Source of the DNA: Mobula birostris
Lineage: Eukaryota
Direction: 5' to 3'
NCBI RefSeq assembly: GCF_030028105.1
Contig: NC_092395.1
Coordinates: forward strand, 21,978,424 to 22,042,423
Length of the DNA: 64,000 bases
Positions 1-64,000 of this stretch are shown piece by piece. How positions within the stretch are numbered: the first letter of the stretch is position 1; the number at the start of each line of letters is the position of its first letter. Under the pieces are notes generated by a model that was not told the origin of the DNA, did no database searches, and saw nothing but the letters and a program-made list of their open reading frames with translations. Both the position numbers and the translations under genes were made by a program.

Positions 1-295
1 AATGAAGATCTTGGCTCAGTAACCATGACCATAAAAATACCAGACGCATAAAAACTTGTGCGGATCATTAATCTGATCTGGCCTTTACATGACTCCAATG
101 CAGTGGACCGCTAACTGCTTCATCAGTTCAGATGTAACTAGGGATAGACAATAAATGCTGGCATTGTGGGCAACGTCTATTTCCATGGATAAGTTATCAC
201 TGCGTAACAGCGAGTAACAGGGGCCCAGACAAGTCCAACAGCTACTGACCGAGATTTAAACTTTTAAGCATACTAAAAAATGTATGTAACAGAAG

Positions 296-490
296 AACAC
301 AAGGCATAAGAGCAGAATTAGACCATTCAGCCCATCGAGTCTACTACACCATTCAATCATGGCTGATTGATTTTCCTTTTGAAAACCATTTTCCTGCCTT
401 GCCCCTGTAACCTTTGATGCCCTTGCTAATCAAGAGCCTGTGAGCTTCCACTTTAAATACACCCAATCATTTGGCCTCCACACATGTTTC
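296..490 (-). mobile_element. CR1 3' end
   Basis: CATAAG..GGCCATTCAGCCC..CCATTCAATCATGGCTGA motif shared with the other CR1 tails here. Confidence 0.7.
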
Positions 491-588
491 ACAATCTCAG
501 TGTGTTTACAAACGGATTAACAATTACCTTTATTTGACACATTGTGACAGAAAGCACTTGGTAAACGCATTCAGTACACATGCGCCTT

Positions 589-610
589 TACACACACACA
601 CACACACACA
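589..610. repeat. (CA)n microsatellite
   Basis: ACACACAC... tract. Confidence 0.9.
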
Positions 611-1159
611 GCCCTATCGTTCTGCTGTCATTGCGCTGAGTGTGTGCACTTCAATGTCTTCCCCCAGTAAGTTCTCATAATGGGTTGGCTTTATGGTGCC
701 TTTTTGGCCATACACTTCAGAATATTCCATTTCTTTAGTAATGGGGATATGTCAATGTGTATATGTTGTTTGTATACTGTATTTAGGGTAGACACTTCTA
801 TTTATTTTCTAGTATGACTGTAACTACATTGTGGAGTGCATCATATTCTGAGTCATGTGTAATCTTAAGTTAACTTTGAGGGTAATTAAAGATGGTATGT
901 CCTGGTGCCTAAAAAAAAGTGAAGCGGATTGCTTTCACTAGCAAGGAGAGGGAAATTGAGCTGCCAGGAGTTCACATTGGACATAGCATATAGCTATACA
1001 GTAATTTTGTTTTCTGGTAGATATCTTTTCATAAATATTGGCAGTTTTTTCACTATTTTCATAAATTTTTGTAAGTTTGATTTTTGATGCACCTAATAAA
1101 CACCCTGACCTGAAAGTGCTAAGCAATTCTAGCCATCGATTTTCTTCAGTCATAACCTA

Positions 1160-1860
1160 CGTATCGTAACACACATGTACATTGAAACAGCGAAACAGTA
1201 CAGTGAAATGCATTGTTTTCATTGGTGACGAACGCAGTCCAAGGATTCCCTTAAGTGTCACACGTTTCCAGCACCAAGATAGCATGCTCACTACTCACTA
1301 ATAACAGTATGGCTTTGGAATTTGAGAGGAAACCAGAGCACCCAGAAGAAACCCAAGCAGCCACATGGAGAAAATACAAACTTCTAACAAATAGCAGCGG
1401 GGATGGTGACTGCTGTCACTGTAGATTGTTACACTAACTGCTACACCATGATGCCCAGTGAATTCTGAAGTGTAGCCCTTCTTGTAACTTAAGAAATACC
1501 ACAGAGCAGACTCTCATGAATAAAAATGAATCCCACACCGTAAGAGGGGGGGGAATGCACTAATGCTTTACGGCGGCAGCGATCAGCGGTCAATTCCTGG
1601 TGCTATCTGTAAGGAGTTAGTATGTTCTGCCCATGACCTTGTGCTCTGGGTGCTCGAGCTTCCTCCTAGTTTCCAAAGATGTACAGATTAGCAAGGATTA
1701 GTAAATTGTGACTGGGCTACGTTGGCACTGGGAATGTGGCAACATTTGCGGGCAGCCCCCAGCACATATTCGGACTGCATTCCTCATTGACCAAATGACG
1801 CAATTCACTGTATATTTTGACGGACATATGACAGATAAAGCTAATCTTTATTTTAGTTTT
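1160..1860. mobile_element. Two divergent V-SINE copies (about 1160-1455 minus; about 1545-1860 plus)
   Basis: V-domain motifs on opposite strands. Confidence 0.7.
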
Positions 1861-2106
1861 AAGTAAGCAAGTAGTCTGCTTTTTATCATGTTTGCTGGGT
1901 AGCCAGGGCATCAGGAGGAACTGCCCTGCCCTGCCCTTCTTTGAATAGTAATATGGGATGCTGCAGATCAAAGATGGGTTCATGTCTGATTCAAACGGCA
2001 GCAATTCTGAGATTTAGCAACGATATGCCAGTCTAGAATTTCTGCTAAAGCCCCTGGAAGGAACCTGAAGCCCTAATTTCCAACTTAGAGACAGACGTGC
2101 CTCCAC

Positions 2107-2395
2107 GGGCATGGCAGTGTTGTGGTTAGCACAACGCTTTGCAGTACCAGAGGTCCGGGTTCAATTCCTGCTGCTGCCTGTAAGGAGTTTGTACGTTCTC
2201 CCCATGACCGCGCAGGTTTGCTCCGGGTGCTTCGGTTTCCTCCCACAGTCCAAAGACGTACTGGTTGGTAGGTTAATTGGTCATTGTAAATTGCCCCGTG
2301 ATTAGGCTAGGGTTAAGCTGGGGGTTTGCTGGGCAGCGTGGCTCGAAGGGCCAGAAGGGCCTGTTCCATTCTGTATCTCAATAAATAAATACATA
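2107..2395 (+). mobile_element. tRNA-derived V-SINE (HE1-like)
   Basis: Box A/B-like GTGGTTAGC and GGTTCAATTCC; V-domain TCCGGGTGCTTCGGTTTCCTCCCACAGTCCAAAGA; (TAAA)n tail. Confidence 0.8.
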
Positions 2396-2839
2396 ACAGA
2401 ATCACCGAGCTTATACTTGTTGAGCACACAGTTCAGGCTCCGTAATAGGCCACCCTCCCACCACGGAGCCCTGTGCAAAGTCACCTGTGAAAGACACTGT
2501 TCTGTTCTGTGTTGTGCAGCTTCTTTCAGACAGGCTGCAGTGTGTTGTTTATCAATTGTATTCAACAGATGGGTGTCAAATGGTTGACACTGAATTAACA
2601 AATCTGACAAGATAATCTGTTACAAAAGAAAACAGTGAAGCCCTACTTGTTATAATATTGCTCCAAATCATAATCCATTTATCATTATTAATTACTCAAT
2701 GCCAGATTGCACATCCTGAAATGCCTCAGACTGGTATTTGGAATACAGGACCCAGCAGAATGCATGACCTTGGGCTTAAGATCTGAAAGTTTTCACCCTC
2801 ATTTCCAATTCTTTCCATGATTTTGTCGCTATCTGACTT

Positions 2840-3075
2840 TTATTTTATTTAGAGAAACAAGAACGGTAACAGGCCCTCCTAGTTCAATGAGCGCGCACCA
2901 CAGAATCGCGCCCATGCGACCAATTAAACTACTAACCCGTATGTCTTTGGCCTATGGGAGGAAACCCACATGGTCACATGGAGAGAAATGACTAACTTCT
3001 TACAGACCGGTGGAAATTGAACCCCGTTTGCTGGCGCTACAACAGCTTAACACTAACTGCTCTGGGTCGCCACGG
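2840..3075 (-). mobile_element. V-SINE
   Basis: TGGGAGGAAACC..CTTACAGAC..AATTGAACCC. Confidence 0.7.
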
Positions 3076-3344
3076 TATTTGACTTTGTTAATGCTCTGAC
3101 CTCCAAACCTCTAAAATGTCATTGCTCATCTAATTCCAGCCTTTCTCTTCTTTGTAATTAATTGATATATTGCCGGAAGTGGTGCATTACAGGATCATAG
3201 GCTCTGCAACTCCCTCACTAAACACTGCCACATCTTCTCTTTTAGGAAGGACTTTAAACTTTTTCTTCAAGGTTATGACAGCTTCAGCTAAGACAGACAA
3301 ACTAAAGCACCCCCTTTTAGCTAAAGTACAATGATTTGGGATAT

Positions 3345-4155
3345 TAGGGGATTGGAGGTGGAGATGGCCAGTTATTTTAAATTCCCGGGCATTATCCTTT
3401 CAGAAGATCAGTCCCAGTACCAGTAGGTAAGTGCCATGGCAAAGAAGGTACAACAGCAAACTTTCTTCAAAGTTTGTGCAGATTCGGCATGACATCTAAA
3501 ACTCTGACAAGCTTCTATAGATGCACAGTGGTGTGTATCCTGACTGATTGCATCTCAGCCTGGTATGGAAACATCAATGCCCAAGAATGGAAAAGCCTAC
3601 AAAAATTGGTGGATACAGCCCAGTCCGTCACAGGGAACACCCCAACATGGAGCACATTTACGAGGAATGCTACCACAAGAATGTAGTATCCATCAGTAAG
3701 GACGCTCACATTCCAGACCACACTCTCTTTTCGCTGCTGCCATCAGGAAGGAGGTACAGGAGCCTTAGGTCCCACACCACCGGATTCAGAAATAATTATT
3801 ATGCCTCAACCTTCAAGATCCTGAACTGACATGGATAACTTCATTCACCTTGACACTGAACTTATTCCACAACCTAAGTTCTCTACAACTGATGTTTTCA
3901 GTATAAATTAATTCATTAATAATCTAGCTATCTATTTATTTATGTATTTATTTATTCATTCATTTTTTTATTTGCACAGTGTTTCTTCTTTTTCACATTG
4001 GTTGTTTGTCGGACTTTCTGTGTAGTTTTTCATTGATTCTATTGTATTTCTTTATTCTAATGCAAGTATGTGAATGCCTGCAAGAAGATGAATGTCAGGC
4101 TAGTATATAGTGACATACAGTATGTGTACATTGATGATAAATTTATGGTGAACTT
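3345..4155 (+). mobile_element. Rex1/Babar-type 3' fragment
   Basis: FGMTSKTLTSFYRCTV..ILTDCISAWYGN; LFSLLPSGRRYRSLRSHTT; AT-rich 3' UTR. Confidence 0.8.
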
Positions 4156-4427
4156 AGAACACAGACTTATGGTTTGCCATAAGATATGCAGAGCTGTATG
4201 AGGAAGAAAATGGTTACGCACTGTTGGTAATGACCTGGATCTTTCAGCCAACAAGAGTGGTGGAAGGAGAAATGATTAATGAGTGAAAAAAAGTTGACAT
4301 TACTTGAAGAAAATAAATGGCAAGGCTGCCGCATCCTAGTGGGAGAATGGGACTGACCGACTACTCTACAGAAATCAAGAAAGGAACTAGACGGGGTAAA
4401 TTGTTCTTATCTGTGCTTGGTGATGTA

Positions 4428-4620
4428 AGAGACTACAGAGGCTGGAATCTGGAGCAACCAACAATCTGCTGAAGGAACTCAGCAGGTGGGGCAGCACCTG
4501 AGGGAGGAAATAAATTGCCGATGGTTTGGGTCGAAATCCTGATGCATAACGTCAGCAATTTCTTTCCTCCCTCAGATCCTGCCCGACCCACAGAGTTGCT
4601 CCAGCAGACTGTTATTCCAT
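4428..4620. mobile_element. Penelope-derived foldback insert (older subfamily)
   Basis: Inverted arms AATCTGCTGAAGGAACTCAGCAGG...CCCACAGAGTTGCTCCAGCAGA. Confidence 0.6.
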
Positions 4621-4644
4621 TTGTGCTTAATTATTTTATGAAGG

Positions 4645-5095
4645 AACTTCACTGTGAGATCGAGAATCTCCGGAGGGGAAGGCCCCAAATCCTCAGCTTT
4701 GCCTATTGCCTGTTGCCGGGGCCGGGGTGGAGGCACTCGGCAGAGATGGTGCTCGGTGCTTGGTGTCGGAGAGCTGGTCGGAGTTTTCAGACGGACTCGG
4801 AGTCGGATGCTTCCAGGACGCTGCATCAGCAAGTTGGCGGCGCTGGAGGTTCACCGTCTGCGTGAGATGATGGGACTTTCGAGAGACATTGAGACTTTTA
4901 CCGTCTGTTCTTATCAAATTATGGTATTGCTTTGCACTGTTGTAACTATATGTTATAATTATGTGGTTTTTGTTAGTTTTTAAGTCGGTTTGTCATGTGT
5001 TTCTGTGATATCATTCTGGAAAAACATTACATCATTTCTTAATGCATGCATTACTAAATGACAATAAAAGAGGACTGTGTGTCCTCATACTCTAA
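4645..5095 (+). mobile_element. SINE/LINE 3'-UTR-type repeat
   Basis: GC-rich head, AT-rich body, AATAAA followed by the GAGGAC..GTCCTC stem-loop and a TCTAA tail. Confidence 0.5.
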
Positions 5096-5099
5096 AAAA

Positions 5100-5305
5100 A
5101 AATGATGCCATGCCATTCTACTACATATGACAGCAGAGAGATCTTTATGTCTGAAAGACAGCACTTCCAATTGAGCAGTAGTACTTAGCAACAAAGTTTT
5201 ACCACAAGAGACCAGCCTAGATTTGTGCTCCCAAGTGTCTGGAGTGATTCTTGAACCCACAACCTACTGCTTCAGAGGTGGGATGGCCATCCAGAGAGCT
5301 GACTA
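5100..5305 (-). mobile_element. Deu-SINE (SacSINE1-like) head, degenerate
   Basis: CAGCCTAGATTTGTGCTC..CTGGAGTG..CTTGAACCCACAACCT; related copies at about 1865-2100 (-) and 60180-60335 (+). Confidence 0.55.
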
Positions 5306-5544
5306 AAAGAGCCATAACTTGTCAATCACCATAGCTTAGCACCAAGGAGCTTTACTGTGTCACCAAGTGATTTTTGCATTTCTCAATATTCTGCACTTAC
5401 AATAAGTCCCGGTCAACCTCTTGGTTCAGGAAACCTCCTGATTCTAACCACTAGTGGAGCCAGGAGCAATCCCCAGTTTCCTGTCTGGTCTTTGCCCCAC
5501 AGTCAACAGCACCAAGAAAATATGACCCTAGCCACTCAAAGCAG

Positions 5545-5665
5545 TGCTGTCGATGGGATCTTGCTGTGCACAATATGCTCCAGCCACTCCCCATCTGCCT
5601 TAGCAGTGACTGCCCTTCGGAATTAATTCACTTCACCATATGGTGTTTAGGGACCATTTCTAAGA
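5545..5665 (+). mobile_element. Deu-domain remnant
   Basis: TGGGATCTTGCTGTGCACAA..CAGTGACT..TAATTCA; reverse-complement copy at about 51040-51125. Confidence 0.55.
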
Positions 5666-6504
5666 AACCGACTAAATCAGCACACATTCTGTTGCAGCGT
5701 TATGCAAGGATGGTTTGACGTGGGTTAGATCTGCTCTGTCCCTACCCCGCCGTGATTGTCACAGAGGTGTTATTGGCCTTTCACCTTTCGCCAATTATTG
5801 CAATGGCTTGATTGGCTGCGGAATTTTATTTTTGTAATGCTGTATTTTGGTTGTAAAGGCTACAACCTCCAGGCACGAGATTGCCAGTTCCCTACCGGTA
5901 TTTGAGAAGTGGACATGATAATAAGCAGGCTTCAGATGCCCAGAGTTTAGAAACAAATGTTTGCACAGGGATTAAATGATGGTTGCCAACAAAAACAGAA
6001 CAACATCCATGAGGTTCTTAAAGCCGCAGCCCAAGACTTTAATGATAACTAAAGAGCTTTAAAAAAAAACAAATGGTTTACCACTCAAAAACAAATTTAA
6101 TGATCATAATCTCAAATCTGTTTTCAGAGGGAGCAGAATATGGTTTATAACACAGTGTTCGTTTCTTCAAACATCAGTCAATGAATCCACAGGGCTCTGC
6201 CGAGTTGATGCAATTCTGTGTTCTCTGATGCATTCTGCCACAGAGGAGACAGGGGCAATCCTAACCAATACCCAATCTATGCAAACACATTAACTTCTTC
6301 CCATCCTTCCACCTTAGGATATTAATTCATTCCACTGCATTTCCCTCTGTGTACATGGTGCACGCACTTTTCCTCAAATGCATTTCTGCAGTTTGTCAGG
6401 GTTCTGCTCTGTGCTAGTAAATACCGTATTCTTGACCTTCTCTTTATAATTACCTACTTGATTTTGTGTATCTACGGCCACTGACCCTGTTCTCTGCAAA
6501 CCTG

Positions 6505-6940
6505 GTGCAGGGCTGTGATACTGCAGGGAGTGCAACTGGACCGCAGCTTCAATGACATGGGTTTAATTCTGACTTCCAGTGCTGTCTCTGTGGTGTTTGC
6601 ATGGCTATGTGGAGTCTGTGATGGTGGGGTGGGTTTTCTCCAAGTGCACATGTTTCTCCCATATCCCAAAACTTTGTTGCTAAGTCAATTGATTATTGTA
6701 CATTACATTTTGGTGTGAGTGGCTGCTAAGTCAATTGGTTACTGTACATTACATTTGGTGTAGGTGGCTGGTGGAAGAATTCAGGGTGGGGGTAGAGGAG
6801 TGGGTGTTATAACTTGGAAGTGTTAATGGGCATGTGAGATAGAGGAGGAAAATAGGTTACAGGGAAAAAAATGTGGGGAATGGGAATGATATGACGGTCC
6901 TGATAACCACTGTAAACTTCATGGCCCAAAGGGCCTCCTT
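6505..6940 (+). mobile_element. V-SINE with an internal ~47-bp tandem duplication (6679-6770)
   Basis: V-domain; GCTAAGTCAATTG..TACATT..GGTG..GTGGCTG occurs twice. Confidence 0.65.
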
Positions 6941-7024
6941 CAATGGTAAATGAAAACATGGACATGCTTTTCCTTCCAGTGCCCACTTTTCCCAGAGAGA
7001 ACTAGGGAGGTATTTATGACAATT

Positions 7025-8060
7025 CAGTGGTTTTGTTAAGAAGGTGCATGGTGTGTTGGCCTTCATTAGTCGGGGGACTGAGTTCAACAGCTGCATGGTA
7101 ATGTTCCAGCTCTATAAAACCCTTGTTAGACCACTCTTGGAGTACTGTGTTCTGTTTTGGTTTCTGGGTTTAGAAGCTTTAGAAAGGGTGCAGAGGAGAT
7201 TTATCAGGATGCTGCATGGATTACAGAGGATGTCATGAAGACTGGTTGAACAAGCTAGGGCTTTTCTCTTTTGAAAGACGGATGAGAGGTGTCTTGATAG
7301 AAGTGCCCAAGATAAGGGACATAAATCAAATGGATAGCCAGAGACTTTTTCCCAGGGTGGAAATGGCTAACATGACCAGGCATAATTTTAAGGTCATTCA
7401 ATTAAAATATAGGGGGAATGTCATAGTTATGTTGGTATACACAGAGAGGGACGGATGGTGGGGGAGCTGTGTGGTCTTGGTCATAGCAAGGACTAGGCCT
7501 CAAGCCACAGCGTTGCCTGTTTACAGCCGCCCAGGAGAGAGACATTGGAGAAGCAGTGTGGTGTGGCGTCCAAGCTGGAGTCAGTGCTGCCCCCCCAGTG
7601 TTCGCTCATCAGAAGACAAGCTATATTGTGTCTGACTGCAGACTGCTGCAACCTTCATGGACTTGGGTTCTTGGACCATTTTTTTTTGTGTGTGACTGTA
7701 TTTTACTGATATCTTTTATGTGCTTTATGTGCCTTGTGCTGTGTGTGACCTTTGGTATGGTGTTTTGCACCTTGGTCCCAGAGTGATACTGTTCTGTTTG
7801 GCTGTATTCATGGGTATTCATGTATGGTTGAATGACAATTAAACTTCAACTTGAAATAGTAGGTGTGTGAAATGCCCTGCCAGGGTTATGGTAAAGGCCA
7901 ATGCATTAGGAACTTCTAAAAAACTCTTAGGTAAGCACATAGATGATAGAAGAGTGGAAGAATATGTAGGAGGAAAGGGTTAGATTAATCTTAGAGACGG
8001 TTAAAAGGTCAGCACAATATTGTGGAATGAAAAACCTGCACTGTGCTGTAATGTTCTATG
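7025..8060 (+). mobile_element. CR1 LINE 3' part, interrupted by a second element at about 7450-7855
   Basis: LYKTLVRPLLEYCVLFW..ALERVQRRFIRML; CR1 resumes at about 7856; tail TGTTCTATG. Confidence 0.8.
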
Positions 8061-8392
8061 CAATACTCTGTTTAAGTTCCAGAATATTAACAGAATTTAA
8101 ATCCTATAACTGTGATAGTGGGATGTAAATTCAGGTCTCTGGTTTGCCCATCTCAGCCTCTGAATTACCAGCCAACATTGCACAATAATTAGTTATCATG
8201 TTTCCCCATAGTAAAAGGTGATTAGCCTTCCAAAGAACTTTAATTCCAATGCTTGGGATGTGCTGACAGACAAAATGGAAATGCAAACTCTTTCCTTCAA
8301 ATTGTAGGAAGGATGTGAATGGGGAACTGTGGGAATTACAGTTTACGACAGGGGAGATTGTATGCTGCTGTAAGGTTGACATAGATACATAC

Positions 8393-8539
8393 CGCGTGAG
8401 CGTAAGAGCTGTAGGTGTTGTTAAAGTGGAGGGGTATCGGGTTGAACATCCCGAACTGGCCCACCATGTGCTGCATGCGTCGCAATGTGCGTTCCTTGTC
8501 TGTGTCCGCAAACTTCACCACGAGGCTGGAGGACGCACC
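8393..8539 (-). CDS. CELF5: CELF5-like coding exon, end of RRM2 and start of divergent domain
   Basis: 147 nt; acceptor TGTATTTTCAG|GGT, donor GCG|GTATGT. Translates [49 protein letters not shown]. [14 protein letters not shown] and the 49-aa length fit CELF5 better than CELF3/4/6 as recalled; the family call is firm, the paralog call less so. Confidence 0.9.
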
Positions 8540-8599
8540 CTGAAAATACACAGAGAACTGCTGACAACCATGGGGAGTAGAGCTTCACGTCCCATCGCA

Positions 8600-9065
8600 A
8601 AATTCAAAGTTCAACGCTCAAAGTAAATGTATTATCGAAGTATGTATATGTAACTATATACTACCATGGGATTCGTTTTCTTACAGGCATTCACAGTAGA
8701 TACAAAGAAACACAATTGAATCAATGAAAAGCTACACACAAAGACAAACAAGTAATGTGCAAAGGAGACAAACTGCAAATACAAAAAGGAAAACCAATAA
8801 TTAATAAATAAGTAAGTGAATGAATATTGAAAAAACGAGTTGTAGAGTCCTTGAAAGTAGTCTATAGGTTGTGAGATCAGTTTAGTGTTAAGGCACATAA
8901 AGTTATCCACTCTGGTTCAGGATCCCTATGGTTGAAGGGTAATAACTCTTCCTGAACCTGACCTAAGACTCCCACCAGCAAGAAGAGAGCAGGGCTTTGA
9001 TGGTGGAGGTCCTCGAGGACAGCTGGTGCTTTCTTATGGCAGCACTCCTTGTAGATGTGCCGAAC
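8600..9065 (-). mobile_element. Rex1/Babar-type 3' fragment
   Basis: Reverse complement of the family at 3345-4155; (TTGAAC)-like tail near 8600. Confidence 0.7.
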
Positions 9066-9544
9066 GGCGAGCTCACGCTTTGAATAAAAGAGCCAAAGCT
9101 CTCAACAGATTGCTAGACAGGTTAACTTGCCAATACCCTTTGCTTATGAACCTTTGACAACAGGTTGCAAACCTGTCAAAGGCATCACTGTCCAGGGCAA
9201 CAGCGTCATCACCCCACGCCATCCAGCCTCAAAGTCCTTGACGTTAGCATGCTGGCCTCGTCACACAATACAGCCAAAGGTGACTGGAGAGTTGTTTAAA
9301 CCCAATAACTGAGCTGGTGAATCTCAAGCCACTGTCGGCATTTTTGTGATAATGGGTGGCATACTGTGTAACCTGGAGAGGCACAGCACACTGCTGATGT
9401 TACCAGTGAGGAGTGTGGTTGTTATGCACCTCAAGGCAGCTACACCCACCCAGGGTCAGGATTCCCACATGGAATTAATAGTGAGAACTGCTGACTCCAA
9501 GAAATGGATGTTTATGGGCTAAGAGGAACTGGTTTCATCCTCCA

Positions 9545-10350
9545 TAGACTATAAGACCATAATTCATAGGAGCAGGATTAGGCCATTTGGACCATTGAGT
9601 CTGCTCTGCCATTCAATCATGGCTGATCCTTTTTTCTCCCTCCTCAGCCCTACTCCCCAGCCTTTTCCCAATAACCTTGATGCTGTGTCAAATCAAGAAC
9701 CTATCAAGCTCTGCCTTAAATACACCAGAAGACTTGGCCTCTACAGCTGCCTCTGGTAATAAATTCCACGAATTCACCACCCTCTGGCTAAAGAAATTTC
9801 TCTACATCTCTTTTTTAAATGGATGTCCCTCTATCCTGAGGCTGTGCCCTCTTGTCCTACACTTCCCCACCATGGGAAACATTCTTTCCACATCTACTCT
9901 GTCTAGGCCTTCCAACATTTGAAAGATTTCAGTGGGATCCCCCTCATCATTCTAAATTCCAGCGAGCACAGACCCAGAGCTATCAAACCTCCCTCATTTG
10001 ATAACACTTTAATTCCCGGAATCATCCTTGTGAACATCCTTTGAACCCTCTCCAATGCCAACACATCCTTTCTTAGATGAGGAGCCTAAAACTGTTCACA
10101 ACACTCAAGGTGAGGCCTCACCAGTGCCTTATAAAACCTTAGTATCACATCCCTGCTCTTGTATCCTAGACCTCTTGAAATGAACGCTAACATTGCATTT
10201 GCCTTCCTCACCTTCAATTCAACCAGCAAATTAACACCCAGGGTGTTCTGCACAAGGACTCGCAAGTCCCTTTGCATCTTAGATTTTTGGATTTTCTCCC
10301 CATTTAGAAAATAGCCTGCACATGTTTTTCTTCTACCAAAGTGCATGACC
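9545..10350 (-). mobile_element. CR1 LINE 3' part
   Basis: VMHFGR..QRDLRVLV..KANAMLAFISRG..YKALVRPHLE. Confidence 0.85.
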
Positions 10351-10793
10351 ACCCAAACCCCTTGCTGTTGGTCCCCTATCCATCAGCCTATCATTGTGAA
10401 CAAATGGTAGGCAGAAAATCAAATAAATAAATTCTAACACTATTATTGTTAAATCCATTCTCTCTGGTTCCTCCACATGCTATCAAACACCCTGACGATT
10501 TCTGGGTCACACAAAATTCATCAAGGGTTCTATACACTGGAGCAAAACCTTGATCCATTCATACCCAATGATACTGAGATCAAGTGAAGGTGTCTAGTTC
10601 AACATACAAGAGGCTAGAGGCCCTCTTCAGCATGTTTCATTGCAAGTCAGTTAGCTCAGATGACTGATCAAGGAAGAGGCATCACAGAATCAGTCATTGT
10701 TATCATGGGTTTGAGGAATCATATAAAATTAATAACATAGAGGTCAACATTCTGCTCATCAAGTCAATGTTAGTCAATAATGAGCTCCTAGCC

Positions 10794-12302
10794 ATCAGAA
10801 TCAGAATCAGGTTTATTATCACCGGCATGTGACGTGAAACTTGTTACCTTAGCAGCAGCGGTGCAATGCAATACATAATCTAGCAGAGAGAAATAATGAT
10901 AATAATGATAAATAAACACATAAATCAATTACATATATTGAATAGATTTTTAAAAATGTGCAAAAACAGAAAGACTGTATATTAAAAAAAAGTGAGGTAG
11001 TGTCCAAAGCTTCAATGTCCATTCAGGAATCGGATGGCAGAGGGGGAAAAGCTGTTCCTGAATCGCTGACTGTGTGCCTTCAGGTTTCTGTATCTCCTAC
11101 CTGATGGTAACAGTGAGAAAAGGGCATCCCCTGGGTGCTGGGGATCCTTAATAATGGATGCAAACACGAGGAAATCTGCAGATGCTGGAATTTCAAGCAA
11201 CACACATAAAAATTGCTGGTGAATGCAGCAGGCCAGGCAGCATCAGACACAGCTCCCTAAAGATGTCCTGGGTACTTTGTAGGCTAGTACCCAAGATGGA
11301 GCTGACTAGATTTACACCTTCTGCAGCTTCTTTCCGGCCTGTGCAGTAGCCCCTCCATACCAGACAGTGATGCAGTCTGTCAGAGTGCTTTCCACGGTAC
11401 AACCATAGAAGTTTTTGAGTGTATTTGTTGACATGTCAAATCTCTTCAAACTCCTGATAAAGTATAGCTGCTGTCTTGCTTTCTTTATGACTACATCAAT
11501 ATGTTAGGACCGGGTTAGATCCCCAGAGATCTTGATGCTCAGGAACTTGAAGCCGCTCACTCTCTCCAGTTCTGATCCCTCTCTGAGGATTGGTATGTGC
11601 TCCTTCGTGTTACCCTTCCTGAAGTTTACAATCAGCTCTTTCGTCTTACTAACGTTGAGTGCCAGGTTGTTGCTGCAGCACCACTCTACTGGCTGGCATA
11701 TCTCACTCCTGTACACCCTCTCGTCACCACCTGAGATTCGACCAACAATGACTGTATCGTCAGTAAATTTGTAGATGGTATTTGAGCTATGCCTAGCCAC
11801 ACAGTTATGTGTATACAGAGAGTAGAGCAGTGGGCTAAGCACACACCCCTGAGGTGCGCCAGTGGTGATCGTCAGCGAGGAGGATATGTTATCACCAATC
11901 TGCACAGACTGTGGTCTTCCGGTTAGGAAGTCGAGGATCCAATTGCAGAGGGAGGTACAGAGGCCCAGGTTCTGCAACTTCTCAATCAGGATTGTGGGAA
12001 TGATGGTATTAAATGCTGAGCTATAGTCGATGAACAGCATCCTGACGTAGGTGCTTGTGTTGTGTAGGAGGTCTAAAGCCATGTGGAGAGCCATTAAGAT
12101 TACGTCTGCCATTGACCTATTGTGGCAATAGGCAAGTTGCAATGGGCCCAGGTCCTTGATGAGGCAGAAGTTCAGTCTAGTCATAACCAACCTCTCAAAG
12201 CATTTCATCACTGTCGATGTGAGTGCTACCAGCTGATAGTCATTAAGGCAGCCCACATTATTCTTCTTTGGCACTGGTAGAATTGTTGGCTTTTTGAAGC
12301 AT
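10794..12302 (-). mobile_element. Rex1/Babar-type non-LTR retrotransposon, 5'-truncated, RT region
   Basis: ORF 11504-12415 from CFKK onward: [58 protein letters not shown]; (GATTCT)n tail at about 10794-10810. Confidence 0.85.
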
Positions 12303-12639
12303 GACCCTCGTCCTAGCACTACATCAATGGCCCTGAAGGTCATCGCTCTTCCAATATACAAAAGAGGCCCCTTTTTGATGCTGAAGATTTCTGCCTTTAC
12401 CATCCTTTCAGACAATAAGTTCCAGACCTCATCCAGCCACTCTTCACACTCCCTTTAAGCCTTTTACAAATCACTAAATCTATGCTCTTGGGTTTGATTT
12501 TTTCCCTCTGTCAAAGCCCTCACAAATCTCAATGAAAACCACCCACTGAGTGAAGGAAAATAATCCCAGGCCTTTTTTTCCCCTCATAGTTATTTTTTTT
12601 AGCCTGGAAACAGTACTTCTAGAATAGGAATAGGAAGAA

Positions 12640-13020
12640 GCCATGCAAACCAGTCAGATGTTCTTTTATGCAATGAGACCAAGGCCAATCTGGGTCCTAA
12701 CTCCATGCACAGTTTTGCCACCTGGTGGTAAGCTCCTGACAGGGTCATCCGTGGCGATAAGGTCAAGGAGGAGGTTTAAGGCAAAGAGTGATCCAACTAA
12801 GACCTCAAAGGTGGAGCCGCGGAAAATGATGACGCTTCAGAGTTGCAGTGAGGGCAGAGGAAGGCTGCAGCAATGAAGGGGCCTCAATTGTCTTGTATTC
12901 CACGCCACTGGACCCTGACTCTGATCTGTCAAGGACTGTGTGGTGGCTGCCAGTGCATCATCTTACCCACGTTAAACAAAAACAGCAAAAGCATTCTCTA
13001 TTAAGGGAATCCACCCTAAA
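12640..13020 (+). mobile_element. RTE-type non-autonomous element
   Basis: AGGGTCATCCGTGGCG..GGTCAAGG 5'-UTR-like motif; shares a CCACTGGACC..GTCAAG..CCAGTGCAT block with 13298-13836. Confidence 0.5.
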
Positions 13021-13297
13021 TATGTACATTCCAGATTGGTCTCTACGTCCACCTGAGCATCCATGAATAGACAACCCCTCTGAACAACATCATACTCAGC
13101 TCAACTGATCACATTGCTATTATTACCTCCTTGAACATCAAAGCCACTCATGGCAACACTGGTGAAGAAAATCTCAGCAATCAAGTTCTCTTACCATCTT
13201 CTGAATGACCAGCAAATTTCCTCTTCAGATATTTATCCAATTCCCCATTGAAGAACGTAAAGGTAAGACTAATTATTCACCCAATAATCTACTGAAT

Positions 13298-13836
13298 TGA
13301 GGTGTGTAGGGTGTCCAGGGAGGGGAAGCACCTCTGGTGAAGGGGCTTGTCGTGCCCATTCTGAGGCAGCTCACTCGTTTTTGGTTCAGACCAGGCACTC
13401 AGCTCTTACCTGTGGCTTCAAGTTGCTGTTTGCATCTGACTGTGGCCACACCTCAGTACACCGCTTCAGCAGATGGGCCAACCTAGGTGAGGGTAGCGGG
13501 TGGCCTCACACCCCAGTGAGACAGGGACATGCCTGTCCCAGCCTGGAACGTCAGCTCCAGTGGACTGGGTGGATTAGAGCTACAGTGAGATCCAATAGTC
13601 GGGAAGGCAGCACTGCAACACTCTGTGGAGAGCAAAGGACGTGACAAGGCACAGAAGATGTCATGGTCATCTGTTGCAATCACTGAAGACCCCAGTTTGT
13701 GACACTTATTCGTACCACTGGACCAGATTTCGGAGGTCAAGAGAGTGAAATTTTCCCAGTGCATGGCTTTGCCACTTTAAAAACTCCCCCACGCAGGTTT
13801 CCTGTCATTGTCAGACACAACAGACAACTACCATCC
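13298..13836 (+). mobile_element. RTE-type non-autonomous element
   Basis: GC-rich and non-coding; TSD ACTGAAT at 13291-13297 and 13837-13843 (11 bp with 1 mismatch if extended). Confidence 0.6.
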
Positions 13837-14677
13837 ACTGAATCATAACATCTTCCCACATTCTGCCCTTTCTTCATTGCAATTACTTTCCAGCTGGTCC
13901 TTCAGCCACTGGAAATAATGTCTTACCTTAAACTCTACAAAATCTTCCTAAGTTGTTGGCTGTCACTTGTGTCTCTTTAAACAGGACATCTTCCCCAGAC
14001 TCACTATCCAATAGAGACACACTCTGGAAAAACCGATGCTTTAACAGCTGAAGGATAGCTTCAAAGAGCCAAATTGTTTTCCAGCTAACCAAGCAAGTCT
14101 TTCCTCTGGGCAGGAAGAAAATTAAAATCCCAGTGCACATCTTATTCACATTAACCTCCTCACAGATCAATCGATTACACTACAACAACTAGTTATAGTG
14201 TTATAAATAAGGCTGCTCTACACATAATACCCAAGTTAATGAGTGGATGGGTGCCTTTCAGATTAACATGATCACCTCAGTTTTCTGGGGGAGAAAAAGC
14301 ACTGGTATCTAACTCAGGTGACTTATAGCTTATGGCTTAGCCTGTAGCTCCCAAACAGATTCTTTTCTATTAATGCTGTCACCACACCCATTATTCATAA
14401 GGTAAAAGACTGCATGGTACCAAAGGATCGAGGCCCAATGTAAAAGAAAACAGTTGATAGGTCACCAGTCTTCTGGGAATATGACACTCTTCGAACTTCA
14501 GATCCACCACGGAGGTTGAATCCAATTACACAGGTAGATTGTTTGGCAAACATAGTGCAAGGCTCCATCGTTCTGGTCCACACTGAGTGAGGCTATTCCA
14601 ATCAGGGTAAAAGTTAGTGGTTAAAATGTGCCTCATTAACTTTGGAAGAAATTCAAACACAAATCTCTCCTTGAAAG

Positions 14678-14856
14678 AGAGTGTGTGTGTGTTTTGTGTG
14701 TATGAGAGAGAAAGAGGGAAAGATATTGTTTATATCTAAGTGTGTGTAAATGCCTGTGTGTGTGAGTCTGTGGGTATGTATATATAAGTATGTATATATA
14801 CTGTACATACCATTGAAAAAATTGATGAATTGTGTGTGCACACACACCCACACACC
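14678..14856. repeat. Compound TG/TA/GA/CA low-complexity tract
   Basis: Read directly from the sequence. Confidence 0.8.
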
Positions 14857-15829
14857 TGTACAGCTGGACTCAGGCCCAACACAGGACTTGGTCAATACAC
14901 CTGTCATATTTCTTTGCATGACAAGACTCAAATAGTCCATGGGCAATAGGGTGCCAACTGAGTTGTGGCACGTGCTCTGCTGTCATGGAAATGGTGAGAA
15001 TATATTCGTGGATGGTTGCCATTCTGGCTCAGCGGAAGAGTTCTAGCTCAGTGAATAGTGTTTGAACTCAAGGACTGTGTTTTATCTAAGGTGGATAGTT
15101 TGAGCACAGGGAAAGAATGGGGCAGTTCAAAATCCGACATGCGTGACGGTTCCTTGTCCTTTGATATCCAGGACGTTTGACTTCCACACGTACACACTGC
15201 CACATCAAAGTTAGAAATGTGCGTGGATCAGTGCCAGCACATCCACCCTCCTGACTTCCCACTGGATTCACCAGAGCCTCCCGTGGTAGTTTGGAACCGT
15301 ACAGAGTTGGGGGCTGAATGTTCCTCTCATCCAGTCCTTCGGCTTCACTTTCATTGCTACAAGACTTCAGTATAAGAGTAAAGAGGACTTACTACAATTA
15401 TAAACAGATCCACCCCAGTTTACAAGCATCTGATGTATAAACACTGCATACATACGAATTAGCATTTGGGAGACAGGTGGGATGAAGGTGGATGGATTGG
15501 CTGGCTGTTGAGGGGCTGCAGGTATCTCTGCTGGATGGGAATGGGGCATTTCTATGTGTCTTCCCTCCCCACCCCTACCCAACCTGAGCCACAACAATTG
15601 GGAGCTCCTTTAAGCCGAGCAGAGCCAGGGGCTCTGATCAGACTTACCCATTCACTGAATCAGTGAAGCCGGCTGTCAGCAACTCTTCCCATGCCTGCTC
15701 GCTCTTCTGTAACCGCTGTCCCTGTGATCCTCTCCCACACACAGTCCTTGTTCATTTCCAATCTAAGAACCATTTGAATTACTGACAATTCTCAAGAACA
15801 GAACTCTGGAGAATTTCTGCACTGGCATG

Positions 15830-16260
15830 GTCAGCCTCACCTGGTGCACTGCGTATAACTTTGCTCTACTAACTTAGGGAAAGGATAGACCCACTGTAGC
15901 AGAATTGCAGCAAACATTCACAAAACCAGTTCCACAGAAGGCAGGTGTGTTAAATGCAGAGTTAGTTACTCCTTTAGAATTCAGAAGGATCGCGCATGAC
16001 TTCATTGAAATGTACAATATTCTTAAAGGGCTAAGAAACAGGGATGATGTTTCCCTTGGCTGAAGTCTTGTATTGGATATTAGAGATGCAAACTGGGGAT
16101 GGCCATTTAAGACTGAAGTGAGGAGAAATTTCTTTACTCAGAGGGTGGTGAATCTTTGATTCTCAATCTTGGAGCACTTTAGGGGAGCTCAGTTATTGAT
16201 TTTATTCACAGCTGAGTCTGAATATCCTGGGTATTAGAGGAGCTGAAGGATATGAAGATA
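15830..16260 (+). mobile_element. Degenerate CR1 3' part
   Basis: GTCAGCCTCACCTGG...AGGAGAAATTTCTTTACTCAGAGGGTGGTGAATCT. Confidence 0.65.
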
Positions 16261-17489
16261 GGCAAGAAAATGTTGCAAGGTAGAAGAACATCCAAATGTC
16301 CCATCTGTTCAAATGTCTTCATTTGTTTTTATGTTCACTCCAAAAGGAATGCCGTTTTAACAACCAATCGTCATCGTAAGGCTGGGTTAATTTTGTTTTA
16401 TTTCACTTTATGTTTTTGTAATACATTTACAGTACTTGATGTATTTTTAATTAAGTTTATTGTATTACATTTTCCGTTATTTTTTTAAATGTTCTTAATT
16501 TCTTTTAATTGCCACAATCTCCAAAATTGATGTTATTTATAACCAGTGAAGCCTGCCTTTGATGACAGTGAGTTGTCCAAGGTCAAAGGTGCAGTCCTGG
16601 AGATGACAGGTCCTTGGATTCTGCGATCTGGGGCCTGGTTGTTGCTTGTAGCCTGCTTTGCTTTATAATGGGAATGTAGGATGATGTCTCCAATACAGTG
16701 CTGTCTGCTGGGCTACCAAAGATTAATGCTGCCACGGGAGTCACACAGCAGTGGTGCAGAAGGTTGTTGTGGGGTAAATGTAAGAGTCTCAGTGCTTTAT
16801 TTTTTTGGTGATCATAAATACAAATCAGCTGTTTCTCTTGAGAGGCAACGATTAGAAGACAGAGAAATGTAGTCAAATCCTTCTGTTCATGGAAAATTGG
16901 ATTCAGATCCCAGAGGAAATTAAAGGATTTGCAAGGAACTAATAGGGACTTCCTCAGTTTTTTCTTGCCCTTTTGCTGAGGTAATATCCTTTTCCATGAC
17001 CTCAAAGTATCATTTTTCCTCATAAAACAATAAAGTATTACAGCATAGGAAGAGGCTATTCAGACTATCATGTCCACATTAAATCAAGAAATCTACATCC
17101 AAACTACAGACATAAACACAATACTTGATCACAAGAGGAATCAAAGTAAACTTCCTTTCTGGTTTTGCACAAAAGCTGCAGACGTGAGTGGCTAATGACT
17201 GGGAATACGAAAGACCGATTTCCTAATTTGAGAAGGTTGAGGTGACAAAAATTTCTATCAACTAATAACACTCCGCATGAAGGGTCTTAGCCTGAAACAT
17301 CAACCGTTCATTCATTTCCATAGACGCTGCCTGACTGCTAAGCTCCTCCTGCATTTTGTATGTGAAACTACTGGCACTGCCTTCCTTTGCAAGAGGACTT
17401 TCCATTGGGAGGTGGATGTCTTGAGATTGCAAGTATTTGTCGCCCATCTCCAATCACCCTGAAACATTTATCCTTTCCAGACAACTGAT

Positions 17490-17730
17490 TGTTTGGAATT
17501 TTTGTAGGTTTCCCCTGGGTGCTCTGGATTTCTCCCACATCCCAAAAATGTGCAGGCTGGTAAGCTATTTACCAATTGTAAATTGTGCTTAATGTGTGGG
17601 TGAGTTGGGGAGGGGGGTGAGTTAATGGGAATGTGGGAAGAACAAAATGGGAATAGTGTAGGATTTGTGTAATCGGGTGTTTGATGATTGGCTTGATGGG
17701 CCAAAGAGCTTGCTTCTTTCCTCTAAGATG
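17490..17730 (+). mobile_element. V-SINE (5'-truncated)
   Basis: GGGTGCTCTGGATTTCTCCCACATCCCAAA. Confidence 0.65.
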
Positions 17731-18994
17731 TGACAAACTGATTTCTTTAACCAGTGCAACCTATGCAATGAAGAGACTCCAACAGTGCTGTACTAGAGGA
17801 AATTTCAGGGCTTAGATCCAGCAGTGATATATTTCTAAGGCAGGCTGATGTGCTGGCTGGGAGAGAGGTTGGAGGAGATGGCGGTCCCATTTCTTACTGC
17901 TCTTGTCCTTCTAGGAACAGAGTCTGTAAGGTTGAGAGGTGCTGTTGAAGAAGATTTTGCTAAAGACTGCAGTGTGGCCACATGGAGGATGTGAAATGTC
18001 TTGCATTGAAACAAGACACTATTCTACTGCACAATATGGCGGGACTGCCTACCCATTGTGAGCATTTTTTCCTCAGCCAGTGCTAGCGGAGATTCTCATA
18101 AAGAGAGAGTGTCCTGACCTGAGAAGCAGCAGGCTGCCCTCTGTCTAAGGTACAAATCACCAACGCAATCTGACTGAGGTCTGGGGAGCACTAAAAGCAA
18201 TGATCCAGGCCAGGTAGCTAGCAGCCGACTTAATTACTTAATGGGCTGCCTGCCGGTCTGTGTCTTGGTATCTTTAACAGCCAATTGCTTCCTAATACTT
18301 GAGCCATTAAGCTGAATGCACTTATTTCAAAATATTATTCACGGTTTTGTCGATTAATGCTCATGCCTCTGTGAATGAGGAATCTGCTGAAATGCGCACC
18401 GTGTGAATAATTACAAACAAAAGGAAAGGTTTATAATTGGTTTTTGCACAGCAAGGTTCCAGGTACAACTGTGATTAGACCGTGCAAAATGAGTTCATTA
18501 CAGCTTTCAGATTATCAGTTTTCCACTCATTGTAGGCTTTATCATACCCCCAACCCCTGCCAATTATCAAGAGACATTAGTACCAGAGTCCGGAATATTT
18601 CTACTTTGGGTTCTGAACACCATTCGCGAGCTTTGCCTGTTCCCGGTTTTCTCTCTGTAAAGTGGTCCACGCTAACAATCAGCATCCAGGCTGCAAAATA
18701 CTTTCCCGTACTGTGCTGTGCCCTAAACTTGCCATCACATCACAGCCACCAGCCACAGTCCCTGTGTGGGAGGGTTCTTCAAGCACCTTATGAATTTATG
18801 AAAGCAAAGTAAAAGTCACTAAAAGAAAATTGCCTCCTCCCCTCGCCCATTTACTTTGCCTTTTAAAGTTTGTTTTTTTAATCCCCAATTTTTCCCAGTT
18901 CTGATGGTATGTCATGAACCTCAAATGGTATCTCTCTATCTCTCCCCACAGAAGCTGACTTACCTACTGTGCATTTCCAACACTTTATGTTCAT

Positions 18995-19325
18995 AAAGAT
19001 CAAAGATTAGATTTACTTGTCACATGTACAGTATGTATTGAAACATCGAAACATGAGGTGCAATGTGCCATTTGCATCAGTCACCAGATGTCTGAGAATA
19101 TGCTGGAGGCAGGTGACACCATACTTCCAATGCCAGCACAGCATGCCCACAATTTATTAACCCTTGGCAACCCGTATATATTTGGAATGTGAGAGGAAAG
19201 TGGAGCATTTAGAGGAAATCCATGTGGTCAGGGAGAAAGCGCAACTCCTTACAGTCAGCAGTAGAACTGAACCCAGGTTGCCAATGCTGTAAAGCATTAT
19301 GCTAGCTACTGCTCTACCAGGCTGC
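18995..19325 (-). mobile_element. V-SINE
   Basis: Reverse complement of the V-SINE head and V-domain. Confidence 0.65.
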
Positions 19326-19546
19326 TCATATTTACGTTATTTTAAATCAAAATATGATTTTGTTTCTTGTCTGTAGAGCATAACACTCCCTTGTTAATCT
19401 AAGGACATTTACTACGATTTGCAGTTAGCAAGAACTGTGTCAGTCTTTTTTAATCTACCATTGGTCCATGTAATCCAGACACAGACTGCAGCAGCTCTCA
19501 GAAACACAGGGAGTTTACACTCTCTCCCTGACAGGACAAAACTTAC

Positions 19547-19626
19547 CGCCATTGTCTGACTGCCGTGTAGTGCGTTAATGGCTGCCTGGGCTTCAGTGTG
19601 TGTGGAGAACTTCACAAATGCGCAAC
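19547..19626 (-). CDS. CELF5: CELF5-like coding exon, RNP1 of RRM2
   Basis: 80 nt; acceptor TTTCTGCGTAG|GT, donor GCG|GTAAGT. Translates (G)[26 protein letters not shown], in frame with both neighbouring exons. Confidence 0.93.
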
Positions 19627-19814
19627 CTACGCAGAAATGAAGAGGGGTGGGGAGCACAGAAAAGAGCATTAATTGTGCAGCAATAAACCCAATGGTCCAC
19701 AAGAGCCTCTTCATGCTTTACTTCACCCTTCAGCACCTCCTGCACAAGCCTAACTTCTCTTTAAGTATTCTTATTCTATTTGTCCCAGCTATCCCCTTTG
19801 GTAATTGGTCCCAG

Positions 19815-20125
19815 GACTTTATATTTTATACTTTATTGTCGCCAAACAATTGATACTAGAATGTACGATCACCACAGCGATATTTGATTCTGCGCTTCCC
19901 GCTCCCTGGATTACAAATATTAAATATTAAAAATATTAAAAATTAGTAAATATTAAAAATTTAAATTATAAATCATAAATAGAAAATACAAAAATGTAAA
20001 GTAAGGTAGTGCAAAAAAACTGAGAGGTAGGTCCAGATATTTGGAGGGTACGGCCCAGATCCGGGTCAGGATCCATTCAGCAGTCTTATCACAGTCGGAA
20101 AGAAGCTGTTCCCAAATCTGGCTCT
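19815..20125 (-). mobile_element. Rex1/Babar-type 3' end
   Basis: Minus strand reads RFGNSFFPTVIRLLNGS, then an AT-rich 3' UTR with AATAAA. Confidence 0.65.
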
Positions 20126-20244
20126 AGCAATACCTCAGAAAAGGCATTTATTCTGAGATTCCCATTGGATCTACTAGTGTCCATATTATATTAATGGTCC
20201 CAAAGGATCTTCTCACCCCATTGCAAGAAAGGACATTGTTTCAG

Positions 20245-20475
20245 TTATTTAGCGATACAGCGCAGTAACAGGTCCTTCCAGCTCACACTGCCCAATTACG
20301 CCCTTGTGACCAATTAACTTGCTAACCTGTACGCCTTTAGAATGTGGGAAGGAATGGAAGCACATTCCATGGGTCAAGGAGGGAACGTACAAACCCCCTA
20401 CAGACAGTGACGGAAAATAAACTTGTGTCACTGGCACTGTGATAGCGTTACACCAACCGCTACATTAGCATACCA
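20245..20475 (-). mobile_element. V-SINE
   Basis: Reverse complement of 23015-23260. Confidence 0.7.
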
Positions 20476-20604
20476 CATCCACTTTTTTTCTAAACAAGCC
20501 GCTTCCAGATAAGACAGCCCTGGTCTGATCAAACCCTTCTGACTTCTCAGCTCTGGTGTCATTTTAAACTGATGATTTCCCACACCCACAAAGAGTGGAC
20601 TCAC

Positions 20605-20733
20605 CTTTACTGTTCCCGTCTGGTCCTCGTAGAACTGTGCATTCCTCTATGACGCCAAAAGATTCAAAGAGCCTGTACACGTCATCTTCTGTTTGCTGCT
20701 TGTTTAACATGCCTACAAATAATTTTCTGTCTT
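20605..20733 (-). CDS. CELF5: CELF-family (CELF5-like) coding exon, N-terminal half of RRM2
   Basis: 129 nt; acceptor TGTTTCAG|AA, donor AAAG|GTGAGT. Translates (E)[42 protein letters not shown](G), containing the RNP2 motif LFVGML of CELF RRM2; phase 1/1. Absent from the ORF track. Confidence 0.93.
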
Positions 20734-21094
20734 CTGAAACAAAAAGACATATTGTTTAGTAAAGCACAGGGTTCACAACTGGGGTAAGGTTGTTGAAGTG
20801 GGTCTACAATTACTGTTTTGTTCAAGCTTTGCTCCGTAAACATTGACTGTCAGGAGGAAGGTGGTGTGAAGTGGGGTGGAGGTTGAATATTTCTCACCTC
20901 CAATTAACAAAAACACCTAGTGTTTTTATAATCTGTAAATGAGAAATATTCAAGACCTAGTTAGAGTAGAGTTCAACTCCACCTGTCTATTCAAACAAAT
21001 GTCCATCCTCTGCAAGGCATAGCTTCCTTGTTTCAGCGTTACATTTTCTGTCTGCTGCATTGATCTTATAGCATAGTCTTAAAAAAGAAGTTGT

Positions 21095-21450
21095 CATAGA
21101 GTCATAGAAGAGTACAGCACAGAAACAGGCCTTTTGGCCCATCTAGTCCAAATACCTTAAAATTATCCCCCCTGGTATTAGCCATTTCCATCCTGGGAAA
21201 AAGTCTTTGGCTATCCACTAGATCTATGCCTCTTATCATCTTATATACCTCTATCAAGTTATCTCTCACCTTCCTTCCCTCCAGACAGAAAAGCCCTGGC
21301 TTGCTCAACCTATCTTCTATTTTCTATTGAGCTTAGAAAAATAGAGGGCTACGGGTAACCCTAGGTAATTTCTAAAGTAAGTACATGTTTGGCACAGCAT
21401 TGTGGGCCGAAGGGCCTGTATTGTGCTGTAGGTTTTCTATGTTTCTATCC
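21095..21450. mobile_element. CR1 3' fragments in inverted arrangement
   Basis: Minus fragment 21095-21315 (NLIEVYKMIRGIDLVDSQRLFP) abuts a plus-strand tail at 21330-21450. Confidence 0.7.
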
Positions 21451-21769
21451 TCATAGGGCATAAAACAGACTTCACCTGAACTTAGCGCACGTAGTCACAT
21501 CTTGTCAGGCTCAAGTTAGGTAGCGGGCTCTACATTTGCAAGAAATCCTCAGCAGTGCTTGTCCAACCCAGCTATTGTGAGGTTGGAGTAACTCCCTTTA
21601 ATTAAACTTTTGCTCGTTTAGAAGGTAGGTCTGCAAAAATGCTCAAGGGAATTCCCATTTGCCTGGAATTTATGATGTTCTGGTGCCAACCACTGAAGGC
21701 AGATGGAAAAGGAACGAAAGGTTTTGAGGGAAGCTTTAACTGCTCTGATCCTTTCAATTCAACCACATG

Positions 21770-22326
21770 CACTGTGTGGCCACTTTGTTAGCTACCTCTT
21801 GTACCTAACAAAGTAGCCACTGAGTGTATTTTCATGGTCCTCTGCTACTGTCCCATTATCTTCAAGGTTCGACATAGTGTGCATTCAGAGATGCTCTTCC
21901 ATACACCACTGCTGTAATACATGGTTATGTGAGTTACTGCCACCTTCCTGTCAACTTCAAGCTAGTCTGGCCATTTTCCTCTGACCTCTCTCATTAATAA
22001 GGTGCTTTCGCCCACAGAACTGTCGTTCGCTGGATGATTTCTGTTTCCCGCATCATTCTCTATAAATGCTAGAGGTTGTGCATGAAAATCCCAGGAGATC
22101 AGCAGCTTCTGAGATACGCAAACCACCCTGTCAAGCACCAACAATCATTCCAAGGTCAAAGTCACTTAGATCACATTTCTTCCCCATTCTGATGTTTGGT
22201 CTCAATGACAACTGAACCTCTTGACCACGTCTGCATGCTTTTATGCATTGAGTTGCTGCCACATGATTGGCTGATTAAATATTTGCAATAGCAAACAGGC
22301 GTACCTAATAAAGTGGCCACTGAGTG
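21770..22326. mobile_element. Tc1-like non-autonomous element
   Basis: TIR consensus CACTCAGTGGCCACTTTATTAGGTAC at both ends, TA at 22327-22328, plus an extra internal TIR. Confidence 0.8.
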
Positions 22327-23014
22327 TATAATTCAGGAATTATTCTAATATGTACTGAATACATGAATTGTCTATCACGGAGAAAAGCTAGAAATGCCTA
22401 CAAGACCATCACATTTTCATAGACCTATTGCTTGCTCATAGTATTTCAGGGAACACAGAAGTTAGACAGCTGGATGGTCAGTCAGATTTATTTGGATAGA
22501 CAGCATAGTCTTTTTCATTTACTTTAACTTGTGATCTTGTGAACTGCTCAAAAGAGTGAATCATCAAAACAAAACACTGACAACAATAAACCTTTCTCTA
22601 ATGACATCCCAATATATTCACAAATAATACGATGCGGCAAATGTGACAATATGGTTTTTCATTCCCTTTCTGTCACGCTGCATCAAGCCAAGCCTGGGGC
22701 CACAAGAGTGTTCACATCATAGCTCTGGGAATCTTTCCGACTGCAGCTTCTGCGATCATCATTCACCAAGCAAACTAATAGCACTGTGCGTGTCAGTGGA
22801 AGGATCTGTGTCATTGGTGAAAGGAAAGAAGAAAAACATCACAGAGCCCAGCTACAATGAACTAAGGCTTCTCTGATATATAAAAAAAAATCCACATTAT
22901 TTCTGGCCTAATGTCACAGGGGCATTTTACTTAAATATAGAATCTTCACCCCAAAACAGATCACACGGCTATTAATGAAGAAGGCTGTTGGAATTTTACC
23001 CAAGAGGATAACAG

Positions 23015-23260
23015 GTGGCGCGGTCGTGTGGTGGTTAGCGTAATGCTAGTACAGCACCAGCAACCCCAGGCTCACTCCCTGACATCTGTAAGGAGTTTGT
23101 ATGTTCTCCCCAGGACTACGGGGGTTTCCTCCGGGTGCTCTGGTTTCCTCCCACATTCCAAAGATTTACAGGTTAGTAGGTCAATTGGTCACATGGGTTT
23201 AATTGGGCCATGCGTGCTTGTTGGGCTAGAAGGGCCTGTTACTGTGCTGTATCTCCAGAA
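23015..23260 (+). mobile_element. V-SINE
   Basis: GTGGTTAGCG..GGTTTCCTCCGGGTGCTCTGGTTTCCTCCCACATTCCAAAGA. Confidence 0.8.
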
Positions 23261-24529
23261 AAATAACCCAGGTGGAACAACGTAAAATACGCTAAAGAAG
23301 AAGATTAGGGAGACATAACCAGGCAACATCAGCCTTACACTGAGGAAACCTGAAAGATATTAGGAAGGCAGTAACCCAAGTGGGACTGGTGATATAGAGG
23401 ATGGAAATATCAAGAGCTCTCATGACCTCATCACATCGATTAGGATTGTCCTGACATGTAACAACTGGGAGTATATTGCAGGCTATTGAGGAAATGTAAA
23501 GAATTTGCCTGAGATAATTAATAAGTGTGGCAAATAGTGGAGCTAAATAGACTGGTGCTGGCAAGTAATTTGGTGATGAGTAATCCCAAGTTAAAGACAG
23601 TGGAACCTGATTTAAATGTCATGCATAGAATTGACATTGGATATGAGACTGCGTGATTTTAAAGACAAGTGACACTGGACCTTGTGGGAAGACTGACTAC
23701 GAAGAAAATTTATAAATTTATCCTTCTAATTCCACCTGTAAATCTGAGACTCACAGCATGCGCATGTTAAGTCCAGTTCAAACTTCTTTTGGAATAGTTC
23801 ATTGCACTTGCCATGGCTGACCGCAGGCAGCAAGATTCAGACATTATGTGGCATGGTGCTGGACTTGTTGATAAGGCTACTATGAAGTCCCTTTGAATTG
23901 TATACCAGCGAAAAGGCACTATGTAACTTACATTTATTCATATTGCTCTGTGAAACACAGCAAAGTACTCCATAGGACTTCAATCAAACAAAAAATAGAA
24001 TTGAGAGAAAGGAGTGAAATAGGCTTTGAGTACCAACTTGGAGGAAAAGACAAAGGCAGTGCGCTCTATGGACAGAACTCCAACCATTATGATTTTAACA
24101 GAAGAGGAATAATTATTGAGTCTGGTTGTTAACTCTTCATTGACTGGATGAGAAGTCATTGACTTGAAATGCCAACTGCGATTTTCTCTCCTCATTTCTT
24201 GACCTACTGAATGTTTACAGCTTTCTCTGTTAGGCTGTCTTTGGTGGAAACTCTCCAATTAAGCAGCAAAGAGATGATTGGGTAATTTCCCTCTCCATCT
24301 AACTTTAGACCCTGCACTGACTGCAATCAATTCTATTCAAGGAGTTTATGAATAATAATTCTCCACTCCCTGCATTTCTCTGGAGAAATTACAGTGCTTT
24401 TACTCAAAGAAGTTCCTATAATTTGTTTTCTTTGCTCTTTGCTAAGTATGTTTGTGGAAAATGTTAAAACCTCCAAGATGTCACTCAGGTTAATTTCAAA
24501 TTATCTGGTAGAATTTACGAAAATCCTAA

Positions 24530-24975
24530 TTATAAGAGATAAAATACTGGAGAAACTCACTGAGCTAAAGGCAGGCAAGTCACCAGGATGCAATAGACAT
24601 TTGGATCATAAAGAAAGTAGATGCAAAGGTATTGGACAAAAATTTTCATAACTTATTAAACACTGGAAGGGTATCAGAAGACAGGAAAATAACCAATGTG
24701 ATTCCATTGTTCAAAGAAGAGTAAAGGCAGAAAGTAGGAAGCCACATGCCCATTAGTTTAACAGCTATTATTGGCAAGGTGCTACACTCAATAATCAAAG
24801 ACGAATTAACAAATAATTTAGAAAACCTGATATATAATTAAACATAGCCAATAAAGTCTTATAGAAGATATATCATGCTTGACAAATTTGCTTAACTTCT
24901 TTAAATATGTAACAGGGAGAGCTGACAGAGGGGAACCTGTATGTATAATGTATCTGACTTTCCAAAAGGCATTGA
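24530..24975 (+). mobile_element. Degenerate CR1 RT fragment
   Basis: KILEKLTELKAGKSPG; SCLTNLLNFF; YLTFQKA. Confidence 0.7.
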
Positions 24976-24979
24976 CCAT

Positions 24980-25113
24980 TAACTCAAATAACCATGCGTT
25001 ACAACAGTGGTGTGCAGAAGAGCATCTCTGAATGTACAGCATGTCAAACCTTGAAGATAATGGGCTACAGCAGCAGAAGACCAGGAAGAACCTAACAAAG
25101 TGGCCATTGAATA
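24980..25113. mobile_element. Fragment of the same Tc1-like family
   Basis: AACTCAAATAACCA...GGGCTACAGCAGCAGAAGACC...CCTAACAAAGTGGCCATTGA. Confidence 0.65.
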
Positions 25114-25574
25114 TAGATAAGCCATTTCATTCTGGGGCAAAGCCCACTGAAGGTTACTGAGCTTGTGAAGCCCCAAGCCAGAGAACAAGTCGTCCCTCCA
25201 GGGATCACCAAATATTAGAAGTCTGGAACTCACTGACTAATAGTGTGGTGGAACCAGAAATTTCCTCTGCACTTAGAAGATAATTTGAAGAGTGCTTGAA
25301 GAGCCATTACTTGCAGGCAATGAGCAAAGTGTATTCCCTTTTGACTATATAAAAAAATAGTCTTGTTGTAGTCAACTGTCTGCACATCAAAGGAATATGA
25401 AGATGCAAAAAGATGAGAAAAAGTTGGAGAGCCATCTTGATAAAGGTTATTTTTTCAAGGGTTTTACAAAATGGACATGGAGATGTGTTTCATTTGCATG
25501 GGAGTCCACAACAAGGGGTCATAATTTAGGATATAAACCCAGAGATGGTTAGAATATAGAACTTACTGCCACTT

Positions 25575-25760
25575 GGACACCCAGCAGGTCAGGCAGCATC
25601 TGTGGTGAGAAAAACAGAATTAACGCTTCATATTGATGCTCTGATAAAAGGTCATTGACCTGAAACTTCAACTCTGTTTCTGTCTCCACTGATGCTACCC
25701 GACCTACTGAGTGTTTCCAGCAGTTTCAAATTTTATTTCAGACCTCTGGCATCTGCAACT
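25575..25760. mobile_element. Penelope-derived foldback, second subfamily, hammerhead-like core
   Basis: CTGATAA-A-AGGTC-ATT-GACCT-GAAA at 25641-25665 with a perfect 5-bp stem II; inverted arms. Confidence 0.6.
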
Positions 25761-26431
25761 GTTTGATTTTATTTCACACATTGGGCCAAGCTGCTTTCCC
25801 ACAACGTGTTGGAATGATATTGATACAAAGGAGGAGCAGCCAGTGTCCGACTGTATCATGGTGTAACGGAGATCCAGGGCTCAATGATAGTTTCCCTGCC
25901 TCCACCACAAGTTCTCATTGCATAATATGTCTGGTCCCACTTTTGCAACATCTAGTTCGGGGCATGGCCACTGATCTGACTGGGGTTTTAGGCCAGTGAT
26001 GGGCTCCTTCGCTGTACTTACTGAGGTGGGTGCGTGTTTGTTTCTTGGGGAGAGCACTGTTGGTGATGAATGGATGGGGGGGTAGGTGGAGGGAGAGAGA
26101 TTTCATGCTGACAGGAGAGGAGATTGTCTGGATGATTGGCCATGCTGGGGTTGAGACTGGGGAAATAGCCGGCCACAATGAGAGGGAGGATGTCGAGGAA
26201 GCTGGCATTAATGCTGAACTGGCAGGAAGATGAGAGATGGAAGCTGAAGGGAGTGGAGGTATCAATAGCACTGTGATGGGGAGCCAGAGGGTGGAGATGG
26301 GGGGTGGTGTTGTATGAGGTTGGACTGCTAGATTGGAGGATTTGGAGATGGCCTGACAGCTTAGATGAGTCTTTCACTTACTGGGTGGCTTCCAGGGAAG
26401 TTCTGACATTTTAAAACAAGGTTATGCAGGG

Positions 26432-26671
26432 TGACGAACACAAAATGCTGAAGGAACTCAGCAGGTGAGCAGAATCCATAGAGAGGAATAACCAGACAAA
26501 GTTTCAGGCTGGGACCCTTCATCAGGACTGGCGAATTCCTGATTAAGAGTCTTGGCCTGAAACGTCAACTGTGTATTCCTCTCCAAAGATGCTACTTTAC
26601 CTGCTAAGTTCCTCCAGAATTTTATATGTGCTACTTTGAATTTCCAGCATCTGCAGAACCTCTTGTGGTTC
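26432..26671. mobile_element. Penelope-terminus-derived foldback insert with two inverted hammerhead cores
   Basis: Inverted arms. Minus core CAGTC-CTGATGA-AGGGTCCCAGCCT-GAAA (26493-26530); plus core CTGATTA-AGAGTCTTGGCCT-GAAA-CGTC-AACTG (26535-26571). Degenerate 12-bp TSD at 26420-26431 and 26672-26683. Confidence 0.75.
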
Positions 26672-26928
26672 GGCTATATAGGGACTGCTCAGCTACATAT
26701 TTCCCAGGATGAAGTGATCCAAGTTTCCCCACAAAGCCCAAACGGTGCGTTCAAGGAGTGGAGTCATCACATGCATTCCCAATGCAGAGTTATAACAGAA
26801 TCATGAAGATGACTCACAATAAGAGTGTTTGTCAACTTGAAACATAAAGACGGCTTACTTCAGCTTAAACTGATGTTCAAGTGCATCATAGATCAATGTT
26901 CAAAGTAAATTTAATGTCAAAGAACCTC

Positions 26929-27447
26929 CACTCAGTGGCCACATTATTAGGTACCTCCAGTACCTACTGGATGGATGTTTGTGATCTTCTGCTGCTGTAC
27001 CCATCCACTTCAAAGTTCGACACGTTATGCATTCAGATATGCTCTTCAGCACACACTGTTATAACAGGTGGTTATTTGAGTTTTTTGTTGCTTTTCAGCT
27101 TGAACTAGTCTGGCCAACCTCCTCTGACTTCTCTCATTCATAAGACTTTTTCACCCAGATAAGTACCACTCACTGGAAGTGTTTTTGTTTCTCACACCAT
27201 TCTTTGTAAACTCTAAAGACCGTTGTGCACAAAACTCCCAAGAGATCAGGAATTTCTGAGATATTCAAACCACCCCATCTGGCACCAACAATCATTCCAG
27301 TCAAAGTCATTTGGATCACATTTTTTCCACACTCTGATGTTTGGACTGAACCTCATGCTACCATGAGTTGCTACTACATGATTGGCTGATTAGATATTTG
27401 CATTAATGAGCAGGTGTACACGTGTACCTAATAAAGTGGCCACAATG
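26929..27447. mobile_element. Tc1-like non-autonomous element (same family)
   Basis: CACTCAGTGGCCACATTATTAGGTAC ... GTACCTAATAAAGTGGCCAC; body colinear with 21770-22326. Confidence 0.8.
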
Positions 27448-27930
27448 TACATGTCACCATATACTACCTTACAATTCATTTTCTTGCGTGTCTTCACAGT
27501 AGAACAAAGAAATATACTCGAATCAATGTAAAACTATGTACAAACAACCAATGTGCAAAATAAGACAAATAGTGCAAATACAAACAAAATCAAATGATAA
27601 TAATAAATAAACAAATGACGCTGAGAATATGAGTTGTAGTGCCCTTGAAAGCGAGTCTGTAGTTTGTAGAATCAGTTCAGCGTTGAGGTGAGTGAAGCTT
27701 TCCACACTAGTTCGGGGTCCTGATAGTGGAAGTATAATAACGGTTCCTGTACTGGTGTGGGACATAATGCTCATGTATTTCCTTCCAAATGGCAGTGGCA
27801 CAAAGAGAGTATAGCCTGGATGGTGGGGATTGTTGATGATGGATGCTGCTTTCTTGTGGCAGTGCTCCCTGTAGATAGGCTCCATGGTGGAGAGGGCTTT
27901 TTCTGTGATGGACTGAGCTGTATCCACCAA
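27448..27930 (-). mobile_element. Rex1/Babar-type 3' fragment
   Basis: VDTAQSITEKAL..KKAASIINNPHHPGYTLF..PFGRKY. Confidence 0.75.
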
Positions 27931-29375
27931 AATGTTCAGGGAATACATGGCGATACTTGTGGATGGTTCACAGCATTACTAATACTTAACACTGAGAGAA
28001 ATAGCACCAGGCAGCTCACGTAGTGGCAGTTGATTTTTTAAATGCTCTTAAACGAAGAAAGAAGGGCTTGTCTGAAAAAGAACATCTTCATCAATGTTGA
28101 AGCGCAGCATCAGCCTAACTATGTGTTTGTTTCTCAGAAGCATAACACAAAACCACAGCCTCCTGGAACAGAACTACGGCTGCTTCCCATTGAGCCATAA
28201 TACTGCTCAAGCTTAATACCATGTCTCTGAACAGAATTCATTGTTGTCCTCTGTCTCTCCCTAACTGAGCTGGTTAGGGATGCTTGAAATGGCTAGTCCA
28301 AGACTAGTTTGTGACAATAGTTGTAGCACTAATTCTGACTGGCTGAAGCTGTTACTGCAGTGAAATATCCATAGCTCAGAAATTTAGAAAACCAACTCTC
28401 TCTGCATGTGGCAGGGATATACTGTAAGCTATGTCCAACTGAATAAAGACGATAGGAATTTGGTGAGTGAAGTAAACATGACACACAACTTCCCACCCAG
28501 GACTGCTCAAGTCCTTTAACGTCTTATCAACCATCATAGCAGTGGCTGCTTAACAGCTCACAGGAATACACTGAGGTTTTGCTGAAAATAAATGTTGCTA
28601 AGAGCTTCTTGAAGGTGCTAAAAAGTAAAAAAAAATTGCTTATTGTTTGTGACAGCATCCAAGTGGAAGTGTCACAATGCACGTCAGCAATGCCAGGTAC
28701 TGTCGCACAAGGTAATCAAGTATTTATGTATCAGCAACAGGAGCTAAGCTTGGAAACCATAGGTCACCTTACAGAATTAGACTTGGGTGGTTTTATGAAC
28801 ATTTAGCAAGACAAAGCTCATCATTGTCAAAGGGGAAAGAGGAGCAGAAGGTTTTATTCTACCAAAGAGCATCTCTTTTCAATTGGCTTTTGATTTTGTC
28901 ATGTTTGCTTAAAAATAATATTGTTCTGTCTGTTCAGTTCTTTTTTCTTTCATCTGAAGGCATAAGTTTCTACCTTTCTATTTCAAGGAGACTTTATTGT
29001 TTTGATTACGTGGTTCTCTCCACATCTGTTTTTCTGTAATCCCACCCACTGTGCTCATCCAATTATTCCCGAATGAAATTCCTACCATTAGCAACCCTGC
29101 CATCAATTACAAAGGCCATATACTTTGGAATTCCCTAAACTCTTTTTCCAATTAGATGCTCTTTAAAACCAAAGGTATGTTTTGACCCAAAACATTGATG
29201 ATCTCTTTGACTCTACAGATGCTGCTTGATGTGCTGAGCTTTTGCTTCAGATTCCAGCATCTAAGTTTCCTGTGTCTCCTTCAAACCACCCTCTACATCA
29301 GAAGCTTTGGTCAGCTGCTTAAATGTATCTTTGAATGGTCCAGTGTAATTTTCATTTGGTTACACTATTGTCAAA

Positions 29376-29980
29376 ATGGTTGTTGTGATGTGTCTAGTGT
29401 GGTAGTGTAGTGGGTTGTGCTTGTCACTCTCACTTTCAGCCTCCACCGCTGGCTAGCAGTCTTGCGAAAAGGAGAGCTGAATGTCTCCCTGCCAGTACAC
29501 AGCCTCTTCGACAGCAAGCTCCATGAAGCGCCTCCTCGCTGGCGACACACGGAAACTGAACTCCTTTCGGACTCAGGCTGAACGACAGAGGACAGGGAGG
29601 AGGTTTGGCCCCTGCACACGTAGCACACAGGCCTGCCGGTGTGTGGATATGCCCTGGTGCTCATGGACCCAGGTTCCTAATTATGGGTAAATAACCCCGC
29701 TGTTTTGTGGGCAGCCTCAGGAGAGACGAAGATTACGGGACAATAAATCCGGAATGGACCCCCTAAGGCGGCTGGATGTCAGTGAACATCCTTCTGACAG
29801 CTCCTGCAGCCAAACTAGTGCCAAACATATTGCTTTATAAGCTTTCCTTTGGATTACACTGATGAGGCCGAGAAGGAGATCTTGACAGCTTGGCAACTCT
29901 GGAGCTCTGTATCTTCTACCCAGGCTTGTGACGATGATCATCATTACCCATTGTCCTTTGAGACAGATGGATGCCAACCA
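29376..29980 (+). mobile_element. Non-coding RTE-type retroelement (SINE-like) with HDV-like ribozyme head
   Basis: TSD ACACTATTGT at 29362-29371 and 29981-29990; GC-rich body with no credible ORF; (CAAC)-type tail. Confidence 0.75.
29388..29586 (+). ncRNA. Degenerate HDV-like self-cleaving ribozyme
   Basis: P3-L3-P3 GCC-TCCTCGCT-GGC (29530-29543). P1' GACACAC (29544-29550) pairs 6/7 with ATGTGTC (29388-29394). GG for P1.1 at 29551-29552, P4 hairpin at 29556-29576, J4/2 GCTGA with candidate catalytic C29578. P2 is poorly paired. Confidence 0.6.
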
Positions 29981-30159
29981 ACACTATTGTAAAAGATGTG
30001 GGGAAACTTTGCTACATTAAATGAATGCAAATAAGTGCAAGCCATCATTATTGCTAGAGCAACTTGAGGTTGTGGGACACTGTAACACAGGGTGTATTTT
30101 TTATAGGGTCTAGTTTTGCCTCTCCACCAGAACCCACAATAGACAAAGAGTTGTACCGC

Positions 30160-31360
30160 ACAGAAATAGACCATTTGGCCAAACATGCCTATGCCGAACT
30201 TTAGACCATCTACACCAAAACCATTTGATCCAATTAAGTCCTTTGCCTTGCCAGTCAAGTGTCTTTCTTAATGTCTCTTAAATGTAGATCTATATCTGAC
30301 CCCACTACTTTCTTTGGCAGCAGGAAACCGATTTCAACAACTCAGTGTGTTAAAAACCTCCCCCTTATCCCTTTTAAAACTCCTTAAATGTGTGTCCTTT
30401 TGTTTTTGCTAACCAAATCGCAGAAAATAATCTTATTTACCTCATTTATCTCATACACACCTATTAGGTCACCCCTCAGCCTCCTGCACTCCAGGAAAAC
30501 AAGCCCATCATATCCAATCTTTCCCCATAACTAAAACCCACCAGTCCAGGCAACATCCTGGTGAATCTCCTCTGCACTCTCTCCAGTGCAGCCACCTACT
30601 TCCTACTGTGTAGAGCCTAAAATTGCTCATAATACTCCAAATGCCGTCTAACCCGTCTTTTGTAAAGTTGCACAACACATCCCACCTTTAAGATTGTATG
30701 CTCCATCATGTGAAGCATACCATCTGCCTGCACCACTGTATTGCCCTGTGTTGCTATTTTCAAGGAACTCTGCACTTGAATCCTTAGATCTCCCTGTTCA
30801 TCAACATGCTATTGTCCTACCATTCTCTTAAAATATCCTACCTCTATTTGACTTCTCAAAATGAATCACCTCAGGCATGTTGAGATTAAATACCATTTTC
30901 CAATGCCTTACCTAACTTTATTCTACAGTAGCCTGAGACAACTTTCCTTACTATCCACAACTCCAGTCTGGAGTGGCATGGTAGCATTCTGGTTAGTACA
31001 AGACTATTACAGTGCTAGTGACCTGGAATCAATTCCCACCACTGTCAATAAGTTTATATGTTTTCCCTATAACTACATGGGTTTCCTCCAGACGGTCCAG
31101 TTTCCTCCCATATTTCAAAGAATGGGTTAATAGGTTAATTGGTCACATGGGTGTAATTGGGTGGCACGGGATCATGAGCCAGTAAAGCCTGTTACTGTGC
31201 TGTATCTCTAAGTAAATAAATAAACAAAATGAAATAATTTTCATATCATCCAGCAAATTACCAAACATTCCTCCTACATTCACGTCCAAGATATTAATGT
31301 ATATCACAAATGACCAGGGTTCCAGCACTGGTTCACCACTAGTCAGAGATTTCCAGTACA
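30160..31360 (-). mobile_element. Degenerate CR1 with a V-SINE inserted at about 30975-31225
   Basis: CR1 3' motifs; VLEPWSFVIYINILD..LDDMKI RT remnant. Confidence 0.65.
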
Positions 31361-33260
31361 AATGAACAGGATAGCCAACGTATAGAGTTGGCATCTCTGG
31401 TCAGATATATTTCTGAAGGTTAAATCATAGAAATCATTCTAATTTATGGTATAGGACGAGGCTGTTCAGCTATTGAACCCTCCTGGTTCATTTCCTTGAG
31501 GGGTTTGTTCCTCAAGCACTCACAAGGTGCTTCTTCAGTGAATTAGTGCATTTGCCTCCACTGTCCTTTCATGTAGAGATTTCCAGATCCTTACCAGTCT
31601 CTGGGGAACCTTTCTTTCCTCATCTCACTTCTGATCCTATAAATCAATATCCCCTTGATACTAGCCTCTCCATGAAGGGAAACTGCCTAGGTTCTCATAT
31701 CTGTAAAATCTTCAATTAATTCTCTCCAAAGCCTCCTTTTCCCAAATTAACCAACTCAGCCCTGATCAGGCTCATTTGATCTCAGGCCAAGCTCCACATA
31801 CTTCACACCTTTGATTCCTCTAATAAAGTTATACAAGACCTTCATATACTTTGACTACAAGCTGACACCATTGGACGCATAACAAGTAATACTAATACCA
31901 ACCACAACCTTCCAGCAAACCAAATGGAAGGAAAACAAATTTCATTACTTGATTGGGTGATTCTATTTAGTAAACAAATTCTTCTCCAATATTTCAATAA
32001 TTAGCAGATACAAAAGTTTAAATAAAACGTGTAAAAAAAAACAAATTTGAAAGGACCTTTTTTTTCTCTGCTGGAATCCTAGGAAACACCAGGAATATCC
32101 TGGATATTGAACACCTCTACCTCATCCAACCTCATGCAAGCTGTAGCAGAGAGTAAGTAACTCACAGACAAAACCTTAGCTGAATGGGCCAGCCTGTCTG
32201 AGAGGTCCAGACGATTGCTAGCAGCAGAGACTTATTTACAAGCCACTCCCTAACCTCCAGACCATAAGGCAGACAGGACAGTAAGATCAGCTGCAGGAAA
32301 GGTAGCCAGTTTCTCAGCAAGTGACCAGAGTCTTTACGTGTGGGGGAAGGTGGAGTGGGAGGAAGCATTGGAATTGAGTTGGGGAGAGATCTCCGTCAGG
32401 TCAAATTAGGAGAAGTCTGCATGGAGGGAAGATAACGATTCTTGGATCAACATACAAAATGCTGGAGGAACTCAGCATGTCAGGCAGTATCTATGGAGGG
32501 AATAAATAGTCGATGTTTTGGGCCAAGACCCGAACTAAAAGGGTAGGAGAAGCTTAGTCATTCTGTATATTTGACAGAGATTAATATTTAGAAATTAAGG
32601 GAATTGAGGCTCCTGTGGTTGGTCTGGGAAGGTGTCATTGGTGTGGAAAGGTCATTCATTTTCTTATTCAATGACAGAGCAGCTACAGGGACCAAATGGC
32701 CAGCTCTCACTTCAATTCCTTATGTTCTTATGTTCGTGGAGCTGAAGGAGCTTTTCTCCTTGTTTCCTTCAAAACCATCAAGAAACATTGAATGAAACGC
32801 AGAGGCAGATATTCATACTTTGTTGCATGTGCTGAATGCGCATCAAATTCCATCTCCTGGCTTCATTTATTGTCTTCATTGAGACCAGATTTCAGTAGTG
32901 GAGTGCAATGTGCAGGCATTATCATCACCTTGTTCCTTAGATACCAACAGCAAAGGACAAATTTCTGTTTCAAAATAACTTGCATGGCTTCTCCTGACGC
33001 ATTGGACCCCGCCCCAATATAGTGTGGACTGGCAGGGCAAAGGCAACGTTTACAATTGGGCTCAGAGGTTATCATGAGGGCTCTAGAACAGGTAGTTAAC
33101 ACTGCCCAATGCCTACCCACCATCAAGGATATATACACACAAAGGTACTGACAAAAGGCCAGCAATATCATGAAGGATCCCACACACCCTGCTTACAGAC
33201 TGTTTGTCCCACTCCCACTGGGGAGGAGGCTAGTGGTCCATACCAGGACCACTAGACTGA

Positions 33261-34056
33261 GGCTATGTCCACACTAGACCGGATAATTTTGAAAATGCCG
33301 GTTTCACGTAAAAATAATAGGCGTCCACACCAGGCGTTTTTGAAAGTACCTCCGTCCACATTAAAACGGGTATTTGGGCGAATCTCCTCCTACTGGGCAT
33401 GCGCAGGACATATCTACAGAAAACAAGCGAAGGGGAAACAATATACTTGGTGTGCGTTTGTCCAGTTACAGACTAGGAAAAGTTAAAAGGAAATTGCCAA
33501 AAGACGGACAGCTGTTGGCTCTCGCGCAGGAGGACTTAAAACTGAAAAAACAAATACTGGAGTGTACGGAGGCAACCGACAGGGAGTTCACGGACAGTAT
33601 GACCCGGCTGACGACGAACATTGAAAAACTAACTAACTCTGTTGCAGAGGGATTTGCAATGATGAGGAGTATGATGTCTCTGCCCCAGTACCCAGTACTT
33701 TTCACCACCACAATACCAGCCTCACAGCCACTACAATAGCTACACGTACGGACACACAGACCCCCGGGTGGCCCCACCAACATCTTCCCCACTCCCACAG
33801 GGGGGTCACCCTGGAAACATTTCCTACAGCCATAGTCTCTTCACCGATGAAAGGGACGACAGGTTTTTAAAACCTCCGGTTACCCCGTACACACTACAAC
33901 GCCCAACCGGCATTTTCAGACTTAAACACTCTGGAGAGCGTTTTAGAAAAGCTCTGTTTTTGAGGGAGGAAAACGCCATTTCAGTGTGGACAGAAGGTCA
34001 AAACGAAGAGAAAAAGCTTCAGTTATGGATTTATCTGGTCTAGTTTGTACATAGCC
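33261..34056 (+). mobile_element. Non-autonomous PIF/Harbinger DNA transposon
   Basis: 26-bp TIRs GGCTATGTCCACACTAGACCGGATAA / TTATCTGGTCTAGTTTGTACATAGCC (3 mismatches); flanks TGA and TCA (TNA target); subterminal GTCCACA repeats; internal coiled-coil ORF fragment; inserted in a Rex-like remnant. Confidence 0.8.
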
Positions 34057-34309
34057 TCAAAAATCAGTCACTTCCCCCAAGCCGTCAGACTGATCAACAC
34101 CTCCACTTATTAATCTAACACCACCCTACCCCCACCACTAAATACACATCACCTAGCATCATTTTATGTACATACAATCAGTCTATCCATATAACAGTTT
34201 CTAATACATTGTGTTTTATAGGATTGCTTTTATTTGTTTTTGCTTTTTTATTGTTTTCTTTATGCTTATTATGTTTTTCTGCTGCATTGGATCTAGAGTA
34301 ACAATCATT

Positions 34310-34555
34310 TTAAGACCATGAGACCATAAGATATAGGAGCAAAAATAGACCATTCAGCCCATCAAGTCTTCACTGCCATTCAATCATGGGCTGATCCAAT
34401 TCTTCCAGTCATCCCCACTCCCCTGCTTTCTCCCCATACCCTTTGATGCCCTGGCTAATCAAGAACCTATCTATCTCTGCCTTAAATGCACCCAATGACT
34501 TGGCCTCCACAGCTGCTCGTGGCAACAAATTCCACGGATTTACCACCCTCTGACC
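34310..34555 (-). mobile_element. CR1 3' end
   Basis: (AAGACCAT)n tail; same body as 9545-9790. Confidence 0.75.
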
Positions 34556-35434
34556 GAGTAAAAGTTTGTTCTTTTTACACACATGTACTGAAGAATGACA
34601 ATAAAACTCTTGAATCTAAAGCCCAATCTGTGCAATGATAGAAATGTCACGTAGCTTTCATGGCTCCTATGTGGAAGGCAGATTGGTCTGGAGGGACAGG
34701 TAACAAGGCTCCTTCCACCTTGCTTCCTTTATCTGCTCACCACTGCTGGTTAATGATTCCACCTCTCCCTCCCCCCCCTCCCTCACCCCAGTCAGCATAT
34801 TAGTCCGAGGCAGTGGTAAACATGCTTCAGATGAAAAAATAATGCGACAAATATTTTTGGTATCCCGATCAGGATTACGGCTGTCAGTCTGAAGAGACCA
34901 TGAAGAATGATGGAAAGGGCAGGCATGAGGACAAAAGGAAATAAAGGCAGCTGAGGATAAATATCGATATAAAACAAGGTCAGTATTCACTCAGCCCTTT
35001 CTCATATCTCAGAATGATTGTAAACACGTCACATTCAATAACCTGATGATTATTGTTCGCTGGATCATTTGGGGAGCTGGGTGTGAGGCATGCTAGGCAG
35101 TCAAGAGTTAATGGCTGAATTTCAAAATCCTGAAGCAACGAGCTTTCTAAGATTATAGAATGCCTTTGAAGCGTACAGAGAGAAAACAGGCTTATCTTCT
35201 GGTTTTAGTGCCTGGGTGTTATGTACAAGAACTACTTGTGCAAGAAAATAAGTGGCGATAATGACATCAAGCATGAATGAAGAAGGTGGAATGTTGGTGG
35301 CTGAGTTAATACACATGGCTGGAAGGATCTAATAACTCTAGCAGAGAAAGATAATGTTTAATGAAGGCAAATGATCAGGGGACAGTTAAATCAGGAAGAC
35401 TTTGCTGAAAGCAGGAGCTTTGAAGAACATAATT

Positions 35435-35730
35435 GCAACACAGTGGTGTAGCGGTAAGCGTGATGCTATTACAGCTCGGGACGTTTCGGAGTTCAATTCT
35501 GGTGTTGCTCGGTATGGAGTCTCTCTGTGTCCGCCCCATGGAACACGTGAATTTTCCTCTGGTGCTCCTGTTTCCTCCCCCAGTCCCAAGATGTACTGGC
35601 TGAGTAAACTGGTCATTGTAAATTGTCCCGTGATTAGGTTAGGGTTAATCGGGTTTGTCGGAGGCTGCGTGGCATGGCTGAAAGGGCCAGAAGGCTTTGC
35701 GTTGTATCGCTAAATAAAATAAAATTAAAT
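35435..35730 (+). mobile_element. V-SINE
   Basis: GGTGTAGCGGT..GAGTTCAATTC..V-domain; (TAAA)n tail. Confidence 0.75.
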
Positions 35731-36139
35731 TGAATTAATATATATGGCCCAGAAATAGCAAAGGCCATTCATAATAAATCTGGCCCGTTATCCAATATCA
35801 AAAGTGTTCTCTTTTTCAATTCTTCCATGTGTTTTTGTAAAGAACATTTAAGCCTGAAGGTCAAAACTATGCCTGGCAAGTTGAGGGGGTCGCCACCCCG
35901 AGGTCAGTGAAGTCCGGAGGAAAAGCCAAAGGTCAAAGCCCAGAGCTCAGCAAGTCCAGAGGTGGAAGCCCAAAGGTTGAAAACTAAAGTCAGCAAGTCC
36001 GGAGGCAGAGGCCCAAAGATCGAGTCTGTGAGTCTGGCCAGGGACAGGAGGTTGAAGGCCTGATGTCTGGAAGTCTGAGAGTCCAGGGCCAAGGACTAGA
36101 AACCTGGAGGCAGGAGAATTTGGGAGAACACACGCAGTC

Positions 36140-37300
36140 CTTATCGAGGATCAGAAGTGCAAAGGGTGAGCAGCTTCAAGTTCCTGAGTGTCAATGTCTT
36201 AGAAGGTCTATTCTGGGCCCAACATATTTATGCAATTACGAAGAAGGCATGCCAGAGGCTTCATTAGGGTATTGAGGCGATTTAGCAGGTCGCCGAGGAT
36301 TAGCAAATTTCCACAGATGTACCGTGGAGAGCTTTCTGACTGGTTGCATCACTGTCTGATACAGAGGCGTCAATGAACAGCATCAGAAAAAGCAGCAGAG
36401 AGCTGTAGGCTCACCACCAGCCTCCGTGTCATTGATGACATCATCAAAAGGCGATGCCTCAAGGAGGCAGCATCCATCATAAAGGATCCTCACCATCCAC
36501 AAGACCCCTCGCTCATCCCTACCATCAGCCAGGAGGTACAGGAGCCTGAAGATGTACAGCTAACCTATTAGGAACTGTTTCGTCTCCTCCACCATCGAAT
36601 TTCTGAACAGTCCATGTACCCATGAACACTACATCACTATTTTGCTCCCCTTTTACACTACTAATCTCTCGATATGTTCCTATTGTAATATATAGTAATC
36701 AATTGTATTGTACTGTACAATACAGCTCAGTAATAACACTGCATTGTTGCTGCAGAACAACAGATGACATGAGATGGAGTACATCATTCTACCATCCAGT
36801 GTTGAGGCAGGGTGGTGCTACTGCAAAATATTGAAATTAGCTGTAGAAACTTGCAAAATTAATCAGCTCCATCATGGGCATTAGCTGCCGTAGTATCCAG
36901 GACATCTTCTAGAAGCAATGCCTCAAAAAGGCGGCATCCATCATTAAGGACCCAGGTCATGCCTTGTTCTCATTGTTACCATCAGGAAGGAGGCACAGAA
37001 GCCCGAAGCCACACACTCAATGATTCAGGAACAGCTTCTTCCCCTCTGCCACCTGATTTCTGAATAGATATTGAACCCATGAACACAACATCACTACTTT
37101 TTAATTTCTATTTTTGCACCACTTATTTAACTATTTTATACATATATTCTTACTGCAATTCATGTTTTTTCACTATTATTATGTAATACACTATACTGCT
37201 GCTGCAAAGACAACAAATTTCATGACATGTACCAGTAATATTAAACCTGATTCTGATTCTGACACAGATTTATGATTATAAGCCTGATTCTAATTCTGGT
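36140..37300 (+). mobile_element. Two tandem Rex1/Babar-type 3' fragments
   Basis: Repeated AASIIKDP..PS.RR motifs at about 36460 and 36930; (GATTCT)n tails at about 37250-37300. Confidence 0.7.
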
Positions 37301-37534
37301 TCTGAAGTTCTGTCACTACATCAGCAGCCAACCTCAATAATATCATTATGAATGAAGTTCTGCAGCCCTTTGATGGAAGGGATGCATACTATATCTCTGA
37401 TTCCCAGCTGTGAGGAGTGTGTTGCCCTCTCCTGTCACCCATACATTACCTAGAGGAAAATCTGTCCTTAAATTTTTTGCTGTATGAACCATTACTTTAA
37501 GTTCTCGTGGCATGGTGGGAGATTACCCAGAAAG

Positions 37535-38150
37535 ATAACCATATAACAATTACAGCACGGAAACAGGCCATCTCGGCCCTTCTAGTCCGTGCCGAACTCT
37601 TACTCTCACCTATTCCCACCGACCTGCACTCAGCCCATAACCGTCCATTCCTTTCCTGTCCATATATCTATCCAATTTAACTTTAAACAACAACATCGAA
37701 CCTGCCTCAGCCACTTCTGCTGGAAGCTCATTCCACACAGCCACCACTCTCTGAGTAAAGATGTTCCCCCTCATGTTTCCCCTAAACTTTTGCCCTTTAA
37801 CTCTCAGCTCATGTCCTCGTTTGAATCTCCCCCACTCTCAATGGAAAAAGCCTATCCATGTCAACTCTCTCTATCCCTCTCATAATTTTAAATACCTCTA
37901 TCAAGTCCCCCGTCAACCTCTACGCTCCAAAGAATAAAGACCTAACTTGTTCAACCTTTCTCTGTAACTTAGGAGATGAAACCCAGGCAACATTTTAGTA
38001 AATCTCCTCTGTACTCTCTCAATTTTATTGACATCTTTCCTATAATTCGGTGACCAGAACTGTACACAATACTCCAAATTTGGCCTCACCAATGCCTTAT
38101 ACAATTTCAACATTACATTCCAACTCCTATACTCAATGCTCTGATTAATA
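37535..38150 (-). mobile_element. CR1 3' part
   Basis: MLKLYKALVRPNLEYCVQFWSPNYRKDVNKIERVQRRFTKMLPG. Confidence 0.85.
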
Positions 38151-38224
38151 AAGATCTTGCTTTAAAGTAATGCATATTGTCTCCATATCCATATTCTCAA
38201 AAGTTAGATGAACAACTCGTTATG

Positions 38225-38870
38225 CAACACACACAAAATGCTGGAGAAACAAAGCAGGTCAGGCAGCATCTATGGAGATGAATAAACAGGTAATGCTCTG
38301 GAATGAGGCGCTCCTTCAGGACTAGAAAGGAAGGGGAAGGAAGGGGAAGACACGAGAATAAAAAGATGGAGGGAGGGAAAATGAGGAAAGTTAGAAAGTG
38401 ACAGATGATGCCAGATAGGTTGGAAAGGTAAAGGGCTGGAGAGGATAGAATCTGATAGGAGAGAAGAGTGGATTATAGGAGAAGGGGAAGAAGGAGGTGA
38501 TAGGCAGGTGAGAAGGGGTAAGAGGCAAGATTATGGAATAGAAGAAAAGGGAAAGGGAAGAGATTTTTTTTACAATAAGGAGAAATAAATGTTTATGGAA
38601 TCAGGTTGGAGGCTACCAAGACAGAACCTTAAGTGTTGCTCCTCCACCCTGATAGTGGCCTCACCATGCCACAAGAGGTGGCCATGAACCAACATGTTAG
38701 AACATGAGTAGGAATAGGAAATAAAACGATTGGACACTGAGAAATTCCACTTTTAGTGGATGGAGCAGAGGCGCTTGACAAAGTAGTACCCCAAATTAGG
38801 ACAGACTCACCAATGTAGAGAAGGCTGTTTCAGGAGCATCCAATACAATAGATGACGTCAACAGATTCAT
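38225..38870 (-). mobile_element. Penelope-like element 3' part: GIY-YIG endonuclease remnant plus terminal repeat
   Basis: Minus strand 38870-38580 reads ESVDVIYCIGCS*NSLLYIGES ... EEQHLRFCLGSLQPDSINIYF (GIY-YIG, disrupted). It is followed by a pyrimidine tract and the same terminal repeat seen in the foldback inserts. Confidence 0.8.
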
Positions 38871-40627
38871 TTTTAACCTCTCACCCCCATCAACCAATAT
38901 TCCTTTCTCATTGTCTTACAACTCAAGTACTCAAGTTGGCTGATGAAACAGGCAGCTAACTTTACTTGATACATGCTCAATTCTGTGATACAAATGATCT
39001 ATTTTACTGTATGTTTTGATGTACATGTGACAAATAAAGCTAATCTTTAATTTAAAACTTAACTTGACAGTCAGTAGTAAAAACCAATGGAAAGCAGCAT
39101 TAGAGTGGAAGGCAACGCTGTGTGCAGGAATATCAAACTGAGCAAATTCTGGCGGCTAGACACAGGTATCCTCAAAGCTATGGAAGATCTATGTACAAAC
39201 CAAGAAAACACACACATGCATAAACTCATATTAGACATAAGAAAGCATACTAGAAATACACAGTATTTCAGACAGTACATGTGGAGAGAGAAACAGTTAA
39301 TATTTCATGTATCTTTCATCAACAGGCACCCCTCTAATGTTATGTCTCTTTTTTCTTTTTTTATTTTTACATATGTCTGAGCTGATATGTTCTTGTTGAT
39401 TTTATTGTTTTTTGAAAATTTTGAAAATAAAGTATTTAAAAAATCTTTCATCAAAAAGATTAGATGACCTTGGCATATGCAGATGACACGAAGATGAATG
39501 GATTCTGTGATAAGGGGTAGATCTAATATGCTACACAGCATTTTTCTTTAGGATTACTCTTGTGGTAGGAGAATGAAGGAAAGGGTGTTATCTACGTTGC
39601 TGGTAGACAATACACTCAGTACTTGGGGCTGGGTTGACAAGTTTTCTGGGCCATTGGATGTTACTCCTAAAAACCTATTAAATTCACTTTTTTAAAATGT
39701 TACACAGTATTGTCATAAATTTTCCAGTGACTCTGGTAAAGGGAGTGAATGAACTGGGGCCCTTCAGAATTTCTGTGGAGTTCAGGAAGCACTACCACTG
39801 AATCAAATGCTGAACCATCAAGTTTCCCCAATCATCAGATAATGGACTATCGGAGTTTTTACTGAGAATGATGTTTCCCATTTGCTTTTATTTCTCTTTT
39901 ATTATTTCTCTCTTCACTTTTAGACACTTAAAGTACAATTAATGTAACATAAGTGCACTTGATCTTTAGTCTTGCAGAAACATTTGGGTGAGTTCTTAGT
40001 AAGAGGCAATGTACAATATGCCATCAAGTCTCACAGAGCAGAGAGAGATACATTCCCCATCTACACTGAGACTCTATACATAAAATATAGACCAGTACAA
40101 CACAGTACAACATAACCCCTTTGGCCCATGATGTACAAATCTACTCCATGATCAATATAACCCTTCCCGCCTACATAGTCCAATGACCTCCCTGCCATTT
40201 TTCTTATATCATATGCCTATCTATGCGACTCTTACATTTCCTCATTGTATCATCCATTATCACCAACCCTGGCAGTGCACCTACCAATCTCTGTGTAAGA
40301 AACCTACCTCAGACAGGACATGCACTCAGACTTCAGTTGCAGAACCACTGATTCACGGGCAAGGAGATCCAACAGCTTTAAGTGTCCCTACCGTATTAGC
40401 CTCAACCACCTCCCCTGGCAGTGCATTCCAGCGACCTGCCTCAGACCGGAAAGTACTTGTATACTCAGACTAGCTGCAGAACCATTGGGATAGGGGCAAA
40501 ATCTTACAACAGAGGGTGTCTGTCCCTGTGTCTGTAAATCTAGGGGAAAAATGAGGGAGAGATGAGGTTCAGCTGTGAAGAACACAACAAATATTCTGCT
40601 AACTCATGCAGGCTGTCCTTCAAGAGG

Positions 40628-41044
40628 ACCACAATCTTGTTGTGGTTTGGAGGCCTACATGCCTCAATGACCCAGACAGCTATGTTGGCTGGAGTCAGCA
40701 CTTTATGTTCTGGCACTTGGTAGGATCATCCATGCCGCACAGGTCAAAGGGTAGAGGATAGACTAAGAGTGGTCCACTGGTCCTCCAACTTCAGGGGTAT
40801 AGCTCAGGGCTAACAACCCTGACTGATAAAACAAAACTGTTACCGAAACAGCAATGCAAAATCCTTCTATATCTGAGTTCGACAGTATTCTTGAGTCTCC
40901 ACCCAGGACTTGCATGTCTGACAGTAGTGAAAACCAAGAGGAGGCTACTGACATGGTGAAGGAAGCCCTGAACACCACCAGAGATGGAGGACCTCCATTG
41001 TTTCCCTAAACGCCAGTAACATAACAGGCAGTAAGTAAGTAAGT
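40628..41044 (+). mobile_element. Bipartite RTE-derived SINE
   Basis: BovB/Expander-like 5' UTR motif (GACTAAGAGTGGTCCACTGG) joined to an RTE-like 3' end with (TAAG)n tail. Confidence 0.65.
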
Positions 41045-41299
41045 CACAACTGCTGTGCTCAAAAGTGGAGAATGGGTAAGGTATAATTAGTTATCGCACT
41101 TTCCCAGCAGTGAAGCACGAGGCAGAATTGAGCAAACTCGTATAATCTTGACCTGAGCTTGTGATGGAATTAAAACCAGGGTATGTTTAAGCCAATGTAT
41201 CCTTGCTAAAACTGATTTAATTCTTGTTCGGCAACACTAAATTGGTGATTCTAAGGGTTATGCAGCCTTCATCGTCTTGGAGCCTTCAAGTGGAGTTGA

Positions 41300-41427
41300 C
41301 ACGTGAGCCAGGCTTGGGCCTCTCATTTGTCAGTGCCAGTTGCCATGGTAACTCACTATTTTGAGCCCGTCATTCACCAGGTACAATGTGCGAAATAGCA
41401 CCATCCGTCTATTGCTGACTCATTGTT
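41300..41427. promoter_or_regulatory. Candidate intronic enhancer: E-box, RFX X-box, AP-1, SOX
   Basis: CACGTG 41300-41305; GTTGCCATGGTAAC 41339-41352; TGACTCA 41416-41422; CATTGTT 41421-41427; all in non-repetitive DNA. Confidence 0.4.
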
Positions 41428-41734
41428 AAGAAAATTGATCTTTCTTTCTCTCAGACAGATACACATGTAGCAAAAGAATTACCAGCATTAATTGACATGA
41501 TGAAAGATTACACAATCACATGGATTTGAGCTGCTACAGCACATACAAAGCAATCAAGGCCCTTGGCACAAAAATGCCACAGCCTTCGATGAAGCTCTTT
41601 TCCTCCCATCTCTTGCATGTTACAAGTATTTTAAAATTTTTTTTTAAGAAATAAGAATCACAGGAAAGCTCTAGCATCTTACTATCAATAACCCAACCCC
41701 TTATTACCCTTGGGTGTGGCCAAATAGGCTATAT

Positions 41735-42404
41735 CAGACATCCCACCTCTTCCGGAAGTTCCGGGATTCTCCTGCATATTGATAGCGGCTCCCTGATGCC
41801 TGTAAATCATATACAATATCCCGGAAATCGATTTTTTTTTGAGGGGGAGAGGGAGAGCGAGAGGGAGAGGGAGAGCGAGCATCCTGATTGGTCTCTCTTC
41901 GTGCTAAGTAGACCTATCAGTTTTCTCTGTGGGTGGGCTTTACAGTCGACCTCAAAAATAATGACAGTGTTGCTTGCTACATGGTTTGCAACAGTGACTT
42001 TTCTATTGCCCATGGTGGGTTAAAATGTAAAAGACATGTTGAGGTGAGTTTAACAGGTGTCATTCATTCATTAGCATAGCTAACATTATTTAAACTAGCT
42101 GGCTAGCTGCTAAGGAGCTACTCTATTGATGTCCTACGTGATGAGGCCAAACTCCCTGTAGACTTGCTTAAAGTTGTAATAGAATAAACATGATAATATA
42201 ATATAAGTACATATTTTAATGTCACATTTTCTGCATATACCCAACTTGGTTTACAGATTAGACAAAATTACTAAACAAAGTATTACATACACCCTTGGAG
42301 GTCGACCAGGTGGGGGGGGGGGGGGTGGTGGCAGGGGGATATGGGGTTGCGGGGGACGGGGGTGCTACCTCCCTGAAATGAGTTTTTGCAGGGTGGGATG
42401 TCTG
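41735..42404. mobile_element. Non-autonomous DNA transposon (hAT-like termini), 6-bp TSD
   Basis: TIR CAGACATCCCACC / GGTGGGATGTCTG; TSD CTATAT at 41729-41734 and 42405-42410. Confidence 0.8.
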
Positions 42405-42609
42405 CTATATAAGAGCACATTTGGTAGTTCTGGAGTCAGATATTTAAGGACAACAGATCTGCTCTGCCAAATGGACATTAGCGATCTGATCGTCCTGCTA
42501 CAGATTCTCAAGCCGAAAATTTGACACTTCCTTCCCCCTGCCTTGCCCTCAGCTGCTGTTTAACCCACTTGAGTTCCTCTAGCATCTTACTATTTTAGTC
42601 GGATTGTAT

Positions 42610-43310
42610 ATAGACTGGCTGCATCACAGCCTGGTTCGGAAACACCAATGCCCTTGAATGGAAAATCCTACAAAAAGTAGTGGATACGGCCCAGTATACA
42701 TAAAAGTTGCTGCCTGGCCTGTTGCGTTCACCAGCAACTTTTATGTGTGTTGCTTGAAATTCCAGCATCTGCAGATTTCCTCGTGACGACTCAATATATC
42801 CAACCATTGAGCACATCTACGTGAAACATTATCACAGGAAAACAGCATCCATCATCAGGGACCCCCACCACCCAGGACATGCCTTTCTTCTTATTTCTTC
42901 CATCAAGCAGAATGTACAGGAGTATCAGGACTCATACCATTAGATTCAGGAACAGTTATTACCCCTTAACCATTAGGCTCTTGAAACAAAGGGGATAACT
43001 TCTCTCAACTTCACTTGCCCATCGCTGAACTGTTCCTACAACCAATGGACTCACTTTCTAAGACTCTTCATCTCATGTTCTTGATATTTATTGCTTATTT
43101 ATTTATTATTATTGTTGCTTCATTTTTCATTTGCACAGTTTGTTACCTTCTGCACATTGGTTGAACACCCTAGTTAGCTGGTCTTTCATTGATTGTGTTA
43201 TAGTTATTATTCCAGATTTGTAGAATATGCCCAGAGAAAATGAATCTCAGGGTTGTATATGGTGATATATATGTACTTTGATAGTAAAATTCACTTTGAA
43301 CTTTGAATTT
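42610..43310 (+). mobile_element. Rex1/Babar-type 3' fragment with a Penelope-terminus insert
   Basis: TGCITAWFGN motif; (TTGAAC) tail near 43300; insert at about 42696-42785. Confidence 0.7.
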
Positions 43311-44034
43311 TAATCTTTGGATTCCAGCGTCTGCAGTCCCTTGTGATTCCAATCTGGTGGTTTACTTTTTTAAAACAACCTAGGAACTTTGTGGCCATCA
43401 TCTCAAACATAAAAACTTCTACTGAAGCTTTCAGAGCTGCCATGTTGGGATTTGAATTTTGTTCTGTGGATTACTAGTCCAGTACTTTAAACTTTTCATC
43501 ATCAAGCACATGGCATGAGTTTTTGAAATCAGTTGGGAAATGAGAATTAAAACCATTCCCACACGGCACTAAGAAGTGAGCTCATAGACTTCTTAAGATT
43601 CAGATAGTTTTTTTTACTGAATTAATAACAAACACCTCGAAATTGAAATTCAGACATTTATGGTGTGCTAAATAGGCCCCAAAGCCTTAAAACCAAAATG
43701 GTAGTTGCCAAAAAAAAGGCTAAATTAGGATATCCACACTTAATAAATTGCTATTTTTTAATTTAAAAGCATTAGAGTTTATGCAGGTTAATAGATGGTG
43801 GGAGAGTGTGAAGATGAATGGCGAGAGAGGGAGAGATAATGGGGGCAGGGGAAAACTGAGGGCATAGCATTAAGTAGCACAGTGCTTTAGAATGGATTAC
43901 CATTCCACAATGGTATGATGTAATTGGCGTTTGTCATGGCGATCAGTGAGAACGGAGTTTGGAGCATCCTGTGCAATGATTGGTGATCTTTCTCAGTGCT
44001 TCCTACTTGCAAAAGGGCAGGATATGAAAACATG

Positions 44035-44254
44035 AGAGAAAATCTGCGGATGCCGGAAATCCAAAGCAACATATACAAAATGCTGGAGGAACTCAGCAGG
44101 CCAAGCAGTATCCATGGAAAAGAGTAAATAGTCGATGATTTGAGCTGAGATTCGAGCTGAGAAGAAGGGTCTTGGCCCGAAACGTTGACTGTTTACTCTT
44201 TTCCGTAGATGCTGCCTGGCCTGCCGAGTTCCTCCAGCATTTTGTGTGTGTTGC
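44035..44254. mobile_element. Penelope-derived foldback insert with partial hammerhead
   Basis: ~70-bp inverted arms (about 44066-44137 and 44183-44255); AAGGGTCTTGGCCCGAAACGTTGACTG at 44165-44191; TSD TATGRAAACATG at 44023-44034 and 44255-44266. Confidence 0.75.
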
Positions 44255-44874
44255 TATGGAAACATGTGAAGCGTTCAGCAGAGTAAAAACTGTGTCCTCA
44301 GGGCAGCTCAAATTCTTGCTGCATGACTTGCTGTTTAATTTGCTTCTTCATTTAATTGTAAGTCAGCTATGAAGGTTACAACCCTTTTATACAATTAATG
44401 TTGATCAGTAGGAAAGTTGTGTCGCTGATGATGTAATGACATGCTCAGAACGCGAAAGGGAAATGAGATCTGCATTAGGTTAAATTTTAGCTTAAAATCC
44501 CAATTCAGTTTTTGTGGTGAAAATGGAATATCTGCCATATGTTTCAAAAGATGTACAAGATACTTTTGTACACAGGATATTTACGAATATTTTATTTTCT
44601 AATCTAGTTTCAAGGTTACTAAATTTGCAGGACAAAAATAAGCCATTCTTGGTGGAGTTCTGCTCCACATTTCATCACCTTCCCACCTAATTTTATTTCG
44701 TCTTTACCTCCAATCATCCCTATCCTGATGTTGATGGTGAGAGACTTGGCGATGGTAATTTCATTGATTGTGCTTAGACTGACCCTTAATGGACATGGTC
44801 ATTTTCTGAAGTTTGTGTGTTATGAATGTTGCTTGTCTAACAGATAATAGACTATTGAACCGAGAAAGATCGCA

Positions 44875-45165
44875 GAAAAGATAAAGATTAACTTTATTTG
44901 CCATATGTACATTGAACTATTGAAATGTACAGTGATATTATTTGTTAGTGTAAACAGCCAACACAGTCTGAGAGTATGTGGGGGGCAGCCCACAAGTGTC
45001 ACCTTGCTTCTTGTGCATGTTCACAACTTACAAACTCCGTCCCATAAGTTTTTAGACTGTGCAAGGAAACTCATGTGGTCACAGAGAGAACGTACAAACT
45101 CCTTACAGACAGCAGTGGAAACTGAACCCCAATTGCTGGCAATGTAATAGCCTTACACTACCATG
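44875..45165 (-). mobile_element. V-SINE (partly deleted)
   Basis: AACGTACAAACTCCTTACAGAC..CTGAACCC. Confidence 0.65.
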
Positions 45166-46570
45166 TGGGGTAAAAAATATAGAATCAGAAGTGGGCCATT
45201 TAGCCTTGTGTCTGTTCCAATTACATTATGACTGATCTTTTACCTCAGCACCACTTTCCTGCACTGACTCCACATCCCATCATTCCTTCAAAACCTATCC
45301 TCATACACCGTCTTCATATGATCGTGTAACGCAACCTCCACTGCTCACTCGATTGGTGAGCTCCAGAGCTTTGCCCCATCTGGATAATGAGATTACTTCT
45401 TGTCTGTGTCCTGATGGGTCTTCATTTTGACACAGTAACCTTTGGTTCTCTGGCTGTGACTCCACCAGAGGAAACATTAATTGTGTCTCCTTCTATACCA
45501 TGAGAAGAGCAAAATGAGAAACTTAATTTTAGAATGCATAATTCTCTTATCCAAGTTTCTGATAACCAAGCATGACCAGCTGGGGCCCAGGCACTCGACC
45601 CTGTGGCAGAGCCTCCCAACCCAAAAATGATCTGCTTACTCCCACTCTCTATTTCCTTTCCATTCAACAACCCTCTGTCCACAACAGCGTATTAGTTCTA
45701 GTACCGTGCACTCAAGGTTTGTTTAATATTCCCTTACATGGAAATCTTCTGAAAATCTAAATGCACCATATTAACTGGTTCACTATTGTGTTATTCTGCT
45801 TGTTAAACATCAATAAACTCCATAAACAGCTCTGTTAAATGTTTTCCATTCCCTTCATAACAAATTTCAGCATCTCCCTTCTACTGACAGTTGATGGTTC
45901 TTTATTTGGATGCAGGTCAGCTATCAGCCTTCAGTTCATTCATTTCTTCAGCACTAGTTCTTAATTAATGCTAATATCTCTGTGCTGCTCAGTTACTCTA
46001 GAGCACACTATTTTGAGGAGACTTTGACAGAGAATATTGGTTTATTTGCTCTGCCATTTCCTCATTATCTCATAATGTCCCCATTCTGGGTAAGGAACCC
46101 ATAATAACTTGATAATCTTTTCGCTACTATAGATCTATATATGGTGCTGAAGATAATTGGCAGGAAGGCACAATTCTCAGGAAGTCCAACAGCAATGTTC
46201 TGATGCCCATCTTTCTTTGTGTAAGGAAGGTCTCAGGCCAGCAGAAAGTTTGATCTCCACAGACTTACTTTTTGCTAAGGTTTTTTGAGGTACACACAAG
46301 CACCAAAGCTGCAGTGAGGTCTGTGGTCAAGATTTACTGATGGAATCCAAAATGAGCAATTAATTGGGAGCAGGTGATGATAGAACCATCAGCTAAAACT
46401 TCCAAAGCAACAATGACTATACTCCACACTGGATGTAAAGGAGTTTAGGACATCCTGAAAAGCATATAGAGTAGTGCTCATAAATACAAAATCTTTTTTT
46501 CTGGGTTCCTTTCTCCTCATGTGTTAATTGAGTATCATCATAAATATATCTTCGTTATTTGTTTCAACTG

Positions 46571-47364
46571 CACTCGGTGGCTACTTTATTGGGTACACCT
46601 GTACAGCTAATCGTTAATGAAAATATCTAATCAGCTGATCATGTGACAACAACTGAATGTATAAAAGGTCAAGTGTTTCAATTGTTCAGATCAAACATCA
46701 GAATGGGGGAAGAGATGTGATCTAAGTGACTTTAACCATACAATGATGAATGATGTCAGACAGGTAGCTTGAGTACCTCAGAAACTGCTGATCTCCTGGG
46801 ATTTTCATGCACAACAGTCTCTAGAGTTTACAGAGAATGGTGTGAAAAACAAAAAAAGACATCCAGTAACATACATAAAAGTTGCTGGTGAGTGCAGCAG
46901 GCCAGGCAGCATCTATAGGAAGAGGTACAGTTGATGTTTTGGGCTGAGACCCTTCGTCAGGACCAACTGAAAGAAGAGCTAGTAAGAGAATCGACTGTAC
47001 CTCTTCCTAGAGATGCTGCCTGGCCTGCTGTGTTCACCAGCAACTTTTATGTATGTTGCTTGGAATTCCAGCATCTGCAGATTTCCTTGTGTTTGTGTTT
47101 TTACATCCAGTAAGGGCAGTTCTGTGGGTGAAAATGCCTTGTTAATGAGAGAAGTCAGAAGAGAATGGCCAGACTGGTTCAAACTGACAAGAAGGTGACA
47201 GCAACTCTAAATAATCAGTAGTGTGCAGAAGAGCATCTCTGAATGCACAACACCTGAAATATTGAAGTGGATGGGCTACAGCAGCAGAAGACCATGAACA
47301 TGCTGTCCAATCAGTGGGCAGTTTATTAGATACAGGAGGTACCTAATAAAGTGGCCACTGAATG
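46571..47364. mobile_element. Tc1-like non-autonomous element (same family, inverted, interrupted)
   Basis: Both TIRs present; body is the reverse complement of 21770-22326; contains the foldback insert at 46870-47102. Confidence 0.8.
46870..47102. mobile_element. Penelope-derived foldback insert nested in a Tc1-like MITE
   Basis: Perfect 11-bp TSD ACATCCAGTAA (46859-46869 and 47103-47113); inverted arms; minus-strand core CTGACGA-AGGGTCTCAGCCC-AAAA (46928-46964). Confidence 0.8.
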
Positions 47365-50300
47365 TATTTCACATGCTGGTAAATTCCAAATTCTAAATAT
47401 TCTCTGTGTAAAAGTTTCTCTTCTAATACCTTGTTTGATTTATTAGTAACCATTTCTTGTTTGTGGCCCTGAATCATGGAGTCTACAAGTTCAAATGTCT
47501 TTGCTTCTTTGCTCCATATTTTTAAAGGCCTGCTGGGTAACAGGTCAGACTTCTCTTTTCTGGAGAAAAGAGACTGCACGAACTTTTGTGAAGCTTTATT
47601 CTGATACCATCCTTGTAAATCATTGATATCCATTCCCCATTTTTATTGAAAGGTTGATTGTGTCTAGTAATGAAGTATTGCAGAAGCTGGAGAAAATGAA
47701 AACTAAAACTGCTAGAAATAGTCTGCAGGTCAGGCAGCATCTGTGAAGAATGAAATAGAGCTGATGTTTTAAGTTAATAATCTTTTATTAGAGCACCACA
47801 AAGCTGCCTTTTATTCTGTTTGCAACCCCCTAAAACTGTTCTATCTTGCTGCCTTTAAAAAACAAATACCTAAAAACTCTCTTTAAACACCACTTCTTGA
47901 CCAATTTATGGTCACCCTTCCTAATTTTGTTGTCATTGTCATCTCTTGTTTTTCGCTCTTTGAGAAATGCAATTATTGTTGATAATAGAGAGAGGTTAGA
48001 GTGACACAGGAAAGAACGGAGAGAAAAACTAACTGATGAAGTATTTTGGTCTATCACCGTAAAGTAAAAACAGCAGGGAAATAGAAACAATGAAAAAGGC
48101 TTAAGACACTGTAAGAGAGCAAAGCAGAGGGCGAAAGGGAGGGAGGGAGAAGAAGCTAGAGTGTGAGGGGCGAGTGAGCGTGATACCTCTTTCAAATTGC
48201 ACTTGAGTTCCACTGTATATCTGACAAGATCGAAAAGCACCTGATTTTCACTTTAGTTAAACTCAGGCAAAGAAAATCAATCAATTCCCATACGCGCATC
48301 AGGCGAGTATCACAGTTTGAAACTCCATCCGACAGAGACAATGTGCTGAAAGCACAGTGCCTGTCCTGCTGAAGGGTGGAATTTGGAGTGATGCCAGAAA
48401 GTCTTAGTCAAAGAGAAGTGCGTTTGATTTGGAACAGTTGAGGAAATGAAAAAAACACATCTTTTCAGGTAATGTTGATTGCTGTGATGCCAGGAGGGGA
48501 AGGGATGGGAGAGAATTTTTCGGAATGTGTAGCCCATATGGTCCAGAATTAGTCAAAGTGGTTCAAATAGCCATGAGCATAATCTGAATCTTGTTGTAAT
48601 CATAACCTTGTTGCCACATTTTCCTGAAACATCAACTTTTTATTCCTCTCCATCAATGCTGCCTGGCCTTCTGAAGTCCAGGCAAAAGGAGCACAGAAGC
48701 CTAAAGGCACACACTCAGCAATTCAGGAACAGCTTCTTCCCCTCTGCCATCTGATTCCTAAATGGACTTTGAAGCCAAGAACACCACCTCACTTTTATTA
48801 CTTCTGTTTTGCACTATTTAATATCCAGATGTCTACTTAATGTAATTGATTAAGTAATTTTTTCTATATTATCATATATTGCATTGCACTGCTGCCTCTG
48901 AGTTAACAAATTTCATGACATATGTCAGTAATATTAAACCTGATTCTGATTCCTCCAGCATTTTGTGTGTGTTACTCTGGATTTTCCAGCATCTGCAGAT
49001 TCTCCTGTGTTAACACACCTATCCGTGTCTAATGTGAATTGCAGCCAGGGATGCATTGTGATTTCATCTCTGCTTTAGCAAGCTGAGTTATTCTTTGGAG
49101 GACAATTCTCTGCACAATTCTTTTCTGCAGATTTGAAGAGCAAACTGCAAACAAGAGTAACAAAAGGAGCAGAAATTAATTGGTTTTGTCCACTCTATTT
49201 GTGTTAATTGAAAGGTCAATTGATACTTATTTCCAGTACAGTTGTCAAAAGATGGAGGGAAATTGGGATGAAGAGAGACAAAGGGACATTTGGACACAAA
49301 TCTTGAGCCTCCATTTGATGTCAGAGTAAACTATGTATTACCTTATCAATGGTTTGCAGCAATGACATAACATCACTTCAAAAGTTCATTGCAGTGCTTT
49401 ATGGAACAATGCATCATTAGGATGGTTGTCAAGTGCCTCACTAAAACCACTGCTAAAAATCCATGCAAAATTACTTAAGATGATGGGAATTGTGTGTCAC
49501 TCAGGATATATCAAGGCATAGAATGACACAAAATTGGCCAAATTTGCCCAACCTATTCAGGTTGGTGTTTATGCTCCAAGTTACCCACCTCCTACATTGC
49601 TTTTGCTAACCCTGCCACTGTATCTTCCGTTACTTTCTCCGTCCCATTTGACTACCTTGCCCTCGAATGCAATTCTTCTGTTCACCTCACTGTTCCATGT
49701 GGTCCATAAATAAAACACTCTAGATGCCAGAGATTTGAAAGAAAAACAGCAGGAGAGAGAAAAAGAGATAATGTTTTAGATTAATGACCTTTCTTCAGAG
49801 CACCAGTCTGAAACATTAAGTATTTTCCTTACCACAGATGCTGCCTGACTTGCTGAGCACCCCAAATGGTATTTAGTTCTGCATTCTAATAATCTATAAA
49901 TAAATATTCTAGGTTTATGACTATTTGCTATGGACTCTCATACAAGTGAAACATATCCATTGCATGTTAGTACCTCTGTAGTCTGATTTCCATCTTTTCC
50001 CTTTTCTAAAGCAGCCACCTCCCACCAGCCTCTTCAATGAAGACTGTAATAACCTCTGTCTTGGTACATATACATGTATCTTCTCCAGTGCCTTCATGTT
50101 TCTTTGCAATGCACAGTATTCAGATTACGGCCTGTTCCCTTAAATGCTCTGGCCATTTCTCCCACCACCATCCAGTCATGAAATATCCTGCCCAAAATAA
50201 GAATTCTGTAGCAGAGACTTATTGTGAAATTCATTGCATTTGAACACCATCAGCCTCTTGGAACAGGCCTAATTAATTATCAAGTACCTTACCTCAAAAG

Positions 50301-52754
50301 AACACTTTTTAAAAAACATATCATTTGAGTTGGATCTTCATTAACAGAAATTGCACTTACCAACTACTAAACTTACGTATCTTCTTGGCAGGTTACAAGT
50401 AGGAAACTGCTACAACAATGTACACATGGATATATCTGAAGCAGAAGATACAATATTTCCAGCATTTTTTATACATATATATTGGATTTCCAGAATCTGT
50501 GATATTTTGCTTTTGGAAATTGGTTTGGGAAAGTTCCTGTTTTACACAGACATTTGGGGTCCAGGAATGTGAGCCAACAGAGTAGGTCTTAACTCTTGGG
50601 GTAACCCAATAGGAAAATTGATTCATAGTCTTCAATAACACATTTAAGACAAAATTCATCTTATCAAACTAAGCACAAATTGGTGAAGATGTTTGTTTAA
50701 TGCAGGGGTAAAATCAATTTGAATATTGAACGCAGTTTGAGCTACAGTTAGTAAACCACTGGCATTGGTTTATTGAAGGAAGCTTGACAGTGCGATAACT
50801 ATTCTTTGCCTTCGATGTCAGCATTAAACATCATTGCTTGTAGAAAACCTACTTGGAGTAAGTTCTTAATTGTGGTCAATATCTGAATAATAATGTGAGG
50901 AAAAGAGTAGAGCAGCTTTCTGGGAGAATGTGATAACAGCTATTATAAATAATAATAGTATTTCTTCCTGAGTGCCTTTGGGCACTAATGAAGAATCATT
51001 TTGTATTTATGCAGAGCCTTCAACAATATTAAGACATTCTGATGAAGTACATTTTAAGCATAGGGACTGTTGTAATGTAGGCAGCATGGTGGGTAATGGG
51101 TGCACAGCAAGACCCCACAAAGAGTGGCAAGGCCATTTGGTACATTTTGTTTGGCAAAGTTGGTTGTGGGTGAACCAACCTCAGTCTTCAGATGAGCTCC
51201 ATGTAATTTTACATCCACATGAGAGTGCAGATAGGTTCAACACCTCTGAGAGTGCAGCTGTCTCTCAATAATACACGAGTTTGCAGCGAGATTTATTGGT
51301 ATCAGTTTATTGTTGTCACATGTGCCATGATACTTGCATACTGTTTATAGAGATCAAATCACTACACAGTGAATTTGGCTCAAATAGGGTAAAACAATAA
51401 CAATGTAGAATAAAGTGTAATATTACCAAGAAGTGCAATGCAGGTAAACGATAAAGAGCGATGCCATAGTAATTCTCTCAGACAGAGACATCAGATTTAA
51501 AAGAGTAGAACCATTATTGTATAAGTAATGACTGGATCTGGAGTGAGCAGTTTGCAATGAGTTGCCACACTTCAGCGTCATCTTGGAAGACCTTCAAACC
51601 ACCATTTGATTCTGATGTGAATACAACTCATTTTAGAGGTCTCCATACAAAATCTTCTGTCCCTTTGTTGCTGAATATGAAATGTGGGGTAACCAATCAG
51701 CTGAACTGAGAGAGGGCATTAAGTGAGACCCCAGTAGCCAACAGACATGGCGGGCCTGGAGTCAGAGCTGAAACACACAGATGGAGATTATTCCAATTTG
51801 CCATAGCAGCATGGAACCACCAACACGGCGACTTCTCTGCTGCAATCTTTGGAACATAATTTCTAAAGCAGTAGGATGAATGGTGGGGGAGGAAGTGGGG
51901 ATGGTTGCCTGGGATATCTGCTGCACTATATTTAGCCCAAACAAACCAAGAATCATTCCTGCATGCACTGAACTATTTCTAGAGAAGAAAGAACTTTAAT
52001 AAATATAGCCTCCTCCTTTCATTGTATATTGGACATCGAAGATTCAGAAAAAATGCACACTCAAATTTTAATGATTAATTAATGATGAAGGCATTATTCC
52101 ATGGGTGATTAAGTGGACTGAAGGGCTTTGTGGGCTGAATTAAAAGAAATCATTACATCTTGTAATGTGAGTTCAGAAGATAAGGACAAAATCTTAACAT
52201 GGGAACCAGTGATGTTAGGATGAATTTCTAGAATATTCCCCTATCTATGAAAGAAGGAACCACAGAGTCAATCGAAAATTTCAAAAGCTGGATAGATTTC
52301 TGTGAGGCAAGGACAAAGGACAGTGCAGGGACTGGGAATTGCCCAGCGATTCAGTAACAGCTTCTTCCCCTCTGCCATCCAATTTCTAAATGGGCATTGG
52401 ACCCTCACTATTTTTTATTTCTGTTTTTGTTTACACTATTCATTTTAACTTAACTATTTAATAGACATATATATATATACACACACACACACTTAATATA
52501 ATTCAGTTTTCCCCCTATATTGACTTTTCATGTATTTCATTGTACTGCTGCCATAAAATTAATGAATTTCATGACATATGCTGGTGATATTAAACCTGAT
52601 TCTGATTAACACAAGATCAGGCATGGTCTAGTTGAATGCCTGGATGGGCCCAAGCAGTACGAAATGGACATCCCTGTTGTTTGTTGTCATAGGATGGGAT
52701 GCTGATTATACTACTGCATAGGCAGCCTGAGGTTTGAGTGAGAGGCATACTCAA

Positions 52755-53540
52755 ATTTATTTTATTTTTAATTCGAGAAATAGTGCAAAATAGACCCTTC
52801 TGGGCCTTTGAGCTGCACCACCACCAAACCGGATTTAACCCTAGCCTAATCACAGAACAATTTACAGTGACCAACTAACCTACAGTGCAGAGGAGATTTA
52901 CAAAGTTGTTGCCTGGATTGGAGAGCATGCCTTACGGGAATAGGTTGAATGAACTTGGCCTTTTCTCCTTGGAGTATCGGAGGATGAGAGGTGGCCTGAT
53001 AGAGGTGTGTAACATAATGAAAGACATTGATCATGTGGATAGCCAGAGCCTTTTTCCCAGGGCTGAAACAGCTAACTTGAGAGGGCACAGTTTTAAGGTG
53101 CTTGGAAGAAGGTACAGAGGAGGTGTCAGGGGTAAGTTTTTCACACAGAGTGGTGGGTGCCTGGAATGCACTGCTGGCGGTGGTGGTGGAAGTAGATACA
53201 ATAGGGTCTTTTAAGAACTTCTTAGATGGGTACATGGAGCTTAGAAAAATAGTGGTCTATGTGACAGGGAAATTCTAGCCAGTTTCTAGAGTAGGTTACA
53301 CGGTTGGCACAACATTGTGGGCCGAAGGGCCTGTAATTTGCTGTAGATTTCTATGTTCTATGTTCTAACACGGTACGGCTCATGACTGTGGGAGGAAACC
53401 GGAGCACTCGGAGGAAGCTCACGCATTTGATGGGGAGGACATTCAAACTCCTTACAGAGGACACCAGGACTGAACTCCAAACTCCGATGCCCTGAGCTGT
53501 AATAGAGTTGCATTAACCACTACGCTATTATGGTGTCCCA
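52755..53540 (-). mobile_element. V-SINE split by a CR1 insertion
   Basis: 3' half at 52755-52883, 5' half at 53368-53540. Confidence 0.75.
52884..53367 (+). mobile_element. CR1 3' part inserted into a V-SINE
   Basis: [31 protein letters not shown]; (TATGTTC)n tail. Confidence 0.85.
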
Positions 53541-53871
53541 TCCCACCCTAGCAGAAATAACGTAAATATGGAATTAAAGCTAATTTTAGTTGTGTTACCA
53601 TGAGACCAGTGGGTGGTTGTAACAAACACAGCTACCGCACTAATGTCCTTCAGATTTGGAGATATGCCATCTTCCTTAGTTTTTCTTGAGTGATTCCAGA
53701 CCCACCGATGTGGCTGACTCTTAATTCCCTCCAGTTCTGGGACAATTAGGGATGGGCAATAAATACGACATTCCTAGTGACATTCACATCCCCTGAATGA
53801 ATAATTTAAAATGTAATCAATCTTCTTGTCAACATATAATTTAACAAAAATATTAACCAAGTTAAATTTAG

Positions 53872-54333
53872 TTCATCAGGGACCCCCACTACCCAGGTCA
53901 TGCTCTCTTCTCACTGCTGTCATCAGGAAGGAAGTACAGGAGCCTCAGGGCCCACACTATCAGGTTCCTGACAGTTACTATCCCTCAACCATCAGGCTCT
54001 TGAACCAAAGGGGATAACTTTGCTCAACTTCCCTTGCCCCACCATTGAATTGTTCCCACAACCTATGAACTCACTTTCAAGCACTCTTCATCTCATGTTC
54101 TCAATATTTATTGCCTATTAATTTATTATTATTATTTCTTTCTTTTTGTATTTACACTGTTAGTTGTCTTTTGTACATTGGTTGGACACCCAAGTTGGTG
54201 CAGTCTTTCATTAATTCTATTATGATTATTATTCTTTTATGGAGTTATTGAGAATGCCCGCAAGAAATTAAATCTCAATGTTGTATGTAGTGACATATAT
54301 GTACTTTGATAATAAATTTACTTTGAACTTTGA
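53872..54333 (+). mobile_element. Rex1/Babar-type 3' fragment
   Basis: Colinear with 42850-43310. Confidence 0.7.
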
Positions 54334-54849
54334 AAACTACTCATTTAAAACAGAGGTGTGAGATGATTTCCAAGATGAAGGGTTTTTGAGTAAGGCCAGG
54401 ATTCCGAGTTGTTTTCATTTAATTCACAGATTTCCTGGAAAAGCTACAGTGCCAAGATGAAATATTAATGTTTTCTGTGCAGATCCGGGCGAGTTTTTGA
54501 ATTTGGAGGCCTAATACTTTCATTTGCCTCTGTTTTGTTTTCCTAATTGAGCTTGTCACTTGTCACAGTCGAAGGAACAGAGCTCCACAGAAGCTGAGCT
54601 AAAGGATTTAACTTGCACCGTGCCAACGTACCCCAAGGGACACAGAGACTGCTCTGGTGTTTAACAAAACCTGAGCTGGCAAGAATACATCATTAATTTC
54701 CTGCATGAGCATGTTAGGAGGAGACCTCATTGGAACAGACAATCCTACGTTTAAGGACCGGACAAAAAACAGACGGGGCAATTTATTGTGTTGAGATATA
54801 GGGCGATAAAGAGATAGGGCATGGCCAGCCAATTCACACCAGTCATCAA

Positions 54850-55830
54850 CAAGTTTTTACATTAATCCTGAATTAATCCCATTTTTTTGTTCTCCCTACA
54901 TTCCCATCAGCTCTCCCAGATTTTATCATTTACCTACACCCTAGGCACAATTTATAGTGGTCAATGAACCCACTCAACTGTATGTCTCTGAGATGTGGAA
55001 GGAAACTGGGGCACACAAAAGAAGCCCAAGGGGTCACATAGAGAACTTGTAAACTCCACACAGAGATCAGCAGAGGTCAGGATTGCATCCAGGTCTATGG
55101 CACAGTGAGGCAGTGAGGCCTAGCATTCTTGAATTATAGAAGAGGAAAGCAAGAGGCCATTCAGCCCTTTGATGCTATACCAGCACCCGGTAGAGCAATC
55201 CTGACAATGCTGAAAGTTCAGAGTAAATTGACTATCAAAGTACATATATGTCATCACATATGCACTACCTTGAGATTCATTTTCTTGCAGGTTATTCATA
55301 GTAGAACAAAGAAATACAAGAGAATCATTGAAAAACTACGCTCAAACAAAGCCTGACAAACAATCAATGTTAATAAATTATTAATAAATAAGTAAATAAA
55401 TAATACTGAGAACATGAGTTGTAGAATCCTTGAAAGTTGAGTTCACAATTTGTGGAATCAGTTCACAGTTGAGGTGAGTGAAATTATCCACATTGGTTCT
55501 CCTGATCTTTCCCCATAGATATAAAAGTTATTTTCCTCTCAAGGGCCTTTCCATCAAGTTATTTATTTATTTATTGAGATGAAACGCAGAATAGGCCCTT
55601 CTGGCTCTTCGCGCCATGCTGCTCACCAATCCCCTGATTTAATCCTAGCCTAATCACAGGACAATTTATAACAACCAACTAATTTACCAACTGGCACATC
55701 TTTGGATTGTGGGAGGAGACCCACACGGCCACAGGGAGAACTAACAAACTCCTTACAGGCAGTGGTGGGAATTGAACCGGGTCACCTGTGCTAAAGTGTT
55801 GTGCTAACCATTATGCTACCATGCTGCCCC
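54850..55830 (-). mobile_element. Cluster: V-SINE (54850-55110), Rex 3' UTR (55210-55500), V-SINE (55560-55830)
   Basis: Family motifs as in the copies above. Confidence 0.65.
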
Positions 55831-56347
55831 AACCACTGGGAATGGCCAACTGACTCTGCTTCCGCCATAGCCAGAGAGTTCCCGATCACTCCCTGTCTTT
55901 CTTCACATCCTCCTCCTTTGTCCATTGGTTTAAATCTGAGTCCCCTCATCATCAAATAATGAGAAAGGCTTCCTTTTACCTACCCTAACTATTCCCTCTA
56001 TAGTGGTTTCCTGCTTTATAAAATCATCGCTCAACTTTCTTTGCCTTCAAAAGAATAACCACAGCTTCTCCAGTGTAACACTGCAGCTGTTCTTCATGTC
56101 TGAACCATTCCAGTAAGCCTTTTCCACATTTTCTCAAGTATTTCACACCCTCCTTAAAATATGGTGACCAGAATTAGATGTTAGTAAAAGAAAATACACT
56201 GCTGTTAGTATTGTAAGATACAATGCAGAATACAGTACAAGAAGTTAAGATTTTTTTTCTTTAGTTTATGTCATGGTTGTTGCACTGTAAGAAGGGTATA
56301 CCTAGAGGCATTGTTTTGGTAATTCACAATGTTGTAAAAAAAATCTT

Positions 56348-56925
56348 GAGAAGGGGGATGTAATGTACTCACTGGAATTTAGAAGATTGAGGGCGGATCT
56401 TATTGAAACGTATAAAATTCTGAAGGGGTTAGACAGGCTAGAGGCAGGAAGATTGTTCCCGATGTTGGGGAAGTCCAGAACAAGGGGTCACAGTTTAAGG
56501 ATAAAGGCAAGCCTTTTAGGACCGAGATGAGGAAAAACTTCTTCACACACAGAGTGGTGAATCTGTGGAATTCTCTGCCACAGGAAACAGTCGAGGCCAG
56601 TTCATTGGCTATATTTAAGAGGGAGTTAGATATGGCCCTTGTGGCTAAAGGGATCAGGGGGTATGGAGGGAAGGCAAGTACAGGGTTCTGAGTTGGATGA
56701 TCAGCCATGATCATACTGAATGGCGGTGCAGGCTCAAAGGGCCGAATGGCCTACTCCTGCACCTATTTTCTATGTTTCTATGTTTCTATGTATTGTGTGA
56801 GTATTCATAGCGTGAGAGTGCGTATGACATCAGGACGTAGAGAGGTAAAAATGGAAGTCTGTTGAATAGCTGAATAAACGTGGTTGTTCAATCTACGGCG
56901 GTGTCCGAGTCACATCAATATTACA
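56348..56925 (+). mobile_element. LTR (Gypsy-like) with upstream polypurine tract, interrupted by CR1
   Basis: PPT GAGAAGGGGGA at 56348-56358; LTR starts TGTAATGT at 56359 and ends ATATTACA at 56925; AATAAA near 56873. Confidence 0.6.
56368..56790 (+). mobile_element. CR1 LINE 3' end
   Basis: YSLEFRRLRADLIETYKILKGLDRL...TRGHSLRI C-terminal ORF2 motif; (TATGTTTC)n tail. Confidence 0.85.
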
Positions 56926-57175
56926 TGGTAATATAACATGGTATTAGACGTAATAGTGTTATATAACTTTTCAATATAGCTTCCCTCCTTTATCCTCTAT
57001 GACAGTATATGATTCTTATTACCCCATACAGCAGAATAAAACTCTGATAATCAACTATCTTACTGTCCCAAAGTTTCAGCATTCAGACTCGGTAATTTGG
57101 TGTGACAGCAGGGAGTGTGGCTGGAGCTAAGATGAGGAGCACCCCCTTGCACCCCCAGATCTGGAAGATGGAATA

Positions 57176-57689
57176 CAGGTGTTCCCCGCTTTACGAACGT
57201 TCACTTTACGCCACTTCGCTTTTACAAAAGACCGACATTAGTACCTGTTTTTGCTAACCGAAAGAGGATTTTAGCTTTTACGAAAAAAGATGCCCGCTTT
57301 AAACTTGTGTTTACCCTGAGAAAGACTACCACGACTGTGAAGCCTTGCGCGGGCAGGTGTGTGCGCATGCATGTACGTGCCAATTTTTTTCTACAAATCA
57401 GTTTTGGCTATATCTTCCCGATTCTGTTAAGTGAAACTACGCTGTACATAGATTATTTCTATTTTATATGGGCTGTGTAATTGTATCATTCCCGCTTTTA
57501 CTATAAGTTAGTGTTATTTTAGGTTTTATGTGCTATTTGGTATGATTTGGTAGGTTATTTTTTGGGTCTGGGAACGCTCAAAAATATTTCCCATATAAAT
57601 TAATGGTAATTGCTTCCTGGCTTTATGCCATTTCGGCTTACAAACGGTTTCATAGGAACGCTCTACCTTCAGATAGCGGGGGAAACCTG
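57176..57689. mobile_element. Tigger/pogo-like MITE
   Basis: TA TSDs at 57174-57175 and 57690-57691; TIR CAGGTGTTCCCCGCT / AGCGGGGGAAACCTG. Confidence 0.8.
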
Positions 57690-58847
57690 TAGTTTTTATC
57701 TGGATGCAGGGTATATTTCAGGGGTAATTTGGCTAAAGCTCAGCAAGTTGTGTTTCCTGCACAGATTCACTGAGAAAATTACAATGTCATTGTATAGCAT
57801 GTAGGAAAAGTGAAACAAATGAGTGGTAGGGTATATATAGGAGTAGTTTCCAGCAATCCAAAAAACCTGCTTGCCAAGCATCACCAGAGCCTTGGATTAG
57901 TGGGCTTTTCTTGCACTTCACTTACCACTTCGACTGCCCTTTCCAAGGTTTTATCCACTCAGGTCCCTTTGATCCTCCCCAGCCTTCAAAACAGCACCAT
58001 TTGTAACGTCTACTCTTGTTCTTTCTGCCAAGCTCTAACACTTCTCTGTATTAAACTTCACCTTGTTCATCTGCTCATCCATGTCTGCTTGCAGTCTATA
58101 ACTATCTTCTCCAAATTCCCAAGCCTGGTGTCATTTGGAAATCTTGAAATATTATCCCCCATACCATTTCAAAGTCATTAATTATCATATTAGATAAAAC
58201 CCAGTCACTGGCAAGGCTAGAATTTAATTGCCCCTAAACTAAGAGGCTGGTTGGACGATTTCAGAAAGCATTTAGGAGGCAACATTTTAACTAACACCAT
58301 CTTTTTATTGCAGATTTATTCTATTGAAATTCCCCTTTTGGGATTTTAACTCATACTTCTGAACCATCAGGATGAGTAGATTGATAGACCAGTGACCTAA
58401 CCACAAAGCTGTATGCCTTTAGCACTTGATCCCATTGTTTAGAATCCCTCTTCAATTACCATCTGTGTCGAGAGAATAGAGTACGGTACTTAAACTAATA
58501 GTTTGCAACTCCAACAGTATAACTCCACCCTTGGCAAAGCAGTGACCCTGGGAGCAGAAGTGAATCTGAAACACTTGCTCTATGAGCAAAGATATGATGG
58601 TGCAATTATGAGGAAATGCCTGGCCAGGACGGTCTGAAACCGTGAACATTATATAATGAAAATGAAGTTCAAAGTAAAACGACTTTGAAAAACATCTATA
58701 CTAGTGAGTCTGATTGGTTATAAATTTGTAATGCACATATTTCACGCAAAATGCACACAATTTTCCCTCAATCTGTGATGTACAGTAGAATAAGAGGTGT
58801 GACCTCACTAAGTCATAAACAATTTAAGAGGGACCGATAGGTTAGAG

Positions 58848-58915
58848 CAGAACTTCCCAACCTCAGGTCCATGGGCACCCCTTGTTTAATGGGTAGGGGT
58901 CCATGGACCCCCGGG
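58848..58915. mobile_element. hAT-type MITE fragment
   Basis: CAGAACTTCCCAACCT..GGTCCATGG..GGGGTCCATGGACCCC palindromes. Confidence 0.45.
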
Positions 58916-59009
58916 GTAGAGATTATTTCCTCAGGCTGGAGTTTAGGCACAGGAGCCATGGTCCCAGTATTGTTTCAGCCCGCTCTTGTCCCACTGAATA
59001 TTTCTTCCT

Positions 59010-59590
59010 ATCTTGATTCCATCCTTTTTCTCCAGGTCCAGTCTCTCCTCACAGACATCTGTGACACTTCAGATGCCTCCTCAGTATAACATTTTCCAAT
59101 TCCTTGCTGATGATCAGTTCACCTTCAACATGGATGTAGAAGTCCTCTATACATCAATCCAACATCAGAAGGGCCTGAGAGCCCCATACTCCTTCCTTGT
59201 ACAGAGGCCCAACTACTTCCCCTGCATTAACACACTCATTTATTTTGGCCGAACTGCCCTCAAGTTGAACAATCTCTCCTTCAACTATACGCACTCTCTC
59301 CAGATCAAAGGTTAGTTATAGGCACTTGTCGAAGCAACACCATTCTTTTAGAGGGATAGTGAAATAGCTGTTGCTTCAACCTTACTCGTGCCCTCTCCCT
59401 CTTCTCTTTATCTGCCACATTGACAATGCATGGAAGCTGCTTCCTGCACTCATATTTGACTCGCAAATTTCATCAGTTTCCACCCAACTCATACCAAATG
59501 GTCATTTTTTAACTCCTCCCTGCCTGAATCTCTCCCTCATGTCAGGGAAAAACTCAGCCACTGACTTCCAATACAAGCCCAGAGTATACT
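59010..59590 (+). pseudogene. Penelope-like reverse transcriptase remnant
   Basis: FNMDVEVLYTSIQHQKGLRA...LKLNNLSFNYTHSLQIKG and LFICHIDN resemble the PLE RT motifs DVxSLYTSIP and RYIDD; frameshifted and interrupted by stops. Confidence 0.75.
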
Positions 59591-59634
59591 TAAGGATGTG
59601 ACCAAGAGATTTTTAAATAACAAAGGTACAAAGT

Positions 59635-60122
59635 CTGTCCATCATCAAGGAACCTCCCACATTTCCCCCCCCCCAACCCCCAAGGACTTGCTCTCTTTTC
59701 GCTGCTGCCATCAGGTAGAATGTACAGGAGCCTAAGGTCCCACACCACGAGGTTCGGGAACAGTTAGTTATCCCTCAACCATCAGGCTCCTAAACCAAAG
59801 TGGATAACTTCATTCACTCCAACACAGAACTGATACCACAACCTATGGACCCACTTTCAAGGACTCTACAACTCAAGTTCTCAATATTTATCATTTATTT
59901 TTATTTCTTTTTTTTCTTCTTTGTAATTGCACAATGTGTTGTCTTTTGTACATTGCTTGTTCATCTGTCTTCGTGAGTGTGCAGATTTTCATTGATTCTG
60001 TTGTGTCTCCCTGTATTTACTGTGAATATCTATAGGAAAATGTATCTCTGTTTAGTATATGGTGACACAAATGGACTTTGATAATAAATTTGCTTTTTGA
60101 ACTTTTGAACCTTTTTTGAACT
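59635..60122 (+). mobile_element. Rex1/Babar-type 3' fragment
   Basis: LFSLLPSGR motif; (TTTTGAAC)n tail. Confidence 0.7.
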
Positions 60123-60384
60123 TTACTTCTGTCTCACTCCTACACCAACCTCAACCACACAGCATTGATCTCCTATACTCAGTCTGTGGAACATGTGCTT
60201 CTGAATCAGAAAGGATTGGGTTGAAGTTTCCTCTGTAGACCTGAGCACAAAAAATTAAGCTGCGACTCCAGAACAGCAAAGAGACAAAGCTGCCTTGCCA
60301 GGTGGTGCTGTCTTTTGAATGAGGTAATAAATTGAATTCTTACATGGGGCAAGCATGAGCAACTAGGATTCCCTGGATTTCAAG

Positions 60385-60960
60385 CCAAGTTACTAGAATA
60401 TAAAAACAAGGATGTAATGTTGAGGCTTCATAAAGCACTGGTGAGGCCTCATTTGGAGTATTGTGAGCAATTTTGGGTCTCTTATCAAAGAAAGAATGTG
60501 CAGACATTGGAGAGGATTCAAAGAAGGTTCACAATTCCGGAATTGAAAGGCTTATCATAGGAAAAGGGTTTGATGGCTCTGGACCTCACACAAATGAAGG
60601 GTGACCGAATTGAAACCTGTTGAATGTTGAACGGTCTCAATAGAGTGGATGTGGAGGGGATGGTTCCTATGGTGGGGAGTCTAAGACCAGAGGACACAGC
60701 CAGAGAATACAAGGGTGTTCTTTCAGAATGGAGATGAGGAGAAATTTCTTTAGCCAGGGAGTAATGAATCTGTGGAATACATTGCCGCGTGCAGCTGTGG
60801 AGGCCAGGTCATTGGGTTGTTAGTTGATTAGTCAGGGCATGAAGGGATACGGGGAGAAGTCGGGAGATTGAGGCTGAGAAAGAAAATAGATAAGCCATGA
60901 TGAAGAGCCAAATGGCCTAATTCTGCTCCTGTGTTTTATGGTCTTATGCTCTTATGGTTA
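60385..60960 (+). mobile_element. CR1 3' part
   Basis: KALVRPHLEYCEQFW; (TCTTATGG)n tail. Confidence 0.8.
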
Positions 60961-62019
60961 TCTGATGATATTCAGTCACATAGCTATAATAAATGAATTG
61001 TGGATTTCATACATCCACACCACCTTCTGTGGAAAAGTCACTGAGCTGAAGAATTAAATCTCAGATGTGCACTCTCTTTCTCCATAGATGCTGCCCAACT
61101 TACTGAGACTTCAGCCTTTTTTACTTTTACTCCATCTTCAAGGTGATCTTCCAGCTGAACTGAAATTTTTGAGTATGCTACAACGACTGCCTGGGAAATG
61201 GTACCATTGAACTTTTATTGAGCAGTCTAAAAACATCTAGAGGCAGGTCTAACAGTTCCAGATGCAAAATTGTATTTCAACATGACATATGGGAAATAAG
61301 AGATCAGTGTAAAACAATTGGAATATAATGTAGTTTTGGTACTGTTGTAAAACTCCAGCTGGCTCAGTGACGTCCTCCAGAAAAGAAAATCTGTTACTGC
61401 AGTTCAAAGAGTGAATAGATCACCAGACTCCTTCGTGGGATGGTTGATTTGTCATATGAGAAGACATGAAAACATATTATGTAGCTCTAGTGCTTAAGAC
61501 TTTTGCACAGTGCTGTATTTTTCAACATGGAGGGGAGAGCAAGTTTGTAAATCTGGCGGGAGCAAAGGATGCTGGCAATGGCAGAGGGTGGAGCACCACA
61601 GGAGAGATGCAGGAGAGCGGCAGAGAAGGAATGCTGGGGCTGGGGGTGGAGTGTTGTGCGGGTGCAGACACACTCAGCCCTGAGACACCAGGCAAGGTCA
61701 CTTGATTCCAAACAATTAGATTATTGATCATTACAGAATGACTCTCTGGCACTTCTCTCTCCCTTCATTCTCCCTTCCCCATTTCCCAACCATGATTCCC
61801 TTCTTCCTGCCCCCTTCCCTCTCTCAGTCCACATTCACGACTCATATCAGAAGCAGGTTTATCATTACACACATATGTCATGAAATTTTGTTTTTGTGTG
61901 ATAGTGGTATAGTGCAACGCATAAAATTACTACAGATATATGCGTGCCTAAGACTTTTACACAGTACTGTATATTGTCTTACACTGAGGAAACAAGAAGC
62001 GAGCTCATTGAAATGTTAA

Positions 62020-62380
62020 AATCCTTACAGATTTTAGACAGGGATTCTGCAAAATAGATGTTTCCTTTGGTCGGAGTGACTAGTATCAAGAGTCATGGTT
62101 TCAAAGTAAAGGGTCATTCATTCAAGACAGTGATGAGAAGCAATATCTTCACCCAGTGACAGTGAATCATTGGAATTTTCTTCTTAAGTCAGTCTTGGAG
62201 GCTCAGGTGTTGAGTAAATTCAAGAGAGCAAGATCAATAGATTTTTAGATAGTAAGGAAATCAAGGTATAAGGGGTTAGGGCAAGGAAGTGGCACTGAAA
62301 GAAAAAATCAGTCATGACCTCTTTGAATGATGGAACAGAATGGAAGGCCAAATGGCCTTCTCCATCTACATTTCCTGTTC
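62020..62380 (+). mobile_element. Degenerate CR1 3' end
   Basis: TCAGTCATGA..GAATGATGGAACAG..GAAGGCCAAATGGCCT 3'-UTR motif. Confidence 0.6.
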
Positions 62381-64000
62381 TTTTGCATCCTGGTCTGTCC
62401 TTCACATCACTTCAGGTGTGGAGTCTAAACTACCCTCTAAAAACCATTAGACATAGGAGTAGAATTAGGCCATTCAGCCCATCGGTTCAGTTCCACCATT
62501 CCATCATTCCATTAACTGGGAAGTCTCTCCGTCAAGGGCAGAAAGGCCTAGTTAGCAACATTCTTAGTATTAGTTACAGCTCTTCAAGACAAATGAGTTT
62601 AGCTTCGGGGTTTAGGGCCTGAATTCAATCTATACCACCAACAATTAACTTAGGTTTATAGAATAACTTTAAGGAGAGTGACCAGAACATGCAGGAAGGA
62701 TTGGAGCAGTTTGCTGTGCTTTTCATGAGGATAATTGTCTCACAGCTCTTACTGTAAGGTGATCCACTACAACTGAGGTCAACTCACTCTGAGCTGTGGC
62801 CAATAATTGATGACTTTGCTTCCTGAAGTAAGCAGTCCCTGTAATTTCCCTACCAGCGCTCCTTGAGTTAGTTCATCACCTACTACACAACCATAGAAAT
62901 TCTCCACTTAAGATCAAATTAAAAATTCATCAGTGTAACCAGACACAGTGTTAATATGCAGATCAAGCAACTAAATATTTGTGTGATAAATACTGTTCAT
63001 CAGTCACTGTTGCACTGTGTACAGGTATATCATGTATACATACATACAAGCACTCCCTTAATCATGGCAACAGCTTATATTTATCTAGCACCCTTATGAC
63101 GTTAAGCACTGCCAGGCATTAGCACCTTTGTGTATCTAAAACACATATTTTTATGGGAAAATTTGGGAAGTTTAAGATTAAGAGTGTGATCAGGAAAAAA
63201 ATTGTCACCGAAGCACAAAATGATATGCTAAGCTATTACCCAATAGTTGAACAAAAGAGATGTGATATAAAGATCATATAAGATTAATACAAGTCAGATT
63301 CACACTGATGTAACATCTAAGTATAAGATACTTATAATCTTTTGAAATTATATTCTATAATCCAATCTATAAGCAAAGATTAACTTGTAGAAACTATTGG
63401 GTATCTGGGTGGGAACTAAGGAGTGAAATCACATCAGCTGGATAGTTACATAGCTTGGTCCCATTTGAAGTTGTCAATGCAGTTTTTCATACTTCCTTAT
63501 GATAATACAAAGAAGCCATTTATTCATTGAGTTTTTGCCAGCTCACAGAGGAATCCCACGTTCACACCATTTTTTCCTAATCTCCTCATGTTCCCTCATC
63601 AACTCCCTCATATATCTACTGCATGTTGGGCTGGCAGCCAATGGACTATTCGCCAGTTCAGTTGTCCTCCCAGCCTCTTATCCTTCCTTGCAAAAGCAAA
63701 GAGAAAGAATTTCATTCAGGTTATCCAGCTTCCAGAGAGCAGAGAAAGGACCCTATTAGGTAAATCTTTGTGTCTGATGGTCTTGTATCCCCATTCTATC
63801 CAATTTGATCTCACATCAGCACCTACAACATAAGGCTGCCATTTTAAATTGGATGCATCATCAGCGGTTTGGTCATGTGACTTCCTAGCCTTGCCACCCC
63901 CATACTATTGGTTGGCTGACTTCTCGTTGTCATGGTTCAATGTTTTCCTTCATCCAATGGGAAAGCAAATGAACTTGCCACCATCCAACCGAGTGGAGCT

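Follow-up and report, generated by a model that had tools for sequence, protein, structure and literature searches.

A palindrome in the Mobula birostris genome is very probably a decayed, inverted insertion of the hammerhead-bearing end of a Penelope-like element

The stretch of DNA analysed here (the window) comprises 64,000 nt of the Mobula birostris genome (NC_092395.1, positions 21,978,424 to 22,042,423 of the forward strand). At 26432-26671 it holds a palindrome of about 240 bp with a hammerhead core on each strand, in agreement with the coordinates and sequence given in a preliminary description of this DNA. Aligned with its reverse complement, the 240-mer shows 73% identity over 183 nt (26442-26623, E 2e-24), and it folds as a single long hairpin of -95.1 kcal/mol (z -8.0), a stability equalled by none of 200 shuffled sequences. 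Both halves match a profile that we built from 16 natural copies of one Penelope-like element (PLE) family: the left arm with E 1.6e-20, ending at +92, and the right arm with E 7.2e-29 from -2 to +128. Each is 82% identical to one natural copy (L141), the left arm over -10 to +88. Family positions are counted throughout from C3 of the CUGANGA core, which is set to 0, and residue names (G8, C15.2:G16.2, C3) follow what we take to be the usual hammerhead numbering. The palindrome and its relatives in the window consist of the following features.

26420..26431, plus strand: candidate target-site duplication, left copy, decayed; the best direct repeat at the element ends
26434..26535, minus strand: left arm, a PLE pLTR end from about -6/-10 to about +92, with a short tail
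26493..26530, minus strand: minimal type I hammerhead with C3 at 26525 (CAGTC CTGATGA A GGGTCCCAGCCT GAAA CTTT GTCTG)
26532..26536, no strand: head-to-head inversion junction at the hammerhead 5′ edge, the 5′ ends of the arms lying 1-5 nt apart
26535..26571, plus strand: minimal type I hammerhead with C3 at 26539 (ATTC CTGATTA A GAGTCTTGGCCT GAAA CGTC AACTG)
26537..26668, plus strand: right arm, a pLTR end from -2 to about +129, with a long tail
26635..26668, plus strand: 'tail' extension of ~35 nt, in the right arm only, placed by the profile match and the anatomy of young copies
26672..26683, plus strand: candidate target-site duplication, right copy, 9/12 identical to the left copy
38223..38686, minus strand: single arm of the same family, extending upstream via a pyrimidine-rich 3′ UTR into a decayed PLE ORF end
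44035..44260, no strand: sister inverted insertion with a long and a short tail, a 15-bp duplication with 2 mismatches and a different junction
46862..47095, no strand: sister inverted insertion of a younger subfamily, with a short and a long tail, an exact 11-bp duplication and one core only

The 12-bp direct repeat around the focal copy sits exactly at the element ends given in the preliminary description; its score lies within the range of mismatched-flank controls, and its position is what speaks for it. Elsewhere in the window, a related PLE subfamily has left a palindrome at 4433-4640 that is more diverged and gives a sub-threshold Rfam match to MIR533; hairpins of this kind may be misannotated as miRNA precursors. 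A short palindromic repeat with CACTCAGTGGCC-like ends, found at 21765-21831, 47303-47369 and 26930-26960 (sub-threshold match to mir-9256), looks like a separate small foldback family. On the minus strand at 11504-12454, a 316-aa open frame with a strong RVT_1 match (E 7e-24) is likely a LINE fragment. An Rfam scan of the window at E<=10 returned no hammerhead family and only sub-threshold matches to miRNA hairpins.

Both focal cores are damaged, as had been stated for each copy. The minus-strand core keeps CUGAUGA, GAAA and UH, but its C15.2:G16.2 pair and one pair of stem I are broken, while the plus-strand core carries G8->U together with three unpairable stem positions and is predicted from its sequence to be inactive. 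The family consensus is intact and abundant, which bears out the earlier identification of a Penelope-type minimal type I hammerhead with a closed stem I and a stem III reduced to ACGT. The 38-nt consensus proposed there has 79 exact matches in the 4.01-Gb genome against 0 for its reversed control, and a genome-wide search with a 35-nt consensus containing two Y positions yielded 28,074 matches. In a random sample of 1.064 Mb (five 200-kb stretches plus the window), a minimal-hammerhead descriptor matched 13 times, always in the focal family and never inside the 64-kb window, with 0 matches in reversed DNA. Young arms that span the motif retain an intact core in 60 of 70 cases, and in 39 of 70 all stems are intact as well. 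Stem differences between subfamilies in this genome are few and one-sided only (C/U at the stem I end, C/U in stem II) and partly reflect CpG decay. The motif of the parent element is, on these sequence features, a credible candidate ribozyme of the PLE minimal hammerhead type.

For the palindromic copies the expectation is different. It had been suggested that such a unit presents a ribozyme whichever strand is transcribed; this is formally true, but each transcript contains a single sense core that is predicted to be sequestered by the foldback. In equilibrium predictions, the two focal strands need 43 and 29 kcal/mol to adopt the hammerhead fold, six young pairs need 15-67 kcal/mol and four single arms 4-7, and the foldback hairpin is accordingly modelled as burying the core. 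The two focal cores lie on opposite strands and therefore could not dimerise in cis. The ribozyme would belong to the RNA of the parent element; in the stub it would be a passenger; it is mutated here and predicted to be trapped in a hairpin.

Long copies of the family reveal this parent. In these, going upstream from the core, a pyrimidine-rich UTR of ~330 nt leads into a reading frame ending in LQPDGMNIDFSNF, a peptide with 125,305 first-look candidates in the genome. The open frame of one near-full-length copy (L191) is 898 aa long and includes YIDD, a CKRNKCYTC linker (CX4CxxC) and a GIY-YIG end. Its Pfam matches to RVT_1 (E 1.6e-4) and GIY-YIG (E 8.5e-4) both fall under the curated cut-offs, and a relative with 53% identity passes the GIY-YIG cut-off. 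The closest named proteins come from rays and sharks: Mobula (86-93%), Hypanus (77-80%) and Chiloscyllium (66-70%). According to passages of PMC8557442, a CX2-5CxxC linker before GIY-YIG marks Neptune and Nematis PLEs, and we classify the parent as a Neptune-type PLE from its CKRNKCYTC motif, the linker being shared with Nematis. Another copy (L195) forms a pLTR-ORF-pLTR unit with 3,476 nt between its two hammerheads, the ORF being broken into several frames, and the inverted layout is also seen with long arms (L191, L194, L196). The family thus combines the characters of an EN+ PLE: an ORF with RT plus a C-terminal GIY-YIG endonuclease that is continuous with the repeat, a partial-tandem pLTR-ORF-pLTR arrangement, a target-site duplication, and an inverted 5′-truncated copy with a one-sided tail. 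In the near-full-length copy, the inverted 5′ arm (L191:4116-4687) stops at about +56, and its missing tail end was probably deleted after insertion. Within the window, the single arm at 38223-38686 matches the profile from -419 to +96 (E 3e-42) and includes a GSLQPDSINI frame fragment. We are nearly certain that the 240-base palindrome is an old, decayed, doubly 5′-truncated head-to-head insertion of the hammerhead-plus-tail end of such a Neptune-type element.

This copy is an ordinary decayed stub, one of roughly half a million PLE-family loci by extrapolation. In the random sample the arm profile found 193 arms at 148 loci, of which 110 hold a single arm, 28 are simple head-to-head pairs and 10 have another layout; it has 0 matches in the reversed control. 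The density of ~139 loci per Mb extrapolates to ~5.6×10^5 loci in the genome, of which ~1.1×10^5, about a fifth, are inverted. Exact genome matches to three tail motifs number 52,707, 4,056 and 9,658, the second being the type of the focal copy. Orientation is strongly skewed, with 28 '-+' against 1 '+-' among the 148 loci, besides 3 '++', 1 '--' and 5 complex. The flanking direct repeat scores above the best mismatched-flank control in 18 of the 28 inverted loci.

Young copies display the anatomy clearly. The young set consists of the first 90 loci on C1 (0.1-5.5 Mb) that belong to the youngest subfamily, less two that were insertions seen twice, which leaves 88. These loci were picked by tail motif and hence without regard to their 5′ ends. 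The number of inverted pairs, which the preliminary description had left to be counted, is 41 of 88 in this young set, beside the 28 of 148 simple inverted loci of the random sample. A strong duplication flanks 37 of the 41, with a length mode of 13-14 bp and a span of 10-17 bp; no clear duplication was found in 27 of the 47 non-inverted young copies, some of which are cut short or complex (for example L300). The two arms of a pair differ in their tails: one long (to about +129) and one short (to about +95) tail occur in 37 of the 37 classifiable young pairs, with 4 unclassifiable. Non-inverted young copies are 26 long to 21 short, so that independent pairing predicts about half long-plus-short pairs (p about 5e-12), and one of these 47, L300, proved to be a complex inverted long-plus-short insertion. 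In older copies the rule is less strict. Older subfamilies (n=17) have 11 long-short, 4 long-long and 2 short-short pairs by profile, or 13, 2 and 2 after inspection by eye; inverted loci of the random sample (n=28) have 23 long-short, 2 short-short and 3 unclassifiable; the loci L351-L365 have long plus short in 13 of 15, with 2 ambiguous; and the focal tails end at +92 and +128.

The arms of one insertion also resemble each other, agreeing at 102 of 125 non-CpG diagnostic sites versus 58% when shuffled (0/2000), a comparison that left out 4 loci that are duplicates or junction-sharing partners. Later arm-to-arm conversion could account for this similarity. One explanation for inverted pairs is that they arose after insertion, from two independent insertions or by later rearrangement. 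The family is dense, at the ~139 loci per Mb given above, and palindromes are prone to repair. However, one duplication flanks both arms in the 37 of 41 young pairs, long-plus-short pairing is strict in the classifiable ones, head-to-head pairs vastly outnumber the opposite orientation, and the arms share alleles. A post-insertion origin is for these reasons extremely unlikely. Tail-less small inversions of UTR or ORF-end pieces were additionally seen at the 5′ junction of single arms (L233, L240, L277, L307).

Five junctions are common to distinct insertions on C1 that lie about 0.09-2.15 Mb apart. Identical inversion junctions, each within an insertion's own duplication, occur in L311 and L316 (157 kb apart), L312 and L323 (390 kb) and L300 and L305 (373 kb), and in the first and third pairs the tails are swapped. 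L351 and L352, 2.15 Mb apart, have 11 of 13 spacer bases in common. L300 (G000:C1:3105864-3110464) has, in addition, the 5′ junction of L301, 93 kb away, together with 69 nt of the LINE-like flank of L301; the presence of that target flank inside L300 fixes the direction of copying as L301 to L300. Among 14 junctions with an arm beyond -40 there are 3 shared pairs, a number that re-pairing of the same ends gave in 38 of 20,000 trials. Genome-wide searches with two of the shared junctions found nothing beyond the local pair with 2 mismatches allowed, and exact searches found each junction once, which points to local copying; for the other pairs, sampling covered that C1 region only, so that sharing was detectable only locally. 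A mobile subfamily as the source of the shared junctions was rejected on the same searches.

The flanks of junction-sharing pairs are not segmental duplicates, and the likeness of the L311 and L316 flanks is that of two diverged copies of another repeat. Rare variants in common amount to 1 per arm for L311/L316 and 0 for L312/L323. The borrowed parts of L300 are 94-97% identical to their donors, no closer than to unrelated copies, and recent gene conversion was rejected for this locus. The scarcity of shared rare variants and the distance of L300 from its donors imply that the copying is about as old as the insertions. The shared junctions would reflect either template switching at the time of integration or the early repair of a break in a fragile palindrome, and not every junction was therefore made from scratch. 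Near-identical copies with shared flanks exist as well, 436 kb apart on C11 (L157/L158) and with a ~33-kb period on C36 (L163-L165, L167), where segmental or tandem duplication is likely.

Recurring junctions with separate duplications at separate loci are what one might expect if the palindrome were a non-autonomous unit that moves whole, as a retrozyme-like RNA or a MITE-like foldback element, with a ribozyme on either strand. Short palindromes are indeed numerous, with 295 exact back-to-back core starts in the genome and both arms within 40 nt of the core in 19 of the 28 inverted loci of the random sample. Against this, the insertions are not uniform: the spacers of back-to-back core starts include, by eye, ~40 distinct ones among 50 listed, none occurring more than 3 times, and arm 5′ ends in inverted young pairs range from +92 to -1545, with arms between about 35 and more than 1,600 nt long. 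At the diagnostic sites of young inverted insertions, neither the long nor the short arms have alleles of their own. The recurring junctions that were searched are found in only 1-2 places, and the tail swap in two junction pairs is impossible by whole-unit copying. Tandem hammerhead repeats such as those of non-LTR retrozymes are missing from the sampled loci, arm ends do not coincide with the site of cleavage, and in fold predictions the hairpin buries the core. The motif is also physically continuous with a Neptune-type PLE ORF, most loci (110 of 148) being single arms and the inverted copies varying in arm length and junction. The retrozyme-like unit of the preliminary description is thereby largely refuted, and we regard whole-unit movement as very unlikely.

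A second alternative accepts the PLE origin and has the mirror arm arise when either the cDNA or, as proposed for rotifer Penelope, an antisense template folds back or primes itself, the tails being set later by endonuclease resolution. Passages of PMC3846280 argue for self-priming from palindromes at the inverted junctions of rotifer Penelope, and the tail is ascribed to EN resolution in part of PMC8557442. In the Mobula family, the alleles shared between arms are compatible with fold-back, as is the overlap of 1-9 nt at 16 of 40 simple junctions, some of which use the stem I pentamer (L145). The other 24 have no overlap or carry inserted bases (5 flush, 19 with insertions), and some inserted bases are copied from nearby element sequence. 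If the cDNA snapped back, the arm extending further 5′ should be the one with the long tail; it is the short-tail arm that reaches further in 17 of 36 pairs (the long-tail arm in 10, with 9 level), and for those 17 snap-back is excluded, because copy-back cannot supply a long tail to the shorter-reaching arm. L300, with two ends extended on two different donors, likewise stands against fold-back. The antisense-template version is compatible with the arm-reach counts and stays under consideration, yet self-priming as a whole seems to us unlikely.

Arm 5′ ends are not spread evenly. Of 128 young ends, 45 fall in -12 to +12 against 5 and 9 in the adjacent 25-nt bins; in finer bins, 31 lie in -7 to +2 and 4 in -17 to -8. 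Older copies show the same pile-up (32/81 and 61/184 arm ends), and among 30 arms selected for reaching -4, 12 end at -4 and 9 at -7. The focal junction falls in this same zone. Hammerhead cleavage was ruled out as the cause of truncation, with only 4 of the 128 ends near the cleavage site (+23 to +32). Since the ends gather at the hammerhead 5′ edge and few lie at the cleavage site, the templates were mostly uncleaved. A second, smaller cluster of arm ends lies at -350 to -320 (11/128), near the ORF end, on a CCTGATG word as at the hammerhead.

There are three candidate sources of the pile-up. The edge could be the 5′ end of the RNA, as the words TCAGT/TTAGT, which we take to be initiator-like, would suggest; it could be a pause of the RT at helix I; or it could be a splice acceptor. 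For the last, L191:7553-7573 (family -27 to -7) contains a branch-point-like TACTAAC, a pyrimidine tract and a CAG ending at the helix I 5′ strand, and the initiator-like words overlap this candidate acceptor. Penelope has an internal promoter (a passage of PMC2377424), and the intron of D. virilis Penelope ends at helix I (a passage of PMC4209133). A spliced template was rejected for the insertions, as no sense-sense jump among the 88 starts at the candidate acceptor (-7/-6). Contigs of four sequencing runs, which may be DNA and so bear neither for nor against expression, listed no splice-type joint there.

Taken together, we consider it probable that the palindromes are truncated inverted PLE insertions, likely double-primed from both nicked strands, with the two cDNA ends joined; double priming is the likely reading of the genomic footprints and of in vitro work on another PLE clade. 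The element protein would bind its own RNA near the pLTR-ORF junction and nick both strands about 13-14 bp apart. Priming would begin at about +129 from one nick and at about +95 from the second, on the same RNA or source locus. Both cDNAs would traverse the hammerhead, still uncleaved, and would often end at its 5′ edge, which is probably the RNA 5′ end or a strong pause, and their ends would be joined via short microhomology, added bases or short template slips.

A bolder extension of this double-priming scheme, possible rather than probable, is that the stubs are failed 'strong-stop' products of two-ended integration and that longer products switch onto neighbours on the same chromosome. 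A dimeric RNP would prime both strands of the target from two fixed sites in the RNA, close to the transcript 5′ end, the cDNAs would run off at the hammerhead 5′ edge, and longer insertions would be completed on genomic DNA or nascent RNA of neighbours 0.1-2 Mb away. L300 would be the showcase, with its own duplication and tails and with its ends continued via the L305 and L301 junctions. If general, this reading would be one way to account for inverted and tandem structures in Penelope elements and for their unexplained intron retention.

In practical terms, loci of this kind should be annotated as PLE and not as MITE, retrozyme or miRNA precursor. Their value is that of a large fossil record of a poorly understood PLE integration mechanism, with predictions that can be counted: strict long-plus-short pairing, a 13-14-bp stagger, an end wall at the hammerhead 5′ edge and local borrowing of junctions. 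Additionally, the ~10^5 long hairpins may supply double-stranded RNA on a large scale.

PLE insertions often have an inverted 5′-truncated copy and a one-sided tail of 30-40 bp, as passages of PMC8557442 and PMC3846280 describe. In the same passages, EN+ Neptune-type PLEs agree with the Mobula family in their RT, Cys linker and C-terminal GIY-YIG, in the pLTR-ORF-pLTR arrangement with a hammerhead in the pLTR, and in the head-to-head inverted copy, the tail at one end and the target duplication. Unlike the EN+ PLEs described there, the Mobula family has arms often cut to about 100-135 nt and ~10^5 palindromes by extrapolation. Its duplications are 13-14 bp long versus 8-10 in the rotifer PLE examples of these passages. 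Long-plus-short pairing, presented there as optional or frequent and left uncounted, is counted here, and those passages contain no description of a pile-up at the hammerhead edge or of long-range junction sharing. Our literature search found no paper counting any of these three features for PLEs; such counts may be in print, for example in older papers on PLE structure.

The minimal hammerheads of metazoan PLEs, in the parts of PMC4209133 considered here, share with ours CUGANGA and GAAA, one unpaired base after the core, a helix I of 4-5 bp, a palindromic remnant for helix III and thousands of dispersed truncated-PLE copies. In Schistosoma, dual minimal hammerheads on opposite strands are about 100-700 bp apart according to these parts, whereas the cores of the Mobula family are spaced by 10-20 nt. 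The host of our family is a cartilaginous fish, a group absent from the hosts listed there.

The closest biochemical parallel to double priming is the purified Anolis Poseidon (PAc) protein, which cuts and extends both strands and uses two start sites bounding the tail on uncleaved RNA, the Anolis Poseidon hammerhead cleaving only with the protein (PMC11167929). In both PAc and the Mobula family, a hammerhead lies ~100 nt upstream of two RT start sites that delimit the tail. They differ in clade (Poseidon versus Neptune-type); for PAc the study saw no strand difference in start site and did not resolve how start sites pair between strands or which inverted products form (PMC11167929).

Animal non-LTR retrozymes resemble the stubs in being small, non-coding, dispersed and PLE-related, with a type I hammerhead, as far as passages of PMC7229834 and bioRxiv 10.64898/2026.07.22.740005 describe them. 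Retrozymes in those passages form head-to-tail tandems with a same-strand hammerhead per unit and release circles, whereas in the Mobula stub two arms are joined head to head, a transcript holds one sense core, and the ends would be set by PLE start sites. No head-to-tail hammerhead arrays occur among the 148 loci (1.064 Mb). MITEs and foldback elements are likewise a poor match, given the variable junctions and arm lengths, the duplications of 10-17 bp and the lack of arm-specific alleles. A further parallel is L1 twin priming, in which the second target strand primes a second cDNA and a 5′ inversion results inside one duplication. In L1 each of the two cDNAs is made from a different part of one RNA, whereas in the Mobula family both would be copied from one and the same stretch, beginning at two fixed sites about 35 nt apart.

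What the first reader, a model, noticed from the sequence alone, without database searches (positions are those of the whole stretch)
29376..29980. Non-coding retroelement headed by an HDV-like ribozyme
Seen: a ~600-bp ORF-less insert bounded by a TSD (ACACTATTGT, 29362-29371 and 29981-29990) with a CAAC-type tail. It contains GCCTCCTCGCTGGCG (29530-29544), identical to the P3-L3-P3 segment of the genomic HDV ribozyme as recalled. This is followed in the correct order by a 7-nt P1' (GACACAC), GG (P1.1), a P4 hairpin (CTGA..TCC-TTTC-GGA..TCAG) and GCTGA (candidate catalytic C29578). The partner of P1' is ATGTGTC at 29388-29394, about 12 nt from the element's 5' boundary, which is where self-cleavage would define a transcript 5' end; J1/2 would be ~130 nt. 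Known: HDV-like ribozymes process the 5' ends of R2, RTE and L1Tc retrotransposons. Inference: a non-autonomous, ribozyme-processed SINE-like family mobilised by RTE machinery with no Pol III promoter. This copy looks decayed (G1 to A; only 2 of 5 P2 pairs) and is antisense to CELF5.
Basis: partly seen in the sequence, partly recalled or inferred. Interest (0 to 1): 0.85.

Follow-up and report, generated by a model that had tools for sequence, protein, structure and literature searches.

The report
Decayed ribozyme-headed retroelement copy
This is an old, broken copy of a very common short jumping element of rays that probably carries a hepatitis-delta-like self-cutting RNA at its front end; such elements are already known, so it is a good new example and not a new principle.

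Summary
A roughly 610-base, ORF-less, TSD-flanked insert with a CCAACCAAC tail lies at 29369/72-29982, antisense to CELF-family RRM exons. It is one copy of a very abundant repeat: 3204, 4308 and 5262 contigs were laid in three species, and the same insertion is present in all three.

The 15-mer at 29530-29544 occurs in a printed hepatitis delta ribozyme construct. The features after it (7 nt, GG, a 7-bp hairpin, C-N-GAA) co-occur at only 16 of 127,840 window positions. The HDV-like core is therefore real.

- **P1 site:** copies carry 29369-29387, so cleavage at 29388 cannot make the family's 5' end. The letters at the family's own 5' end (...GGTGTC, or GTGTGTC in a subgroup) are complementary to P1'.
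- **P2:** it is broken in this copy. The two family-majority letters (T at 29521, T at 29584) each restore a pair, giving 8 of 10 (background 5.9%).

Against the ribozyme, four Rfam scans gave no HDV-like hit, and I could obtain no alignment of copies, so covariation is untested.

Verdict: probably (about 0.55) a decayed copy of a ribozyme-headed non-autonomous retroelement with a roughly 146-nt J1/2 insert. It is a new member of a known kind. The scan had already noted ribozyme-headed elements elsewhere in this genome.

The parts
29362..29371 (+). 5' copy of the target-site duplication ACACTATTGT. Its last 3 letters (TGT) also match the family sequence, so the junction is ambiguous by 3 nt.
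   Evidence: alignments of other copies start at 29369
29369..29982 (+). The retroelement copy, about 610 nt, + strand sense. It lacks about 4 letters of the family's 5' end.
   Evidence: flanking bins have depth 3-18 against hundreds to tens of thousands inside. Loose ends cluster at 29369/29374 and at 29980/29982.
29369..29372 (+). Remnant (TGTC) of the proposed true P1 5' strand at the element's 5' end. It makes 4 pairs with 29544-29547 in this copy. Family copies carry ...GGTGTC (5 pairs) or GTGTGTC (7 pairs).
   Evidence: table 7 loose-end consensus
29388..29394 (+). It lies inside the inherited part of the element, so it is not the 5'-end-defining site.
29373..29518 (+). J1/2 insert, about 146 nt. 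It contains a 10-bp stem (29435-44 with 29471-81, A29475 bulged) and a second core-like string at 29439-53. Relative to many copies it has an 8-nt deletion after 29483/4.
   Evidence: table 4, table 7
29519..29528 (+). P2 5' strand. C29521 is T in the family majority.
   Evidence: table 3
29530..29543 (+). P3 (29530-32), L3 TCCTCGCT (29533-40) and P3' (29541-43). With G29544 these are the 15 letters shared with the hepatitis delta ribozyme.
29544..29552 (+). P1' GACACAC (29544-50), followed by GG (29551-52) that pairs with C29535/C29534 as P1.1.
29556..29576 (+). P4 hairpin: 4 + 3 bp with loop TTTC.
29577..29582 (+). J4/2 GCTGAA with candidate catalytic C29578.
   Evidence: Role inferred by position relative to the HDV fold.
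29583..29591 (+). P2 3' strand. G29584 is T in the family majority.
   Evidence: table 3
29592..29973 (+). Non-coding 3' body. The best-kept block among copies is 29774-29855. It presumably holds the part recognised by the partner reverse transcriptase (inferred).
   Evidence: table 2
29974..29982 (+). Tail CCAACCAAC. In other copies the sequence continues CAAC-type repeats (CAACCAAC, CAACTAAC, CAACCATC).
   Evidence: table 7
29981..29990 (+). 3' copy of the target-site duplication. It overlaps the last 2 tail letters.

Best explanation
The insert is an ancient, slightly 5'-truncated and mutated copy of an abundant, roughly 610-nt non-coding non-LTR retroelement family of rays. The first ~225 nt of the family encode an HDV-like self-cleaving ribozyme with a large (~146-nt) insert in J1/2.

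Proposed working, inferred except where marked:
1. The element has no promoter of its own and is transcribed inside longer host transcripts.
2. The element's first 5-7 nt (GTGTC or GTGTGTC) pair with GACACAC (29544-50) to form P1.
3. The J1/2 insert folds back on itself.
4. P2 (29519-28 with 29583-91), P3/L3 (29530-43; shown, identical to HDV), P1.1 (shown), P4 (shown) and J4/2 with C29578 complete the double pseudoknot.
5. The RNA is cut just 5' of P1, which fixes the element's 5' end.
6. A partner LINE reverse transcriptase recognises the 3' body and CAAC-repeat tail and copies the RNA into a new site, making a ~10-bp duplication (shown for this copy).

This copy is dead. Only 4 P1 pairs are left, there are two extra P2 mismatches, and the J1/2 insert has an 8-nt deletion. 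It lies on the strand opposite to the CELF gene, so it cannot cut that pre-mRNA.
For: 1. Family and age. 3204, 4308 and 5262 contigs of three species were laid on the element at 80% likeness or more. Flanking bins have depth 3-18; bins inside the element have hundreds to tens of thousands. Contigs bridge the 5' junction in X1 (0 differences), X5 (7 in 322) and X9 (22 in 349), and the 3' junction in X1 and X9. The insertion therefore predates the split of these species.
2. Core. The 15 letters are shared with a printed hepatitis delta ribozyme. P3, P1.1 and P4 are all paired. The GG, hairpin and C(N)GAA combination occurs at 16 of 127,840 window positions.
3. P2. In the canonical register (5' strand ending 1 nt before P3, 3' strand starting right after GAA) this copy has 6 of 10 pairs. 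With the two majority letters table 3 it has 8 of 10. None of 20 slid registers exceeds 6. Eight or more pairs occur at 5.9% of 20,000 random places.
4. P1. Letters carried by other copies just upstream of 29369 end in ...TTGG in all three species (120, 164 and 193 contigs), giving GGTGTC. A second group of 35 X1 contigs ends in GTGTGTC before 29374, the exact complement of P1' (table 7).
5. Precedent. Active R2 ribozymes tolerate a ~250-nt J1/2 loop, a P1 as short as 4 bp and mismatches in P2 (PMC3774820, passages and section 16). Ribozyme-plus-3'-end non-autonomous elements exist (PMC3414825 abstract).
Against: - No Rfam HDV-like family (or any ribozyme family) matches the element at E up to 10 in four scans of 3.5 kb, 64 kb, 281 nt and 99 nt.
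- P2 support is weak: p is about 0.06 with majority letters and 0.42 for this copy.
- T29521 equally restores a small competing hairpin at 29518-29.
- The P1 evidence rests on 30-letter loose-end consensuses with overall agreement of only 0.40-0.5. The 5' head is GT-rich, so complements of an ACACAC string are easy to find. In the main group only 5 of 7 P1 pairs form.
- The J1/2 insert and the whole 244-nt region are no more stable than shuffles (z +0.12 and +0.61). Agam-2-type large ribozymes need a stable J1/2 helix and a long P2 (PMC4908430 passages).
- No alignment of copies could be obtained, so there is no covariation test, no 5'-end histogram and no activity data.
- Contigs cannot show RNA ends. 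In the presumed RNA run X15 the family sits inside longer contigs.
Confidence: 0.55

Rival explanations
1. Fossil core. The family carries an HDV-like ribozyme core by descent, for example from the 5' end of a ribozyme-headed LINE of this genome. In this family the core is internal and no longer a working ribozyme, and the element's 5' end is made some other way.
For: The core is far beyond chance, yet the closing helices are weak: P2 p is about 0.06 and P1 is ambiguous. There is no Rfam hit. The J1/2 insert is not unusually stable. Some copies lack the core altogether, seen as rare deletion joints such as 29484 to 29545 tables 5 and 5c. Earlier unchecked notes report ribozyme-headed RTE LINEs in this genome.
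Against: Both majority letters that differ from this copy within the P2 strands restore pairs. The family's terminal letters are complementary to P1'. The core block 29528-29609 is among the best-kept parts of the family (table 2).
Confidence: 0.25
2. Chance resemblance. This is an ordinary non-coding retroposon whose sequence happens to contain a 15-mer of the HDV ribozyme.
For: Short exact matches do arise by chance. The 20-mer from the core hit one unrelated GC-rich metagenome contig. A loose helix-only descriptor finds 29 candidates in 380 nt and about 55 per strand in the window. Rfam is silent.
Against: Beyond the 15-mer, GG, P1.1, the P4 hairpin and C(N)GAA all sit in the right order and spacing, which happens at 16 of 127,840 positions. 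P2 improves with majority letters.
Confidence: 0.1
3. P1 is ATGTGTC at 29388-94 and cleavage there defines the transcript's 5' end, about 12 nt inside the element.
For: 6 of 7 pairs with P1'. The 124 nt between it and P2 fold with their two ends paired in the MFE structure.
Against: Copies in all three species align from 29369-29376 onward (tables 7, 8), so the letters upstream of 29388 are inherited. No cluster of ends at 29387/8 is among the best-supported loose ends shown; every cluster shown for X1 has 22 contigs or more. No majority G at 29388 is among the rows shown. One variant contig has unrelated letters at this site (table 5c).
Confidence: 0.05

Closest known systems
R2 SIDEs (short internally deleted elements) of Drosophila
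   Same: Non-autonomous non-LTR elements made of a 5' HDV-like ribozyme plus a LINE 3' end. They are co-transcribed and self-cleaved, then copied by the LINE's machinery (PMC3414825 abstract).
   Different: R2 SIDEs are rare and insert site-specifically in rDNA. This family is dispersed and very abundant, and its LINE parent has not been identified here.
R2 retrotransposon ribozymes with large J1/2 loops (silkmoth, fruit fly)
   Same: HDV-like fold with a dispensable J1/2 loop of up to about 250 nt, a P1 of 4-7 bp and mismatches tolerated in P2 (PMC3774820).
   Different: Those were shown to cleave. Here activity is untested and P2 is weaker.
drz-Agam-2 HDV-like ribozymes of Anopheles
   Same: Natural large HDV-like ribozymes with an added domain in J1/2 (PMC4908430 passages). 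Their link to RTE elements is recalled from Ruminski et al. 2011, which is not held.
   Different: Agam-2 has a stable P1.2 helix and a 12-bp P2. Here the insert is no more stable than shuffles and P2 has at most 8 interrupted pairs.
L1Tc/NARTc Pr77 ribozyme of Trypanosoma cruzi
   Same: An HDV-like ribozyme at the 5' end shared by a LINE and its non-autonomous partner (PMC3383444 and PMC3185411, abstract starts in the listing).
   Different: That is a compact 77-nt element that doubles as a promoter, in a protist host.
Genomic hepatitis delta virus ribozyme
   Same: P3-L3-P3' and the first P1' letter are identical over 15 nt. The order P1'-GG-P4-C..GAA-P2' is the same.
   Different: HDV has a short J1/2 and a perfect P2. 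Here J1/2 is about 146 nt, J4/2 has one extra letter, and the helix sequences differ.

Membership tests
HDV-like self-cleaving ribozyme | P3 (3 bp) closing an L3 loop whose two C pair with GG after P1' (P1.1) | tested here: met
   3/3 and 2/2 Watson-Crick pairs. The letters are identical to a printed HDV ribozyme.
HDV-like self-cleaving ribozyme | P1 of about 6-7 bp whose 5' strand begins at the cleavage site | tested here: inconclusive
   This copy has 4 pairs at its 5' end and 6 of 7 at the internal site 29388-94. The family loose-end consensus gives 5 pairs (main group) or 7 pairs (35 contigs) at the element's end.
HDV-like self-cleaving ribozyme | P2 of at least about 5 bp joining the strand before P3 to the strand after J4/2 | tested here: inconclusive
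   6 of 10 pairs in this copy (background 42%). With the two family-majority letters, 8 of 10 (background 5.9%; 0 of 20 slid registers reach it).
HDV-like self-cleaving ribozyme | P4 hairpin after J1/4, then J4/2 carrying the catalytic C (C-N-R-A as I recall the descriptor) | tested here: met
   7-bp P4 at 29556-76; J4/2 is GCTGAA with C29578-T-G-A. The motif is recalled and comes from no call.
HDV-like self-cleaving ribozyme | Match to a curated covariance model (Rfam HDV_ribozyme, CPEB3, drz-Agam and related) | tested here: not met
   no such hit on the element at E up to 10. The models do not expect a ~146-nt J1/2, and this copy is decayed.
HDV-like self-cleaving ribozyme | Mg2+-dependent self-cleavage abolished by mutating the catalytic C | not testable with these tools
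   bench assay needed
Non-autonomous non-LTR retroelement (SIDE-like) | Target-site duplication, short-repeat 3' tail, no ORF, many dispersed copies | tested here: met
   TSD; tail; no coding signal; thousands of contigs in three species
   No related LINE is in the window. The only RT fragment, 11504-12415 (RVT_1), shares nothing with the element. No eukaryotic genome collection was available.
Classical Pol III SINE | Head derived from tRNA, 5S or 7SL with A and B boxes | tested here: not met
   ARAGORN found 0 genes. Rfam gave no tRNA, 5S or 7SL hit at E up to 10 in 281 nt. There is one A-box-like 11-mer with 1 mismatch at 29403-13, against 33 in the window and 24 expected. No B box with up to 2 mismatches lies within 190 nt downstream on the + strand. 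Box motifs are recalled.

The most novel reading that the evidence does not exclude
A highly successful vertebrate retroelement family, with thousands of copies shared by several ray species, makes its 5' end with an HDV-like ribozyme. Its P3-L3 active-site strand is letter-for-letter that of human hepatitis delta virus. It works across a ~146-nt J1/2 insert that itself contains a second, decoy-like copy of the core string. If true, it would give a cellular vertebrate relative of the delta ribozyme core. That would bear on where the delta ribozyme came from, and on how much insertion the fold tolerates.
Probability: 0.12. Interest if true: 0.7.

Novelty: new member of a known kind. Interest (0 to 1): 0.4.

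Why it matters
HDV-like ribozymes that trim the 5' ends of non-LTR retrotransposons and of their non-autonomous derivatives are established for R2 and its SIDEs and for L1Tc/NARTc. That RTE elements also carry them is my recollection and was not checked here. Earlier follow-ups of this scan already reported ribozyme-headed LINE derivatives in this genome.

What this case would add if confirmed:
- an abundant, multi-species family in cartilaginous fish;
- a core identical to the HDV active-site strand;
- one of the larger J1/2 inserts.

In the held library only 2 papers contain both 'HDV-like' and 'shark', and neither title concerns such elements (listing only). The family may therefore be undescribed. 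The principle is not new.

Tried and rejected
- **Deltavirus-like rod.** The whole element folds no better than shuffles on either strand (z +0.59 and -0.98, 20 shuffles each). Rejected.
- **Other copies in the window.** blastn with word size 7 and nhmmer found none, so no alignment could be built.
- **Copies via spurious ORFs.** The search for homologous proteins with the 97-aa antisense ORF gave 4 word-sharing candidates, none significant.
- **Copies in public collections.** The 23-mer had 0 hits in viral contigs. The 20-mer had 1 hit in metagenome contigs (L001). By eye it reads as unrelated GC-rich coding sequence and I took it as chance.
- **The search of earlier findings by sequence.** Blank twice.
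- **Helix-only HDV descriptors of my own.** They are too unspecific to use as evidence: 29 candidates in 380 nt and 56 and 55 hits per strand in the window.
- **Internal tandem duplication of the core (29439-53 against 29530-44).** The local alignment score was reached by 25 of 500 shuffles. Not established.
- **Alternative P2, CCTCT(TCG) 29503-10 with 29583-91.** Rejected. It lies 19 nt from P3, and the majority T at 29584 breaks its extension (hand reading).
- **Pol III head.** Not found.
- **Near-match of the core at 11871-84 on the minus strand.** It lies inside a reverse-transcriptase ORF. Chance.
- **Ruminski et al. 2011.** Not held. Supplements were not opened; Table S1 of PMC4908430 could bear on how long an unstructured J1/2 may be.

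Full report
**What is there**

- ACACTATTGT stands at 29362-71 and again at 29981-90. The repeat finder gives this as the only direct-repeat family in 29300-30060 and extends it to 14 nt at 93%.
- The insert ends in CCAACCAAC (29974-82).
- The longest ORFs are 97, 86 and 69 aa. Five of five ORFs tested have no Pfam hit above cut-off.
- Two exons of a split RRM_1 domain with CELF-type motifs lie on the minus strand at 20755-20567 and 19717-19415. The + strand insert is therefore antisense to a CELF-family gene. I did not test which paralogue it is, and I searched the exons apart without joining them.

**It is one copy of a very abundant, old family**

The window holds no second copy (blastn, nhmmer). 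The one read-laying run (contigs of four runs, 80% likeness) laid 3204, 4308 and 5262 contigs of three coded species, plus 76 contigs of a presumed RNA run, on 29077-30280.
- Flanking bins have summed depth 3-18. Bins inside the element have hundreds to tens of thousands. The tool warns that this is not a copy number.
- Homology to other copies stops at 29369/29374 on the left (120+35, 164 and 193 contigs) and at 29980/29982 on the right. There the other copies continue with CAAC-type repeats.
- Contigs that bridge the 5' junction exist in X1 (0 differences), X5 (7 in 322) and X9 (22 in 349). Contigs that bridge the 3' junction exist in X1 and X9. This very insertion is therefore shared by the three species and is old.
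- Earlier notes of the scan call the genome a manta ray. I did not check that.

**The HDV-like core is real**

- The 15 letters 29530-44 occur in 27 papers of the library. In the one passage I read they sit inside a construct labelled hepatitis delta ribozyme.
- verifies P3 (3/3), L3 TCCTCGCT, P1.1 (2/2), P1' GACACAC, J1/4 AAA, a 7-bp P4 and J4/2 GCTGAA with C29578.
- I scored every position of the window on both strands for GG at +7/8, a following hairpin of at least 7 bp, and C(N)GAA right after it. That gives 16 of 127,840 positions, the real one included.
- The rule was written after seeing the site, so the true odds are less extreme. Together with the 15-mer, chance is still unlikely.

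But copies in all three species align from 29369-29376 onward (tables 7, 8). The letters upstream of 29388 are therefore inherited, and a cut at 29388 would lose them at each round of copying. No cluster of ends at 29387/8 is among the best-supported loose ends. No majority G at 29388 is among the 40 rows shown; 154 rows were hidden.

**A better P1**

- Just upstream of 29369 the other copies carry letters ending in ...TTGG in all three species, so the family reads ...GGTGTC before the A-run.
- In a second group of 35 X1 contigs the letters before 29374 end in GTGTGTC, the exact complement of P1' (table 7).
- Overall agreement of these 30-letter consensuses is 0.40-0.5, which fits only some 4-8 conserved terminal letters.
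- So the family's own 5' end coincides, within a letter or two, with a 5-7-nt complement of P1'. This is what a 5'-end-defining ribozyme predicts.
- The evidence is noisy and the head is GT-rich. This copy keeps only TGTC (4 pairs).

**P2**

In the canonical register this copy has 6 of 10 pairs, which is not above background (42% of random places). Only two family-majority letters differ from this copy inside the P2 strands.
- T at 29521: 772 of 831 depth in X1, 2050 of 2258 in X5, 5080 of 5327 in X9.
- T at 29584: 5043 of 5160, 11841 of 12142, 40494 of 41785 (table 3).

Each restores a Watson-Crick pair, giving 8 of 10 with one bulge. None of 20 slid registers exceeds 6, and 5.9% of 20,000 random places reach 8. 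T29521 also completes a small competing hairpin at 29518-29.

**J1/2**

With the terminal P1, J1/2 is about 146 nt. It contains a 10-bp stem (29435-44 with 29471-81) and a second core-like string at 29439-53. As a whole it is no more stable than shuffles (z +0.12; the 244-nt region gives +0.61).
- Large J1/2 loops are compatible with activity in R2. A ~250-nt loop could be removed, P1 can be as short as 4 bp, and P2 mismatches are common (PMC3774820).
- Agam-2-type ribozymes depend on a stable J1/2 helix and a 12-bp P2 (PMC4908430).

**Evidence against**

Four Rfam scans at E up to 10 (3.5 kb, 64 kb, 281 nt, 99 nt) give no HDV-like or other ribozyme hit on the element. I could obtain no alignment of copies: the ORF trick, viral and metagenome scans all failed. 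Covariation, a 5'-end histogram and activity are all untested. Contigs cannot show RNA ends.

**Verdict**

- Most likely (0.55): a decayed copy of a ribozyme-headed, promoter-less, non-autonomous non-LTR retroelement.
- Next (0.25): the same family with only a fossil core.
- Chance resemblance: 0.10.

No Pol III head is detectable. The RTE partner is untested.

The kind is known: R2 SIDEs (PMC3414825) and L1Tc/NARTc (listing). Earlier follow-ups of this scan report ribozyme-headed LINE derivatives elsewhere in this genome (unchecked). I therefore rate it a new member of a known kind, of moderate interest.

Noticed in passing
window 29439-29453: A second string resembling the HDV P3-L3-P3' core (GCCTCCACCGCTGGC) lies inside the J1/2 insert. 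It forms the 5' strand of a 10-bp stem with 29471-81. Alignment of the two halves is not significant (25 of 500 shuffles reach the score).
   Followed up: partly
window 29159-29281 and 30143-30183: The flanks of the insert contain other repeated DNA. Summed contig depth rises to 350 (X1) and 3175 (X9) in 29200-29240, and to 50-310 in 30143-30183, against 3-18 nearby (table 2).
   Followed up: no
window 22684-22748 (+): Weak match to the Rfam CPEB3 ribozyme model: 18.3 bits against a gathering score of 35, E 4.2. Probably chance. The sequence was read but not analysed.
   Followed up: no
window 11504-12415 (-): A 303-aa ORF with a reverse-transcriptase domain (RVT_1, E 6e-24), so a LINE fragment. 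It holds a chance near-match (2 mismatches) to the HDV-like core string at 11871-84.
   Followed up: partly
window 20755-20567 and 19717-19415 (-): Two exons that together encode one RRM (Pfam RRM_1 positions 1-40 and 40-63) with CELF-like motifs. This is the host gene of the intron that holds the insert.
   Followed up: partly
window 4468-4605; 21765-21831; 47303-47369: Palindromic stretches that hit miRNA-precursor models on both strands, well below gathering scores (MIR533 47.9 bits; mir-9256 34 and 28 bits). They look like foldback or MITE hairpins, and the last two may be copies of one repeat.
   Followed up: no
window about 23017-23260 (+): By eye, a different SINE-like repeat with a tRNA-like start and a GGTTTCCTCCCACA-type core. 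It is unrelated to the element studied.
   Followed up: no
L001 8358-8377: The 20-letter core string occurs once in JGI metagenome contigs, inside GC-rich sequence that reads as an unrelated coding region. It shows that exact 20-mers can recur by chance in very large collections.
   Followed up: partly
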